This document shows, piece by piece, positions 1-64,000 of a stretch of 64,000 nt of DNA (the first letter of the stretch is position 1; each line of letters begins with the position of its first letter). The translations under genes and the position numbers were made by a program. Under the pieces are notes generated by a model that saw nothing but the letters and a program-made list of their open reading frames with translations, was not told the DNA's origin and did not search any database. The stretch is from a bacterium (lineage in GTDB: Bacteria > Zhuqueibacterota > Zhuqueibacteria > Zhuqueibacterales > Zhuqueibacteraceae): NCBI GenBank assembly GCA_044869275.1, contig JBIOXB010000075.1, positions 1-64,000 of the forward strand, in the 5' to 3' direction.

Positions 1-1
1 C

Positions 2-952
2 GAAGACGGCGTGCGCACGGGCGTGACCGCCATCCTGCCGCGCGGCCGCAAGGCACTCGAGCCCGTGTTCGCCGCCTGGTTCTCGCTCAACGGCAACGGT
101 GAAATGACCGGCACCACCTGGGTGGAAGAATCCGGATTTCTCGAAGGGCCGGTGATGATCACGAACACGCACAGCGTCGGCGTCGTGCGCGATGCGGTAA
201 TTGCGTGGCAAGTCAAGCAGAGCCAGATGCAACAGTCCTGGGGCTTGCCGGTGGTGGCGGAAACTTGGGACGGCTGGTTGAATGACATCAACGGCTTTCA
301 CGTGAAGGAGCAACATGCCTGGGACGCGCTCGCCAGCACCAAATCCGGCCCGGTGATGGAGGGCAACGTCGGCGGGGGCACCGGCATGATTTGCTATGAA
401 TTCAAAGGCGGCATCGGCACTTCGTCGCGCAAGCTGGCGGAAAAAAGCGGCGGCTACACGGTGGGCGCACTCGTGCAGGCCAATTTCGGGTTGCGCAGAC
501 AGTTGCGCATTGCCGGCGTGCCGGTGGGACAGGAAATTCTCGAGGGTGCCTATCGCGAAAGAGAGACGGGATCCATCATTATCGTCATTGCCACCGACGC
601 GCCGCTGCTGCCGCATCAACTGAAAAGATTGGCGCGCCGTGCTGCTCTGGGCGTCGCGCGCACGGGCGCCACCTCTGGCAATGGATCAGGAGATATTTTC
701 ATCGCCTTTTCCACGGCAAACTTGGAAGCGGCGCAAGCGCGCGAGGTTGCCAGCCTCAGCATGCTCCCCAATGAACGCATCAATCCGATTTTTGAAGCGA
801 CGGTGCAAGCGACGGAAGAAGCCATCATCAATGCCTTGATCGCGGCGGAAACGATGACCGGGATCAATGGCCGCAAAGTGGTGGCGCTGCCACATGAACG
901 GCTGCGCGAAGTCATGAAGAAATATGCAAGATTACAGAGCCAGAGCCAATAA
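2..952 (+). CDS. dmpA: DmpA/P1 (S58) family L-aminopeptidase/D-esterase, 5'-truncated by the window edge
   Basis: Motifs VRTGVTAILP, EGNVGGGTGM, FKGGIGTSSR, GS|II autoproteolysis site and GSGDIFIAFST. The frame is open to the window start. Confidence 0.85.
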   Translation, partial: EDGVRTGVTAILPRGRKALEPVFAAWFSLNGNGEMTGTTWVEESGFLEGPVMITNTHSVGVVRDAVIAWQVKQSQMQQSWGLPVVAETWDGWLNDINGFHVKEQHAWDALASTKSGPVMEGNVGGGTGMICYEFKGGIGTSSRKLAEKSGGYTVGALVQANFGLRRQLRIAGVPVGQEILEGAYRERETGSIIIVIATDAPLLPHQLKRLARRAALGVARTGATSGNGSGDIFIAFSTANLEAAQAREVASLSMLPNERINPIFEATVQATEEAIINALIAAETMTGINGRKVVALPHERLREVMKKYARLQSQSQ

Positions 953-989
953 ACGTGCAACAAGGCTGAGTTGCAACCCAACACGTTAT

Positions 990-1038
990 TTACGTCTTAT
1001 GAATTACGCATCACGTCTTACGTCTTGCGCATTATTCA
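990..1038. repeat. Degenerate 7-bp periodic intergenic array
   Basis: Units ttacgtc, ttatgaa, ttacgca, tcacgtc, ttacgtc, ttgcgca, ttattca. Confidence 0.7.
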
Positions 1039-1047
1039 GCTCGCAAT

Positions 1048-2403
1048 ATGAATTCCTCTTCACCCGATCTCATCATTCATAGCCGCCGCGCGGTCACGCC
1101 GGAAGGTGTGCGCGAAGCGTCAATTCTGATCAAATCCGGCAAGATTGTCGAGGTCATTGCCGGCGCGCCGAAGTTCGCCCAATGTCCCATCGAAGAGGTC
1201 GGCGACTTGGCCGTCATGCCGGGCGTGATCGACGCGCACGTGCATATCAACGAGCCCGGTCGAACGGATTGGGAAGGATTCGAAACCGCGACGCGCGCGG
1301 CAGCAGCGGGCGGTGTGACCACGCTCGTGGACATGCCGCTTAACAGCACGCCTGTCACCTCCACTCTTGCCGCGTTCGCGCAAAAGCTGGCTGCCGCGGC
1401 AGGCAGGCTGTGGGTAGATTGCGGCTTTTATGCCGGCCTCGTTCCCGAAAACAGCCGCACGATCTTGCCGCTACTGCGCGCCGGGGTACTGGGAGGTAAA
1501 GCTTTTCTGATTCATTCGGGCATTGATGATTTTCCCAATGTGACGGAAGCAGATCTTCGGGACGCCATGCCGATGCTCGCGAACGAGGGTATGCCTCTGC
1601 TCGTGCATGCGGAGCTGCAGAAGGATCAAGCCACGTGGCGCGATGATCCGCGCAGCTATCCGGCTTATCTCGCTTCACGCCCGAAGTCATGGGAAAACGA
1701 CGCGATCACGCTGATGGCCAAACTATGCCGGGAATATCATTGCCGGGTGCATATTGTCCATCTGTCTTCCGCCGAAGCGATTCCCCTCTTGCAGCAAGCG
1801 CGAGAAGAAGGATTACCGATTACCGTTGAAACCTGCCCCCACTATTTGTTTTTTTCAGCGGAGGAAATTGCCGAGGGCGACACGCGCTTCAAATGCGCAC
1901 CGCCCATTCGCGAACACGAAAATCGCGAGCGGCTTTGGCAAGCGCTGCAAGCGGGTGTGATCGACTTTATCGCCTCTGATCATTCCCCTTGCCCGCCGGA
2001 GCTCAAGCTGCTCGAAGCCGGCGATTTTCAACGCGCGTGGGGCGGTATCGCCTCTCTGCAATTCATGCTGCCCGTGGTGTGGACCGCCGCGCGTGCGCGA
2101 GGATTCTCGCTGTTGGAAATGGCGAGATGGCTGTCACACGGGCCGGCCACGTTCTTGGTGTGGCATGGGCAAAAGGGCGTCATTGCGGCCGGTTTTGACG
2201 CCGATTTCGTGATTTGGAATCCGGAGTCAAGTTTCAAGGTGACTGCGGATATGATTCATCATCGTCATAAAGTCACGCCGTATGCCGGGCGGCAACTCCA
2301 CGGCATAGTGGAAATGACTTTTCTACACGGCAGAAAAATTTACGAAAGCGGCCGTTTTGTCGCCGGGCCGTCGGGAAATCGAATCATGTTGCAACCCACG
2401 TAA
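1048..2403 (+). CDS. allB: Allantoinase (metal-dependent amidohydrolase)
   Basis: DAHVHINEPG, KCAPPIR, SDHSP, AWGGIASLQ; purine catabolism gene context. Confidence 0.93.
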   Translation: MNSSSPDLIIHSRRAVTPEGVREASILIKSGKIVEVIAGAPKFAQCPIEEVGDLAVMPGVIDAHVHINEPGRTDWEGFETATRAAAAGGVTTLVDMPLNSTPVTSTLAAFAQKLAAAAGRLWVDCGFYAGLVPENSRTILPLLRAGVLGGKAFLIHSGIDDFPNVTEADLRDAMPMLANEGMPLLVHAELQKDQATWRDDPRSYPAYLASRPKSWENDAITLMAKLCREYHCRVHIVHLSSAEAIPLLQQAREEGLPITVETCPHYLFFSAEEIAEGDTRFKCAPPIREHENRERLWQALQAGVIDFIASDHSPCPPELKLLEAGDFQRAWGGIASLQFMLPVVWTAARARGFSLLEMARWLSHGPATFLVWHGQKGVIAAGFDADFVIWNPESSFKVTADMIHHRHKVTPYAGRQLHGIVEMTFLHGRKIYESGRFVAGPSGNRIMLQPT

Positions 2404-2405
2404 GA

Positions 2406-2594
2406 TGTCGTTCTGAAAGAATCTTGGTCAGAGGTGCCGAGGGTGCTTTCACCAAGATTCAGACTGTGTGAAAACCCGAGAATGCCGCACCCTGAGCTTG
2501 TCGAAGGGTGCTAAGCTCAATAATCCGGCTTCGACAAGCTCAGCCGGCGTTGAAACCAGACGTTTTCACACAGTCTGATTCTTTCAGAATGACA
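2406..2594. repeat. REP-like palindrome interrupted by a MITE
   Basis: Left arm TGTCGTTCTGAAAGAATCTTGGT (2406-2428) pairs with a right arm split into ACCAAGATTC (2451-2460) and TTTCAGAATGACA (2582-2594). Confidence 0.75.
2461..2576. mobile_element. 116-bp MITE-like non-autonomous element
   Basis: Perfect 15-bp terminal inverted repeats AGACTGTGTGAAAAC (2461-2475 and 2562-2576), flanked by direct repeat GATTC (2456-2460 and 2577-2581). Internal 15-bp palindrome CTGAGCTTGTCGAAG/CTTCGACAAGCTCAG. Confidence 0.75.
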
Positions 2595-2652
2595 CGTACT
2601 GAGTTGTACTGTGTCGAACTGTGTGTGCTAAACCAGGCGGAACGAAATTACA

Positions 2653-3684
2653 ATGTCTGCATCAATAAGCCCTGCAATTGCCACATTCACCGGCCTTATC
2701 GATCTCGCCGCCGAGCGCGTGGGCGGACAGGCGCTGCATGCGAATGACGAATTCTTTGCGCCGAAGGAGAACTTGCTCAAGCCCGGTCGCGGCGTTTTCA
2801 TTCCGGGCAAATACACCGAAAACGGCAAATGGATGGACGGCTGGGAAACGCGGCGCAAGCGCGGGCTGGGTTTTGATCATTGTATCATCAGGCTCGGCAT
2901 TCCCGGCGTCATCAAAGCCGTGGACATCGACACCAACCATTTTCTCGGCAATCATCCGCCCTATGCTTCACTTGAAGCGTGCCATGTGAATGGAAAACCC
3001 TCAGCAAGAATCTTAAGGGCTGCGAAAACTGCATGGACAACGATTTTGTCGAAATCTGCGCTCAAGCCCGGTTCGCAAAACTTGTTTGCGATATCCAGTG
3101 ATCGCCGCTGGACGCACATTCGCCTCAACATTTTTCCCGACGGTGGCGTCGCCCGGCTGCGTGTTTATGGCGCAGCCGTTCCAGATTTTACGCGCTTCAA
3201 ATCCGGTGAATTGCTCGACCTCCTGGCCATAGAAAACGGCGGCCTGCCGCTGGCTTGCAGCGATATGTTTTTCAGCCCGATGGAGAATCTCATTATGCCG
3301 GGCCGTGCCCTGAATATGGGCGAGGGCTGGGAAACACGGCGGCGGCGCGGGCCGGGCTTTGATTGGATCATTTTGAAAATGGGAGCGCCGGGTTTCATTA
3401 AACGTATCGAAGTCGATACCAATCACTTCAAAGGCAATTTCCCAGACACGTGTTCGCTCGAGGCATGCATGAGCAAGGCCCGTGCCGGCGACGATCTCAC
3501 CAAGCCGGAAGTCCATTGGACGGAGGTTCTCGCCAAAACAAAACTGCAGGCGCATACGCGCCATTTCTTTGAAAAAGAATTGCGCACCGGAGGCCCATTT
3601 ACACACGCGCGCTTGAATATTTTTCCAGACGGAGGCGTGAGCCGGTTGCGGCTGTGGGGGGTGTTGGCGGGGAATGAAAAATAA
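2653..3684 (+). CDS. alc: Allantoicase
   Basis: Two allantoicase repeats (DGWETRR and EGWETRRRR; DTNHF; PDGGV.RLR). Confidence 0.95.
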   Translation: MSASISPAIATFTGLIDLAAERVGGQALHANDEFFAPKENLLKPGRGVFIPGKYTENGKWMDGWETRRKRGLGFDHCIIRLGIPGVIKAVDIDTNHFLGNHPPYASLEACHVNGKPSARILRAAKTAWTTILSKSALKPGSQNLFAISSDRRWTHIRLNIFPDGGVARLRVYGAAVPDFTRFKSGELLDLLAIENGGLPLACSDMFFSPMENLIMPGRALNMGEGWETRRRRGPGFDWIILKMGAPGFIKRIEVDTNHFKGNFPDTCSLEACMSKARAGDDLTKPEVHWTEVLAKTKLQAHTRHFFEKELRTGGPFTHARLNIFPDGGVSRLRLWGVLAGNEK

Positions 3685-3704
3685 TCGGCGACTTCATCAC
3701 ACAA

Positions 3705-4226
3705 ATGGAAAAATCTATGCATTTCGCTCAGCTCAACCGTCTCGACTCCCAAACAGCCCAAGCGGAACTCCTGCGCTGCTGTGGCGCTTCGCGCTGGGTG
3801 AAGGAAATGGCCTCGTGCCGCCCGTTTCACGACGAAACGAAGTTCTTCGCGGCGGCAGATGAAATTTGGTGGCAACTCTCGCCGGAGGATTGGCGCGAAG
3901 CCTTCTCGCATCATCCTCGCATTGGTGGCCTCGATGGCCTTCGAAAAAAATTCACCAGCACACGAGAATGGTCCATGGGCGAACAAACCGGCGTGCAGGA
4001 AGCAGCCGAGGACGTGCTCAAAGCACTGGCCGCAGGCAATACTGCTTATGAAGAAAAATTTGGCTATATTTTCATCGTGTGCGCCACCGGCAAAAGCGCG
4101 GAAGAGATGCTCGCCATTTTGCAGCAGCGTTTGCCGAATGATCCTGCCGTGGAGATCAAGATCGCGGCGGAGGAACAAAGCAAAATAACCAGAATTCGCC
4201 TGGAAAAACTTTTGGCGAATGAGTGA
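3705..4226 (+). CDS. uraD: OHCU decarboxylase
   Basis: EAFSHHPRIG, S.GEQ, YEEKFGYIFIVCA, EQSKITRIRL; the start could be 3717. Confidence 0.92.
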   Translation: MEKSMHFAQLNRLDSQTAQAELLRCCGASRWVKEMASCRPFHDETKFFAAADEIWWQLSPEDWREAFSHHPRIGGLDGLRKKFTSTREWSMGEQTGVQEAAEDVLKALAAGNTAYEEKFGYIFIVCATGKSAEEMLAILQQRLPNDPAVEIKIAAEEQSKITRIRLEKLLANE

Positions 4227-4250
4227 TACAAAAATCGAGGCCAAGCCTTC

Positions 4251-5696
4251 ATGAACACTTCTCTCCCTCCGGAAGCGGTGCGCGCCGTTCTCGGCCGCTT
4301 GCACGAAGCCAACCATGCTTTCGCCCAAATCTATCCCGGTGAGTCGGCGGCGCGGCAGCCGGTGCACACGGTCTATGGCGGCGCGCAATTGTTCAAAGCC
4401 GATGCCGCGCAAAAACTCGGGGCCGCGGCATTGCGCACTTTACAGGAGCATGCCCCGAATTTTGTCGCGCTCGCCAAAGCATTCGGCTTGCGCGGCGCAG
4501 AGCAATTGCCCGAGGCGCAAGCCCAGATCGTGGCTCTGCAAAAAAAACTCGCGACGGATGCCGAAGCGGTTCACCGGGAGAACGAGCCTGCCTGGCTGGC
4601 TCACACCGTTTACTCGCGCGTGCTCGAAAAGCTGCAACGCGAGCCAGTGGAGGACTTGCGCATCGACTTCGAGGACGGCTATGGCAATCGCCCGGATGCG
4701 GAGGAAGATGGCCATGCCGCGGCAGCGGCGGAAGAAGTCGCGCGCGGCATGAGTGACGGCCTCCTGCCACCCTTCCTTGGCATCCGCATCAAACCGCTCA
4801 CGGAAGAACTAAAAGCGCGGAGCGCGCGCACGCTCGATATTTTCGTCTCCACATTGGCGGGGCGCACTGGCGGGAAACTACCGGAGCATTTTGTTGTGAC
4901 CCTGCCGAAAGTCACAATGCCGGAGCACGTTGCGGCCCTGGTGCAATTGTACGAAAGGCTTGAAACCAATGCCGGCCTGGCTTCGGGCGCGCTGAAGCTG
5001 GAGATCATGGTCGAAACCACGCAGTCCATCATCAATCCTCAGGGCTATTGCTCCTTGCCTTCTTTCGTCACCGCGGCGCAGGGGCGCTGTGTGAGCGCGC
5101 ATTTCGGCGTGTATGATTATACCGCCGCGAGTAATATCACGGCGCCGTACCAAAGCATGGATCACCCCTCATGTGATTTCGCGCGGCACATGATGACGGT
5201 CGCGCTGGCGGGCACGGGGATTTGGCTCTCCGACGGCGCCACCAATGTCATGCCCATCGGTCCGCATCGCGCCCTTCCCAATGGCCCGCCCTTGACCGCA
5301 GCGCAAAGGCGCGAGAATCAACTCGCCGTGCATGACGCCTGGCGACTGGGTTATGGTCACATCGCGCATTCGCTCCGGCATGGCTTCTATCAAGGCTGGG
5401 ATTTGCACCCCTCGCAGTTGCCGGTGCGTTACGCGGCCGTGTATAATTTCTTTTTGGAAGGGCTGGACGCGGCTTCGCAGCGCTTGAAATCATTCGTGGC
5501 AAAAGCGGCACAGGCGACTTTGCTGGGTGCCGTGTTCGACGATGCTGCCACCGGACAGGGCCTGTTGAATTTCTTTTTGCGCGGCATCAACTGCGGCGCG
5601 ATCACAGAAGAAGAGGCTTTGGTCACGGGCTTGACGCTGGAAGAAATCCGCGGCAAGTCGTTTGTCAAGATCTTGCAAGCGCGGCGGGGGCAGTGA
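4251..5696 (+). CDS. HpcH/HpaI/CitE-superfamily aldolase/lyase-like protein (DUF6986-like)
   Basis: RQPVHTVYGGA, DLRIDFEDGYG, VTLPKV, HFGVYDY, SDGATN, QGWDLHP. Confidence 0.75.
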   Translation: MNTSLPPEAVRAVLGRLHEANHAFAQIYPGESAARQPVHTVYGGAQLFKADAAQKLGAAALRTLQEHAPNFVALAKAFGLRGAEQLPEAQAQIVALQKKLATDAEAVHRENEPAWLAHTVYSRVLEKLQREPVEDLRIDFEDGYGNRPDAEEDGHAAAAAEEVARGMSDGLLPPFLGIRIKPLTEELKARSARTLDIFVSTLAGRTGGKLPEHFVVTLPKVTMPEHVAALVQLYERLETNAGLASGALKLEIMVETTQSIINPQGYCSLPSFVTAAQGRCVSAHFGVYDYTAASNITAPYQSMDHPSCDFARHMMTVALAGTGIWLSDGATNVMPIGPHRALPNGPPLTAAQRRENQLAVHDAWRLGYGHIAHSLRHGFYQGWDLHPSQLPVRYAAVYNFFLEGLDAASQRLKSFVAKAAQATLLGAVFDDAATGQGLLNFFLRGINCGAITEEEALVTGLTLEEIRGKSFVKILQARRGQ

Positions 5697-5700
5697 AAAA

Positions 5701-5794
5701 AGATCGAGGATAGTAGATGGTGGATGGTAGATGGAAAAAGCAACAGCGAGACGTCCTGTCTTCGATTCTATAATTTCTATTCCTGATTTTTCGA
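5701..5794. repeat. Degenerate 7-bp periodic intergenic array
   Basis: agatcga, ggatagt, agatggt, ggatggt, agatgga, followed by a pyrimidine-rich, loosely inverted array. Confidence 0.6.
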
Positions 5795-5820
5795 ACCAAG
5801 GCTTCGCTGGGTAAACAATA

Positions 5821-6168
5821 ATGAAGAGTTTCATAACTACTCATGTGCTCGACACGAGTCGTGGGCGTCCTGCTGCCGGCGTGCGAGTCGTCTTGGCAAG
5901 GCAGATTGAAAACGACGCGTGGCAAGAGCTGGGCCAGGGCTCGACCAATGACGATGGCCGCGTAAGCGATCTGTTGCCGGCGGACAGTTCGCTCGCCGCT
6001 GGCGTGTATCGTTTGACGTTCGAAACCGGTGCTTATTTTCGCGCCTTGGGCTTGCGCAGTTTTTATCCCTATGTTAGCGTCGTTTTTGAAATCGCGGACT
6101 CTTCTCAGCATTATCACGTGCCATTACTGCTGAGCCCGTTCGGATATTCGACGTATCGCGGCAGCTGA
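5821..6168 (+). CDS. uraH: 5-hydroxyisourate hydrolase (transthyretin-like)
   Basis: ITTHVLD, DGR, HYHVPLLLSP and C-terminal YRGS. Confidence 0.96.
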   Translation: MKSFITTHVLDTSRGRPAAGVRVVLARQIENDAWQELGQGSTNDDGRVSDLLPADSSLAAGVYRLTFETGAYFRALGLRSFYPYVSVVFEIADSSQHYHVPLLLSPFGYSTYRGS

Positions 6169-6273
6169 AGAACAAAAGCCGGGTCAGCTAGCGCAATTGG
6201 TCCCAATTGCCTGCGCCGATTTTCAAACAAGATTTGAATTGTTTTCCAACTTCCAGCCCGCAAGGGCAAATTC

Positions 6274-7146
6274 ATGAGGCCCGAGATGTCCATTACCCTG
6301 TCACACAACTGTTATGGCAAGTCTTCCGTGCGCGTGGCAAAAGTCACTCGCCACGCCGATCATCACGACTTGAAAGAAGTCGCCGTCAACATGCAGTTCT
6401 CCGGAGCATTCGAACAAGTCTACTGTGAGGGCGATAATCGCACGGTTTTGCCAACGGACACCATGAAGAACACCGTTTACGCATTGGCCAAGAAGCATGC
6501 ACTGCGCACGATTGAAGAATTCGGGCTGGCACTGGGCCAACACTTTCTCGCGCACCATCCGCAAATTGCAAGTGCCACCGTCGAGCTGATTGAAACGCTT
6601 TGGCAGCGCATTCCATCTTCCCCGGCGGGAAAAGTCGAGCCGTTGCCCGCGCATGCGTTTGTAAGCGCGGGCCGGGAGCAACGCACGTGCTGCATTACTC
6701 AGCGCCGTGATCAGCTTGCAGTCGAATCCGGGCTCAAAGACCTGCTCATCCTCAAAACGACCGGCTCAGGCTTTGCAGATTTTTTATCCGATCAATATAC
6801 CACTCTGCAAGACACACATGATCGGATATTGGCGACGAGCCTGGACGCGAGCTGGCGATATCGAGACCCCGCAAACGACTACGACCATTGTCATAACCTG
6901 ATCCGCCAAACGTTGATGGAAACGTTCGCCCGGCATCAAAGCCTGTCGGTGCAGCACACGCTCTATGCCATGGGCGGAGCTGCGCTCGAAAAATGCCATG
7001 AGATCGTTGAAATCCACCTCGTCATGCCGAACAAGCATTATCTCCTGTTCGATCTCACGCGCTTCAGCATGGAGAATCAAAATGAGATTTTCGTGCCGAC
7101 GGACGAGCCGTTCGGCCGAATTGAGGGAACATTAAAGAGAAATTGA
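6274..7146 (+). CDS. pucL: Urate oxidase (uricase)
   Basis: YGKS.V, PTDTMKNTVY, LKTTGSGF, SVQHTLY, MPNKH, EPFGRIEG; the start could be 6286. Confidence 0.94.
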   Translation: MRPEMSITLSHNCYGKSSVRVAKVTRHADHHDLKEVAVNMQFSGAFEQVYCEGDNRTVLPTDTMKNTVYALAKKHALRTIEEFGLALGQHFLAHHPQIASATVELIETLWQRIPSSPAGKVEPLPAHAFVSAGREQRTCCITQRRDQLAVESGLKDLLILKTTGSGFADFLSDQYTTLQDTHDRILATSLDASWRYRDPANDYDHCHNLIRQTLMETFARHQSLSVQHTLYAMGGAALEKCHEIVEIHLVMPNKHYLLFDLTRFSMENQNEIFVPTDEPFGRIEGTLKRN

Positions 7147-7259
7147 TTGGGTGGGCGGATTGACGCTGCGCGGAAGATGCGGAAAGGCATTCACCTCAGC
7201 GCTGATTTGGCCTCGTGCACCAGAACGGTCCGCTGCATTGCTGCTTCTGGCTTCGTGTT

Positions 7260-8651
7260 TCACCGCGCAGGATTGATCCAGCGCTGCCAATCATTATCCT
7301 GCAGCTCGCCGCGTGCGCTGGAATGCACGAGTTTGAATTCTCCCCAACTGTTGACGTCGACGAACACAAACTCCACGCCGCCTTCGATTTGATAATACTT
7401 CCATATTTGGTATGGCCGGTTTTCGCTGGTGCTGGGAAAGCGCTCGACTTCGTCCGCTTGGCCGTAAACTAACAAGACGCGGCCCATATCCGTCTCCACG
7501 CCTTTGCGCAGGCCGGAAAAATATTCGTTGGCAAACCTGGCGCGATTGAGATAATCTTCACGAAATTCGTTGCGCGGCGTTTGCGGCGTGCGGTCGCGCG
7601 GCTGCCAAAATTTGACAAAAAAGTCCCGTTTGCCTTCATCATTAAGTGAAGCATAGATTTTTTGCTCTTCTTTCGTGGCCAAATAACGCACCGCTTTGAA
7701 CTCTTCATTCAATTCATCCGGCGTGCGCTGGCGATAAGTCGCCAGCATGAGCTCCAGCCCAGCGTCCAAACCACCGCCTTCGACCGGCAGCGATTCGTCT
7801 TCGCGGTAAACGAAAAACTTGCGGCGGCGCACTGCTTCTTTCTGCGTGGCATGATCGACGACGCGCAACTCCAGGAAAAAAGTTCCCAAGGGCAAGGACA
7901 CCACGTTGACAGCGCCCACTTCCACCAATTGCCGGCCGTACACAGCCCGGCGTTTGGCCGGCAGCGTTTTGACTGCACTGCCCTGCCCATCGAGAATGCG
8001 ATAGGTCACGGAATACGCACTATCGTTGGGAAACGTAAGATTATAGATTTCGGTATAGGCATACAGCATGGGCAGTCCCGGGCCGTAGGTGGCAGCGGGA
8101 TTGGGAATGACAGTGTAGTGATTCTTGAAGAAAAGCGAGAGCGTCGTGTCCTTCATCAGGCGCGCCGAGATTTCGATGTCGCTCAACGCCAAATTTTCCA
8201 TCTCGAAATTTTCGACCGGAACCGCCAAAGTTCTTGTCCCGGCATTGCCGCTGCGCGGATCGCGCACCTGTACCTCGAATTGATACTCCCCCACCGGCAA
8301 TTGAAAATTCGCCTGTGTGTACAGCACTTGATTGGGCCGGATTTCAGCAGTGTCTTTCGCCGGTGAATGCGCCACCCAGGCATGCGTGACCAATTGGCTG
8401 TCGCCGCGCGAAATCACCACACGCGATTCAAACGAGGCGATGAGGCCTCCATCTTCCGGAACGAAGAGCAGTTGGGCGCGCGGCACGCCGACGTAGAGCT
8501 CGACATGCGCGGCCAAAGCGTTGATGCGGAACCGGGCATAGTCCACGGCAAATTGCAGGGTAGAATCCGGTGTGCCACCGGCAGTGGCAGCCGCCGGCGG
8601 AGGCCAGAGGGCGGCAAGAGCAGCGACAAGAAGGTAGAGCTTGCTGAGCAT
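7260..8651 (-). CDS. GWxTD domain-containing secreted protein
   Basis: Signal peptide from MLSKLY (8651). FW..RD.TP.TP.NEF and G(V)ETDMGRVLLVYG (GWxTD variant). Confidence 0.8.
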   Translation of the reverse strand: MLSKLYLLVAALAALWPPPAAATAGGTPDSTLQFAVDYARFRINALAAHVELYVGVPRAQLLFVPEDGGLIASFESRVVISRGDSQLVTHAWVAHSPAKDTAEIRPNQVLYTQANFQLPVGEYQFEVQVRDPRSGNAGTRTLAVPVENFEMENLALSDIEISARLMKDTTLSLFFKNHYTVIPNPAATYGPGLPMLYAYTEIYNLTFPNDSAYSVTYRILDGQGSAVKTLPAKRRAVYGRQLVEVGAVNVVSLPLGTFFLELRVVDHATQKEAVRRRKFFVYREDESLPVEGGGLDAGLELMLATYRQRTPDELNEEFKAVRYLATKEEQKIYASLNDEGKRDFFVKFWQPRDRTPQTPRNEFREDYLNRARFANEYFSGLRKGVETDMGRVLLVYGQADEVERFPSTSENRPYQIWKYYQIEGGVEFVFVDVNSWGEFKLVHSSARGELQDNDWQRWINPAR

Positions 8652-8725
8652 AATGATTGAAGATAAAAGACCAAATTCGAATGGCAAGAGCGAAAGAGTT
8701 GACGGGGTTGTGGCGTGCGCTCCGA

Positions 8726-9709
8726 CTAGTGACTTGCGACCTGCGCCGCCCGCAAGTCATCGAGGAATCTTATGCCTGCACAAAACTCTTTCCAAAACTG
8801 CAGTGGCGCCTGCTGCATGACCGGCAAACCCAGCTCCTGGAAGCAGCGCACTACAAAATGAGAAGCGACATCGTCCGACCGCCGGACAAAAATCTCGGCA
8901 AAGGCTGCAAAATTCCGCCACCAGCCGCGGCGGTCGCGGCCGAAGAGCGCGAGCGTTTCATCAAAAACCAGCGCGGCTAAATTGAACGGCGCCAGCGGCC
9001 AGATGCGGCCATCGGGCATGTGCGCCACCAGCTCGTGCCCGCGCCACGCGAATACCGGCGAAGAAAAAGCAGAAATCTCCGGCAATTGCAACATGACCAG
9101 CGGATGCAAATGCACCCAATTGCCAAAGCGCACCAAAATGCGCGCTTCCCACAAGCGCCGCAACGCGCGATTTTCAGCACGCGAAGCTTGAAAATCCGCA
9201 GGCAGTTTCGCCGTGGGCCAGCACAACTGCTGGCGCAAACTTTTCGTCTCCTCCTGGCCGCTGAGAAACAGCGACAACAAGAGTTGAATCGGCCACTCGC
9301 CCACGCGCTCACCATACCAACTGATCAGCCGGTCTTCTTGCAAAGCGCGATAGAAAAGAAAATCATCGGCGAAGAAACGGCTGGACATCAGGGCGGAATT
9401 GCCGGAGCGCACGACGCGGCGCCAAAGCCACAAGCGCATCTGCTCGCGGGTATGGGCCCCCGCTAGCATTTTTTCCAGTTCGGGATAATCCGAAGCGAAA
9501 TATCTTTGCAAAACTTCCCACAGGCGCGCGATAACTTCTCGCTGGTTGGCTTCGGAATGGCCATAGCTCTGCAGCAATTTGGCAAAGACCACCTGGCTAT
9601 TTTGCTTTTTGGCCGCCGCGGCGATTTCGGCATACGCTTCCCGCGAACGCGCCAGCACGGGCAACTCGTTTTCGCTCCAAATCTTTGCCAAGAAGTCAAT
9701 TTGATCCAT
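8726..9709 (-). CDS. Hypothetical protein (327 aa)
   Basis: Long ORF with SD (AGGAG) and a sigma70-like TTGTGT-N17-TATCCT upstream; no recognised motif. Confidence 0.6.
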   Translation of the reverse strand: MDQIDFLAKIWSENELPVLARSREAYAEIAAAAKKQNSQVVFAKLLQSYGHSEANQREVIARLWEVLQRYFASDYPELEKMLAGAHTREQMRLWLWRRVVRSGNSALMSSRFFADDFLFYRALQEDRLISWYGERVGEWPIQLLLSLFLSGQEETKSLRQQLCWPTAKLPADFQASRAENRALRRLWEARILVRFGNWVHLHPLVMLQLPEISAFSSPVFAWRGHELVAHMPDGRIWPLAPFNLAALVFDETLALFGRDRRGWWRNFAAFAEIFVRRSDDVASHFVVRCFQELGLPVMQQAPLQFWKEFCAGIRFLDDLRAAQVASH

Positions 9710-9761
9710 TCTTTTTGCTCCTGATAGGATAGCAAATTTTCACTTGATACACAAGAATTGC

Positions 9762-10334
9762 TTAGAGCAAAACACCGTGCTTGTTCAACCAGCGTCTGCA
9801 GTCTCGAAATGCGGCAACGATCTCAGCAAAAGAATAATGCGCATTCGCCGAGCTGGTGGAAGGCAGCACATAAAGATGAGTCTTGCCGATCTTGTCCCCT
9901 TGCAGGCCGATGGTGATTTTGACGCGGGCGGGCAAATCAAACAACCAGCGGTATCCGGTGAGGCCAATAAAACATGCAAATTCCGGGGCATAATACCGCA
10001 GTTTGCGACGCAGTGCTTTTGCACCCTCCTTGATTTCTTCACGCGACAACTCATCCACCTGCCCGCTGGCGCGTTTGACGACGTCGGTAAAACCAACGCC
10101 TCTTCCGAACAATACGCGCTCGTCGCCGGCCCGCACGCTCCTGCCGAAGAAATTCGAGTCCGACAACGCCGGCCAGAAGCGGTTCGTGGTGCGCGCATAG
10201 TATTTTCCTTGTTGTGCGGAAAGCAGCCCCGGGTTCAGGCCGATAAAGATCAGGCTCAAGCCCGGGCGCACATAATCCGGCAAGGTCAAGGAATCCCGCG
10301 GTGAAAGCTTCGCAGCGTTGGATTTGTTCTTCAT
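9762..10334 (-). CDS. mug: G/U mismatch-specific uracil-DNA glycosylase (family 2)
   Basis: IGLNPGL, NRFW, LPSTSSANA. Confidence 0.88.
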   Translation of the reverse strand: MKNKSNAAKLSPRDSLTLPDYVRPGLSLIFIGLNPGLLSAQQGKYYARTTNRFWPALSDSNFFGRSVRAGDERVLFGRGVGFTDVVKRASGQVDELSREEIKEGAKALRRKLRYYAPEFACFIGLTGYRWLFDLPARVKITIGLQGDKIGKTHLYVLPSTSSANAHYSFAEIVAAFRDCRRWLNKHGVLL

Positions 10335-10443
10335 ACGGACAAAGCGCTTGGCATTCTACTCCGGTTTGTTTAGATTGCAACGTCAAGACCAATTTATTAA
10401 TATAAAGCTCTTTTCAAAGGCCTGCAACACTGCCCCGCGAAAT

Positions 10444-11508
10444 ATGTCCAAAATGCTCGCTGTGTCAACGCTCGCGCTTTTTGTTATGATTGCTTTTGTC
10501 ATCGCCGCTGCCTTTGTGCCTGACTCTGAAGCGCCCATAACGGGCAGGCCCTCGCATCATCGCGAAAAAGGTTTCCGCAATCCTTTCTCCACCTTCAAAC
10601 CCCATGGCGCCGGGGCTTTCTTAAAATGGCAATGGCATCGTCTGCGCGGCAAGGCGCCGGCGAAACCTGAGAGCTATGATTTTAAGATTGCCTTCAACGA
10701 CGGCGCGGCGTTGCAAGGCGATGACGAAAATATGCGCGTGACCTGGGTCGGTCATGCGACCACTTTGGTGCAAATCGCAGGGGTGAATATTTTGACCGAT
10801 CCGATTTTTTCCGAACGCTGCTCGCCGGTGCCATTTGCCGGTCCGAAGCGCAAAGTGCCGGCCACACCCGCTTTCGAAAACCTGCCCCGCATCGATGTGG
10901 TGCTGATTTCCCACAATCATTACGATCATCTCGACAATGACACAATTAAAAGGCTCGGCAACGGGCCGCGCTATTTCGTGCCGTTGTTTATGGGGAAATT
11001 TCTGCGCGATCTCGGCATCAAGAAAGAGCACGTCGTGGAATTGGATTGGTGGGAATCTGCGGAATTTCGCGGGCTGAAATTTCACTGCACGCCCACGCAG
11101 CATTTCTCCGGTCGAGGCTTGCACGACACGAATCAAGTGCTGTGGTGCAGTTGGGCGGTGCTGGCCAAAAAACATCGCTTTTATTTCGCGGGAGACACCG
11201 GTTACTTTCCCGGCTTCAAGGAAATCGGAGAGAAATTTGGGCCGTTCGATTTGGCGATTCTGCCCATCGGTGCGTATTTGCCGCGCTGGTTCATGTCGCC
11301 CGTACACGTGAATCCACCCGAAGCGCTGCAAGCTTTTCTCGACGTGCGCGGCCAAAACATGCTGGCGATTCATTGGGGCACGTTCGATCTTGCCGACGAG
11401 CCCATGGATCAGCCGCCCAGAGATTTGCGTGCGGCCGTGGATTCGCTAGGCGTGGCGCCGGAAAGAATTTGGGTTTTTCAACAGGGCCAGACGCGCGCCG
11501 TGAAATAG
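10444..11508 (+). CDS. MBL-fold hydrolase, NAPE-PLD/RomA-like, with N-terminal anchor
   Basis: TWVGHAT, TDPIFS, SHNHYDH, AGDTGY, PIGAY.PRW, IHWGTF; probable start MSKML at 10444. Confidence 0.85.
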   Translation: MSKMLAVSTLALFVMIAFVIAAAFVPDSEAPITGRPSHHREKGFRNPFSTFKPHGAGAFLKWQWHRLRGKAPAKPESYDFKIAFNDGAALQGDDENMRVTWVGHATTLVQIAGVNILTDPIFSERCSPVPFAGPKRKVPATPAFENLPRIDVVLISHNHYDHLDNDTIKRLGNGPRYFVPLFMGKFLRDLGIKKEHVVELDWWESAEFRGLKFHCTPTQHFSGRGLHDTNQVLWCSWAVLAKKHRFYFAGDTGYFPGFKEIGEKFGPFDLAILPIGAYLPRWFMSPVHVNPPEALQAFLDVRGQNMLAIHWGTFDLADEPMDQPPRDLRAAVDSLGVAPERIWVFQQGQTRAVK

Positions 11509-11530
11509 TTGAGTTTTTGAAACGCTCCTC

Positions 11531-12367
11531 TCAAAATGCGCTCGCGGAAAACTGCGCCGGCACCGCGAAAAGACTTTCATTCACAGTGGAAGATACAATC
11601 AGTTCTTCAAAAACGATCCTGCGATTGGTCCCTTCCAGGCGGCGCTCCGTCGCCAGATAGAGGCCGCCAAACTCCTGCCAGTTTGTCCACCACGCGATCA
11701 ACGGTTCAGACTGCGGCGTGGCAAAGAATTCCCAGTGATGCAAGCGAAACGAAACGGGATCAATAAACAATCGATAGCTGTTTTCCGGCGTCAATCCTGC
11801 CTGGCCGACGAAACGCAAACGCAAGACCGCAAAAGAAGTGTCGTTGACCGACTGTATGCCTTGATACTCCAAACAGGCGCCGGGATCTTGCAGCTTGAAC
11901 GGCAGCAGCAGCCAATAAAAGTCGGAAAGAAAGCGCGAGTAGGCCATGGCCAGCAGCGGTTTGGCCTCCTCCACCGGTACGGGCTGGCCGTTTTGAAAGG
12001 CGCGGCCGGTTTGGTTGTTGAGATGCATGAGAACCAAAGCGTGATCGCCGTTGGGCAGCTCGCCCTCGAGGCGGTAGCGATTCGCGCGGCGGTCCCAATC
12101 ATGGCGCCAGTCCGCAACCACGACGGTATCGGCTGCAATCACAAAGTGAAAAGAGAGATAATTAGCGGCTGCCAGCCCATGATGGCCACCCGCGGCCGCC
12201 AACACCTTTTCCGCCAAGGCCACGGCCATCGAATCCGAGCACGTGTCTGCGGCATTTTGCGCGGTCGTGGTGGGAGCAAGAGTACGAGTGGAAGAAGGGG
12301 AAGAATCACAACAAGTGAATATCGCGCCGCAGAGACCCACTACACCCAAAGCAGGAATTCCTTTCAT
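11531..12367 (-). CDS. Putative lipoprotein of unknown function
   Basis: Signal peptide with Cys (IFTCC); YWLLLPFKLQDPG motif. Confidence 0.6.
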   Translation of the reverse strand: MKGIPALGVVGLCGAIFTCCDSSPSSTRTLAPTTTAQNAADTCSDSMAVALAEKVLAAAGGHHGLAAANYLSFHFVIAADTVVVADWRHDWDRRANRYRLEGELPNGDHALVLMHLNNQTGRAFQNGQPVPVEEAKPLLAMAYSRFLSDFYWLLLPFKLQDPGACLEYQGIQSVNDTSFAVLRLRFVGQAGLTPENSYRLFIDPVSFRLHHWEFFATPQSEPLIAWWTNWQEFGGLYLATERRLEGTNRRIVFEELIVSSTVNESLFAVPAQFSASAF

Positions 12368-12376
12368 GAAGCGTCC

Positions 12377-14398
12377 TCAATGATGAATCGTCACGTGTTG
12401 TATTTTGTCGCCGACCTGCAGCGCTTCCACGATTTCCATACCCTTGCGGACTCGCGCGAAAATCGTGTAGCGGCCGTCGAGATGAGGTTGGTCGGAATGC
12501 GTGATGAACCACTGGCTGCCTTCCGTGTCCGGCCCAGCACTGGCCATGCCCACGGCACCGCGCACGTAGCGCAGGCGATTGAACTCGGAGCGAATCGCGT
12601 AACCGGGCGAGCCCCACATGTCGCCGCGCGGATCGCCGGATTGGATGACGAAATTCGGCACGACGCGATGCACCTCGAGGCCGTCGAAGAACCGTCGTGC
12701 GGCCAAACGTGTGAAATTCAAAACCGTGAGTGGCGCTTCTTCGGGCAATAGTTCCAATTCAATTTCGCCGCGTGCCGTGGCCACGCGCGCCCTGGCGCCG
12801 CGCAAAGCCTTGATTTCAGCGATGGTAAAGTCTTGTTGCACTGCACCGGTTTTGGGAAGAAACTCGGTGTAATCTTTTCCGGTCAACTTTTGCAGGGCGC
12901 TGGCAGCGGCACGCGCAAACGGCTTGTCCGGTGTTTTCAGTGCTTCTTCCAGCAAAGACTGGGCCGCGCGATTGCCGCAATCCGCAAGCGCGTTGAAAAT
13001 CATTTGGGCGCACTCAACGTCGATCGGCGGCTCGAGCTGCCGATATGCCGCGATGATCGCCGGCCCGTACTCGTGCCGCTGCACGGAATCCGCCGCGAGA
13101 ATTTGCGCCGCCACCGCCGTGAGCACGGCGTCGCCCCTGGACAGCGCATTTAAATATATCGGCAACGCACGTTTTTGCGCAGCGCTTTTCGGCAGAGATT
13201 CGAGCGCGGCAAGTCGCACCAAATTGTCAGAATCATTGGCCAATTTTTCCAAAATCGGAAAAGCCTCGGGTGCGTCCATTACGCCGAGGGCATGAGCAAT
13301 CTCCGCGCGCAAATGTTTCTCGGGATGGCTCGCCCAAGGCAGAAGATCTGCGATGGCTGCCTGGCCTCGGGCTTGCGCCAAAGCGTAAGCCGCCGCTGCC
13401 GCCGCCCGCCAGTCCGCGCACATATCGACCTCCGGGGTGGGCGAGCGCAGTTGATCAGCAAGAAATACCGCCAGAGATTCGCTCACCGCGAGCTGGCCGG
13501 CTTTGCGCGCGCGCGCAGCCGCGTTGCCCAGCGCGCGCAGGGCTGTCAATTGCACGTGCGGACAAGAATCGGCCACCGGCACATCCCGCGGAGAAATAAA
13601 CTGGTTGCCGGGGAGGTCAATTTGGCCGAGGGCCGCTGCCGCATTCACGCGCACGCGCCAATCGCTATCCGCGTTCGCCGCGTTTTTCAACAGCGCGAAC
13701 GCAAAGGGATCGCGCAGCAAACCCAAGGCACGCGCGGCCTGCATGCGCACACGCGGGCTGCGATCGTTGAGTGCCGGGAACAATGCTGAAGCCGTGGTAG
13801 AATCGGACAAGCGCATGAGCGCGTAGGCGGCTCGCCAGCGCACCTCTTCCGCATGGTCCTGCAGCAGAGGGCGAAGCTTGTCGCCCCAGTTTTTACCCTT
13901 CAGATTGCGCTGCGCCAAACGGCCCAGCGCCAGAGCGGTTTCTGCGCGCACGATCGGGATGTCGTCGTCGAGCTGCCGCACCAAAGTCGAGTCGATGGCG
14001 GGCGGGAGAGAATCTTTTGCCACTTTGCTCAGTGCTTCAATCAGCGTGAGGCGGACTTCCAAGTCTTTTTCATCGTTGCTATGTTTCAGAATGACATTGG
14101 TCGCTGCCGGATCCGCGATCTGCCCCAACGCAAAAGCCGCTTCGATACGCACCGCGGCATTGCTATCGTCCAACAAACCTGCCAAAGTCGGCACGGCTTG
14201 CGCATCTTGCATGCGGCCCAGCGCGACGGTCGCGCGGCGCTTTACCTCGGCGTTGGGGTGCAGGGTGAATCTCACCAGTTCGCGCACGTCCGCACGCCGG
14301 TCCGCAAGGCGCAGGATGTCTTCAAATTGCTGGTCGTAGTTTTTGCAGCCCCCCGCCGCCAGAATCACGACGGTACAAATCAGCGACGCTTTTTTCAT
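12377..14398 (-). CDS. HEAT-repeat lipoprotein with C-terminal cyclophilin-type PPIase
   Basis: Lipobox AAGGC; repeated VR..AA.ALG HEAT units; HRVVPNFVIQSGDP, GMASAG.DT.GSQWFITH..HLDG.YTIF. Confidence 0.88.
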   Translation of the reverse strand: MKKASLICTVVILAAGGCKNYDQQFEDILRLADRRADVRELVRFTLHPNAEVKRRATVALGRMQDAQAVPTLAGLLDDSNAAVRIEAAFALGQIADPAATNVILKHSNDEKDLEVRLTLIEALSKVAKDSLPPAIDSTLVRQLDDDIPIVRAETALALGRLAQRNLKGKNWGDKLRPLLQDHAEEVRWRAAYALMRLSDSTTASALFPALNDRSPRVRMQAARALGLLRDPFAFALLKNAANADSDWRVRVNAAAALGQIDLPGNQFISPRDVPVADSCPHVQLTALRALGNAAARARKAGQLAVSESLAVFLADQLRSPTPEVDMCADWRAAAAAAYALAQARGQAAIADLLPWASHPEKHLRAEIAHALGVMDAPEAFPILEKLANDSDNLVRLAALESLPKSAAQKRALPIYLNALSRGDAVLTAVAAQILAADSVQRHEYGPAIIAAYRQLEPPIDVECAQMIFNALADCGNRAAQSLLEEALKTPDKPFARAAASALQKLTGKDYTEFLPKTGAVQQDFTIAEIKALRGARARVATARGEIELELLPEEAPLTVLNFTRLAARRFFDGLEVHRVVPNFVIQSGDPRGDMWGSPGYAIRSEFNRLRYVRGAVGMASAGPDTEGSQWFITHSDQPHLDGRYTIFARVRKGMEIVEALQVGDKIQHVTIHH

Positions 14399-14718
14399 AA
14401 TCCGTCCTAAGCTGTCCGTTCAGCGCAAATACAACCAAGTTCACTTGGTGAGTGAAGTGCGGGATGGCATCATGTTCTGGTGCATCGATTAGCAGCAGCG
14501 CGCGGGAAGGCGAACACAGGAAAAAACGTCATGCAGCGTTTGGGAAAGAAAGGCAAAAAGGAGGTGACGATGCGGCAATGGCCAGAGTTCATTTCTCATG
14601 ATTAGGCTTCCTGATTTTGCGACGACACGCTTCCCTCGCCAAAATAACACCCTGAATAGTAACCAGCCCGCAGGCCAAATGCAAGTGATTTGACGCCGGC
14701 TTCCTGAGCAGATTTGGT

Positions 14719-14747
14719 TTGCATTCTTGCGAAGGCCCGCTTATACT
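14719..14747 (+). promoter_or_regulatory. sigma70-like promoter for the Gfo/Idh/MocA gene
   Basis: TTGCAT-N17-TATACT. Confidence 0.5.
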
Positions 14748-14817
14748 ACGTTGGGATCGCAGGCGCGAAACACAGCCGTATTTTTGTGACATTCACCGAT
14801 CAGGGCAGGAGAAAGCA

Positions 14818-15807
14818 ATGACGCGAATAGGCGTTGCCGGCGTCGGCCGTTTGGGAAGCTTGCATGCGGCGCTGTATCGTGAGGTCGCCGGCGCGGCCTT
14901 TGTCGGTTTGTACGACGCCGACCAAGCCCGCGCGGCAAAGTTGGCAAGCGACCTGGGCGTGCGCAACTTCTCGTCCTTTGCCGAAATGCTGCAAGCATGC
15001 GAAGCCGTGAACATCGTGGTGCCCACGAGCTTTCACTTTGAGCTGGCCGAGCAGGCCTTGCGCACCGGGCGACACGTGTTCATTGAAAAGCCAATTACGA
15101 CGACGGTTGCTCAAGCGCGGCAATTGCTGGTGTTGGCCGAGGCGCGAGGGCTGGTTTTGCAGGTCGGGCACATCGAACGCTTCAATGCCGCGATACGCGC
15201 GCTCGCCGATTTTCCCCTTGCCCCACGCTTTATCGAATCGCATCGCATGGCCTCGTTCGATCCGCGCGGTACGGACGTGGCGGTCGTGTTGGATCTCATG
15301 ATTCACGACATCGACATCATTTTGAGTTTGGTCAAAAGCCCGCTCGCGCAAGCGCATGCCAACGGCGTGGCCGTGGTCTCATATGAGCCCGACATTGCCA
15401 ACGCGCGTTTGCAATTTGAAAACGGCTGTGTTGCGAATGTCACTGCGAGCCGCATTTCACAGAAAAAAATGCGCAAAATGCGCCTGTTTCAACGTGACGC
15501 CTACGTCTCGATCGATTTTCTGCAGGGCTTGAGTGAGGTATTTCGCATGGTCTCGCCGGAGGAAGCGAGCGGCCGCCTGTCGTTTCCGGTGGTCCTGGGC
15601 AAGATCGAACAAGGCGCCCGGCCGCGGCATATTCTTTACGAAAAACTGGAGGCGCCGGAAGGCAATGCGCTGAAAATGGAAATCGAAAGTTTCCTTGCCG
15701 CCATTCAAAACAATACGCCGCCACCGGTTACCGGCGAAGATGGCATGCGCGCGCTGGAAGTCGCCACGAAGATTACTGAAATGATCAAGGAGCAAATCGA
15801 AAGGTAA
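14818..15807 (+). CDS. Gfo/Idh/MocA oxidoreductase (possibly GnnA-like UDP-GlcNAc 3-dehydrogenase)
   Basis: GVGRLG, IEKP, GHIERFN, DLMIHDID; SD AGGAG before ATG at 14818. Confidence 0.85.
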   Translation: MTRIGVAGVGRLGSLHAALYREVAGAAFVGLYDADQARAAKLASDLGVRNFSSFAEMLQACEAVNIVVPTSFHFELAEQALRTGRHVFIEKPITTTVAQARQLLVLAEARGLVLQVGHIERFNAAIRALADFPLAPRFIESHRMASFDPRGTDVAVVLDLMIHDIDIILSLVKSPLAQAHANGVAVVSYEPDIANARLQFENGCVANVTASRISQKKMRKMRLFQRDAYVSIDFLQGLSEVFRMVSPEEASGRLSFPVVLGKIEQGARPRHILYEKLEAPEGNALKMEIESFLAAIQNNTPPPVTGEDGMRALEVATKITEMIKEQIER

Positions 15808-15869
15808 AGCCGTCTGCCGGGACACAAGCCCGGGTTTCCTGCCCAACCTCCATCCCCCCGGCAAAAAGC

Positions 15870-17567
15870 TCAGGCGCGTGCGATCATGACCAGAACGCTC
15901 TGATCATCCTGCGGCCGCCAGACCCCGGCGGCAAGCGCGGCGGCATAAGGCAAATCTTTCAGCACCAGGCCCAGCAGTTGGGAGGCAGAAAGATTTTTCG
16001 CAGCAAAAACACCTGAAGTGGCGCACTCGATCAAGCGTGTGAGGCCATAGGGTTTGCCATCTGCGCCCGTGGCTTCGGTGACACCGTCGGTGTAAAAAAT
16101 CAGTGCCGCGCCCGCGGGAATGGCGATTTCTATCTCTGCGATGGGATTGCTCTCCAGCACTCCGAGCGCCGCGCCGCTGCTGCGTAACAACTCGAAACGC
16201 GGGGCAGCGGTGGACGGATAAATCATCACGCCGGGATTGTGCCCGGCATTGACGTACAGCAACACGCCGCGTTGCAGATTCAACACGCCCAGGAACAGAG
16301 TGGTAAAAGCCGCTGTCGAACGCATGTCGAAAACGAGTTGATTCAATCCTTGCGCCCACGCTTCGGGGCGTGATTCATACAGCACATGTAAACGAAAATA
16401 CGCCTGCAGACGATCGCGCATTTTCGCCGCCGCCGTACCTTTGCCGGCAACGTCTCCGATCGCTATGGCCAGCTCCGTCTCATTGATCGCCATCACCTCC
16501 AAATAATCTCCGCCCGCAGCGCCGGCGCCGGAGGTCCGGGAAGCATAGGCGAGGTCATATGGCGGAACTGCAAGCGGACGGATATCGCCCTGGCCCAATC
16601 TCATGGGCACCTCGGGCTCGGCTTCGTGGTCGCGGTCGTCTTGATGATCTTCGTCTCGGCAGATTTGCGCCATGCAAATCGCCGATCGTTCGACCAGCTT
16701 CTGCAGCCCTTGCGCCTCCTGCCAGGTCAAGCTGCCTTTCGCCTGCGCATCTTCCAAAAGCAGCACACCGGCGGGCGCGCCGGGCTGATCAAATGCGCGC
16801 AGGGGGATTCCCAAAATGCGATGCGCACGGCCGGCGATCGCCAGCAGATTTTCCCATCCCAGATCCTTGGTTTCGGCGCGCTCACGCAAGATGATGCTGC
16901 CGCTTTGAAAAACCTTTTCAGCCAAGGGGTGCCAGGGCGCATGCGAGAGCGGCGTACGAGTCTCCTGGCCTGCATTCATTTGATGCTTCAGAGTTAGTTC
17001 ACCGGAAATCTCTGGAAGCCAAAGGGAGGCGACGCCGGCACTCGATAATCGCAACGCGCCCCGGAGAAAGTGATGCATCAACAGTTCCCGCCATCTCTTC
17101 TCGTCGTGTTTCCTCATTTCAATGCTGGGTGCAGCCTTCGGCGTGTCAGGCTGAGCAGCTGCGCGTGGAGGTGCCGGCGGTGGTTCCTTCTCTCCGGCGG
17201 TATATTCCGTCAAAAAGAAAAACAACAGCACCGGCCCGATCTGCAGGTAATCCAGATTCTGCAACTCTTTCTTGCCCAACTTCTGGCCGTTGATGAACAA
17301 GCCGTTCTTGCTGCCACAGTCTTCGACATGATAAACCCCCTCCACAAATCGCAGACGTAAATGCTGGCGCGAGACCCCCTCAACAGAGAGAACCAGATCG
17401 TTCTCCGCGTTCCGGCCGACCGTGAAATCGCGCAATGGCAAAGCCACGGTTTGATCATGGCCAAGATGATTCAACACGCGCAAATGAGCGTGGTAGAGTA
17501 TTTGATGGCAAGTTTGGCAGGTTATATATTGGCAAGTTTGTGAGGTCTGGCAGCACGGGCGATTCAT
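15870..17567 (-). CDS. FHA + GAF-like + PP2C/SpoIIE Ser/Thr phosphatase
   Basis: FHA motifs GR...SRQH...SKNG; PP2C motifs GGDY, GDVAGKG, NAGH, YTDGV, DD; start uncertain. Confidence 0.85.
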   Translation of the reverse strand: MNRPCCQTSQTCQYITCQTCHQILYHAHLRVLNHLGHDQTVALPLRDFTVGRNAENDLVLSVEGVSRQHLRLRFVEGVYHVEDCGSKNGLFINGQKLGKKELQNLDYLQIGPVLLFFFLTEYTAGEKEPPPAPPRAAAQPDTPKAAPSIEMRKHDEKRWRELLMHHFLRGALRLSSAGVASLWLPEISGELTLKHQMNAGQETRTPLSHAPWHPLAEKVFQSGSIILRERAETKDLGWENLLAIAGRAHRILGIPLRAFDQPGAPAGVLLLEDAQAKGSLTWQEAQGLQKLVERSAICMAQICRDEDHQDDRDHEAEPEVPMRLGQGDIRPLAVPPYDLAYASRTSGAGAAGGDYLEVMAINETELAIAIGDVAGKGTAAAKMRDRLQAYFRLHVLYESRPEAWAQGLNQLVFDMRSTAAFTTLFLGVLNLQRGVLLYVNAGHNPGVMIYPSTAAPRFELLRSSGAALGVLESNPIAEIEIAIPAGAALIFYTDGVTEATGADGKPYGLTRLIECATSGVFAAKNLSASQLLGLVLKDLPYAAALAAGVWRPQDDQSVLVMIARA

Positions 17568-17645
17568 GGTACTTCAAACTCGTGATCATGTGGAAATATT
17601 CTTGTCAAACAGGCCTCCTGCGGCCTCGAGATGGTGATGATGTTC

Positions 17646-20585
17646 TCAAGAGAGCAACCTCGCTCTCACCGCGGCCAATGCCTGTTGAAATTCCAGCGCA
17701 TTTTGATAGCGCTCGTCCGGATTTTTCGCCAGCGCGCGTTGCAGCACTTCATCCAATTCCATAGGAATTTCCACGTTTTCCAGGCTCGGCGGAATATGCG
17801 GCTTGTGTACGATTTTATAGGCCAGCGCGGCCAGGGAGTCCGCAACGAACGGCCTTTTGCCGGCGATCAATTCGTACAGCACGATGCCGAGTGAAAACAA
17901 GTCGGCGCGGCCGTCAGTGTCCTGCCCCTCGATTTGCTCGGGCGCCATGTAGCTCGGTGTTCCCAAAACCCGTCCAGTTTGTGTGAGTGAAAGATAATTG
18001 CTGATTTTCGCTATGCCGAAGTCGGTGACCTTGGTTTCATCATTCTCCAAGAGCATGATGTTCGAGGGCTTGACGTCACGATGGAACACCCCCGAACGGT
18101 GCGCATATTCCATCGCCTCGCACACTTGCATCACGATGTGCAAAGCGCGCTCGCACTCCAAGAGGCGCTCGGCCTCCAAAACCTGCTTAAGATCGCGGCC
18201 TTCGAGATACTCCATCACCAAGTAAGAAAATTCCGGCTGGTCGTCGACGTCATACACAATCACGATGTTGGGATGGCTCAATTTGGCAATGGCCCGCGCT
18301 TCGCGATAAATGCGATCTTTCAACCCGGCGATTTCCTGTGTCGAAGTGGCGAAGCCGTATTGTACGGTTTTGAGCACCACGGTGCGATCCAGTTTCGGAT
18401 CCCAGGCTTTATAAATTCTTCCCGTCGTCCCTTTCGCGATTTCCTTTCCAATAATGTAGCGGCCGATGCGAGCTGCGGAAAGTGCCGAGATTTCCATCGT
18501 GCGCGTGGCGAGAAGCATGGCCGTTTCCGCCGGCAACCCTGGTGCGGCCGGTGTTGCAGACAGCGTTGCGGCCTGCCCGCATGCAATCGGCTCGTCCATC
18601 ATTTCTTTCACGCCCGCGACGAGGCCCATCGTGGTCATTTCCATGAGCTCTTCGTGGTGGATTTCGGCGGAGTGTTCGCGAAGCGCAAGCGCATCGGAAG
18701 AAAGCGCAGGCATGGTTACCGTGCGCGGATCGGGTGCGAAATCAAGCACGGGAGTTTTGTCTTCCGTTCTGCCGTTTGCGTGCGGAAGTGCAGGGACAGC
18801 CTCTACACGCTTCACCGGTAGCAGGCCAGTTTCAGAAGTCTGGAGTCCTGCTTCCTCATGGCCGTCGCGCGCCGGACTCGCCTCCACGTTCAGTTCATTG
18901 TTTCCAGAATGCCCGTTTTCATTAGCTTCGTCGAGCGGAGCCAGCGCTCCAGAAATCATCTCAGCAAACAACATTTCGGTCTGCAGGCCAATGGGCGGTG
19001 CGGCTTTCTCCGGAGCGGGCGCGGGTTGGAGCCCGGCTTCAGATTCGGGCACGATGCTATCTTCAACCACGGCCGGAGCCGGCACGTTGCCATTTTGAGA
19101 ATTGTGCGTTACCTCCTCGACTAACCGCTTGGACTTATGCGCCGGCGAGGTGAAAGCCAATCCTGAAGATTCGAGCTCCGCCGGCGGTGCTGCAGCGCGA
19201 TGCAGCATGCGCTGCGACTCGTTCGCCGTTTGTTCATCTCGTGCCGCAGCCGGCAAAGGCGTCTGCGTTTGGCGCTTTTTATCCTTTGCCCTTTTCCTTT
19301 TTCGTCGCGAAGGTGCCCGCAGTACCGGCCGCAACTCTTGAACTCCGCTTTTTTCTCCTGGCTGTTTGCTTTTCCAGGACCGGCCGAAAAGTCCGATTCT
19401 CAAAAGCATTTTTTCCAAAGCAAAACGCAACGCCAGTGCTTTGTGCGGAAAGAACTTCCACCACATCATGAACAGGATGGACGCCAAACCCGCCAAACCC
19501 CAGATTCCCAAAGAAAAGTCTTGGTGGCGTACAGTTTTTCCTGCTTCGCTTGTGGCCCGCTTTTCCAGTGCAGCGGTTTCAGACGAATCTCTGGCTTGAA
19601 CGAGGGGTTCGATTTTCGTCTGGCCCGGCGAAGGCGGCGTTAGCGCACGCTCCGGCGCCTTAGTTTTTGAAGCCGGAGCTTTTTCCGGAGTGAAGGTTCT
19701 GGGGGAGGCTTTCGGTTTTGCCTCCACCTCGGCACGCGCCGGCTTGGCAATTTTGGGCGGCGGTGCGTTCCCCGTGTTTTTCGTCGGAGCTTTGCTCACA
19801 GCTGGTTTTATTTCTTGAGTAGAAACTTTTCCACGCTTCTCAAGCTGTTTTCCAGCGGGAGCGGCCGGGGAGACAGGGGCCGCCGCTGCCGCCAATTGCG
19901 CTATCCGGAGATTGACGCGGTTCAAATTGTTTTGCGCTTCGCTGCGACTGGGCGCCAGCGCCAGGGCCTGGCTGTAATGCTCTTTTGCGGCAAGCCATTG
20001 CCCCTTGCTTTCATAAGCCGCGCCGAGGTTATTGTGATTCTGCGCCGAAGGCTGCAGCGCGATCAACCGCAAACCGGTGCTGATGGCTTGATCATACTCG
20101 CCCAATTGTTGATAAGCGACCGTCGCCGTCGCCAGGCAGGGTACGGAATTCGAATCGTGTTTCAAACCGGCAAGCGCGGCTTCAACCGCGGAAATCAGCT
20201 TGCCGCGCCCGAAGCGCTGAGAGGCGATGGTGGCATAGGCGGAAGCCAAAATCTTGCGCAAGCTGGTTTTTTGCGTGAGCACCTCGTCCAGCACCACGAC
20301 GCGCTCGAATCGCGCTGCGGCCGAATCCAATTGCGCGAGTTGATAGAACTCGCGGCCGAGTTCATAGTGCAGCTCTGCGGCCAACGGAAAACGTGCCGAG
20401 GCTTCACGCAACGCCGCCAGGCGTTCTGGGGCCTTCTTTTTCTTGATGGCCTTTTCAAATAGCGCATGCGCGGCTTTGGCGTCGTCTTTGTCCTGGGCGC
20501 GCACAAGATGATCGGGCCACGCGCTCAACAAAAAGGCAAGCACCAGAGCGGCAGCGACAGAGTTGTTTGGAAAATAGATCTTCAA
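17646..20585 (-). CDS. Receptor-like Ser/Thr kinase: signal peptide, TPRs, TM helix, long linker, C-terminal Hanks kinase
   Basis: HRDVKPSN, DFG, GTPSYMAPE; TPRs (HYELG, HNNLG); TM LGIWGLAGLASILFMMWW. The probable TTG start at 20585 overlaps the upstream TGA. Confidence 0.85.
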   Translation of the reverse strand: MKIYFPNNSVAAALVLAFLLSAWPDHLVRAQDKDDAKAAHALFEKAIKKKKAPERLAALREASARFPLAAELHYELGREFYQLAQLDSAAARFERVVVLDEVLTQKTSLRKILASAYATIASQRFGRGKLISAVEAALAGLKHDSNSVPCLATATVAYQQLGEYDQAISTGLRLIALQPSAQNHNNLGAAYESKGQWLAAKEHYSQALALAPSRSEAQNNLNRVNLRIAQLAAAAAPVSPAAPAGKQLEKRGKVSTQEIKPAVSKAPTKNTGNAPPPKIAKPARAEVEAKPKASPRTFTPEKAPASKTKAPERALTPPSPGQTKIEPLVQARDSSETAALEKRATSEAGKTVRHQDFSLGIWGLAGLASILFMMWWKFFPHKALALRFALEKMLLRIGLFGRSWKSKQPGEKSGVQELRPVLRAPSRRKRKRAKDKKRQTQTPLPAAARDEQTANESQRMLHRAAAPPAELESSGLAFTSPAHKSKRLVEEVTHNSQNGNVPAPAVVEDSIVPESEAGLQPAPAPEKAAPPIGLQTEMLFAEMISGALAPLDEANENGHSGNNELNVEASPARDGHEEAGLQTSETGLLPVKRVEAVPALPHANGRTEDKTPVLDFAPDPRTVTMPALSSDALALREHSAEIHHEELMEMTTMGLVAGVKEMMDEPIACGQAATLSATPAAPGLPAETAMLLATRTMEISALSAARIGRYIIGKEIAKGTTGRIYKAWDPKLDRTVVLKTVQYGFATSTQEIAGLKDRIYREARAIAKLSHPNIVIVYDVDDQPEFSYLVMEYLEGRDLKQVLEAERLLECERALHIVMQVCEAMEYAHRSGVFHRDVKPSNIMLLENDETKVTDFGIAKISNYLSLTQTGRVLGTPSYMAPEQIEGQDTDGRADLFSLGIVLYELIAGKRPFVADSLAALAYKIVHKPHIPPSLENVEIPMELDEVLQRALAKNPDERYQNALEFQQALAAVRARLLS

Positions 20586-23500
20586 TGGAGTAAAATGATT
20601 TTTCGTATGGCGTTGAATTGCCCGGATTTCATGCGGCAAAAATAAACCCCGGCCGCCACCATCTGGCCGGCATCGTCACGGCCATTCCAGAGAATCTCGT
20701 GATGCCCCGCGCCGAGGTGCTGGTGCAACAATGAGCGCACGGGCTGGCCCAACACATTCCAAATCGTCAATTCCACTTCCGTTTCCACCGGCAAGCTGAA
20801 GCGCATGGTGCTGGCGGCCTGGGCATGTGCTTGCAGCCTCGCAGGATTCGGATAACTTGGGGCCAGGGAAAAAGCCTGCGGCAGCGCCGCAGCGAGCAAG
20901 CCGGTCTTGTTGAGCTCGTCTTGGCTGCCGGCCCACAAAGTAAATCGTCGCGGTGCTGCAGCGCTACGCAGCGCAAGACTTTGCGCGCGGCCGTTTTCAT
21001 CGAAATCAATTTCACGCACTAGGCCGTCCTCATCTTGCAGCAGCATCTTCCCATCGCCTGGAAACTCGCCGGTGAGCTGGAAATCCAAAGTCAAAGCTTT
21101 GCCCGCTTGTGCCGCCAAAACCTCGAACACCCATTTTTCGACCGCCGCCGCGGGTGGGCGAAAATCAGTGGTAAAATCGCCCTTGAATTCCTGCCAATGT
21201 TCTTGTGGGAAACGCAGTGATACAAACTCACCCGCGGCCGGCGGTGGCTCGCTCAGTTCCATCCCATCCCATCCCTCGTGGGCGTACGTGGAAACGCCCA
21301 GCCAGTTTTGCGTGTCCGCAAACTCATCGTTGCGCAGGGTCAATTGCAGTTGCCAAATGAATGGTGCCGCCGCGATCGTTGCCGGCCCTGGGATATCCTC
21401 TGCGGCGTAAGCCGGCGTTTCTTGAACATTGCGCCGTTCGCCGGCCGGCGAGGAGACTCCCGCCCGCGCGGGGATGTCGCTCGTCGTGCTGTTGACTGGC
21501 GAGTTCGTTGCGCAACCGGCGCATTGCGGCGGAATCACCAGCGTTTGCGGCTGCCCGCTCAAATTGCGAACAAAATATCCTTGCCATGGCTGCATCACCG
21601 CGCGATGCGCGAGATATTGTTTGCCATTGAATGCCCACAGTTGCGCTTCGACCAGAGGCGGTCTTTGCACGGTACTCCAGTCCGTGGGAAAGTCAAAAGG
21701 CGTGGCAATCAAATTCCAGCCGGGCTGCAATTCCAGCAAGAAATCTTGTGCGGTAGTAACGGAAAAACCGACACCGGCATCGAAGGCTTGCGGTTTCGCA
21801 GTAATCAGCCAGTATGCGCGGCCAGGCTCCAGTGGTTGAAATTCAGGTTTGCCAAATTCGATGTTGCCGGCTCGCGGCGCGTAAGCATAAAGCCGCCAGC
21901 CCATGGGATCGTATGCACCCAGGTTATCTGCAAACACCGCCTCGGGCGAATTGGAGAAAAGCCGGTACGGAATCGAAACGAGCTGATAATATTTCCCCCG
22001 GGTCGTGGTGGGCGCAGGAATTTGTTGCGATTTCACCACCACCGCATGCACGGCGCGGGGATCCGCATTCACCGTTGACCGTCCCACATTGCCGGCCGAA
22101 TCCGCGGCAAGTATCACATACTGCAAACCTGGAGATCGAATTGCGGCGCCTGGAATGGACGCAACAAATTCGCCGCCCTCTGCAGGCATCAGAATTTCAG
22201 AAAAATCGGAAAGGCCGGTGGTGCGGAAGAGCACACGAACGCTCGCAATACCCCCCAGCTGATCGCGTGCGGTGGCGCGCACAGAAGATGTCTCTTCGGC
22301 TGCAACGGTGTCCAACGGCGTATGCGAAAGCGTGGGCGGCGTATGATCGACACGAAAGCTGGCGGTCGCTGAGGTCGCGGTATTGCCCGCGCTATCGAAT
22401 GCGGCGATGCGCCAGTCATACTTTCTTTCCGCGAGCACGGTGTCCAGCTTGAAGGCGCGCGCGGCGCCGGGCAAACGCCTAATAGTTCTGCCCGCGAGAA
22501 TCAAATCATGGCGCGCAATGTTGCTGAGTGCATCGGTGGCCGGTTGCCACTCAAAGCGCAGCGTGTCATTGCCAGCCCAGGCAAAGGCGTTGCCGGCATG
22601 CAGCTTGCTTGGCGGTTGCGGCGCTGAGGCGTCATAACGACAATCAACACGAATGGCGGTGCGATAATCGACATTGCCGCTACCATCAACAAGCCAAACA
22701 TAAAATGGCACCTTGCCTTCGCGCGGCGCCAGCAGGCTGACCTCTTGTATCGTCTGGCCAGCGGGTGGAAGCGCCAATTCACCATCCCGATTGCCGTCGG
22801 GCGGCGAGTCCATTTTGTAAAACGCCCCGGTAATGCCGCTGGGATCGAAAGGATTCTGCCAGCGGACGGTGAAGCCGGCCAACCGGCTCCAGTTCGCGGG
22901 AGTGATGGTCACCACTTGCGGTGAAGCAGGCGCGGTGGCATCCGGTGCGCCCAAGTTATACACCCGCAACAAAAACTGCTGCGTGGTGACGGCCTGTGAC
23001 AAATCTTGGGCGTGCAACGTGATCACGTGCACTCCCGCATCCGGCAGGCGGGGCGTGCCGTGCAACCTTTCATTCGCCGCATCCCAAGTTAACCAAGCCG
23101 GCGCCTGCGCGATGGTGATGGTCACACGATCGCCGGCGTCGATATCTTGTGCGGTCACCTGGTATTGATACAGAGAATCTACGAATGCGACGGTATCCAT
23201 TTCGCCGGTGAATGTGGGCGGATCATTGCTATTCGCGACGCGCAAAGTAAAGCGCTGCTGATCGCGTGCATTCTTGCGGTCGCGCACTTCCAGGGAAACG
23301 CTGTGCTCGCCGACGTGATCGTTGCTCGGTGTTCCGCTCAACAGGCGGGTCAAACTGTCCAACTGCAGCCAGGCCGGCGCTTGCTGGAGTGTGAGCCGCA
23401 ATTCCTCGTCCGGATCAGGGTCGTTGATGGCGATTTGATAACGATACAGCGAATCCTCTGGGATGGTGGTTGGTGGCGTGGAGGTGAATCTTGGTCGCGT

Positions 23501-25903
23501 GTTGCTGAGATCAACCGGAATCGCATAGGTTCTTGGATCGCGCGCGTCCGCGCGGTCTCTCACATACAAGGAAAATAGCGTGTCGGTGTAATTATTGCGT
23601 GTGGGTGTGCCGCTCAAGTTGCCGTTCACCGAAAACTGCAGCCACGCCGGTTTGCGCGTGGCCAAGAAGGTCAGAGAATCACCTTGATCATCATCGCGGG
23701 CCGTCATTTTGTATGAATAAACCGCGCCTTCGCTTGCGCGTGGCGGCGCCGCACTCGTGATTTGCGGCGGATCGTTGGTGTTCACCACCCTTACCTGGAA
23801 TTGTTGCTGCCCGAAATTGCCCTGGCGATTCGTGACGGTGATTTTCACCGCGTGCAGGCCGACGTGCTCGTTCAAAGGCGTGCCGCTTAGCTCGCCTGGC
23901 GACGTCAAGGAAAGCCAGGCCGCGTCTGTTTCCAATTCATACTCCAACACTTCTTGTGGGTTGGGATCGCTCGCCAGGATGCGATAACGGTAGACCTCAT
24001 CCTCCCTCGCGATCGTGTCCGGCCGTGAAGTGATGGCCGGCGCAGAAAAATCAGCCAAAACGCGCAGCTTAAAATTTTGCGTCGCCCGCCCACCTTCAAG
24101 ATCACTCGCCTGGATTTGGACGTCAAATTCGCCACGATCGTTGGCGCTGGGGAGGCCATGCAAAGTTTTTTCAGCCTGATCGAGCTGCAACCATGCCGGT
24201 GCCGTGGCCACCGCCAGTTCCGGCTGCGCCTCAGAATCAAAGTCAAGGCTGGCAATGGTGTAGGCGTATGCCGTATTCACATAGGCGGTTTCCGGCGGCG
24301 TGGAAACGATCAGGGGTGGCACGTTCTCAAATTTCCCATCTGCAGCGAGGGGCTGGGCATAAATGTCATCGCTCGGTTGGCGCCCGTCGCTCCACGCCGC
24401 CAGGGCCCGGCCATTCGCGCGTGCGAGGATCACGGGCGTGGAAGTCTCTTCTTCATGATCCGTCAGGAAAACCCCTGCGGCTGGCCACAATGGTCTGCCG
24501 GCTGCATCCACGCGCTGTGCGGCGATGGTCGTACCGCTGTTGCGATCTTCTTCCCAAACGCAAAAGAATCCTCCCGCAGCATCGCCAGCAGCGCGCGGGC
24601 GATATTGCCCTTGTTCTGCCCGTACGATCGCAAGGCCCGCAGCGGACCACAACAAGCGGCCGTCGCGGCTGAGGCGCTGCGCATAAATGTCGCCGTCGTC
24701 GTTGCGTGCATCCTCCCATACCAATATCAAGCCGCCCTCCTCGGCGCCAAGCAGTTGTACCTCTTTTTGTTCGTCGGATGCTCTTCCTGCGGCCAACCCC
24801 AGAATGCTCCACTGCAGAAGGCCGCTGGTATTTAACCGCTGCACGTAAACATTCGGAATGTTAAGGCGCCGCTCAATCCAGGCAGCATAAACGGAAATGC
24901 TGCCAGTGTTGTTCGCCTCGACATGCAGCATGGCCTCGCTTTGATCGAAAAGCGATTGCGCCACCCAGGCTGCGGCGTTCCAAACTTTATTGCCGTTGAG
25001 ATCGAAGTTTTGCACGAGCACGCGTGCAGGCGTGGTCCGTTCATCGCGCCAAGCCAAAAAAAAGCCTTGTCCTGTGTGCGCAGCGGCGTCGCCGAGCAAC
25101 TGGCTGCGCGCTTCCTGCACCAGCGCAACGCCGGCCGGATTCCACAGCTTGTCACCCCCGGCATTCACGCGCTGCGCAAAAATGTCCCAATTGCCGGCGC
25201 GTTCATCCTGCCAAAGCACTATCGCACCACCGGCGCCGTCTGCAATTACCAACGGCACCGTTTGCTCGCGGTTGCCGCGATATATTTCTTTGCCGCCTTC
25301 GCCCCAGAGCCGTACGCCGTCGCCATTCAATCGTTGTGCAAAGATCTCACCGTCGTCGCTGCCGGCGGCCTCCTGCCAGGCGACGATAAAGCCGCCGCTG
25401 CCGTCCGGCATGACCGCGAATTGTACGTGCTGGCCGGCAGTTCTCGCGGCTTCCAAACCGTCCCTTTGCCACAGCGGTTGGCCGAAAGGACTCAAGTGCT
25501 GGCAAAAAATCTTTTGCTGCGCACCGCGTTGATCCAACCACAATATGAATGCGCCATCCCCGCCGTCTGCAACCATCACCGGTGCGGATTGATCGCCAGG
25601 GGCGCGGCTGATCGGAAGATTGTAAAAACCGGCGGCAGGCAACACGGTGGAGACGCTGAAAAGCAATGCTAGCCTAGCCACTGCCAAGTTGAGCGTATTG
25701 CGATTTCGTCCTGGGCGGACCGATGCTTTGGGGCTGTCCTTCCGTAAGAAACTACCCTCCGGCCGCGCACAACCATGGCTGGGGAGATCGTCTGAGCGCA
25801 AGGGGGGATGCCTGCGGCATAGCAGGAGCAGCAATCGGTTTTTACTTTTTCCGAAATGCATAAAAAGATTCTTCCAGGAAGACGTGAGATCGAAAGGAGG
25901 CAC
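20582..25903 (-). CDS. Giant secreted protein: propeller-like repeats, about five cadherin/He_PIG Ig repeats, FN3-like domains, C-terminal FlgD-Ig/T9SS-like domain
   Basis: DG.GG...W.D.R...DI.AQR repeats; P.ITS.P...Y.Y...A.D...P.WL...GTP repeats; YPNP...WNGRD..G..VAAGVYF. The true start is probably near 25690. Confidence 0.8.
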   Translation of the reverse strand: MPPFDLTSSWKNLFMHFGKSKNRLLLLLCRRHPPLRSDDLPSHGCARPEGSFLRKDSPKASVRPGRNRNTLNLAVARLALLFSVSTVLPAAGFYNLPISRAPGDQSAPVMVADGGDGAFILWLDQRGAQQKIFCQHLSPFGQPLWQRDGLEAARTAGQHVQFAVMPDGSGGFIVAWQEAAGSDDGEIFAQRLNGDGVRLWGEGGKEIYRGNREQTVPLVIADGAGGAIVLWQDERAGNWDIFAQRVNAGGDKLWNPAGVALVQEARSQLLGDAAAHTGQGFFLAWRDERTTPARVLVQNFDLNGNKVWNAAAWVAQSLFDQSEAMLHVEANNTGSISVYAAWIERRLNIPNVYVQRLNTSGLLQWSILGLAAGRASDEQKEVQLLGAEEGGLILVWEDARNDDGDIYAQRLSRDGRLLWSAAGLAIVRAEQGQYRPRAAGDAAGGFFCVWEEDRNSGTTIAAQRVDAAGRPLWPAAGVFLTDHEEETSTPVILARANGRALAAWSDGRQPSDDIYAQPLAADGKFENVPPLIVSTPPETAYVNTAYAYTIASLDFDSEAQPELAVATAPAWLQLDQAEKTLHGLPSANDRGEFDVQIQASDLEGGRATQNFKLRVLADFSAPAITSRPDTIAREDEVYRYRILASDPNPQEVLEYELETDAAWLSLTSPGELSGTPLNEHVGLHAVKITVTNRQGNFGQQQFQVRVVNTNDPPQITSAAPPRASEGAVYSYKMTARDDDQGDSLTFLATRKPAWLQFSVNGNLSGTPTRNNYTDTLFSLYVRDRADARDPRTYAIPVDLSNTRPRFTSTPPTTIPEDSLYRYQIAINDPDPDEELRLTLQQAPAWLQLDSLTRLLSGTPSNDHVGEHSVSLEVRDRKNARDQQRFTLRVANSNDPPTFTGEMDTVAFVDSLYQYQVTAQDIDAGDRVTITIAQAPAWLTWDAANERLHGTPRLPDAGVHVITLHAQDLSQAVTTQQFLLRVYNLGAPDATAPASPQVVTITPANWSRLAGFTVRWQNPFDPSGITGAFYKMDSPPDGNRDGELALPPAGQTIQEVSLLAPREGKVPFYVWLVDGSGNVDYRTAIRVDCRYDASAPQPPSKLHAGNAFAWAGNDTLRFEWQPATDALSNIARHDLILAGRTIRRLPGAARAFKLDTVLAERKYDWRIAAFDSAGNTATSATASFRVDHTPPTLSHTPLDTVAAEETSSVRATARDQLGGIASVRVLFRTTGLSDFSEILMPAEGGEFVASIPGAAIRSPGLQYVILAADSAGNVGRSTVNADPRAVHAVVVKSQQIPAPTTTRGKYYQLVSIPYRLFSNSPEAVFADNLGAYDPMGWRLYAYAPRAGNIEFGKPEFQPLEPGRAYWLITAKPQAFDAGVGFSVTTAQDFLLELQPGWNLIATPFDFPTDWSTVQRPPLVEAQLWAFNGKQYLAHRAVMQPWQGYFVRNLSGQPQTLVIPPQCAGCATNSPVNSTTSDIPARAGVSSPAGERRNVQETPAYAAEDIPGPATIAAAPFIWQLQLTLRNDEFADTQNWLGVSTYAHEGWDGMELSEPPPAAGEFVSLRFPQEHWQEFKGDFTTDFRPPAAAVEKWVFEVLAAQAGKALTLDFQLTGEFPGDGKMLLQDEDGLVREIDFDENGRAQSLALRSAAAPRRFTLWAGSQDELNKTGLLAAALPQAFSLAPSYPNPARLQAHAQAASTMRFSLPVETEVELTIWNVLGQPVRSLLHQHLGAGHHEILWNGRDDAGQMVAAGVYFCRMKSGQFNAIRKIILLH

Positions 25904-25951
25904 CGCTCAAACGGTGCCCGCTCTCCTCGCCTGAAACGATGCGCTTGCGTT

Positions 25952-26761
25952 TCACTGTGGTGGCGGTCCAGGCGGCTCGGGCAGCAATTTCGGCTGTCCT
26001 TCCGCTGCTTCGCGCCCCAATAGCCAATAGGCTGAGCCGCCGCCCACCACCGCTGCGGCGGAAAGATACCACCACCATTTTCGCGATTTACTGCGTGCGA
26101 CGGCCGGTTCGGAAAGCGCGAGCGGCAAGGGCAGCGGCGTGACGGTCTCTTCTTGCGAAAAAATGAGCTCGGGCGCGCCCAACAATGCTTGCATGAGCAC
26201 GCGGGCGTCAAAATCTGGCGTGAGGGCGTATGCCGCTTCACCCACCTGCTGCAGCCGATGCTCGCTGGCGTGCACTTTCGTCACTTCTCCAGAAGCACCG
26301 TCGAGCCAGCGCAAAATCACGCGCAGACCAAGCGGCTGTGAAGGCTGGGCGATAACGTTAACCACCGGCAAAACCATTTTTTGCACCGCGAACGCAGCGC
26401 AGAGCTTGCTCACGCTGTCGGGATGAAACGGATCGAAAGCCGGGCGTGATCGCAAAAACTCGCTGAAGGTTTCGGGCGGCAGGGGAATCAAGCTTTCTTC
26501 AGGCAGAGCGGAAGAGAGCAGCGTCGAAATTTGCGTTGACAAGCGCGCAAAAGCGGAATCCGTTTTCGCGTGCGCGGCCAGCCCGCTGTGAGGTTGCGGC
26601 GGTGCCGCGATCGCGGGATAAATCGCGACGCGGAGGCGATCCTGGCCGCCGGCCGTCTGGCACAACCCTGCAGCAAAAAAGCCCGGCAGCCACCAAGCAG
26701 TGACGCCAATCAGTGCAAAGCATGAGCGAAAAGTCGTATTCATCGCCCGCTTACCATCCAT
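25952..26761 (-). CDS. Hypothetical exported protein with C-terminal hydrophobic anchor and Pro-rich tail
   Basis: Signal peptide; KWWWYLSAAAVVGGGSAYWLL; LPEPPGPPP. Confidence 0.6.
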   Translation of the reverse strand: MDGKRAMNTTFRSCFALIGVTAWWLPGFFAAGLCQTAGGQDRLRVAIYPAIAAPPQPHSGLAAHAKTDSAFARLSTQISTLLSSALPEESLIPLPPETFSEFLRSRPAFDPFHPDSVSKLCAAFAVQKMVLPVVNVIAQPSQPLGLRVILRWLDGASGEVTKVHASEHRLQQVGEAAYALTPDFDARVLMQALLGAPELIFSQEETVTPLPLPLALSEPAVARSKSRKWWWYLSAAAVVGGGSAYWLLGREAAEGQPKLLPEPPGPPPQ

Positions 26762-27037
26762 GTAAAGTGCACCTTTCAGACGATTTCCTGCTCATCCCGA
26801 AGCGTCGGGACGAGTATGACGAAAATTTCATCAAAGACATGAGCGCCTCCGCATCAAACGCCTGGAAGCCGGACGGCAAGGAACATTGCAGCCGAGTCCT
26901 GTTGTATAGAATACGCGCAATACCGCGGGATGCGTTCTACTGTGAATGAAATTTGCGGTTCTATCCGCTTGAATTTGCTAGGCTATCCTGGCAAGGGGAT
27001 ATCGCGTGGGGGCACCTGTGGCGAGAGCATGGGAACG

Positions 27038-27070
27038 AAAAAAGGGCGGCCCGAAGGGCACGCCCTAAAA
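27038..27070 (-). terminator. Rho-independent terminator after the ABC ATPase gene
   Basis: AGGGCG(T)GCCC-TTCG-GGCCGCCCT hairpin followed by a T tract on the minus strand. Confidence 0.7.
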
Positions 27071-27090
27071 TAAAGCGGAAAAATTCCGGC

Positions 27091-27780
27091 TCAGTTCCGG
27101 CGTTGCAAGAGCCGGTCCTCTTCGATCGACCCATCGCGCAAGCGCACGATGCGGCGCGCGTGGCTGGCGATCTGCTCGTCGTGCGTGACGAGAATAATCG
27201 TATGGCCTTGACGGTTCAATTCACCTAGGACCGCCATGATTTCTTCCCCGGTTTTGCTGTCCAAATTCCCGGTGGGCTCGTCAGCGAGGATAATGGAAGG
27301 ATTGTTGACCAGCGCGCGCGCGATGGCCACGCGCTGGCGCTGTCCGCCGGAGAGCTCGTTGGGCTTGTGATGCATGCGGTCGCCGAGGCCCACGCGTTCG
27401 AGCGCATTTTTGGCCTGCTCCCGCCGCTTGGCAGCCGGAATGCCGGCATAAATCAACGGCAATTCCACGTTATGCAGGGCGTTCGCGCGCGGCAAGAGGT
27501 TGAAGGTTTGAAACACGAAGCCGATGCGGCGATTGCGAATCTCCGCGAGTTGATCGTCGTTCATCTTGCTGACTAATTCACCGCCGAATTGATACTCGCC
27601 GCTGGTCGGCGTGTCCAAGCAGCCGAGAATGTTCATCAGCGTCGATTTGCCAGAGCCGGAAGGCCCCATAATCGCGAGGTATTCATTTTCAGCGATCTGC
27701 ACGTCAACTCCGCACAGGGCGTTGACTTGAATCTCGCCGATTTCATAGGTTTTCACCAGAGCGCGTACGTCGATTAGCAT
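27091..27780 (-). CDS. MacB/LolD-type ABC transporter ATP-binding protein
   Basis: [33 protein letters not shown]. Confidence 0.93.
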
Positions 27781-27820
27781 GGGAATTTCTTTCGGGTTAT
27801 GTGAAAAATAAATGGATGCT

Positions 27821-27870
27821 TTTACACGTTACACCTTACACCTTACACGTGTAAAGTGTAACGTGTAAAG
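27821..27870. repeat. 7-bp periodic array forming a hairpin
   Basis: (ttacac[g/c])x4, then (tgtaa[a/c]g)x3; perfect 14-bp inverted repeat at 27821-27834 and 27856-27869. Confidence 0.8.
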
Positions 27871-27889
27871 TGATGTAGCAATGCTCGTC

Positions 27890-29266
27890 CTACTCCTGCA
27901 GCAGCACGCCCATCGTGGCATGGAGCTGCGCATACGCGATCATGCTGTCGTATTTAGCGCTGATAAAGGTGGAGCGTGCGCGGGTCAAATTGGCCTGCGC
28001 ATTGATAATGTCCAGCAGCGTGCCCGCGCCGACGCGATAGCGCTCTTGCGCCAGCCGCAGATCTTCCTGTGCGGAGACGAGATTGTCACTGTTGATGGCG
28101 GTGATTTCTTTCCAGGCGCGCAGCGCCAGCAGCGCCTGTTCCGCTTCTTGCCGCAACGTGCGCAGCCGGTCGGCGTAATCTTCTTCAGCAATGTGATAAA
28201 GGAGCGATTGGCGTTGCACTTCGGCGCGGTCGGAAAAACCATTAAACAGATTCCAGCGCAAGCCCAGGCCAATTGTTCCAGTCCAGTTCTTGCTGAAATC
28301 GCCATAGACCAGCCGGGCTTCGTTGTGGCCGCGGCTATAATTCGCATTGAGGCCTAAGCTGGGCAAAAAAGCCGTGCGCGCGATACCTTTGCCGAATTCT
28401 GCGCGCCGCATTTCATACCGCACACTTTGCAGCTCCGGATTCTTTTCCACCGTTATATTGACGACTTCATCCAAAGTGTATTCGCGAAAGGCAGGGACTT
28501 CTTCGATATCAACGATGCTGAGCTCGGTGCCCGCTTGCCTGCCCATGGCCACGTTCAATAAGTCGCGCGTGTTCGTAACCCGGTTTTGCTGGGTGATCAG
28601 ATTGATGCGATCATTGCCGTGCGTCGTCCGCGCGCGGAACACATCGCCCTGCGCCACCGAGCCGATTTCGTACATACTCTCCGTGCGTTTGAGCTGTTCG
28701 TCACTCGATTTTGAGGCCTCTTCATAGACTGACAAAAGCTGCAGTTCCTTCAGATAGCCCAAATAGCGTTGATAGACCAGTAAAATCGTGCTTTGTTTGA
28801 TTGATTCGTAGCTCTTAATGCTGCTTTCCTCTGCGGCATCGGCCTCGCGGATGCGGTTCCAATTGGCGCCAAAATTAAAAATCGGCATGCTGAAATCGAG
28901 CCGGCCGGAATGGGAATTGGTGCTATAGCCATCTTGCGTTGCCGACCGGCGCTCGAAAATGGCGTTGCTGTCCGCGTCAAAACCCACGAGCACGTTCTCC
29001 TGAATATCGCGTTCGCCCGCCTGTGTTCGCGAGGAGCCGAGCGAAAGATCAAGGGAGGGTAAAATTCCAGACCGCGCCGCTGTCACTTGCGTGCCGGCAA
29101 TGCGGCTGCGGCGCTCGGTGTTGCGCAACTCGGAATTGTTCTGTAGAGCAAGCTGAATGCACTCCTTTATCGTCAGCGGCTGGGCGTTTTGTGCCAAGGC
29201 CGGATCGAGGGATGGCAAAAGCAGCAACATTGCAAGCAGGTACGAAAAAGAATTCTTCACGGCCAT
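27890..29266 (-). CDS. TolC-family outer membrane efflux protein
   Basis: Signal peptide; ALQNN.EL, LPSL.L, ERYRVGAGTLLD; start at 29266 or GTG at 29260. Confidence 0.88.
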   Translation of the reverse strand: MAVKNSFSYLLAMLLLLPSLDPALAQNAQPLTIKECIQLALQNNSELRNTERRSRIAGTQVTAARSGILPSLDLSLGSSRTQAGERDIQENVLVGFDADSNAIFERRSATQDGYSTNSHSGRLDFSMPIFNFGANWNRIREADAAEESSIKSYESIKQSTILLVYQRYLGYLKELQLLSVYEEASKSSDEQLKRTESMYEIGSVAQGDVFRARTTHGNDRINLITQQNRVTNTRDLLNVAMGRQAGTELSIVDIEEVPAFREYTLDEVVNITVEKNPELQSVRYEMRRAEFGKGIARTAFLPSLGLNANYSRGHNEARLVYGDFSKNWTGTIGLGLRWNLFNGFSDRAEVQRQSLLYHIAEEDYADRLRTLRQEAEQALLALRAWKEITAINSDNLVSAQEDLRLAQERYRVGAGTLLDIINAQANLTRARSTFISAKYDSMIAYAQLHATMGVLLQE

Positions 29267-29286
29267 GACTCCTTCCGAGTAATTCA

Positions 29287-29979
29287 TCAAAATATCGCCT
29301 TCAATCCCATGCCGAGGGCAAGAAAAACCGCCCAGCATGCGAACACAGTGACGATGCCCTTCTGATTGGTGAACTTATACGTGGCTGCGAAGCCGAGGCC
29401 CACCACGACCAGCCACCAAATGTAGAACAGGTCGAATTGCGAAAATAAAAAGAACAACGGGGACCCTTTGTCCTCGCCCGCCAGAAATGCCAGGCTCGTG
29501 GGGCTGGTCATATCGCCGCGCGACAGCATGAGAGGAATGTGCACGATCATACTCAACAACGTAATCAGAGCACTCCAGCAGACCACGGCAAAGGGAATTT
29601 TGAATTTGGTTTCGCCGCCCAAAATGACATTTCCAACGAACAAGAAAACGCCGGCAATGAGAACATACACGACCGGGGTGAAAATCACGGGAGCAATCAT
29701 GGTGCTCCCGCTAATCCACGGCACCGCCGCATCCATTTGCTCCTGGGTCATGTTCGGGTTTTTCGCCATCTCGTCCAGGGCTTGTTCAATAATCAAATCT
29801 TTCAAGAAAAATCCCGATAGACCCGCCGCCACGATCATGATCAGTAACGGCACAACCCAGGACGGGCGCGCGACAATGTCGTCCATCGTCGGCCTTGGCG
29901 AAGTGCAAATGCCGATCATGCGATCGATTGTACTTTGAGATTGCGGCACAGCCGCAGCGCCAGTGCTCATTGTTGCCAT
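29287..29979 (-). CDS. Yip1-family (YknW-like) membrane protein
   Basis: Multi-TM protein; SP..T...I..RP.W..P and DLF.IW motifs; strong SD GGAGGAGG. Confidence 0.75.
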   Translation of the reverse strand: MATMSTGAAAVPQSQSTIDRMIGICTSPRPTMDDIVARPSWVVPLLIMIVAAGLSGFFLKDLIIEQALDEMAKNPNMTQEQMDAAVPWISGSTMIAPVIFTPVVYVLIAGVFLFVGNVILGGETKFKIPFAVVCWSALITLLSMIVHIPLMLSRGDMTSPTSLAFLAGEDKGSPLFFLFSQFDLFYIWWLVVVGLGFAATYKFTNQKGIVTVFACWAVFLALGMGLKAIF

Positions 29980-30022
29980 GGCTTCCTCCTCCTCACGAAT
30001 GGGTTAAAAGATTGTGAAATAA

Positions 30023-30047
30023 GACGGATGATTGTAACAAAAGTTTC
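30023..30047 (-). promoter_or_regulatory. ECF (SigW-like) promoter for the Yip1-TolC-ABC unit
   Basis: GAAAC-N16-CGTC on the minus strand, about 45 bp upstream of the yip1 start. Confidence 0.55.
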
Positions 30048-30370
30048 TTAACGGGTGTTAAACTTTATTACACGCAGCTAATCCCATGTTCACCAGGCAA
30101 GCTTTGCTCCGCGTAACGAGTGAAGTTCGCAGCGGTTTCCTGCTTCCGATATGTTTGCGGAAAACTTTGCTGCCGTCTAAAAAGGGCACCTCCGGTCTTC
30201 CGTTCCATGAAGGATGAGTGTTTTGAAACGGATGAACTGCTACACATTAGCTTGATACTGCTGGTCATGCTGCAGGGTCGAATCGTTGAGGAATTCCGGA
30301 GCGAGGGATGCTTGCGCCTTCTCGTGGTACGTTTTTCCTTCGGGATGACAGGATAGTGTTTTGGCCAAGT

Positions 30371-31816
30371 TTATAAAGCTGAACGCGTATTACTTTTTAC
30401 CAATTCGTCTTGATTCTGCCGCATCACCTCATCCTTGATCGCCAGCAAATAATCCCGCGCCGCCTCGTGTTCGTTGGGGATGAGGCCGTCGAGAATCGCT
30501 TCCTCGATCGCGGCTTTGAGCTTGCCGACCAGCGGGCCGGGTGCCAGCTGGCAGAGCGCCATGATTTCCTCGCCGCGCACGGGCGATTGAAACGCGCGCA
30601 TGCGGTCTTTTGCTTCCACTTCCTGCAGGCGCTTCACCACAAAATCAAAATTGGCGAGATGGCGCTGCCGGCGCTTGACATTGCCGGAGGTGATGTCGCA
30701 GCGGCAAAACGCCAGCAAATCCTCCAGATCTTCCCCGGCTTGAAACAGCAAGCGGCGATAGGCCGAGTCCGTGCATTCCTCTTCGGTGAGCGCGATCGGG
30801 CGCAAATGCAAGCGCGTGAGCTTTTGCACGTATTTGGCCCAATCCATGGGCAGCTTGAGCCGGCGGAAGATATTGGGAATCATGCGGCCGCCGGCTTCTT
30901 CGTGGCCGTGAAACGTCCAGCCTTTACCCGGCTTGAACTCTTTGGTGCGCGGCTTGGCAATGTCGTGATACAAAGCCACCAGCCGCAGCGGAATCTTATC
31001 GGAAATTTCCGCGAGATTGTCGAGCACCATGAGCGTATGGTTGAACACGTCTTTGTGTTGATAGCCTTCGTATTCCTCCACGCCCTTGAGCGCTGCCACC
31101 TCGGGCAGAATGATTTCCAGCACGCCGCATTTGTCCATCAACGCAAAGCCGTAGGAAGGCCTGGGCGCGGCGATGATTTTCAGCAGCTCGTCGGTGATTC
31201 TTTCTTGTGAGATGATTTTCAAGCGCTCACGCCTCTCGCGCATGGCGGCGAAAGTTTGTGCTTCGATTTCGAACTGCAATTGCGTGGCGAAGCGAATCGC
31301 GCGCAGGAGCCGCAGGGGATCGTCATTAAAAGTCGCGGCCGGTTCCCGGGGCGTGCGCAGCAGGCGGGCTTGCAAATCCTTTTGCCCGTTGAACGGATCG
31401 ATCAGCCTGCCGAAATCTGACTTGCCGAGCGCCACGGCCATAGCGTTGATGGTGAAATCACGGCGCGCCAAATCCGCCTGCAAATCCGCAGCCTCCACTT
31501 CCGGCTTGCGCGAATCGCTGCGATAGCTTTCCCGGCGCGCGCCGACAAATTCGAGCTGCTGCTCGTCCCATTTCAACATCGCCGTGCCAAAATTGGGATA
31601 CACCACCGGTGGGGGCAAGCGCAAATGATGCGCCAGCGCTTGCGCAAAGGCGATGCCGTCGCCGACAACGACGAAATCGATCTCGCAGCGCTGCTCCGCG
31701 CGCTGCAAAAGATAATCGCGCACGAACCCGCCGACGGCATAGGCTTCGGCGCTGACCTCATCCGCCAGACGGCCTACGGCTCTAAGAATCTTGTGGTCCT
31801 GAAGAATCATTCGCAC
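30371..31816 (-). CDS. cca: CCA-adding tRNA nucleotidyltransferase / poly(A) polymerase family protein with HD domain
   Basis: VGGFVRD, EIDF, RRDFTINA, DDPLRLLRAIRF, YHDIAKP. Confidence 0.88.
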   Translation of the reverse strand: MRMILQDHKILRAVGRLADEVSAEAYAVGGFVRDYLLQRAEQRCEIDFVVVGDGIAFAQALAHHLRLPPPVVYPNFGTAMLKWDEQQLEFVGARRESYRSDSRKPEVEAADLQADLARRDFTINAMAVALGKSDFGRLIDPFNGQKDLQARLLRTPREPAATFNDDPLRLLRAIRFATQLQFEIEAQTFAAMRERRERLKIISQERITDELLKIIAAPRPSYGFALMDKCGVLEIILPEVAALKGVEEYEGYQHKDVFNHTLMVLDNLAEISDKIPLRLVALYHDIAKPRTKEFKPGKGWTFHGHEEAGGRMIPNIFRRLKLPMDWAKYVQKLTRLHLRPIALTEEECTDSAYRRLLFQAGEDLEDLLAFCRCDITSGNVKRRQRHLANFDFVVKRLQEVEAKDRMRAFQSPVRGEEIMALCQLAPGPLVGKLKAAIEEAILDGLIPNEHEAARDYLLAIKDEVMRQNQDELVKSNTRSAL

Positions 31817-31897
31817 AAATGCGTTGTGACCTGCACAAAATTTTCGAAAAGGTATCGACGAAGTCTGAGCAGGTGATCAGCCCGTTTATACGTGAAC

Positions 31898-31926
31898 AAG
31901 ATAGCCACAAATTTTCTGCACGGCAA
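31898..31926 (-). promoter_or_regulatory. sigma70-like promoter for cca
   Basis: TTGCCG-N17-TATCTT. Confidence 0.4.
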
Positions 31927-31932
31927 GCGAAA

Positions 31933-31980
31933 ACAAAATCGCCCATCGCTGTCGGTTTTACAACGATGGGCGTTTTTTTG
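31933..31980 (-). terminator. Terminator-like hairpin downstream of ppdK
   Basis: CGCCCATCG...CGATGGGCG inverted repeat with A/T tracts on both sides. Confidence 0.6.
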
Positions 31981-32030
31981 AAACCGTTGCTCGTGGATCG
32001 TCGATTGTAGATCGCAAAACTTCCGTCACG

Positions 32031-32060
32031 ATCCACTATCCACCATTCTCGATCCTCGAG
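32031..32060. repeat. 7-bp periodic array, reverse-complement-like to the array at 5701
   Basis: tccacta, tccacca, ttctcga, tcctcga. Confidence 0.5.
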
Positions 32061-32064
32061 CCTT

Positions 32065-34899
<2,835 letters not shown>

Positions 34900-34940
34900 C
34901 GAAGGCATTCTCCTATTGTGGTGATGATTCAATGAATTCG

Positions 34941-36692
34941 TTAAGGCTTCTTTGCCGCAACCGCCAAAATCTGATGGTAGCGCGCTTGATTGCGCAACAC
35001 CTTCAACGCTTCCTGAAAAACCGGATCCTCATTCAAAGTCGCTTCCACCCGCCCACGCGTGCCAAACAGTTTCGCGGCGATTTCCTTTTTCAATTCACGC
35101 GCAATGAAGTCGCTGCTGCGGGCAAAATCGTCCGTTTTTTCCGCGAGCAGCGCATTTTCAAGTGTGGTCATTTCATTCGCCAGCTTGTCGAGATAACCCT
35201 CTTCTTTGGCGATGTTTTTTAAGTCCGCTAGTACCTCTTCGCTTTCGGAGACATAGGTGAAGTTCTTTTCTTGCAGAAACTTTTTGAATTCGTTCAGCAG
35301 AGCATCATCCACTTTGAAATCGCGCGCAAGCGTGGAATGCTGGTGAGCATAAATCAAGGCGAATTGAAACATCATGGATTTGCGCAGCAGGCGGTCCTCG
35401 TAACGCGACAGGCGGGGGCTGTCGAGGCGGATATCCGGCTTGATGCCGCCGCCGCCGCGCACTTCGCGGCCGCCGCGCGTGCGATGCACGATCGTGGTAT
35501 CTTCGCTCAGGCTATTTTCGTCCAACGCACCCGGCGTGTCCACTTGGTTGCCCGGTTCTTCGCTTCCTTCTTCTTCCGCGGCGATGATGCCGTTGTCTTT
35601 GTGATGCGGCAAACGATCCGGGCGCTGAATCAAGCGGCCACTGGGGGTATAGTATTTTGCCGTGGTGATTTTGAGCGCCGCGTCCCGGGTGATGGGCACC
35701 ACCGTTTGCACCAGGCCTTTGCCAAAAGTGGGCGCCCCCACGATCACACCGCGGTCCAAATCTTGAATCGCTCCAGCGACGATTTCCGAAGCCGAGGCGC
35801 TGTACTCATTCACCAAAACAACCAACGGCACAGTGCCGGCCACCGGCTCTTTCTCGGACAGGTATTCCTTGGCGCTGCCTTCCACACGGCCCTTGGTGGA
35901 GACGACGAGATCCCCTTTCTTGACAAAATTTTCGGAAACGGAAACCGCGGCGTCCAGCAAGCCACCGGGGTTGCTGCGCAAATCCAGAATCAAACCGGTC
36001 GCACCTTTGTCTTTCAAATCGCGCACGGCTTGTTGAATCTCGTAACCGGCGTTCTTGGAAAATCCCGAGAGCTTGACGTAGCCCACACCGTCCTGCACCA
36101 GACCGGAATACGACACGTCCAGCACCGTGATTTCAGCGCGGATGAGGCGAAACTCCATGGGTTCGAGCTCGCCTTCACGCTCGATCTTGATCGTGATCGC
36201 CGTGCCGATTTCGCCGCGCAGTTTGGAGGCGACCTCGTTGATGGAAAGCTGTTGGGTGGCTTCGCCGTTGATCTCGACGATGCGATCGCCTTCGCGAATT
36301 CCGGCCTTGCCGGCGGGGTCATCTTCGAAGGGCTGCTCCACCACCGTGGGCGTGCCATCACGCAAGCCAATCTTCATCCCCAAGCCGCCGTATTTGCCAG
36401 TGGTGATGATTTGCAAATGCGAGTTGGCTTCCTGCTCGATCAACACCGTGTAGGGATCGAGTGTCTCCAGCATGCCGTTGATGCCCGCTTTCATGAAGCG
36501 GTCGGGGTCAACGGGCTGCACGTATTTCTTCGAAATCTCCTGATACACCAAACCGAAGATTTCGATGTTCTTGCGAATTTCCTGCACGTAATCGGCGCTG
36601 ACGCCCACGCCCCAATTGAGCGCCCAGCCGGCAACGGTCAGCAACGCGGCGGCGATGACGGCGACGGCCCCGGTTTTCTTATTCCAAGCCAT
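34941..36692 (-). CDS. ctpA: S41 carboxyl-terminal processing protease (PDZ)
   Basis: [32 protein letters not shown]. Confidence 0.92.
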
Positions 36693-36834
36693 GATTCATG
36701 TCTCCTTGATATTTGAGCTTCGGCCTAAAGGGTAAAGCACGAATCCTGCGGTTTTGAGAATTATCGGACGCTGAGTGTCCGCAAGCATGACCCCGCAGAG
36801 CGCGGTCACGAGAGCGAATAGATACTATTACCGT

Positions 36835-36863
36835 ATGATATGAAATTTATGGGGCTCGTGCAA
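36835..36863 (-). promoter_or_regulatory. sigma70-like promoter for ctpA
   Basis: TTGCAC-N17-TATCAT. Confidence 0.5.
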
Positions 36864-36865
36864 TG

Positions 36866-37513
36866 TCAAATCTTCAATTCCAACCGTTGCCGCACCGCCT
36901 CATTTACCCGCGCGGCAACGGCTTCGACCTCCGGCGCACCGTCGATGACCACAAATCGCTGCGGCTCCTGTTGCGCGAGCTGCAAATAGGCCGCGCGCAC
37001 ACGTTCGTAGAACTCCGCCTGCTCGCGCTCAAGACGATCTTTGGGGAGATTCGCGCGTTGCTGGCGCTGCAGCGCCACGCTCCAGGACACATCAATCAAT
37101 AATGTGAGGTGGGGCAGCAGCGCGAAAGTGGCGAAGCGGTTGACGGCGGCCACCAATTCCAGATCGAGGCCGCGGCCGAAGCCCTGATACACCGTGGTGG
37201 AATCGAGGTAGCGGTCGGTGACCACGATTTTGCCGGAGTGCAGCGCCGGCAGAATTTTTTCCGAAGTGATTTGCGCGCGTGCAGCGGAGTAGAGCAGCAA
37301 TTCCGTGCGGGCGTTCATTTCGACGTTGCGATGATCCAGCAAGATGCGGCGAATCGCTTCGGCAATTTGCACACCGCCCGGCTCGCGCAGTGGCTCGACG
37401 TTGCCGTAACCGGCTTCACGCAGGCGCGCCGCCAGGCGCCGGCACTGCTCGCTTTTCCCGGAAAAATCAAGACCTTCAAAAGAAATGAAAATGCCGCTGG
37501 CGGTGTTTTTCAT
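36866..37513 (-). CDS. tmk: Thymidylate kinase
   Basis: FEGLDFSGKS, REPGG, DRYLDS.. YQG. Confidence 0.95.
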   Translation of the reverse strand: MKNTASGIFISFEGLDFSGKSEQCRRLAARLREAGYGNVEPLREPGGVQIAEAIRRILLDHRNVEMNARTELLLYSAARAQITSEKILPALHSGKIVVTDRYLDSTTVYQGFGRGLDLELVAAVNRFATFALLPHLTLLIDVSWSVALQRQQRANLPKDRLEREQAEFYERVRAAYLQLAQQEPQRFVVIDGAPEVEAVAARVNEAVRQRLELKI

Positions 37514-37515
37514 GC

Positions 37516-38958
37516 TTAAACGGTCTTATATTTCCATTTGCCCCGGCGAAAACGCCAATAATTCGCCGCCAGGCGCACGGTTTCATCCAGCATATGCACC
37601 AGCCAAATGCCGACGAGCGTCCACACGATCGGCCATTTGAACACGAACACCACGGCCGAATTCAACCCGATGTGAAAAACGAACACGCCCGCGATGCTGA
37701 GCCACATGAGCCATTGCAAATCGCCGGCGCCGCGCAAATTGCCCATCAAAACGTTGTTGACCGCCTTCGGCACCTGCGCGAGCGCGAAAAAATAGAGCCC
37801 AAATGCGCCAACTTTGATCACTTCCGGATCCGTTGAAAACACTCGCAAGATGGTGGGGGAAAAAAAAGCCAGAAGCGCCACCACCGCCATCACGAAGGCG
37901 TACATCACCCATCCGGAAATCTCCGCCGTTTTTTCGGCGAGACGGCGTTTGTCGGCACCGAGGTTTTTGCCCATCAGCGTCATCGCGCTCATGCCGAAGC
38001 CCATGTAAATCATCGAGAGCACGGCCTGAATGCGCATGAACACTTGATGCGCCGCGAGCACGACGACGCCGAGCAGCGCGACGTAGCCGGTCACAATCAA
38101 TTGACCGAAAGCCCACACCAATTGTTCAACCGTCGTGGGCAACCCGGCCTTGAACAACCGTTTAAACGTTGCCCAATTCGGCTGCGCCAACTCACGAAAA
38201 GAAAGCATGAGCGCGGTTTTGCGGCTGCGCAGGAGATAAAACGTGGCGCAAAATCCGCAGGAGTGGGCCAGGCCGGCAGCCAAAGCCGCGCCCTGCACCT
38301 CCAGCCGCGGCAGGCCGAAATGTCCGAAGATCAGCAGCGGTGCCAGCACCAGGTTGAGCGTGTTGGTGCCAACGTTGATCATCATCGAGTACTTCGTATC
38401 GCCCACGCTGCGCACAATGCCCAACGCGAGGAAATTCGTGACAAAGAGCGGCGCAAACACGGCCAGCGTGCGCAGATACGTGACCCCCGCGCGCTCCGCC
38501 GCCATACCGCCTTCTTTGATCAGCTTGAAAAGCTGTGTGGCGCCAAAAAACCAGAACAGAGCCAGCACGATCGACATGCAAATGCCGAGCATCATGGTCT
38601 GGGAAAAAATGTGATTGGCCTCGTAGGTATCGCCGGCGCCGAGATTGCGATTGATAATCAGCGACGCGCCGACAATGAAAGTGAGCAACAGCGTCAACAT
38701 CGCGACGACGATCTGCAAGGCCATGCCCACTCCGGCAAAAGCGGCGGCGCTCAAGCGGCCGATCAAAATCGATTCGACCGTCCACATGATCGTCTGCGAG
38801 GACAAATCCACCACCGCCGGCAACGAAGTTTTCAAAATGCTCTTGAGCGGCGATAGCTGCCCGCCGCTCACGCGGCCGTTGGTCGCAGCTGTTTCCGCGT
38901 CGCTTCGTCGCGGGTCCGGCTCCGATGACGATGCAGTCGTGGGATCAGCTTGGGACAA
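37516..38958 (-). CDS. MATE-family efflux transporter
   Basis: About 12 TM helices, two MatE repeats, GD.K.. and GLP.L...GAA motifs. Confidence 0.88.
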   Translation of the reverse strand: MSQADPTTASSSEPDPRRSDAETAATNGRVSGGQLSPLKSILKTSLPAVVDLSSQTIMWTVESILIGRLSAAAFAGVGMALQIVVAMLTLLLTFIVGASLIINRNLGAGDTYEANHIFSQTMMLGICMSIVLALFWFFGATQLFKLIKEGGMAAERAGVTYLRTLAVFAPLFVTNFLALGIVRSVGDTKYSMMINVGTNTLNLVLAPLLIFGHFGLPRLEVQGAALAAGLAHSCGFCATFYLLRSRKTALMLSFRELAQPNWATFKRLFKAGLPTTVEQLVWAFGQLIVTGYVALLGVVVLAAHQVFMRIQAVLSMIYMGFGMSAMTLMGKNLGADKRRLAEKTAEISGWVMYAFVMAVVALLAFFSPTILRVFSTDPEVIKVGAFGLYFFALAQVPKAVNNVLMGNLRGAGDLQWLMWLSIAGVFVFHIGLNSAVVFVFKWPIVWTLVGIWLVHMLDETVRLAANYWRFRRGKWKYKTV

Positions 38959-39030
38959 TTCTCGATCTCCCGATCACGCGGACCTCACCTAGCGGCAAAA
39001 TCATCCCCCACCACTTTTCGAAAGCCGTGT

Positions 39031-40347
39031 TCAATCGTAATACTCCAGCCCGAGGTGGGTAATCAACTCCTCGCCGCGCAAATGACGCAGTGTATTTTTC
39101 AATTTCATGAGCTGAATGAACAAATCGTGCTCGGGATACAGACCGGGTGCCGTCAGCGGGCTTTTGAAATAGAACGAGAGCCATTCTTGCACGCCTTTCA
39201 TGCCCGCGCGCTTGGCCAGATCCATGAACAACGCGACATCGAGCACGATGGGCGCGGCCAAAATGCTGTCGCGGCAGAGAAAATCGATCTTGATCTGCAT
39301 GGGGTAGCCCATCCAGCCACAAATATCGATATTGTCCCAGCCTTCTTTATTGTCGCCGCGCGGAGGATAATAGTTGATCCGGACTTTGTGATAGAAGCCT
39401 TGATACAGAGACGGATAAAGCTCCGGCTGCAAAATGTATTCGAGCACGGAGAGCTTGCTTTCTTCTTTGGTCTTGAAAGACTCGGGATCGTCCAGCACTT
39501 CACCGTCGCGATTGCCCAGAATGTTGGTGGAGAACCAGCCCGACAGCCCGAGCATGCGCGCTTTGAGTCCGGGCGCAACCACGGTTTTCATCCAGGTCTG
39601 GCCGGTCTTGTAATCCTTGCCCGCGAGCGGCGCTTGGGTTTGTTTGGCAAGCTCCATCATCGCCGGAATATCGACGGTCAAATTCGGCGCGCCGTTGGCG
39701 AACGGCAGGCCTTCTTGCAGGGCGGCATAAGCGTAAATCATGCTCGGCGCAATCGCGGGATGATTTTCTTTCAGGCCCTTCTCAAAAGATTGGAGGGTTT
39801 GATGCACGGCCTCCGGTTGCAGGAAAATCTCCGTGCTGCCGCACCAAATCATGACCATGCGATCGAGATTGTTCCTGGCTTTGAAGGCCGCGATATCCTC
39901 GCGCACCATCTGCGCCAGATCCCATTTGGTCTTGCCTTTCTTGACGTGCGTGCCGGACAGCTTTTTGACGTAGTTTTGATCGAACACCGCCGGCCACGGC
40001 TTCACGGCTTGCAGCGCATCTTTGACGGAATCGAGATGCGCTTGCTCCAACACGCCGGCCTTTTTTGCGGCGACGTAGCAATCGTCTTCAAAAACGTCCC
40101 AGCCCCCAAACACCAGATCGTCGAGGCCGGCGAGCGGAACGAAATCCTTGATCAACGGCGTGCGTTTTTCCGTGCGCTTGCCCAGGCGCACCGTGCCCAT
40201 TTGGGTCAAGGAACCAAATGGCTGTGCGAAACCACGCTTGACCGCTTCCACGCCGGCGATGAACGTAGTGGTCACCGCGCCCATGCCGGGAGTCAAAATG
40301 CCCAGTTTGCCTTTCGGGCTTTTGATGTTGACAGACTTGCTTGACAA
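39031..40347 (-). CDS. ino1: myo-inositol-1-phosphate synthase
   Basis: WCGSTE, NGAPN, GKDYKTGQT, NILGNRDG, DNKE.WD, RDSILAAP; SD AAGGAGG before TTG. Confidence 0.93.
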   Translation of the reverse strand: MSSKSVNIKSPKGKLGILTPGMGAVTTTFIAGVEAVKRGFAQPFGSLTQMGTVRLGKRTEKRTPLIKDFVPLAGLDDLVFGGWDVFEDDCYVAAKKAGVLEQAHLDSVKDALQAVKPWPAVFDQNYVKKLSGTHVKKGKTKWDLAQMVREDIAAFKARNNLDRMVMIWCGSTEIFLQPEAVHQTLQSFEKGLKENHPAIAPSMIYAYAALQEGLPFANGAPNLTVDIPAMMELAKQTQAPLAGKDYKTGQTWMKTVVAPGLKARMLGLSGWFSTNILGNRDGEVLDDPESFKTKEESKLSVLEYILQPELYPSLYQGFYHKVRINYYPPRGDNKEGWDNIDICGWMGYPMQIKIDFLCRDSILAAPIVLDVALFMDLAKRAGMKGVQEWLSFYFKSPLTAPGLYPEHDLFIQLMKLKNTLRHLRGEELITHLGLEYYD

Positions 40348-40418
40348 TGTTGCCTCCTTGTTTCCTGAAGTTGCATAAAAGGTGATTTCAGATTTTCACG
40401 GGCGCCACCACGAACGAA

Positions 40419-41117
40419 CTACTTCTGCGGTGCTCGCAGCGGCTCGTGCTTCTTTCCATTTTCCACGGCCCACACGTGATAAAGCCGCTGAATCGCGGTG
40501 AAATTGGCGAAAACGGCGATGACCCAGATGGCGAGGTCGAGCGCGTATTCATAAAACAGCGAGGAAATCGCGCCCAGGCCGAGCAACACGATGCGTTCCG
40601 GGCGCTGCATGATGCCGACCTTGCATTCGAAATTGAGCCCTTCGGCGCGTGCGCGCACGTAACTCACCATCATCGAACCGCCGAGCGCCATGGAAACCGC
40701 GACCGAACGCCATAAGAAACCGTGATCGACAAAATGATAAGCAATGCCAAAGAACACGATCACTTCGGCATAGCGATCGAGCGTGGAGTCGTATAACGCG
40801 CCGAATTTGGTGACGCGGTTGGTGGCACGCGCCACGCGGCCGTCGATAATATCAAAAGTGCCTGCCAAGAGCACGAGCGCGCCCGCGAGCGCAATCGAGC
40901 CTTTGGCAAAAACATACGCGGTGATCACGCTCAGAATAAAACCTGCGGTGGTAAAATGGTTCGGATTGAGCTTGTGTTCGATGAAAAAATTCACCACCGG
41001 CGTGATCAGGCTCAAATACCAGTTTTTGAGCCCGTCCGGCAGCAGATTGACTTTGAGCGCCACTTGCGATCTCATGATGGCGGTGCGAAACCACTCCTTC
41101 CTTATGGGGGGCAGCAC
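40419..41117 (-). CDS. CDP-alcohol phosphatidyltransferase (PI-phosphate synthase-like)
   Basis: D..DG..AR........G...D...DR signature; PN..T; SYVRARAE; start uncertain. Confidence 0.88.
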   Translation of the reverse strand: MLPPIRKEWFRTAIMRSQVALKVNLLPDGLKNWYLSLITPVVNFFIEHKLNPNHFTTAGFILSVITAYVFAKGSIALAGALVLLAGTFDIIDGRVARATNRVTKFGALYDSTLDRYAEVIVFFGIAYHFVDHGFLWRSVAVSMALGGSMMVSYVRARAEGLNFECKVGIMQRPERIVLLGLGAISSLFYEYALDLAIWVIAVFANFTAIQRLYHVWAVENGKKHEPLRAPQK

Positions 41118-41119
41118 GA

Positions 41120-41899
41120 TCAGCGCATTTTCATCGTTTCGTCGCTGCTTCCCTCCTCCTCGGAGTTCTCCGTTGTTTGATCCGGATCTTTTCCCTCAAC
41201 GATCAGCACGCATTCTCCTTTCAGCGTGCGCGCCAATAGCGACGCCAGCAATTCTGCAACGCGCCCGCGCAAGACTTCTTCGTGCATTTTCGTCAATTCA
41301 CGCGCCAGCGCGGCGCGCCGGTCGCCGCAGTGCTCGAGAATGGCCTGCAGCGTGCGCACCACGCGATGAGGCGCTTCATACAGGATGATGGTGCGCTCTT
41401 CGTGCGCGAGCGCCGCGAAAAACTTGCGGCGTCCTTTTTTCACCGGCGGAAAGCCTTCAAACACGAAGCGATGGCACGGCAATCCGGAAATCGTGAGCGC
41501 GGGAATCAAAGCCGCAGGGCCGGGGAGCGCTTCGACTGGAATGGCGTGCGCCAGCGCTTCACGTACCAAATAAAAAGCAGGATCAGAAATGCCTGGCGAA
41601 CCGGCGTCGCTTATCAATGCCACGTTCTTTCCCTGCAGCAGATCTGCCAGCAACCGCGGCGCCGCGGCGCGCTCGTTGAAATTGTGATAACTGACCAGCG
41701 GTTTTTGAATCGCATGGCGCTGCAAGAGTATCGCCGCGTGACGCGTGTCTTCGGCGGCAATCAGGTCGACCGCGCGCAGCGTTTCCAATGCACGCAGCGT
41801 GATGTCTTGCAGATTGCCGATGGGCGTGGCCACAAGATAAAGCTTGCCAGTCAAAATCCCCTCGGCAGTGTTCAGACGCGACAATATTCCCACCCTCAA
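41120..41899 (-). CDS. rsmI: 16S rRNA (C1402-2'-O)-methyltransferase
   Basis: LYLVATPIGNL.DIT, AEDTR, SDAG.P.ISDP, RELTK.HEE; the start is probably TTG at 41854. Confidence 0.95.
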   Translation of the reverse strand: MRVGILSRLNTAEGILTGKLYLVATPIGNLQDITLRALETLRAVDLIAAEDTRHAAILLQRHAIQKPLVSYHNFNERAAAPRLLADLLQGKNVALISDAGSPGISDPAFYLVREALAHAIPVEALPGPAALIPALTISGLPCHRFVFEGFPPVKKGRRKFFAALAHEERTIILYEAPHRVVRTLQAILEHCGDRRAALARELTKMHEEVLRGRVAELLASLLARTLKGECVLIVEGKDPDQTTENSEEEGSSDETMKMR

Positions 41900-43431
41900 C
41901 GATTATCAATCTGCGCCCGCTGCAGCTTGCCGGAATAGTCCACGAACACGGTTTTGATCTCGCTGAAAAAATCGTAAACCGGCCAGCCGCCTTCGCGATG
42001 GCCGTTGCCGGTTTCTTTCACGCCGCCGAAAGGCAGATGCGCCTCGGCCCCGATCGTGGGCCCGTTGATGTAGGTAATTCCAGCTTCCAAGTCGCGCATG
42101 GCCTGGAAAGTTGAGTTGACCTCGCGCGTGTAAATCGAAGAACTCAGGCCGTACTTTGAATCATTCAGCACGCGCACGGCTTCCTCAAAATCGCGCACCT
42201 TGAGCACCGCCAGCACCGGACCAAAGACTTCTTCTTGTGCAATGCGCATGGGGGAGGATACGCCGCTGAAAATCGTTGGCGCGAAAAACGCTCCGTGCTG
42301 GCATGCGCCCGCGGTGTAAGGTTCGCCTCCAGTTTCCAGCTTCGCCCCTTCGTTTTGGGCGATCTTGACGTACTGCGCCACGCGCTCGCGCTGCTCGAAA
42401 TTGATCAAGGGACCGACCTCCGTATCCGCTGCGAGGCCGTTGCCCAGGCGCAGCTTTTCCGCGCGCTGGCGGAGCAGGTTGAGAAATCGGTCATGTATCG
42501 CCCGGTGTAGAATCAAACGGCTGGTCGCGGTGCAACGTTGTCCGGCCGTGCCGAACGCGCCCCACAACACCCCTTCGAGCGCGAGATCGAGATCGGCGTC
42601 GGGCATGACAATTTGCGCATTCTTACCGCCTAATTCCAGCGAGACGCGCTTCAAATTCTTCGAGGCGGTTGCGGAAATTTGCTTGCCCACTTCGGTCGAA
42701 CCCGTGAAAGAAATCAAGTTCACACCGTCGTGCTCGACCAGCGGCATGCCCACCGCGCTGCCGCCGCCATGCACGAGTTGAATCACTTCGGCCGGCAATC
42801 CCGCCTCGAGCAGGATTTCAACAAAACGCGTTGCGGTTGCCGGCGTGTCGCTCGCCGGCTTGAATACAACGGTGTTGCCACAAATCAGGGCAGGGAAAAT
42901 TTTCCACGTGGGAATCGCGAGCGGGAAATTCCAGGGGGTGATGATGCCCGCCACGCCGATCGGCAAACGCATGGACATGCAAAACTTGTTGGGCAACTCA
43001 GAAGGCACGGTATGGCCGAACAGCCGCCGGCCTTCACTGGCGGCATAATAGGCCGTGTCAATGCCCTCTTGCACGTCACCGCGAGTTTCGACCAGGGTTT
43101 TGCCCATCTCCTGCGTCATCAAACGCGCGATTTCTTCCTTATTTTGCGTGAGCAAATCGCCGGCGCGCTTGATGATTTCGCCGCGCCTGGGCGCGGGCGT
43201 CAAACGCCATTCCCGAAAAGCCTCGCGAGCTGAAGCCACAGCCCTGTCGAGATCAGAACGCGTAGAAGCGGGAAAACTTCCGAGCACTTCGTCCCAATGC
43301 GCGGGATTGTGATTTTCGAAGCGCTCGCCGGAAGAAGACGCACACCATGCACCGGCAATGTAATTTTGGAACTCGCGGCTCAAATAAATTCCACTTGGTT
43401 TATTCCAGTCATCCTTCCGGCCAAAATGCAC
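41896..43431 (-). CDS. NAD-dependent aldehyde dehydrogenase
   Basis: PWNFP, FTGS, ELGGKN, GQRCT, EEVFGP. Confidence 0.93.
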   Translation of the reverse strand: MHFGRKDDWNKPSGIYLSREFQNYIAGAWCASSSGERFENHNPAHWDEVLGSFPASTRSDLDRAVASAREAFREWRLTPAPRRGEIIKRAGDLLTQNKEEIARLMTQEMGKTLVETRGDVQEGIDTAYYAASEGRRLFGHTVPSELPNKFCMSMRLPIGVAGIITPWNFPLAIPTWKIFPALICGNTVVFKPASDTPATATRFVEILLEAGLPAEVIQLVHGGGSAVGMPLVEHDGVNLISFTGSTEVGKQISATASKNLKRVSLELGGKNAQIVMPDADLDLALEGVLWGAFGTAGQRCTATSRLILHRAIHDRFLNLLRQRAEKLRLGNGLAADTEVGPLINFEQRERVAQYVKIAQNEGAKLETGGEPYTAGACQHGAFFAPTIFSGVSSPMRIAQEEVFGPVLAVLKVRDFEEAVRVLNDSKYGLSSSIYTREVNSTFQAMRDLEAGITYINGPTIGAEAHLPFGGVKETGNGHREGGWPVYDFFSEIKTVFVDYSGKLQRAQIDNR

Positions 43432-43514
43432 GACTTTGGCACACGCGGAGCTAGCCGCTCAAACCGGTTTCGCGTCGATCTAATCGAAACGAAACCTCCA
43501 CTCGACAAAGTTAA

Positions 43515-43543
43515 ATGATAGGAAAGAATTGCGCAAAAGTCAA
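43515..43543 (-). promoter_or_regulatory. sigma70-like promoter for the ALDH-rsmI-CDP-AP-ino1 run
   Basis: TTGACT-N17-TATCAT. Confidence 0.55.
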
Positions 43544-43618
43544 GAATGGGGAAGAAACTGGGAGAGTTTGGAATTGGCATTAAACCCAGTCGAAAGCCGT
43601 GCTCTATATACTTGTATT

Positions 43619-45748
43619 TTAAGGATGTGCAATTACCATCAATGTTTTGGCCCGCTTGATGGCGCACTGCATCGCCATTTGCAAATTCTCCGGATCGAGC
43701 GCGGCAAAGCTTTCGTCGAGAATGATCAAGTCGGCGTTTTGCAGCAGCGCGCGCGCCATGTACAGCCGGCTTTTTTCGCCATGTGATAGCTGCCAGCCGG
43801 TTTCACCCACCATTTGCATGAGCCCGGCAGGCATGCGTTGCAACAATTCGCCCAGACCGAGCTCATGGCAAAGCATTTCGGCTTCTTCCAAATCTTCCGG
43901 TGAGGCTGGCCAGCGCCGGCCCATGAGCAAGTTGAACGCAAAGGTACCGGTCAGCACGTGGTTCTCGTGAAACTGCGGCGCGGAGACGATGCGCCGTCGC
44001 CAGCCCTCAGAGCCAAGCGTTTGCCAATCAAGGCCGTGCAACAACAGCAGGCCGGTATTGGGTTGGCGCAAACCGGTAAGAATCGAAGCGAGCGTCGATT
44101 TGCCGCCGCCGGAAGGACCTTGCAATAAAATGCGCTCGCCGCGCGAAATCTGAAAATCGTAGCTCTCTAAAACCGGCTTGCTATTGTCGTGATAGCGGAA
44201 AAACAGATCTTTCGCATTCACCAATATCTCCGGAGCTTTTGGGCTTGCGCCATCGACGGTGAGAAGGGCGGCAAAAGTTTGTTTGGCGTAGGAGCGGGAA
44301 GCAGATTGCAGAAGAACGTTGAGCTGTCGCCACGCTACGACAGCGCCGGTGAAATAGGCGAGACTCTCGGCGATTTTGTGAAAAGCGCGGTAGGCGAGCA
44401 GGATGCCGCCCAGCCCGACAGCCAACAGCGCCGGCGAAGTTTGGCCCGCAATGAAACTGGGCGCGAGCCCTGCCAACCCAACAATAAACCAGCCGCGTGA
44501 GGCAAACCCGATGGGAATAACGCCGGTTTGATCCATCGTCTTGGTGTGCTCGAAATAACTCTCAAGTTCTTGGTCATCGGCATCATGCCAGCGACCGCGG
44601 CCTTCCTGAACGATACGGGTGCGATGGCCGACCATGCGCTCCACCAAATTGTTAGTCAGGTGGAGACAAGAATTCGTCCAGCCAACGCGCACGTGCAGGA
44701 AACGCCAACCCAACACCACGGTCAGCGCCAGCCAAGCTGCAATCAACAACAGGTGAATAACACTGGCAGGACCTTGCGTTAAGACCACCGCTGCCAGGAT
44801 CAGCTCGATGATGCCGAGCAAGCTGATGAAGCCGCCATTCAATGAAAAAGTTTCCAGGACCTCGGCTTGCGCAACGCGGCCGAAAAGTTGTCCCGCGCCT
44901 TGATGGCGAATCTCATCCGGATGCAGTTGCAAAGCGCCGTGCAGCAGCTTTTGTTTGATGAGCGCGCCGAAGCCGGTAGCGGCCAGTCCCTCCAGCCATT
45001 TCGACAACATCCGAAAAGGAATGAGCGTCAATAAAATGAGTGCCCACGCCAGCATCCAACCCCAATCGAGCCGGCCTTGCAACGCGCCTTTGCCAATCAG
45101 CCACCAAGAGATAATCCACAGGAAGTAATAAACTACATAGGAGACTAGGAAGAACGAAAACCGGCTTGGCAGTTTGGCCGCGGCTGCATGCTTCCAAATG
45201 CTCTGCGTGAGCGGCAAGCGAATCAGCCAGCAACTGCCGATCCAGGCGTCGCTGAGCCGCTCGCGCAAGATGGCTGTACGCGCTTTGGTTTGGTGATGCT
45301 TCGCCACGCCGGCTTCGCCGAGCAATTGCTCGACTTCCGGCAACAATGGCGCTTCGATGGGTTCGCAAATCAATGCACGAATTTTTTCACTTGGCAGGCG
45401 ATATACGAGGCGGTCCGAGCCGAGAATGGCGATCTTGCTGCGGCTTCGTCCGAGCAATACCAAGAGATAAGTTTTATTTTCGCAGGAAACACGGAGCAAA
45501 GCCGGCGCGGCGCGGTCGAGCAATTTCTCAACTTCGATGTAGTTGCTAAAAGTCGGTTCGGCTTCCAATCCCAGATTGCTGGCGGTGGTTTCGAGCCAGC
45601 GCGAAAATTTCTGACGATCATCAGCCCAACCTTCGGGCATTGCCGGGATCTCGATTGGCTTTGCCGCAAGCCCATATCGCCGCGCCAGCTGCGCCAGGGC
45701 TTCATCCGCGCTCGCAAGGGGCCAGAGGTGTTTTTCGAGATTGATCAT
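43619..45748 (-). CDS. ABC exporter half-transporter (TMD+NBD) with degenerate C39-like N-terminus
   Basis: GPSGGGKS, LSHGE, ILDES, IAH. No Q..DCG or HFVV in the N-terminal domain. Probable start MINLEK at 45748. Confidence 0.85.
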   Translation of the reverse strand: MINLEKHLWPLASADEALAQLARRYGLAAKPIEIPAMPEGWADDRQKFSRWLETTASNLGLEAEPTFSNYIEVEKLLDRAAPALLRVSCENKTYLLVLLGRSRSKIAILGSDRLVYRLPSEKIRALICEPIEAPLLPEVEQLLGEAGVAKHHQTKARTAILRERLSDAWIGSCWLIRLPLTQSIWKHAAAAKLPSRFSFFLVSYVVYYFLWIISWWLIGKGALQGRLDWGWMLAWALILLTLIPFRMLSKWLEGLAATGFGALIKQKLLHGALQLHPDEIRHQGAGQLFGRVAQAEVLETFSLNGGFISLLGIIELILAAVVLTQGPASVIHLLLIAAWLALTVVLGWRFLHVRVGWTNSCLHLTNNLVERMVGHRTRIVQEGRGRWHDADDQELESYFEHTKTMDQTGVIPIGFASRGWFIVGLAGLAPSFIAGQTSPALLAVGLGGILLAYRAFHKIAESLAYFTGAVVAWRQLNVLLQSASRSYAKQTFAALLTVDGASPKAPEILVNAKDLFFRYHDNSKPVLESYDFQISRGERILLQGPSGGGKSTLASILTGLRQPNTGLLLLHGLDWQTLGSEGWRRRIVSAPQFHENHVLTGTFAFNLLMGRRWPASPEDLEEAEMLCHELGLGELLQRMPAGLMQMVGETGWQLSHGEKSRLYMARALLQNADLIILDESFAALDPENLQMAMQCAIKRAKTLMVIAHP

Positions 45749-45764
45749 GCAGAGCGGTTTTTTT

Positions 45765-45791
45765 GACAGGATTTTCAGGATGCACAGGATT
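45765..45791. repeat. 9-bp periodic CAGGAT array
   Basis: gacaggatt, ttcaggatg, cacaggatt; a related copy lies at 48558-48580. Confidence 0.5.
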
Positions 45792-45833
45792 ACAAACTTG
45801 TTTTTCGAAAAAATCAAGGTTCACTAATTTTTT

Positions 45834-48545
45834 TCATTCAATGGCTGGTTGTGTTCCCAGCCAAACTTTTCGCCAGCGCTGGCTCGACCAGAGTTTCTCT
45901 CGCACGGCATTTTCCGCTTCCAATAATTGGCGGTAGCGCGAATCGGCGCGTTTGGCTAATTCCATGGGAATGCCGTCTTCGATCACTTGGCCGTTTTCAA
46001 TAACCGACACGCGGTCGAATTCCAAAGTCTCGCCGACGTCGTGCGTGATGCAAAGCAGCGTCGCGTTCTTCCACAACTCGCGGCAACGCGCCAGCAGCGT
46101 GCGGCGTTGCTGGCGATCCAACCCGCGAAACGGTTCGTCGAGTATCGCCAGCCGCGCGTTGCCGCGCAGCATAGCGCGACCGAGGCGCACGCGCTGTCCT
46201 TCGCCGCCGGAAACCAAACGGCCGCCTTCGCCGAGCGGCGTTTGCAAACCCTCCGGCAATTTTTGCAGAACGCCAATAAGCTCCGCTTGCTCGATAACCA
46301 TTCCGAGCGCAGCCGCATGTTGATTTTCGTTGCCGTAGTGCAAATTGTCAAACAGCGAGCGATTCCACAAATGCACCGCCGGATCGGCCCACGCGGTTTC
46401 CTGGCGCAATTGATCGAGCCGCTCACCGGCAAGAGCTTCGCCATCCACTAAAACTTTTCCGGCCGCCGGGCGATGCCATCCTAAGAAAACTCCGACTAAA
46501 CTCGATTTGCCCGCGCCGGAAGGTCCGACAATCGCCGTATGGCTTCCAGAGGTAATCGTGAAATCGATGTCCTGCAGAATCGTGTGGCCTGCCACGCGCA
46601 CGCTCACTTGCTGCAGCGCGAGCGCCACGCCATGAGTTTTTTCCTTGTGTATTTGTGTTGATGGAGAAGTCGAGGCGGTCTCACCTTCCTCAGGCGCGCC
46701 CAGCGGTTCGAGCAGGCGCAGGATGATATTGCGATGCGCCGGATATTGTTGCATGACCTGCGCCACGCCTTGGCCGAGCACCGGCAGATTCAGCGTCCAA
46801 TACGCCATCAGCAGCACCCAATTGACTTCCGCGGTTCTGGCGAGATAGCTGAACAAAATCCAGGCGGCGAGGGCATATCCCGAGATCGCCAAAAGGCCAT
46901 CGAGCATGGCGAGCATGCGATGGCGGCTCAGGCTGGAGCGCGCCCATTCCACCAACAGACCCTCATGCTCGGTCCGCACCGCGCGTTCCGCACCATGGCT
47001 GCGAATGGGCACGAGCCCGAGCAATGCATCGAGATAAAAACGTCCGAGCGCGCCGCTGTGGGTTTGCAGGCGCGAATCTTTTTCCATCAACAACGGCAGC
47101 GTCATTAAGGGAAGCGCAATCACCAAAGCCGCGGCAAGAAAGGCAAGCGGCGCGCTGGGCGGATCGATCCAAGCGATGCCGGCGGCCGTCAGCAGCAGCT
47201 CGAAGATCGCTCGCAAAAGGTTCGCGTAGATGTTAGGCATCTCGCTCAAGTGGTACACCACATGACTGCGTTGCACCATATCCGAAATGGGGCGGCTTTG
47301 AAAATAGCGATCCGCAAGCCGCGGGATTTTTTTCAAGAATGCCATGCGCAGCCGCAATTCCAGGCGACGGCCAAAGCGCCAATAATTGGAGATATTGGGA
47401 ACTTGCAGCAGCAATAGGGCGAGCGCAAAAATGAGCAAAATCACCATCGCACCGGCGCGTTGGCTGGGCAGGCTAAGCACCTCCCAAACTTCCATAAGGC
47501 TGCGCAGAACCAACGCTTCGAGAATGAATGCCACTGCCGTGGCAAACAGCGCCGCGATCATGAGCGCCGGCGTTTTCCAGCCATCTTGAAAAATGAGACG
47601 AAAGAGCTCGCGATCCGGACGGAGGGGCGCTTCTTCGAGCGCGGCGGCCAGCTCCGGCGAAAGCGTTTTATTCTGCGCCGGCGTCGCAGCGTCGCCTGGA
47701 GCGGCATCCACACCATTGTGAGGCAATGGCCGTAAGGCTCGCACCAAAACAGCGCCGCGCAAGAGCAGTTGTTCCGCCGACGCGCCTGCGGAAGGCGAGG
47801 GTCGAACCGACCAGTAGGCGTTGGGAATGGCGCGATTTTCTGAGGAAGACTCCTGTACTGATTTCTCGAAAAAACGTTCGAGCACATGCCCGGCTTGCGG
47901 TCCGGCTTTGATGCCATCCGAACGAATCAGAGCATCGACCATGCGGGTCGCGGCATCCAGCGCAGCGAGCGAATGCCAGCTTGTGTCGACAAGTGCAGCG
48001 TCGATTATACCGCGAGACCGTCTTGGTGCGAGGCCCAAGTTGGCCAAGCGCCGTTGCAGCGGATAGATGAATTCCTCCGAGTCCGCCCATTCTCGCCACC
48101 CCGCCGCTGAGACCGCCATCGTATGCACATAAAGCTCATTTAGAAAAAAATGCGTTGAAGGCCAGCGCCGCCCGGTGCCGGGATCCATGATTTGGAGCAC
48201 ACCCCCGTGCCGGCGCCAGGCAACGACAAAGTGCGTGGCGCCATCGGCTTGGCGCACCACGACGATGGCTGGCAAGGCGTTCGCCTCGGAAAGCAGCAGA
48301 TGATCGACGGGAATCATGATTTGATCCGCGTCCAAGCCGAGCTGGCGCGCGATCTCTTCCATGGTGTCAATCGAAGTGCCGTCGACGTCGGTTTGGCAGG
48401 CTTCGCGCAGACGACCATAACTGACGCGAATGCCGAATCCCTCGAGCAAACATTTGAGCGCCGCCGGCCCGCAATCCATCGCCGAAGTCTGCACCACTTC
48501 GGGGGCGAAATAACGACGCGAGATTTTTGAAGCACTGACTTTCAT
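45834..48545 (-). CDS. Peptidase-containing ABC transporter (active C39 + TMD + NBD)
   Basis: QTSAMDCG (catalytic Cys), HFVV, MDP; GPSGAGKS, VSGGE, LDEP, ITHD. Confidence 0.92.
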   Translation of the reverse strand: MKVSASKISRRYFAPEVVQTSAMDCGPAALKCLLEGFGIRVSYGRLREACQTDVDGTSIDTMEEIARQLGLDADQIMIPVDHLLLSEANALPAIVVVRQADGATHFVVAWRRHGGVLQIMDPGTGRRWPSTHFFLNELYVHTMAVSAAGWREWADSEEFIYPLQRRLANLGLAPRRSRGIIDAALVDTSWHSLAALDAATRMVDALIRSDGIKAGPQAGHVLERFFEKSVQESSSENRAIPNAYWSVRPSPSAGASAEQLLLRGAVLVRALRPLPHNGVDAAPGDAATPAQNKTLSPELAAALEEAPLRPDRELFRLIFQDGWKTPALMIAALFATAVAFILEALVLRSLMEVWEVLSLPSQRAGAMVILLIFALALLLLQVPNISNYWRFGRRLELRLRMAFLKKIPRLADRYFQSRPISDMVQRSHVVYHLSEMPNIYANLLRAIFELLLTAAGIAWIDPPSAPLAFLAAALVIALPLMTLPLLMEKDSRLQTHSGALGRFYLDALLGLVPIRSHGAERAVRTEHEGLLVEWARSSLSRHRMLAMLDGLLAISGYALAAWILFSYLARTAEVNWVLLMAYWTLNLPVLGQGVAQVMQQYPAHRNIILRLLEPLGAPEEGETASTSPSTQIHKEKTHGVALALQQVSVRVAGHTILQDIDFTITSGSHTAIVGPSGAGKSSLVGVFLGWHRPAAGKVLVDGEALAGERLDQLRQETAWADPAVHLWNRSLFDNLHYGNENQHAAALGMVIEQAELIGVLQKLPEGLQTPLGEGGRLVSGGEGQRVRLGRAMLRGNARLAILDEPFRGLDRQQRRTLLARCRELWKNATLLCITHDVGETLEFDRVSVIENGQVIEDGIPMELAKRADSRYRQLLEAENAVREKLWSSQRWRKVWLGTQPAIE

Positions 48546-48584
48546 GATAATTTTTTGGGCAGGGTAACAGGATTGACAGACAAA

Positions 48585-49757
48585 CTAAAACTGAACCGTC
48601 TTTTTCGATGACTTCACCAACTCGCTCACCGTTTGCAAAACCAGCGAAGCCGGCGAAACACGATCCACTTCGATTTCGATGGCACCGGTAAGGCCGTGTT
48701 GCAAGAGGAATGTTGGATTTTGCTGCGGCTGCACGCTGCACTCGACGCGGAATTTGCCGTCACGCGGCTCGCTGGCGACGTTGCCGACTTGCGCCGCGAG
48801 AATGCCGAATTGCGTCCATGGGTAAGCATCCAAACGCATGCTGGCCGGTTGTCCAGAGCGAATGCGTCCCAAGGCCCGACCGACGGCAAAATTCGCCACG
48901 ATGCGAACCTCGCCCGAGGGCACGATCGTCGCCAGCTTGTCGCCGGGTTTTACGACTCCGCCAACCTGCAGCTCTGTGGTCTCACCGATGCGGCCGCTGA
49001 TCGGTGCGTGAATAAATTGCTCTTGAATCTCGAGCTGCTCGCGCGCAATCGTTTTTTCCGTGGTGGCAATTTGACCTTCGAACAGAGCCACTTCACGATT
49101 CAAGCGCTCGAGCTTGGCTTCCTGATCGCTCGTTTTGGTGCCCTGCTCGTTTTGCATTCGGCTGGCCGTCAATCGCAGCGCTTCGGCGGCCGCACGCGAT
49201 CGGGTAGCATTGGCCTCAGCGCGGCGAAATTCCACTTCCGAAATCAGCCCGCGTTTAAAAAGCTCCCGCATGCGCTCCGCTTCCTTTTCGGCCAATTGGG
49301 CGGAAGTCTCGGCTTCGAGCTGGCGCGCACTGGCCTCTTTCACAGCTGTCGGCGCAGCTTGGAGCTCCTGCTCATACGCTCGCGCCTGCGCGCTGACTTC
49401 ATTGCGCAACGCCGCGAGCTGATTCTGCAATCCGGCCAGATGAGATCTTTGCTCTTCCAAATGCAGCTTGTGCTCTTCGGTATCCAATTCCACGAGAACG
49501 TCGCCGGCAGTTACTTCCGCGCCGAGCTGCAAGCGCGTTTGCACAACACGGCCGCCGAACTGCACGGCCACCGGATGCACCGCGCTTTCCACTTCCAACC
49601 GCGCGGTCTCACTGGTTTCATATAACGCAACGCGCGCCAGCAACAGCCACAGTGTCCAGACGATTAACAGCGCCAGCACCGTCAAAACCGCGAGATTGGC
49701 GCGGCGAAAACCATCCAATTCAAGTGAACGAAGTGACCGAGAGAAAGATATAGACAT
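48585..49757 (-). CDS. HlyD-family membrane fusion (adaptor) protein
   Basis: N-terminal TM, lipoyl half-motifs (V.AGDVLVELD; APISG.I; V.PGD.L), long coiled coil, AYPW..FG. Confidence 0.92.
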   Translation of the reverse strand: MSISFSRSLRSLELDGFRRANLAVLTVLALLIVWTLWLLLARVALYETSETARLEVESAVHPVAVQFGGRVVQTRLQLGAEVTAGDVLVELDTEEHKLHLEEQRSHLAGLQNQLAALRNEVSAQARAYEQELQAAPTAVKEASARQLEAETSAQLAEKEAERMRELFKRGLISEVEFRRAEANATRSRAAAEALRLTASRMQNEQGTKTSDQEAKLERLNREVALFEGQIATTEKTIAREQLEIQEQFIHAPISGRIGETTELQVGGVVKPGDKLATIVPSGEVRIVANFAVGRALGRIRSGQPASMRLDAYPWTQFGILAAQVGNVASEPRDGKFRVECSVQPQQNPTFLLQHGLTGAIEIEVDRVSPASLVLQTVSELVKSSKKTVQF

Positions 49758-49886
49758 GGCGAAACCTACAAAATTGGGTGGTCATAATTTCCGGAAGGAT
49801 TCCATAAATTAACTTAAAAGTCAACTACTTTTATGACTTGCTCCTTTGGTGGTGAAAACTTCCGCTATTTTTTGATTCCGCCTTCT

Positions 49887-51266
49887 TTACATGAACTCCA
49901 ATTCCGGATTGCCAAGCAGCGTGATACTCTCCGTATTTCTTATGATCTGCGTATCTCCCTCGAGCACAGCAACCACGGCGGATTGAATAATTTCAAAGCA
50001 TCTTTCTTTTGGTAAACCGATGATCGCAAGAGGGAAAGACCCGATAATGACCAGTAGGGGAGTGCGAACATAGTGTTTCGCGGCATTCCGCGCTTCGAAC
50101 ACCAGGGCGTCACCGAAGGCTTCCTCCAAGCCGGGCCGAACGACGCCTTCGAACCACGCGCAAGAATTGCATCCCCAGCGTTTGTAAACGACGATATGCG
50201 CTTTGCCTTTTGGAACCTCAATTCCCTCCTGAATCACTGACCGCACCAATTTGTGCGCTCCGTAGCTCAAGCGCCGGTTCGTGATCTGGCACGCTATCCG
50301 CACCGCTGCCCAGGTCAAACCGAAAGCGATTCCCGCCGTGCCCGCTAAGCTGGCGAGCTGCGCGTTGCTCGATTTTGTTGCCGTCAGAGAGGCCGCCATA
50401 GCGACCATTGCGGAGAATCCCACCATTAAACAGGGCATGCAAAGAATACGTTGCTTAAGGAGACGGCTCAACAAGAAAGCATGCGCACCCATCGCAACAA
50501 AGATGCCCACGAGGATGGCAAAATGGCCGAGGGTATGCAACGTGCCGGCCCATAGCACGGAGTACAAACCGGTTCCCAGCCATGCCAAAGGCAATCCACC
50601 CAACAAGCTGGTGGCGCGGTCACAGGAAACGCAGTTTTTGGCCAACAGCGCTGACCATAGGGAGCCGCCAAAACAAACCGCCAAAGCCGTCAATGCCAAC
50701 CATGATGGTTTCTGTCTCGCCGATAACATCCACGGTAAATGGTCAAAAGTTGCCATGAGCGTTGCCACAGCCACGATTCCCACACTCAGACCAAAGACCA
50801 GCCGGGGGCCGGCGCGTCGCAGGTCTCTTAACTCCTTCAGCGCCTGCTGCTCAGCATCGTGATCGCGGCTCAGCACCACCACCTCTCCGGTCCAGCGTTG
50901 GCAGAATTGTTCGCGGGAAAGAGTGACCAATCCAACGGCGGGATCAGCGATGAATGCTTCGCGATCGTCAACCTGATGCAGAACGACGAAACATTCGCGC
51001 GCGTTTTCCTTGAAGACCATGATTGCAGGTAGAGCCACTGATGGGAGCTCCTCGTAAGGGCCTTCCATGGCCACTGCACTGAGACCGTACTGGCGGGCTG
51101 TCCCCAGCAGCAGCGCTAGCTCTTCGATTTTATCGGCATTGCCGAGAAGACGCATCTCTTGAAGGCCGATTGGACTGTGAAGATGCTGTGCGACAATGGC
51201 CAGGGCCGCCGCGCCATTTTCTTGGGGCCGCCCTTGCCGAACGCAAAGAAGATTTTGCTCAATCAA
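49887..51266 (-). CDS. Inactive C39-like domain + VKOR-like membrane domain + thioredoxin-like domain fusion
   Basis: Q...ENGAAAL (Cys to Asn), ECFVVL (His to Cys), ADP..G; CVSC...GLP.A.LG...Y and LCMPC; GCNSC; SD AAGGAG 10 nt before TTG. Confidence 0.8.
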   Translation of the reverse strand: MIEQNLLCVRQGRPQENGAAALAIVAQHLHSPIGLQEMRLLGNADKIEELALLLGTARQYGLSAVAMEGPYEELPSVALPAIMVFKENARECFVVLHQVDDREAFIADPAVGLVTLSREQFCQRWTGEVVVLSRDHDAEQQALKELRDLRRAGPRLVFGLSVGIVAVATLMATFDHLPWMLSARQKPSWLALTALAVCFGGSLWSALLAKNCVSCDRATSLLGGLPLAWLGTGLYSVLWAGTLHTLGHFAILVGIFVAMGAHAFLLSRLLKQRILCMPCLMVGFSAMVAMAASLTATKSSNAQLASLAGTAGIAFGLTWAAVRIACQITNRRLSYGAHKLVRSVIQEGIEVPKGKAHIVVYKRWGCNSCAWFEGVVRPGLEEAFGDALVFEARNAAKHYVRTPLLVIIGSFPLAIIGLPKERCFEIIQSAVVAVLEGDTQIIRNTESITLLGNPELEFM

Positions 51267-51303
51267 GATGCAAATGCTCCTTTTCTTCTTCTTTCATACG
51301 GCG

Positions 51304-51338
51304 GGCGGGCAGTCCCTAATCAATCGGAGCTGCCCGCC
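51304..51338 (-). terminator. Hairpin 3' of peptide gene A (no U tract)
   Basis: GGCGGGCAG / CTGCCCGCC inverted repeat. Confidence 0.5.
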
Positions 51339-51355
51339 ACCGAAGACCCTGTAGA

Positions 51356-51412
51356 TTAGCGCCAGCAACCTCGGGGGCACGGACCGGCCTTGATGTTGGT
51401 TTTTACCTTCAT
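51356..51412 (-). CDS. Precursor peptide A, MKVKTNIKAG-PCPRGCWR (18 aa)
   Basis: Translated by hand; SD AAGGAG 6 nt upstream; leader shared with two neighbours. Confidence 0.88.
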   Translation of the reverse strand: MKVKTNIKAGPCPRGCWR

Positions 51413-51494
51413 GACGTTCTCCTTATGAGGGGTTGGGTTAACAGCTTTGTGGTTTGTTTTGTTTTACTTCTATTCTTTCGACTTCCACTTGTTT

Positions 51495-51520
51495 GATGCA
51501 ACTCGTATTGAAATTCCATA
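51495..51520 (-). promoter_or_regulatory. Conserved upstream motif, copy 1 (putative ECF promoter)
   Basis: TATGGAATTT-CAATACGAGT-TGCATC. Confidence 0.7.
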
Positions 51521-51548
51521 AGACCTTTTTCGTCGTTTGGGAGATCGC

Positions 51549-51577
51549 GACGAGTCCCGTTGACTTCGAGACTCGTC
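51549..51577 (-). terminator. Hairpin 3' of peptide gene B (no U tract)
   Basis: GACGAGTC / GACTCGTC stem, extendable to 11 bp with a G-U pair on the minus strand. Confidence 0.5.
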
Positions 51578-51589
51578 AGGAGCTGGCGC

Positions 51590-51646
51590 CTAGTTCATCG
51601 CCAGACCTTTGGGCTTGCCGGCTTTCACGTTCGTTTTTACCTTCAT
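51590..51646 (-). CDS. Precursor peptide B, MKVKTNVKAG-KPKGLAMN (18 aa)
   Basis: Translated by hand; SD AAGGAG 6 nt upstream. Confidence 0.88.
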   Translation of the reverse strand: MKVKTNVKAGKPKGLAMN

Positions 51647-51723
51647 GGCTTTCTCCTTCGAGAGTTTGGGGTTAATTGCTTCTGGTTTGGTTTCAGTTTT
51701 TTGTTTTCAACTTCCACATACTT

Positions 51724-51749
51724 GATGCAGCTTGTATCGAAATTCCATA
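51724..51749 (-). promoter_or_regulatory. Conserved upstream motif, copy 2 (putative ECF promoter)
   Basis: TATGGAATTT-CGATACAAGC-TGCATC. Confidence 0.7.
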
Positions 51750-51768
51750 AAATTTTCTTGTCTGTTTT

Positions 51769-51813
51769 TGAGAGCGCGCGGAGCGACCTTTTTGACCTCC
51801 AGCCGCGCTCTCA
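51769..51813 (-). terminator. Hairpin 3' of peptide gene C (no U tract)
   Basis: TGAGAGCGCG / CGCGCTCTCA plus inner GGAG/CTCC. Confidence 0.5.
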
Positions 51814-51831
51814 GCAGCGCCGGTGTCTTGC

Positions 51832-51894
51832 TTAGCGAATGTTCTGCGAAATGCACTTGTGGCAGCCGGCTTTCACGTTCGTTTTCACCTTCAT
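51832..51894 (-). CDS. Precursor peptide C, MKVKTNVKAG-CHKCISQNIR (20 aa)
   Basis: Translated by hand; SD GAGGTG upstream. Confidence 0.88.
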   Translation of the reverse strand: MKVKTNVKAGCHKCISQNIR

Positions 51895-51978
51895 GACTCA
51901 CCTCGTTGGTTTGGGTTTGAACTGCTATCTTTGTGAGTTGATTCTCTTCTGCCTTCATTTCCTGCTTTCACTCACAGA

Positions 51979-52004
51979 GATGCACCCACCACAAAAATTC
52001 CACA
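51979..52004 (-). promoter_or_regulatory. Conserved upstream motif, copy 3 (putative ECF promoter)
   Basis: TGTGGAATTT-TTGTGGTGGG-TGCATC. Confidence 0.7.
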
Positions 52005-52234
52005 AAAGTTCTCTAAAAATTTTGCAGGCTTGACAAAACAGGCAAATTGTGCAATATTATACCGCTTTCAGATTCCCACCGGGTTTAATGAAAACGAGGT
52101 TTTGAGCTTTTTCGCCTATTTTGTCTTTAGCCCGTAAAGCATGCGGCTAATCCCTGCTTTCATTTGCCACATTTTCTAACAGAAGCATTTAGCCACGCTA
52201 CGCGTGATGATTCGAAGATTCAGGAGTTACAAAA

Positions 52235-52825
52235 TTGCCCCTTATAATTGATCGAAAAGCTGAAGTCGCACTTTCAGATATAGAATTGATTGCGCGGTAC
52301 AGGGAATCCCGAGATGTGGCTTACCCGGGCGTGCTCTTCCAGCGTTATGCCCACTTGGTTCTGGGTATTTGCTTGAAGTATCTCAAGAACGAAGAGGATA
52401 GTAAAGACGCGGCCATGGAACTGTTCGAGAATCTCACCGAAATGCTGGTGAAACACGAGATCACCAATTTCAAAAGCTGGTTGCATACCACCACGAAAAA
52501 TCATTGCCTGATGAAGCTGCGTAAGCCGGAAGCCAAAGCCATCAGACGAAATTTGGAAGGCGTGGATGAAAGTTTATTTATGGAAAATCCCGAGTCCGAG
52601 CATCTTATAGTAGAAGAAATGCGTGATTTACAAATCCGCCATTTGGGAACGGCCTTACCACGGTTGAACGAAGAACAGAGGGTTTGCATCGAATTGTTTT
52701 ATTTGCAGGGAAAAAGCTATCAAGAGGTGGCGGAAACCACCGGATATAGTTTGAATCAAGTCAAGAGCCATATCCAAAACGGAAAGAGAAACTTGAAGAA
52801 CTTTTTGACGAATGTGAAGGAATAA
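52235..52825 (+). CDS. ECF sigma factor
   Basis: SD.ELI, D.KD, FKSWL....KNHC (region 2); L.EEQR..IELFY....SYQEVA...G.....VKS...NGKR (region 4). Confidence 0.93.
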   Translation: MPLIIDRKAEVALSDIELIARYRESRDVAYPGVLFQRYAHLVLGICLKYLKNEEDSKDAAMELFENLTEMLVKHEITNFKSWLHTTTKNHCLMKLRKPEAKAIRRNLEGVDESLFMENPESEHLIVEEMRDLQIRHLGTALPRLNEEQRVCIELFYLQGKSYQEVAETTGYSLNQVKSHIQNGKRNLKNFLTNVKE

Positions 52826-52829
52826 AGCG

Positions 52830-53714
52830 ATGCTGGTTGCATTTGAGAATGTGAACGCCGCGGACGAAAGAACGACTCCGTGTTTGAGTTTCGAACAAAT
52901 GGTGGGTTATGAGGAAAAAACCTTATCCCCGGCGCAATATGCTGCAGTTGATGAGCACTTGACGCAGTGTGAGCTTTGCAGCGAGGCCATGGAAGGCTTT
53001 GCCGCTTTTCCGGATAAAGCCCGGCGGTCGTTCTTGGTGCAAGAGCTGCACGAGGAGATTCAGAGAAGATCCCTGCCGGAAGTTGCACCGGAATCTGAGC
53101 CTACATGGTCCGAACGACTCGCAGGAGTGGTGCGATCGGCAAAAAGCTGGCTTGCCGGAACGATGAAAAATTCCCACTCGATTTTGATCACACCGCGATA
53201 CGGTGTGAAGCTGGCTTATGCTATGGCAACGACTTTCTTGGTCGGCGTAGTTTCGGTAATTTATCTGAATCGCGAGACGCCGGGCGAGAAGTTGTTTGCT
53301 TCATACTTTCAGCCTTATCCCAACCTCGCCTCCTCCGTGCGCGGCGAGCAAGACGCAAGCAAATTGCAGGAGGCTTTGCAATCCTATGATGCGCAAGATT
53401 TCGAGGCCGCGCTGCAGGAGCTGCGAGACATTCTCGCCTCCCAGCCCAACAACGTCATGGCGAATTTTTATGCCGGTATTTCTTATTTGAATCTCAAAGA
53501 AACTGAACGAGCGATTGCCAGTCTGCAAAAAGTGCTTGCGCTCAACGATGCGAAGTTTTCAGCACCGGCGCTTTGGTATCTGGCGCTCGCTTACCTGCAG
53601 CAAGATCAATTGGTGCAAGCACGTGCCACTCTGGAAGGCATTACCGCCAATCAACACCTGTACCAAGCGCAAGCCATAAAGCTGCTGGAGCAACTTCGTT
53701 CCGGTGGCCAGTGA
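52830..53714 (+). CDS. Anti-sigma factor: zf-HC2 (HxxxCxxC), TM helix, C-terminal TPR domain
   Basis: HLTQCELC; TM AYAMATTFLVGVVSVIYL; TPR FYAGISYL and WYLALAYL; starts 4 bp after the sigma stop codon. Confidence 0.85.
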   Translation: MLVAFENVNAADERTTPCLSFEQMVGYEEKTLSPAQYAAVDEHLTQCELCSEAMEGFAAFPDKARRSFLVQELHEEIQRRSLPEVAPESEPTWSERLAGVVRSAKSWLAGTMKNSHSILITPRYGVKLAYAMATTFLVGVVSVIYLNRETPGEKLFASYFQPYPNLASSVRGEQDASKLQEALQSYDAQDFEAALQELRDILASQPNNVMANFYAGISYLNLKETERAIASLQKVLALNDAKFSAPALWYLALAYLQQDQLVQARATLEGITANQHLYQAQAIKLLEQLRSGGQ

Positions 53715-53794
53715 GTGGTTAACAATCGTCCGTTTCGTACACGCTAAACATTGAAAACGGGCTACTTCAGACACACCCGCCGCGGAGGTCTACC

Positions 53795-56700
53795 ATGAAT
53801 CCCAGCCGAGTTATATTGGCGGGCTTTGCGGTTCTCCTTGCCTGTTGCGCCCAAAAAGAAGAGGCCGCGCGAGAAAAGGCTGCGGCTTATTCTTCACCCT
53901 CCGACCACGATCTCACCCGAGCGGAAAACTTTGCCAAGGAAGCCAAATACGATAGCGCGATAACGGCTTTAGAAAGGGCGCGTGCCGGAGATGAAGCCGC
54001 AGGAAATTGGGAAGGCGTGGTGCAGGCGGACAATAAGATCGGCGAATATCTGACGGAAAAAGGTTTGTATGATCAGGCACTCGAGCTGCTGAAGAAGACT
54101 TTGACGCTGGGCCAGAGCAAAATTGGTGAGCAGCACCGTTTGGTCGCGGAAACATATCATAACCTGGGTTACACCAACTGGCGACAGGGCAAACTCGACG
54201 AGGCACTGGCGCATCACAAGAGAGCCCTGGCGCTTCGCTTGGCGGTTCTCGGCGAGCGCCATGCCGAAGTCGGACAAAGTTATCATTTTCTTGGTGAGGT
54301 TTATCAGTCGCAAGGGGATCTTGATCGCGCCATCGATTTTCACGAATTGGGTCTGTCCATCCGCAAGGCGGTGCTGGGAGAGCGGGATGTCGCCGTGGCC
54401 GAAAGTTACAATGCGACGGCCGGCGATTACTGGTTCAAAGGCGATTATGACAAAGCGCTCGACTATTGCCATAAAGCTTTGGCGATTTGGCGCAACACCG
54501 TCGGCGAGCAGCATCCTAAGACCGCGAATTCCTACGGTAACCTCGCCATTCTTTATGCCACCAAGGGCGATCATGTGCAGGCGCTGGAATTTTTCCATAA
54601 AGAGCTGGCCATTCGTCTAGCGATCTTTGGCGAGCAGCATCCTCGCGTGGCCAACACTTATAGCAACATCGGACTCACCCACGAAATGCTCGGCGAGTAT
54701 GACCAGGCCCTGGTTTATACCGAAAAAGCCCTCGTGGGCATTGCGGCGCGCATGGGAGAGAAGCATCCTTTGCTCGCGAACACTTATAATAATAAGGGAA
54801 AGATTCTTCATCACCTCCGCCATGACGATCAAGCGATCGCGGCGCATCACAAGGCTTTGTCGATTCTGTTGCCAACCGTCGGCGAAAAACATCCTTTTGT
54901 GGCTCAGGCTTATAACCATATCGGTGAAGCGCATATCGGCAGGCGGGAGTATGCGCCAGCGCTCGCCTCGTTCAACAAAGCAGCGTCGGTCATGCAAATA
55001 TTGTATGGCAAGCACCATCCCGAGCTGGCGCAGGTTTACAATAATCTAGGCAAGACGCACCTCAAGCTGCGCCAGTATGATTTCGCGCTGCAGGATTTTC
55101 AGCAATCGATTAGCGCGAATATTCCGACTTTGCTCGATGACGATATCTATGGCGAGCCGCCATTGCTCAATGTGCTCTCGGAGAATGATTTATTGCAGTC
55201 GCTGAGCGGCAAGGCGCAGGCTTTCGCCGAGCGCCACGACCATCAGTCGCGAGATCCGCGCGATCTCAAAGCCGCTGTCGGGGCCTATCAGCACGCCTCG
55301 CGCTTGATCGACAAAATGCGCAGCAGCTATAAAGCCGAAGGCTCCAAATTGTTTTTGTCGCGGAACGCCCGGGATATTTTTGACAAGGCGATTCAAAGCA
55401 CGAGGCGCCTACACGATCCCGCCGATCGTGAAACCGCGTTCTTATTCGCTGAAAAGAGTAAGGCGGGCATTATTCTGGAGGCGCTTACCGAGGCCGACGC
55501 CAAGGAGTATGCCGGCATCCACGATAGCTTGCTGGCGAAAGAGCATCAACTGCGCATCGATCTGGCATTTTATGACCGCAAACTGAGCGAAGCGCAGATG
55601 AATCCCCAAAGCGCGGATAGCGCCAAAACCGCGCAATGGCGTGACGAGGAGTTTCAGCTCAAGCAAGATTATGAGGCCCTGCTGGAACGTTTCGAGCGCG
55701 AACATCCGCATTACTACAATCTCAAATATCGCCTCAACACCGTCACCGTGGCGCAGGTGAGAAGTGAGATTTTGAGCGAGAATACTGCGTTGGTGGAATA
55801 TTTCACCGGCAATGATTCGCTGTTTATATTTACGATCACTGTGAATGCTTTTGACTTAACTGCCACGGCCAAAGACACTGGGTTTGAAACGGATATTCAG
55901 GCGTTGCGCCAGGGCATCATTGAGCAGGACTTCGGCAAATACACGCGGTCCGCGCATCGGCTTTATCAAACCTTGCTCGCGCCAGTGGCGGGCAAGCTCG
56001 CTGCAACCAATCTGATCATCATTCCCGACGCGGCGCTCAGCACAGTTCCGTTTGAAGCGTTGTTGGCGCATCCCGTCGCTGCCGAAGGCGGCTTGCAAGA
56101 TTTTGCCAGCCTTCCGTTTGTTTTGAACGATCACTCCTTGAGCTATGCCTATTCGGCAACGCTATTGCAGCAGACGATCAAAAGGAAACAGGCGACGACG
56201 AGCCGCGACTACCTGGCCTTTGCGCCGGTCTTCGCGGAGGGTCTGCCCGTGGGCACGCGCGGCGGGGATCTTTTCAAAGAAAATTTTGCCGCCGGCTCGT
56301 CCCAGGTTGCTGCCACAGCTGCTGTTTCAGCTACACGCATGCGCGGCTATTTGCCTGCCTCCAAAATGGAAGTCACGAATGTGTTTGGCGAGTTTAACGC
56401 GCGCTATAATTTTTTTGAGCGTTGGTTTGGCACGAAGTCGCAGATTTATTTGGAGCGCGAAGCAAAAGAAGAGAGACTCAAGTCGCGCGATTTAAGCGCC
56501 TATCGTTTCCTCCACTTTGCCACACATGGTCTCGTCAACGAGAAAAACCCCAAGCTCTCCGGCTTGGTTTTTGCTCGGGAAGACTCGAGTTCAAAAGAAG
56601 ACGGCGTTTTGCATTTGAGCGAGATATATAATTTGAATCTGAACGCCGATCTCGTGGTATTGAGCGCGTGCGAGACCGGGCTCGGACAAGTGGTCAAAGG

Positions 56701-56941
56701 GGAGGGTATCATCGGTCTGACCCGAGGCTTTCTCTATGCGGGTGCATCCAATCTGCTCGTCTCATTGTGGCAGGTGAGTGATGCAACCACGGCGGATTTG
56801 ATGGTGGATTTTTATGACAAGATGCTCGAGGGCATGAGCAAGCCCGAAGCTTTGCGCGAAGCCAAATTGCAAATGATTCGCCGCCATCCCGAATATGCCA
56901 AGCCGTATTACTGGGCGCCGTTTGTTTTGGTGGGAAGATGA
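53795..56941 (+). CDS. Lipoprotein with about nine TPRs and a C-terminal CHAT (caspase-like, clan CD) protease
   Basis: Lipobox LLAC; 42-aa TPRs (GE.HP.VA..Y.NLG); IIPD..L..VPFEAL; catalytic LHFATHG and VLSACETG; SLW.V; YWAPF; SD GGAGG. Confidence 0.93.
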   Translation: MNPSRVILAGFAVLLACCAQKEEAAREKAAAYSSPSDHDLTRAENFAKEAKYDSAITALERARAGDEAAGNWEGVVQADNKIGEYLTEKGLYDQALELLKKTLTLGQSKIGEQHRLVAETYHNLGYTNWRQGKLDEALAHHKRALALRLAVLGERHAEVGQSYHFLGEVYQSQGDLDRAIDFHELGLSIRKAVLGERDVAVAESYNATAGDYWFKGDYDKALDYCHKALAIWRNTVGEQHPKTANSYGNLAILYATKGDHVQALEFFHKELAIRLAIFGEQHPRVANTYSNIGLTHEMLGEYDQALVYTEKALVGIAARMGEKHPLLANTYNNKGKILHHLRHDDQAIAAHHKALSILLPTVGEKHPFVAQAYNHIGEAHIGRREYAPALASFNKAASVMQILYGKHHPELAQVYNNLGKTHLKLRQYDFALQDFQQSISANIPTLLDDDIYGEPPLLNVLSENDLLQSLSGKAQAFAERHDHQSRDPRDLKAAVGAYQHASRLIDKMRSSYKAEGSKLFLSRNARDIFDKAIQSTRRLHDPADRETAFLFAEKSKAGIILEALTEADAKEYAGIHDSLLAKEHQLRIDLAFYDRKLSEAQMNPQSADSAKTAQWRDEEFQLKQDYEALLERFEREHPHYYNLKYRLNTVTVAQVRSEILSENTALVEYFTGNDSLFIFTITVNAFDLTATAKDTGFETDIQALRQGIIEQDFGKYTRSAHRLYQTLLAPVAGKLAATNLIIIPDAALSTVPFEALLAHPVAAEGGLQDFASLPFVLNDHSLSYAYSATLLQQTIKRKQATTSRDYLAFAPVFAEGLPVGTRGGDLFKENFAAGSSQVAATAAVSATRMRGYLPASKMEVTNVFGEFNARYNFFERWFGTKSQIYLEREAKEERLKSRDLSAYRFLHFATHGLVNEKNPKLSGLVFAREDSSSKEDGVLHLSEIYNLNLNADLVVLSACETGLGQVVKGEGIIGLTRGFLYAGASNLLVSLWQVSDATTADLMVDFYDKMLEGMSKPEALREAKLQMIRRHPEYAKPYYWAPFVLVGR

Positions 56942-56993
56942 AGGCAAAGCGCGGAAGGCATCGTGCGAAAAAAGTACAGTGCCTCTGCTGCCC

Positions 56994-58070
56994 TCAATCC
57001 ACCCAGTCCGCAATGAACACGTTCGTTTGCCCCGGCTTGGCACCATTGCGGTTGGAACAAAACACCAGCTTCTTGCCGTCATGCGTGAACATGGGGAACC
57101 CATCAAATTCGCCGTGAAAAGTAACCTGCTCCATTTCGCTGCCGTCGATATTGATCAGATGCAAATCAAAATTACGGCGGCGCGGGCTGCTGGTGTCGCT
57201 GACATTAGAACAAAAAATGATCTGCTTGCCATTGGGATGAAAAAAGGGCGCGAAGTTAGCCGCGCCATTGTTGGTGATTTGGCGCCGGTTGGAGCCGTCG
57301 GCGTTCATCACGAACAATTCCACCTGGCTCGGGCGCACGAGATCTTCTTGCAGCAATTCCTGATAATCCGCCAATTCCTCCGGCGTTTGCGGATGATAAG
57401 CGCGATAGACGATCATCGCTCCGTCGGGCGAATAAAATGCCCCGCCGTCATAGCCCGCTTCGTGTGTCAGGCGGAGCACCTCGCTGCCGTCGATATTCAT
57501 GGAGTAAAGCTCCAAATCGCCGTCGCGCAGCGAAGTAAAAACGATGCGCTTGCCGTCAGGTGAGATCGTGGCTTCGGCGTCATAGCGCGGCGTGGTGGTG
57601 AGCTGGCGCAGCTCCGAGCCGTCATCTTTGGCGATGAAAATATCATAACTCGGATAAACCGCCCAAACGTATCCGCGCGAAAAGGTCGGCGGCGGTGGGC
57701 AGGAGTCCGCGCCGAGATGGGTGGAGGAAAAAAGAATATGTTCGCCGTCCGCAAAAAAATACCCGCACGTCGTCCGGCCTTTGCCCGTGCTGGCCAGGTG
57801 GACCGCGCTGCCGTCGACATTCATCGTATAGATTTGATCACAGCCAAACGGCGGCCGCGTGGACTGAAAGATGATGCGCTGTTCATCGAAGCTCAAATAT
57901 GCTTCGGCGGAATTTTCGCCCTCGCGCGTCAACTGTCGCAACGCTCTGAAGTGCGTTTCTTGCGGCAGAATATGGCTGGACTCGTCTTTCACTTTCGGCT
58001 TTTGATCACTGCAGGCCATCATGAAAAATACCGGCATCCAAAGCATGCGCATCTGGTTTACTCCCATCAT
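56994..58070 (-). CDS. TolB-like (PD40) beta-propeller lipoprotein
   Basis: Lipobox MMAC; repeated SPDG..IVF.S.R.G...Y.M..DGS. Confidence 0.82.
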   Translation of the reverse strand: MMGVNQMRMLWMPVFFMMACSDQKPKVKDESSHILPQETHFRALRQLTREGENSAEAYLSFDEQRIIFQSTRPPFGCDQIYTMNVDGSAVHLASTGKGRTTCGYFFADGEHILFSSTHLGADSCPPPPTFSRGYVWAVYPSYDIFIAKDDGSELRQLTTTPRYDAEATISPDGKRIVFTSLRDGDLELYSMNIDGSEVLRLTHEAGYDGGAFYSPDGAMIVYRAYHPQTPEELADYQELLQEDLVRPSQVELFVMNADGSNRRQITNNGAANFAPFFHPNGKQIIFCSNVSDTSSPRRRNFDLHLINIDGSEMEQVTFHGEFDGFPMFTHDGKKLVFCSNRNGAKPGQTNVFIADWVD

Positions 58071-58089
58071 CCTCGTTGCATTCGATAAA

Positions 58090-59121
58090 TTAGGCCGAAA
58101 TCGCGCGCAGCAATTCCGCCGAGCGCTCCGGCGGCATCCAATTCACCTGAAAACCGAAGCCGATTTCAAAGGAAGAATAGCCGCGCAAACGCGGAGTGAT
58201 TTCCACGTGCCAATGAAAATCGCGTTCCACCGTTTTCCAATAGCCGCGCTGCCGGCCCGCGGTCAAATTCGGACCGGTATGGATTTCCATTACATAGTTC
58301 GGGTCACCCAGGCATTCACGAATTTTCACCAACGTCACGCGCAGCAGCCGGGCGAGCGCTGCCAATTCATTGTTTGATTCAAAAAACGTTTCATGGTGCT
58401 TGGGCAAAATCCAGGTTTCAAACGGCGCGCGCGCGGCAAACGGGCAAAACGCCAGAAAACTCTCATTCTCCGCCACCAGGCGTTGCGCATCGTCCAACTC
58501 CTGCCGGATCACGTCGCAAAAGATACAGCGATCTTTGATCGCAAAAAACTGCTGGGCATTGAGCAATTCGTCGCGCACGCGTTGCGGCGTGATGGGAGTG
58601 GCCAAGACGTGGCCGTAAGCATGGCGCGCGTGCGGGTCGTTGCCGTCGCGGTAATTTTTGTGCGCCAAAATATACCGAAAACGGGTGTCGCGCTTCAGAT
58701 CCAAAATGCGCTCGCGATAGGCGGCCAGCACTTCGGAGATCTCGTCGTCGGAAAGCTCGGAAAGGCTGCGATTGTGATCCGGGCATTCGATCACGACTTC
58801 GTGCGCGCCGATGCCGTCGTGCATATCGTAAATACCGACGGCGCGGTTGTTGATTTCGCCATGAATTTGCAGGACCGGGAATTTCTCGGGCACCACGCGC
58901 ACTTTCCAGCCCGTTTCATTCCTGCCCGAGCCGGCATGGCGAATCGCAAAAATCTCCGAAGGCGTCTCATGCTCGCGGCCCTGGCAATAGGAACAATTCT
59001 CCCCGGGCAGTTTGCGCACGATAGGGTGCGCTGGATCCGGCCTCAACTCGGCCAAGTCCTTGCCGTCTTGCACAACGATCGTCCAGATGCCGGTAATGGG
59101 GTCGCGTCGGAGTTGATTCAT
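58090..59121 (-). CDS. galT: Galactose-1-phosphate uridylyltransferase-like (HIT superfamily) protein with altered active site
   Basis: LR.DP..G.W, CSYC.G.E, G.HEVVIE, C.FCD, P.ETWI.P..H, HWH.EI.P; the HPH motif reads HAY. Confidence 0.75.
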   Translation of the reverse strand: MNQLRRDPITGIWTIVVQDGKDLAELRPDPAHPIVRKLPGENCSYCQGREHETPSEIFAIRHAGSGRNETGWKVRVVPEKFPVLQIHGEINNRAVGIYDMHDGIGAHEVVIECPDHNRSLSELSDDEISEVLAAYRERILDLKRDTRFRYILAHKNYRDGNDPHARHAYGHVLATPITPQRVRDELLNAQQFFAIKDRCIFCDVIRQELDDAQRLVAENESFLAFCPFAARAPFETWILPKHHETFFESNNELAALARLLRVTLVKIRECLGDPNYVMEIHTGPNLTAGRQRGYWKTVERDFHWHVEITPRLRGYSSFEIGFGFQVNWMPPERSAELLRAISA

Positions 59122-59290
59122 ACATTAGCCTCTCGAAAAGCGTTTACATGGCGGCGCTCCCCCCACTGCTTTAGATCAAACGGCAAGCCCTCGTCGCGCG
59201 CGGCAATTGATGAGGAGGTTCTCGATGGCGAAAAAGCGGCCAGAATTATCTGAGGTCGAGCGGAGAAACTGCGCTCGCTATAAGTCGATA

Positions 59291-59319
59291 ATGGTAGGAA
59301 AATTTTGATATTTTGTCAA
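59291..59319 (-). promoter_or_regulatory. sigma70 promoter for the galT-like gene
   Basis: TTGACA-N17-TACCAT. Confidence 0.6.
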
Positions 59320-59383
59320 GCGAAAGCTCGGGGGCACTTAATCAGGAAAGTCGTGCGGCTAACGGCAGGCGCACGGCCGAATT

Positions 59384-59917
59384 TCAATCGTGCACCAGGC
59401 TTAAAATTTGATTTTCCCGGCGCCGCATCTGCCGGCGTTCTGCCGGAGTGTGGTCGCCGTAACCCAGCAGATGGAGCACGCCGTGCACGACCAATCGCCG
59501 TACCTCTTCGCTCGGTGCGACGCGATAGCGCCGCGCCTGCCGGTCCGCCTCTTCGCAGCAAATAAAAAGCGCGGCCAGGCGGGATTGGTCCGGCAAGAAA
59601 CCCAAATCAAATGTGATGATATCCGTCGGGGAGGGATCGCCGAGATAGTCCTGATGCAAGCGGCAAATCACTTGGACATCGACGAGGTTCACTTCGACTT
59701 CTGCCGCGGGCTGGCCATGCGCGGTCCATATTTCCCGTAAAACTTTCTGCAATCGCATTCTGCCGGGCAACCAGCGGCGTGCCCGCGAAATCTGCGGAAA
59801 TTTCAAGCGCAGGGCAGCAGGGCGAGCAGCAGCCCGCGCCGAATCTGAGTTCGGGGGCTTCGGCTTTACTCTGCTTTTGCGCGGTGCCGAATTCCTCATC
59901 CTTTTCGATGCGTTCAT
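59384..59917 (-). CDS. ybeY: rRNA maturation endoribonuclease YbeY
   Basis: PTDIITF, HGVLHLLGYGDH; context with phoH; start uncertain. Confidence 0.88.
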   Translation of the reverse strand: MNASKRMRNSAPRKSRVKPKPPNSDSARAAARPAALRLKFPQISRARRWLPGRMRLQKVLREIWTAHGQPAAEVEVNLVDVQVICRLHQDYLGDPSPTDIITFDLGFLPDQSRLAALFICCEEADRQARRYRVAPSEEVRRLVVHGVLHLLGYGDHTPAERRQMRRRENQILSLVHD

Positions 59918-59953
59918 TGCCAGCGTGCCGAAAAGATCAGAGCCGATTGGGGA

Positions 59954-62326
59954 TCAAGCATGGGCGGAGGCTTCGTCGCCGATTTCATCGTCTGCTTCCC
60001 AATCGCGACCGGAGGGCGAACCCTGAAGATCGCGCTTCTCTTTTTGCGCCTCATTTTTTTGATCGACGGGATAAGGAACGCGGCCGTGGAAAATGCCGGC
60101 AATCGTGCGCTCGAAACTGAGCTTGATCTGATTGAGATCGCGCAAGGTCAGCGGGCATTCGTCGAGCTGGCCGGAAGTGAAGCGGTCTGCCACGATCTGA
60201 TTGATGATGTTGCGAATGCGGCTTACGGAGGGATCGCGAAACGCGCGGGTCGTGGCTTCCACGGCATCGGCGAGCATGACGATGCCGGTTTCTTTGGTCT
60301 GCGGTTTGGGACCGGGATAATGAAAATTCGAATCATCCTCGTCCACGTCGTCGCCACGTTCCTTGGCTTTGTTGTAAAAGAAGGCGACCAGATTCGTGCC
60401 GTGATGCTGCGTGATGAAATCGCGCAATTCCTTCGGCAAGCCGTTGCTGTCGGCGATTTCCACGCCGCGCTTAACGTGATTGATGATGACCAGGCAGCTC
60501 ATGCTGGGCGCGAGCTTTTCATGAGGATTTCTGCCGCCTTTTTGATTTTCGACGAAATATTCCGGTTTTTCGATTTTGCCAATATCATGGTAGTATGAGC
60601 CCACGCGCGCAAGCAGGGAGTTCGCGCCAATGGCTTCTGCCGCCGCCTCAGCCAGCGTACCCACGAGAATGCTGTGATAGTATGTTCCCGGGGTGCGCAA
60701 GGCCAGTTCGCGCAGCAAGGGCCGATTTAAATCGGAAAGCTCCAGCAGCGTCGCGTCGGTGGTGACGTCGAACAAATACTCCAGAATCACCATGACGCCA
60801 TAGGTTAAGATCGGGCAGATCAGCGCATTGAGCAGGCCGAAGGCGAGGTTCTCGAGCACGCGCGACCACGGTGAATAATGTAAGGCGGCAAGAGCCAGCA
60901 CGCTGAGGACATAGGCAACGGCGAGATAGAGCGTCGCCTTCAACATCCAGGTGCGTGCACGCACGCGGCGTACCGCCAAAATGCCTGCGATCCCGACGAT
61001 AATGCTGGTAAGGACCACGGCAAATTCGTGGCCGCGCAGGCTCGCCAGCATCAGTCCCAAACTGACCGCGCCCACGAAACCCACGTGCGCGTCAAAAAAA
61101 ACCGTCAGCAGCATCGGCGCCAGGGCGAGTGGAATCAAATATTCGGAAGCACCGAAACGCTCGACCAAGTTGGCCATGAACAAAACCAGAAACAGGGTCA
61201 GCGCGATCAGTATCAGGCGGGAGAGCCGATAATAGAAATGGTCACGGCGGTAAAACAGATACACGCCCATCACGCCGAGCGACAAAACGACCAGCAATGC
61301 CCGGCCCGCTTCGGGAATGATCAAAACCCACACGCCCTCGGATTTCTTGAGCTCCGCCTTTGCCGCTTGCAGGGAGGCCAGTTTTTGCAGATGCTCCCGG
61401 GTGATTTTTTCGTGGCTGGTAATAATGCGCTCGTTTTGCAGCACCGTGCCCCGCGCCAGCGGTACGCGCGCCACCGCTTCCGCGATGCGCGCATTCGTCT
61501 CTTCCAGCTCATGAGAAAGATTGGGCTGCAAAAAGGCGGTGAGAATTTGATATCCCAGCGTGACGGCGGATTCATTCGAGTCCTCTATTTCACGCAGCTT
61601 CTGCAACATCACTTGGTTGATCGAGGCGAGGTTATGGAGATTGTCCAAGGGCTCGACCATTTCGTCCGCACCTGCGCGCAGCGCAATCTTTTGTGCATAT
61701 GCCGGCAGCGCCGAGCGCTCAACATTGAGCAAGCCAATGGAATAGACATCGCGCGCCAGGCGCAACAGCTCATGGCCATAGTCTGCAAAACTCACCACGC
61801 CGGTGGTCGCAGGCCCGCTGTGGCCCTTGAATCCATGCAATAGGAACGTAACGCCGTCCGGTGAAATCACAGTCCTGTGGGAGGCAAAAAGCTCTTGGAG
61901 CGCGCGCCCTCGCAGCGAATCCGGTGCCAGCGCGTCCAGAATGCGTGCGATGGCGTCCAAAAAACCTTGCAGCGCCACAAGCTGCTGCGCCGCGACGCTG
62001 TCGCGGCGCATGAAAACGGGATAAACCGTCTCGCGCACCAGTTGCACGTCGCGCTGATATTCTTCCGGGGATTTATTGACGGAAAAGGTAAAGGGAGCGA
62101 TGAGTTGCTCGCCGAGGTAGATGTCTCCTTCGCGCAGATCAGAAAACCGCAGGGCTTGTTGGCGCGGAAAGAACAACAGCGCACAGGCCACGAAGAGCGC
62201 AGCGATGACAAACTGCCAGCGATGCTCGCGCCAGCGCCATTTGTGCAGGCGCAATTTGCCGAAAGAACGCAACCCGGCTTGAAACCGCGGGCTCAAGCTT
62301 TTCGCGAAAGAGTTTTTGCTGTTCAT
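59954..62326 (-). CDS. 7TM-HD phosphohydrolase (PgpH-like)
   Basis: 7TMR-HDED extracellular region, TM bundle, PGTY.HS, YHDIGK, HHGT, YPGPKP, LADAVEA. Confidence 0.88.
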   Translation of the reverse strand: MNSKNSFAKSLSPRFQAGLRSFGKLRLHKWRWREHRWQFVIAALFVACALLFFPRQQALRFSDLREGDIYLGEQLIAPFTFSVNKSPEEYQRDVQLVRETVYPVFMRRDSVAAQQLVALQGFLDAIARILDALAPDSLRGRALQELFASHRTVISPDGVTFLLHGFKGHSGPATTGVVSFADYGHELLRLARDVYSIGLLNVERSALPAYAQKIALRAGADEMVEPLDNLHNLASINQVMLQKLREIEDSNESAVTLGYQILTAFLQPNLSHELEETNARIAEAVARVPLARGTVLQNERIITSHEKITREHLQKLASLQAAKAELKKSEGVWVLIIPEAGRALLVVLSLGVMGVYLFYRRDHFYYRLSRLILIALTLFLVLFMANLVERFGASEYLIPLALAPMLLTVFFDAHVGFVGAVSLGLMLASLRGHEFAVVLTSIIVGIAGILAVRRVRARTWMLKATLYLAVAYVLSVLALAALHYSPWSRVLENLAFGLLNALICPILTYGVMVILEYLFDVTTDATLLELSDLNRPLLRELALRTPGTYYHSILVGTLAEAAAEAIGANSLLARVGSYYHDIGKIEKPEYFVENQKGGRNPHEKLAPSMSCLVIINHVKRGVEIADSNGLPKELRDFITQHHGTNLVAFFYNKAKERGDDVDEDDSNFHYPGPKPQTKETGIVMLADAVEATTRAFRDPSVSRIRNIINQIVADRFTSGQLDECPLTLRDLNQIKLSFERTIAGIFHGRVPYPVDQKNEAQKEKRDLQGSPSGRDWEADDEIGDEASAHA

Positions 62327-63285
62327 CGCTGGTGCATGTCGTATGCTTTGATGATTTCCCGCACCAACTTGTGGCGGACCACGTCGCGATCATCGAGATA
62401 CACAAAGCTGAGGCCTTCGATGCCCACCAGGATCTCGCGAATCTGCACCAGGCCCGATTCCGCCGTGCTCGGCAGATCGACCTGGGTGATGTCGCCGGTG
62501 ATGATCGCTTTGGAATTGACACCCAAACGGGTGAGAAACATCTTCATCTGCGCCGGCGTGGTGTTTTGTGCCTCGTCGAGAATCACGAAAGCGTTGTTGA
62601 GAGTACGGCCGCGCATGTAAGCCAGCGGCACGATTTCGATGATTTGCGTTTCGAGATAACGCTTGAGTTTTTCCGCCGGAATCATGTCGTTGAGCGCGTC
62701 GTACAGCGGGCGCAGGTAGGGGTCGACTTTTTCTTTGAAATCACCGGGCAGGAAGCCCAGGCTTTCGCCCGCTTCCACCGCCGGCCGGGTGAGTACGATG
62801 CGATCCATTTGGCGATCGCGCAAATGTGCCACGGCAATCGCCACCGCGAGATAGGTTTTGCCCGTTCCCGCCGGGCCTATGGCAAACACGATATCGTTCT
62901 TTTGCGCGGCTTGATAGAACTCCATCTGGCCGGCAGATTTGGGCTTGATGGCAGCGTGCTTGGTATAAACGATTGCTGGCCGCTCATTGAGATGATTATT
63001 GCCGGCGGGCGCGTCGCCGCGTTTGACCACGGCGATCACCGTTTCAACATCGGCCTCGCGCAACTCGCCGTTGCGGTTCAACATCAAGATCAGTTCCGTG
63101 AAAATGCGCTCCAGGCTTTTGACCTCACTTTCGCTGCCGCGCAGGATGATCTCGTTGCCGCGCGCGACGATGAGCGCTTGGAATTGTTTGGCAATTTCGT
63201 GAAGATGGCAGTCCCCCTGGCCCAGCAGTTGCAGAGTGTCGACTCCCCGCAGGCTGATTTTATGCTCTAAGACCGTTTGCTCCAA
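62323..63285 (-). CDS. phoH: PhoH-family ATPase
   Basis: GPAGTGKT, RPAVEAGE.LGFLPG, RGRTL, DEAQN, GD..Q.DL. Confidence 0.95.
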   Translation of the reverse strand: MEQTVLEHKISLRGVDTLQLLGQGDCHLHEIAKQFQALIVARGNEIILRGSESEVKSLERIFTELILMLNRNGELREADVETVIAVVKRGDAPAGNNHLNERPAIVYTKHAAIKPKSAGQMEFYQAAQKNDIVFAIGPAGTGKTYLAVAIAVAHLRDRQMDRIVLTRPAVEAGESLGFLPGDFKEKVDPYLRPLYDALNDMIPAEKLKRYLETQIIEIVPLAYMRGRTLNNAFVILDEAQNTTPAQMKMFLTRLGVNSKAIITGDITQVDLPSTAESGLVQIREILVGIEGLSFVYLDDRDVVRHKLVREIIKAYDMHQR

Positions 63286-63337
63286 ACGTGCAACCTCTTC
63301 AGGGTTTTATTCCTGAACCGAAAAATTTAACTGGCCC

Positions 63338-63390
63338 AAAAAAACAAAAGCAGGCTACGAGTAGGGCGTTGCCACACTCGCAGCCTGCTT
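63338..63390 (-). terminator. Rho-independent terminator after the LysM gene
   Basis: AAGCAGGCT..GAGT / ACTC..AGCCTGCTT stem followed by a T-rich tract on the minus strand. Confidence 0.7.
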
Positions 63391-63414
63391 CTTCAACTTT
63401 TGACAAAAGCAAGG

Positions 63415-63999
63415 TTAGCGCGGAATGCGCAAAACCGTATGCGGATAAAGCTGGTTCGGATTGTCGCCGACAATATCCTTGTTGGCCTCATAGATTTTCC
63501 GCCACATGGCCGGATCGCCGGCGCCCATGGCATTGGCAATCTTGCGGAAAGAATCGCCCCGGGCCACGAGATATTCATCCGGTCCGACCTCGCGTTGAAC
63601 TTTGAAAGTCTGATTCGGGTAGATCAGATCCGGATCTTTGATTTGGTCGCGATTATAAGAATACAGGCGCATCCACTGATACGGATCGGCATAGATGTCT
63701 TTTTTGCCAGAAATCCTCCACAAATAATCGCCTTTTTCGACGTTGTATTCTGAGTATACCGCCGCCGGCATGCGTCCGCGCAATTGCGTGATCTTGCCTT
63801 CGACCACGGCGATTGCATCTTGCATCTCGGTCAGGGTGGCGATTTTGCTTTTCTTCATTTCATCGAGGCGCGCTTGCAGCGCGTCAATCTCCGCCCGGCG
63901 CTTGAACAACTCTTCGGGTGACAACGCCATCATACCGTCAACTTCGGATTCGAGAGCCTTGAGCTGGCTGCGATACGCATCGACTCCCGCGCGGTCCGT
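63415..63999 (-). CDS. Coiled-coil protein with two LysM domains, 5'-truncated by the window edge
   Basis: Y.V.KGD.LW.IS...IYP.Q and Y.V.RGDS...IA...LYP...LRIP; frame open to the window end. Confidence 0.88.
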   Translation of the reverse strand, partial: TDRAGVDAYRSQLKALESEVDGMMALSPEELFKRRAEIDALQARLDEMKKSKIATLTEMQDAIAVVEGKITQLRGRMPAAVYSEYNVEKGDYLWRISGKKDIYADPYQWMRLYSYNRDQIKDPDLIYPNQTFKVQREVGPDEYLVARGDSFRKIANAMGAGDPAMWRKIYEANKDIVGDNPNQLYPHTVLRIPR

Positions 64000-64000
64000 G

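Follow-up and report, generated by a model that had tools for sequence, protein, structure and literature searches.

Three tiny genes with a common ten-residue leader near a C39 peptidase-ABC exporter: candidate precursors of very small exported peptides

We analysed a 64,000-nucleotide stretch of a bacterial genome (the window; the genome itself is referred to as G000), in which three tiny genes lie on the minus strand, with the genes for a 459-aa protein and a three-gene exporter on one side and divergently oriented regulatory genes on the other (Table 1). The preliminary description had reported three minus-strand ORFs at this place, and its coordinates and translations were matched exactly when the sequence was read again. 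All three ORFs begin with the 10-residue leader MKVKTN[VI]KAG, which is followed by 8-10 variable residues. The three variable cores are all cationic, and two of them (cores 1 and 3) contain a pair of cysteines.

Table 1. Features of the locus, in order of their position in the window (aa, amino acids; TM, transmembrane).
Feature	Position	Strand	Details
Second ABC subunit, 732 aa	43619..45817	-	without peptidase domain
C39 peptidase-ABC exporter, 903 aa	45834..48545	-	Cys/His/Asp intact
HlyD-type membrane fusion protein, 390 aa	48585..49757	-	
459-aa protein	49887..51266	-	C39-like domain, extra TM helix, VKOR-like 5-TM core, thioredoxin-like domain
Hairpin 3' of gene 3	51299..51342	-	-29.8 kcal/mol, z -3.2; kept in G014
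Tiny gene 3	51356..51412	-	MKVKTNIKAGPCPRGCWR = MKVKTNIKAG + PCPRGCWR; 18 codons + stop
Promoter-like box, unit 3	51495..51518	-	motif
Hairpin 3' of gene 2	51545..51581	-	-21.4 kcal/mol, z -3.0
Tiny gene 2	51590..51646	-	MKVKTNVKAGKPKGLAMN = MKVKTNVKAG + KPKGLAMN; 18 codons + stop
Promoter-like box, unit 2	51724..51747	-	motif
Hairpin 3' of gene 1	51769..51813	-	GC-rich, no U tract; -26 kcal/mol, z -1.4
Tiny gene 1	51832..51894	-	MKVKTNVKAGCHKCISQNIR = MKVKTNVKAG + CHKCISQNIR; 20 codons + stop
Promoter-like box, unit 1	51979..52002	-	motif; TGGAATTT-N11-GCATC
ECF-type sigma factor, 196 aa	52235..52825	+	divergent; TIGR02937 83.5 bits vs cut-off 42.9
Candidate anti-sigma factor, 294 aa	52830..53714	+	HxxxCxxC, one TM helix, extracytoplasmic TPR domain
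TPR-CHAT protein, 1048 aa	53795..56941	+	lipoprotein-type signal peptide

Each ORF is preceded by a Shine-Dalgarno (SD) sequence, as had been claimed (GAGGTG or AAGGAG, located 6-7 nt 5' of the ATG), and the coding minus strand is rich in A (AT skew of -0.276 on the plus strand over positions 51000-51999). The back-translated leader pattern occurs exactly three times in the window, against 0.00 expected from 100 shuffles, and no fourth site was found in the 6.67-Mb genome with up to three mismatches allowed. The differences among the three leaders consist of third-position changes and one Val/Ile exchange, in agreement with their earlier characterization as synonymous or conservative. The selection at the protein level that had been proposed is borne out in a related genome, G014, where the ORF1 orthologue is identical at 20/20 residues despite eight nucleotide changes in six codons; all eight are synonymous, and one Ser codon has switched from TCG to AGT. 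Since the ORF1 product has been kept identical through synonymous changes only, the tiny ORFs are, as judged from their sequences, real genes, and the comparison shows purifying selection acting on them at this level. Between the two genomes, DNA identity is 61% over the whole of unit 1 and 82% over unit 3. Core 1 is strictly kept between the genera, and in gene 3 of G014, substitutions and a 6-nt indel have turned the core into PRWRWW. G014 also shows synteny for the sigma, anti-sigma and CHAT genes, with 84% identity between the TPR-CHAT proteins. An NCBIfam hit of ORF1 to the N-terminus of ribosomal protein L36, below the threshold (E 0.0097, 16 vs 22.7 bits), was attributed to chance, as cores 2 and 3 lack it.

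The promoter-like box accompanies every unit, and in its strict form it occurs in G000 in these three units only; G000 and G014 together carry it in 5/5 peptide units. A loose form of the pattern was too degenerate for defining a regulon. The promoter and terminator scan found neither a canonical sigma-70 promoter nor a U-tailed terminator for the three units. The motif suggests that the boxes are ECF-type promoters, and separate transcription of the three tiny genes forms part of the explanation that we favor below. Rfam returned nothing relevant at the locus or anywhere in the window, and no tRNAs were found in the window. The sequencing runs listed for this DNA were three soil DNA runs from a single study, one of which may be the source, and included no RNA run.

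A pattern search of the kind that the preliminary description had proposed was run on a collection of genome contigs, with Gly fixed at position 10 and position 9 restricted to Ala or Ser. It yielded 98 stretches, corresponding to 88 distinct loci that hold 140 ORFs (139 of them complete) with a median length of 18 aa; 119 ORFs are no longer than 30 aa, and 132 are preceded by an SD-like sequence. At the four-fold degenerate sites of V3, T5, A9, and G10, all four codons are in use. Position 9 is Ala in 128 ORFs and Ser in 12, a constancy that is partly built into the search pattern, and the residue after position 10 is Gly in just 29/140. A further 67 neighboring ORFs carry only conservative variants of the leader. 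The cores of most family members comprise only 5-10 residues, the tag repeats internally in multi-core precursors, and in core sub-families of the xxLWGx type, 28 distinct DNA versions encode cores that keep their length and residues. The loci are spread over many phyla, with Acidobacteriota, Chloroflexota, Planctomycetota, and methanotrophs among them; Methyloglobulus morosus KoM1 (locus L021) is an example of a carrier in culture. Three matches were set aside as due to chance, namely L004 and L005, which lie inside longer frames, and L093, which belongs to a 75-aa protein whose N-terminus, we presume, resembles ribosomal protein L24. Genes of 15-20 codons escape standard annotation, and a collection of 15 billion proteins yielded only family members of at least 29 aa, all labelled "hypothetical." No NCBIfam family covers the tiny peptides, the exact leader strings appeared in none of the open-access papers searched, and open-access searches on PCAT/Acidobacteria and on unannotated double-glycine peptides returned nothing on this leader family. 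The family is undescribed in the open-access papers searched and in NCBIfam.

The tiny genes had been placed directly upstream of a C39 export module. A C39 exporter is indeed nearby, but the immediate neighbor is the 459-aa protein, whose C39-like domain lacks the catalytic Cys, and the true C39-ABC exporter sits two genes beyond it. The catalytic Cys/His/Asp of this 903-aa protein align with those of PCAT1; in exporters of this family, the triad is invariant in 22/22 and the C39 domain is 55-70% identical across phyla. Forty-two loci have 10 kb or more of sequence. Of these, a C39-ABC/ABC pair lies within 6 kb of the leader in 26, HlyD and ABC are both found within 6 kb in 19, and 16 have no exporter within 6 kb. 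The usual gene order is peptide(s), HlyD, a C39-ABC protein of about 900 aa and an ABC protein of about 710 aa, and some family members follow the exporter, lie far from it, or are encoded on the other strand. These comparisons uphold the proposed link to C39 export and show, at the level of gene content, a large family tied to this type of exporter. Pfam gave nothing usable for an insert of about 190 aa in the 903-aa protein or for an N-terminal domain of about 270 aa in the 732-aa subunit. TolC-family genes are present in G000.

The locus resembles double-glycine/PCAT systems (compared here were ComC-ComAB, class II microcins (MccV), bacteroidetocins, LahT, and PCAT1 substrates) in that the gene for a small precursor neighbors those for an HlyD-type adaptor and a C39-ABC protein with an intact triad, and in that the leader has a hydrophobic residue at -4. 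The pair of small residues at the leader end may be comparable to the GG, GA, or GS of double-glycine leaders. The leader has Ala-Gly at -2/-1, Val/Ile at -4, and Lys at -7. Unlike double-glycine leaders, which are 15-30 residues long, the tag has 10 residues and therefore no position -12, and it differs from them in its Ala-Gly end and its Lys at -7. According to the available portions of the sources, leaders measure 15-18 aa in class II microcins (PMC12219008) and 15 aa in bacteroidetocins (PMC6671954), and LahT150 requires hydrophobic residues at -4, -7, and -12, with a charged residue at -7 leading to failure (PMC6363468). Ala-Gly, which ends 3/3 leaders in the window, is not among the leader-end pairs named in the available portion of PMC12219008. 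The tag is shorter than any characterized double-glycine leader found in this comparison, within the accessible text of the papers. The exporter also departs from these systems: it consists of two paired subunits, and no family model names their extra domains. Of the earlier suggestion that a constant leader and a variable core mark RiPP or pheromone precursors, the connection to export stands; a classical RiPP maturase was not found at the locus, where the 459-aa protein is the only candidate modifier, and the leader breaks the double-glycine rules. The three-gene architecture also recalls the NHLP/Nif11 export triad, and TIGR03794 (HlyD), TIGR03796 (ABC with peptidase), and TIGR03797 (ABC without peptidase) are among the best NCBIfam matches of the three proteins. 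However, the scores are far under the curated cut-offs (175.4 vs 853.3, 104.4 vs 709.4, and 49.6 vs 156.2 bits), and the substrates here are without an NHLP or Nif11 leader domain.

The 459-aa protein carries two CxxC motifs in its VKOR-like core and a CxxC together with a cis-Pro in its thioredoxin-like domain; its C39-like domain, to judge from the missing Cys, is catalytically dead and not a protease. A structure model based on a 45-sequence alignment reached a pLDDT of 92.4 and replaced a first model from three sequences, which had a pLDDT of 50.6 and uninformative membrane matches. The VKOR structure 4nv2_A matches model residues 185-330 with a Z of 13.1 (rmsd 2.8 Å, 143 aligned residues), Z 13 being at the border that the structure-comparison tool states for helical bundles, and Foldseek matched 4nv5_B with a probability of 0.99 over 258 columns. 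Comparisons with thioredoxins gave Z values of about 9, and those with C39 domains 16-18. The residues C212/C215, C276/C279, C366/C369, and P403 are invariant in 45/45 sequences of the family, and relatives of the 459-aa protein include 37 of full length. In the model, one Cys pair of the VKOR fold lies in a loop, a CxxC sits at helix 4, and a thioredoxin-like domain comes after the fold. The 5-helix core and this arrangement are shared with the Synechococcus VKOR-thioredoxin fusion (PDB 4nv2/4nv5), from which the 459-aa protein differs by the added N-terminal dead C39-like domain and extra TM helix. The Pfam VKOR family (PF07884) matched 0/45 family members at E <= 0.01 and did not match the window protein at E <= 10. 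The distribution of Lys and Arg predicts that all catalytic cysteines face the cytoplasm. In canonical VKOR, the orientation of the catalytic cysteines is the reverse. The modelled fold makes the protein a candidate disulfide-forming enzyme, which fits the Cys pairs of two cores. It may be likened, in its locus, to the "thiol oxidoreductase" of bacteroidetocins, which in the available text (PMC6671954) likewise belongs to a leader-peptide export locus with Cys-pair peptides. The 459-aa protein was not found in G014, although G014 encodes the same CHKC peptide, nor in five other leader-bearing genomes, including L019 with its many Cys-pair cores; as far as these gene complements indicate, it is not a general partner of the leader peptides.

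The divergent genes show the features of an ECF sigma/ZAS anti-sigma pair, with sigma-70 regions 2 and 4 in the first product, then HxxxCxxC and a TM helix, the motif being read in the translation. A comparable system is DdvS/DdvA of Myxococcus xanthus, in which an ECF sigma factor is paired with a ZAS transmembrane anti-sigma factor bearing a periplasmic TPR-CHAT domain, and the signal for DdvA is unknown according to the available portion of the paper (PMC11506125). Both combine an ECF sigma factor, a ZAS motif with a single TM helix, extracytoplasmic TPR, and a CHAT caspase-like domain in one locus. Unlike in DdvA, two proteins make up the module here, a ZAS-TM-TPR protein of 294 aa and a TPR-CHAT lipoprotein of 1048 aa, and unlike for DdvS/DdvA, which the accessible text connects with CBASS or CRISPR defence, the likely regulon would be the peptide genes and the exporter. 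Kinase, TPR, or STAND genes occur in 15/42 long leader loci, and other leader loci have a sigma-54 activator or a histidine kinase. These neighboring regulators suggest a pheromone role for the tiny peptides.

Overall, we consider it probable that the three ORFs encode precursors of very small peptides, which would be tagged, cut by C39, and exported, and may serve as signals; for the signalling role taken alone, we put the chances somewhat below even. The 10-residue N-terminus, M-K-V-K-T-N-V/I-K-A-G, would be the export and cleavage tag, recognized on the cytoplasmic side by the C39 domain of the 903-aa exporter. Partners of this exporter would be the 732-aa ABC subunit, the HlyD adaptor, and a TolC-type channel whose gene lies outside the locus. 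Cleavage after Ala-Gly would release the cores CHKCISQNIR, KPKGLAMN, and PCPRGCWR (8-10 residues) for expulsion. The dead C39-like domain of the 459-aa protein probably binds the tag before the peptides are exported, while the VKOR-like and thioredoxin-like parts would oxidize the paired cysteines of cores 1 and 3 to a disulfide. Transcription of the peptide genes probably depends on the divergent sigma factor, given the ECF-type promoter box in front of every one of them. The TPR anti-sigma factor and the TPR-CHAT lipoprotein may sense the released peptides outside the cytoplasm, resulting in an auto-induction loop. We infer the cleavage site, export, disulfide formation, sigma dependence, and the signalling role. 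If the leader is an export tag, it would be the shortest PCAT-type leader, common to at least 88 loci, and would explain many "orphan" peptide exporters. With sigma factors, kinases, and STAND proteins as frequent neighbors, signalling by peptides among diderm bacteria of soil, which has long been a gap, becomes directly testable with synthetic 6-10-mers.

The peptides might instead be exported as proposed and act as microcin-like antimicrobials against competitors, which we regard as unlikely. It would agree with this role that class II microcins and bacteroidetocins leave Gram-negative bacteria via PCAT and HlyD (available portions of PMC12219008 and PMC6671954), that bacteroidetocin loci likewise include a dedicated thiol oxidoreductase (PMC6671954, in the part available), that the three cores are cationic and the G014 orthologue of core 3 is Arg/Trp-rich, and that core 3 diverges fast between flanks that are 82% identical, as in an arms race. 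However, core 1 is strictly conserved, no immunity-like gene was found in the 13-kb cassette, and unmodified cores of 6-10 residues are far below the known microcin length; many loci contain the sensory or regulatory genes described above instead.

We consider it quite improbable that, instead of serving as a cleavage signal for C39, the tag is read by another part of the export machinery, such as the insert of the 903-aa protein, the N-domain of the 732-aa subunit, or the dead C39-like domain, with the peptides leaving tagged or being cut elsewhere. The leader does violate the -7 and -12 rule of characterized C39 domains (PMC6363468, as far as available), its alternating V-K-T-N-V-K would suggest a strand and not the usual helix, and both ABC subunits carry extra domains without a Pfam match. 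On the other hand, the invariant triad and a C39 domain conserved across phyla are equalled by the conservation of the tag, the small Ala/Ser-Gly pair is constant at the tag end (in part through the search pattern), and the tag recurs inside poly-precursors, as expected for a cleavage site. The position of the ORFs upstream of the export genes, with a hairpin after each, would also be compatible with cis-regulatory leader peptides or attenuators, or with conserved RNA/DNA repeats, that control the export operon without a functional product. We assign hardly any probability to this explanation, against which stand the promoter-like box and hairpin belonging to every unit, third codon positions that are free to vary while residues are fixed, the varied placement of family members relative to the exporter (other strand, downstream, or remote), the constancy of the xxLWGx-type cores in length and residues, and the lack of a match to any Rfam family.

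The preferred reading, in which tagged precursors are cut and exported, can be extended to a circuit that we think possible but doubtful. A leader-guided, inverted VKOR-thioredoxin oxidase would cyclize the tagged precursors by disulfide formation in the cytoplasm, the exporter would cut and expel them, and the periplasmic TPR anti-sigma factor and TPR-CHAT caspase-like lipoprotein would sense them, their proteolysis freeing the ECF sigma factor for transcription of the peptide genes. A cytoplasmic oxidase would be needed in such a circuit, since peptides exported in a type-I-like manner do not meet the periplasmic Dsb system. If true, diderm bacteria would have a form of peptide quorum sensing not yet described in them, and the tag would amount to a minimal secretion signal found across phyla and serving several types of sensor (ECF/CHAT, ECF/Ser-Thr kinase, sigma-54 two-component, and STAND).

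The fusion of dead C39, VKOR, and thioredoxin domains suggests a general route to disulfides in peptides that bypass the periplasm. No open-access paper was found that joins vitamin K epoxide reductase, C39, and bacteriocin, and when metagenomes were scanned for proteins related to the 459-aa fusion, only ordinary active PCATs came up. In the ESM Atlas, clusters combining C39, VKOR, and Thioredoxin_4 may occur in Bacteroidota, as a lead (score 0.81).

Translation of the minus strand reproduced exactly the coordinates and products of the three tiny ORFs in the preliminary description, which had read them as a constant ten-residue leader (the tag) followed by hypervariable cores. Only these three sites of the window match the leader pattern, against an expectation of 0.00 from shuffling, and a search with the back-translated leader pattern found no fourth copy in the whole 6.67-Mb genome, even at 3 mismatches. 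The ORFs form tandem units of ~230-250 nt, each with a TGGAATTT-N11-GCATC box ~95 nt 5' of the ATG; the window has 3 copies of the box versus 0.02 expected, and the strict form of the box is limited within the genome to the three units. The 5' region of each unit is A/C-rich, with GAGGTG or AAGGAG 6-7 nt ahead of the ATG, in agreement with the Shine-Dalgarno (SD) sites and 5' composition described earlier, and 3' of each stop codon lies a hairpin that is GC-rich and lacks a U tract. No Rfam family matches the units. A sub-threshold NCBIfam match of ORF1 to the first 14 residues of ribosomal protein L36 (E 0.0097, 16 versus 22.7 bits) was judged to be due to chance because the cores of ORF2 and ORF3 do not share it.

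Features of the peptide units, the surrounding cassette and a distant TolC-family gene
Feature	Coordinates	Strand	Remarks
ORF1	51894-51832	minus	product MKVKTNVKAGCHKCISQNIR
ORF2	51646-51590	minus	product MKVKTNVKAGKPKGLAMN
ORF3	51412-51356	minus	product MKVKTNIKAGPCPRGCWR
Hairpin after ORF1		minus	-26 kcal/mol, z -1.4
Hairpin after ORF2		minus	-21.4 kcal/mol, z -3.0
Hairpin after ORF3		minus	-29.8 kcal/mol, z -3.2
459-aa protein	49887-51266	minus	downstream of peptide genes, same strand
HlyD adaptor	48585-49757	minus	downstream, same strand
C39-ABC transporter, 903 aa	45834-48545	minus	downstream, same strand
ABC protein without peptidase domain, 732 aa	43619-45817	minus	downstream, same strand
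ECF sigma factor	52235-52825	plus	divergent from peptide genes
294-aa protein	52830-53714	plus	HxxxCxxC motif, one TM helix, C-terminal TPR domain
TPR-CHAT protein, 1048 aa	53795-56941	plus	lipoprotein-type signal
TolC-family gene	27908-29167	minus	494-aa frame, ~15 kb from cassette

Selection at the protein level, proposed earlier, is borne out by a related genome (G014) from another genus of the same family, in which an ORF encodes exactly the ORF1 peptide through 8 base differences in 6 codons, all of them synonymous and including a TCG to AGT change of a Ser codon; the DNA of unit 1 is only 61% identical (135/221) between the two genomes. This ORF is one of two tiny ORFs in a syntenic locus (identity of sigma 64%, anti-sigma 52%, CHAT 84%, and HlyD 76%), and the box stands ahead of all five peptide units of the two genomes. 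Unit 3 has its orthologue in the second G014 unit (82% DNA identity, hairpin kept), the core of which is changed from PCPRGCWR to PRWRWW via a 6-nt indel and substitutions. The core of ORF1 is therefore under strict purifying selection and that of ORF3 is diversifying fast, and both patterns fit peptides rather than RNA. The identical orthologue with its synonymous changes, the PRWRWW orthologue, two of the five boxes, the synteny, and the 9 leader copies found in G014 all rest on this unpublished genome.

A search with a degenerate leader pattern against one genome per species, for which a rough information-content count predicts far fewer than one match by chance, returned 98 stretches, corresponding to 88 distinct loci and 140 distinct ORFs. 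Nearly all of these ORFs are complete (139) and preceded by an SD-like sequence (132); their median length is 18 aa (119 at most 30 aa, 4 above 60 aa), and they carry 109 different cores. Leader conservation within this set is circular, since for most leader codons the pattern admitted synonymous changes alone; non-circular support comes from the occurrence of all four codons at the 4-fold sites of the leader, from stops reached within a few codons, and from the recurrence of core sub-families. These include xxLWGx, with 30 copies in 28 DNA versions and 16 codons every time, as well as SVNWG, GGGNYTG, AGGAYPSG, xDxNG, and P-x-C-x-C types. The same loci hold 67 further SD-preceded ORFs whose leaders show conservative exchanges alone (K/R, V/I/L/M, T/S), apart from position 6, which is free. 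By record title, the loci belong mostly to Acidobacteriota lineages, and others include Chloroflexota, Planctomycetota, Methylococcales (among them Methyloglobulus morosus KoM1), Myxococcota, and Verrucomicrobiota. Tagged peptides ending in xDxNG/xDPNG (loci L006 in genome G016, L007, L011-L015 in G014, L025, L054, L062, and L083) often lie apart from any exporter and adjoin PQQ_2 beta-propeller, FG-GAP/ASPIC or MacB/FtsX genes. The exact leader strings had no match in the 8.4 million open-access papers searched, and NCBIfam holds no model for the peptides. Members of at least 29 aa are recorded only as 'hypothetical protein', and three members of at most 25 aa that were looked up had no database record.

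The link to an export module, also part of the preliminary description, is supported at the comparative level. We clustered the ORFs neighboring the leader loci and counted over the 42 loci whose DNA stretch is 10 kb or longer: 26 of them have one ABC cluster represented within 6 kb, and the ABC and HlyD clusters are both near in 19, while no exporter was found within reach of the remaining 16. The usual gene order is peptide(s), HlyD, a ~900-aa C39-ABC protein, and a ~710-aa ABC protein. The C39 domains of 22 leader-linked exporters are 55-70% identical across phyla and keep Cys, His, and Asp in 22/22; the 903-aa exporter of the window aligns with the catalytic residues of PCAT1. The window triad is similar to the NHLP/Nif11 export cassette, though its scores fall far short of the curated cut-offs for that cassette. 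In six Chloroflexota loci (L027, L028, L047, L048, L070, and L078), the HlyD-cluster member is a stub of 156-187 aa instead of the usual ~390-aa adaptor. The constant leader with variable cores is confirmed as an observation, and its interpretation as a precursor pattern gains comparative support. Leader peptides exported by C39 peptidase-containing ABC transporters (PCATs) are known as such; what is new is the minimal 10-residue tag. To this family the window adds an ECF/anti-sigma/CHAT control module and a putative enzyme combining dead-C39, VKOR-like, and thioredoxin parts.

Peptides, exporter, and regulators form a ~13-kb block bordered by housekeeping genes, with a G+C of 0.445-0.50 over the peptide and sigma genes (window 51000-53500) versus 0.53-0.60 in the flanks. 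The exporter is rare in this lineage, found in 2/125 genomes of the class and 2/167 of the phylum, namely this genome and G014, and the cassette was not found in a same-genus genome (G001, 99% complete, unpublished), on which the statement for the genus rests; the block thus has the behavior of an accessory cassette. The low G+C and the negative search of G001 suggest that it was acquired. The best exporter relatives outside this lineage are 52-56% identical. One of about ten TolC-family genes of the genome, that in the window, might provide an outer-membrane partner.

All tags end in Ala/Ser-Gly at positions 9-10, a constancy partly built into the search pattern, and the next residue is Gly in only 29/140; a cut after Gly10 is therefore the consistent reading. 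In some Blastocatellia loci, the tag is repeated inside longer precursors, between NHNQT-containing segments, as expected of a cleavage and recognition site. Longer precursors in which an LK[VI]K[ST]GVKAG-like tag is repeated between NHNQT segments (L016 7961-, L017 2795-5430, L045 8001-, L100, L044, and L075) look like poly-precursors giving several peptides. Characterized double-glycine leaders are longer, class II microcins being reported to have 15-18 aa (PMC12219008) and bacteroidetocins 15 aa (PMC6671954), and the last 14 leader residues are described as enough for LahT150 (PMC6363468). LahT150 is also reported to require hydrophobic residues at -4, -7, and -12 and to fail on substrates charged at -7 (PMC6363468). 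The short tag, with Val/Ile at -4, Lys at -7 and no -12 position, therefore points to a distinct recognition mode. It might be read through a variant form of C39 recognition or by another domain; we favor the former in view of the strong conservation of both the protease and the tag.

With regard to function, an extracytoplasmic location is predicted both for the TPR domain of the candidate anti-sigma (the 294-aa protein) and for the TPR-CHAT lipoprotein. The closest characterized system is DdvS/DdvA, where a ZAS anti-sigma bears a TPR-CHAT domain in the periplasm, and for which signal-induced CHAT proteolysis was proposed, the signal being unknown (PMC11506125); here, the module is divided between two proteins. 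Sensory genes recur beside the leader family: the third-largest neighbor cluster, represented in 15/42 long loci, comprises Ser/Thr kinases (7/10 sampled members, most with TPR) and NB-ARC/BTAD STAND proteins, and further neighbors are a PF07638 ECF sigma, a sigma-54 activator, and a histidine kinase. Judged from gene content, the peptides may tentatively be seen as signals that are exported and then act back on the sigma factor of their own locus, a possibility that we prefer to an antimicrobial role, which seems rather unlikely.

The 459-aa neighbor is modeled as a C39-like domain, catalytically dead, fused to a VKOR-like core and a domain of thioredoxin type. Its N-terminal domain has a C39 fold (Z 16-18 to PCAT1, ComA, and LahT), with Asn at the catalytic Cys position and Cys at the His position. 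An exhaustive search returned 37 representatives at E <= 1e-30, a family without a name. In an alignment of 45 relatives, the nucleophile Cys occurs in none of the 34 that have the C39-like domain (Ser 22, Asn 5, Thr 3, Gly 2, Arg 2), and C212/C215, C276/C279, C366/C369, H262, and P403 are invariant in 45/45. In the 45-sequence model (pLDDT 92.4, pTM 0.87), residues 185-330 match the structure of Synechococcus VKOR 4nv2_A (Z 13.1, 2.8 A, 143 residues) and residues 340-437 those of thioredoxins (Z about 9); Foldseek aligned 258 columns to 4nv5_B. Pfam VKOR was unrecognized in all 45 relatives, so that the core is a VKOR relative at the level of fold, not a family member by sequence. One additional TM helix precedes it. 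Over 35 full-length members, Lys and Arg are concentrated before this helix (3.2), in the first-Cys-pair loop (1.8), before the helix-4 CxxC (2.4), and behind the final helix (4.3), versus 0.3-0.7 in the other three loops. The positive-inside rule therefore predicts a cytoplasmic location for the dead C39-like domain, the thioredoxin-like domain, and all three CxxC motifs. The canonical VKOR orientation is the reverse.

The 459-aa protein might hold the tag of the uncut precursor and oxidize a Cys pair in the core, as present in two of the three window cores (CHKC and CPRGC), before export; such timing would make sense because the periplasm is skipped on this route. Neither G014, though it has the CHKC peptide, nor five other leader-bearing genomes, including that of L019, yielded the protein, which counts against a general role. 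L019 (8001-13350, a Terriglobia MAG) encodes nine peptides with the tag, and many of their cores are of a P-x-x-C-x3-5-C type resembling that of ORF3. Their genes flank a Ser/Thr kinase-TPR gene and a PF07638 ECF sigma on both sides and adjoin a HlyD/PCAT/ABC triad, and a search of the genome gave no dedicated oxidoreductase. Bacteroidetocin loci are reported to carry a thiol oxidoreductase required for full activity (PMC6671954). At lead level only, the ESM Atlas indicates C39-VKOR-Thioredoxin_4 clusters in Bacteroidota (score 0.81).
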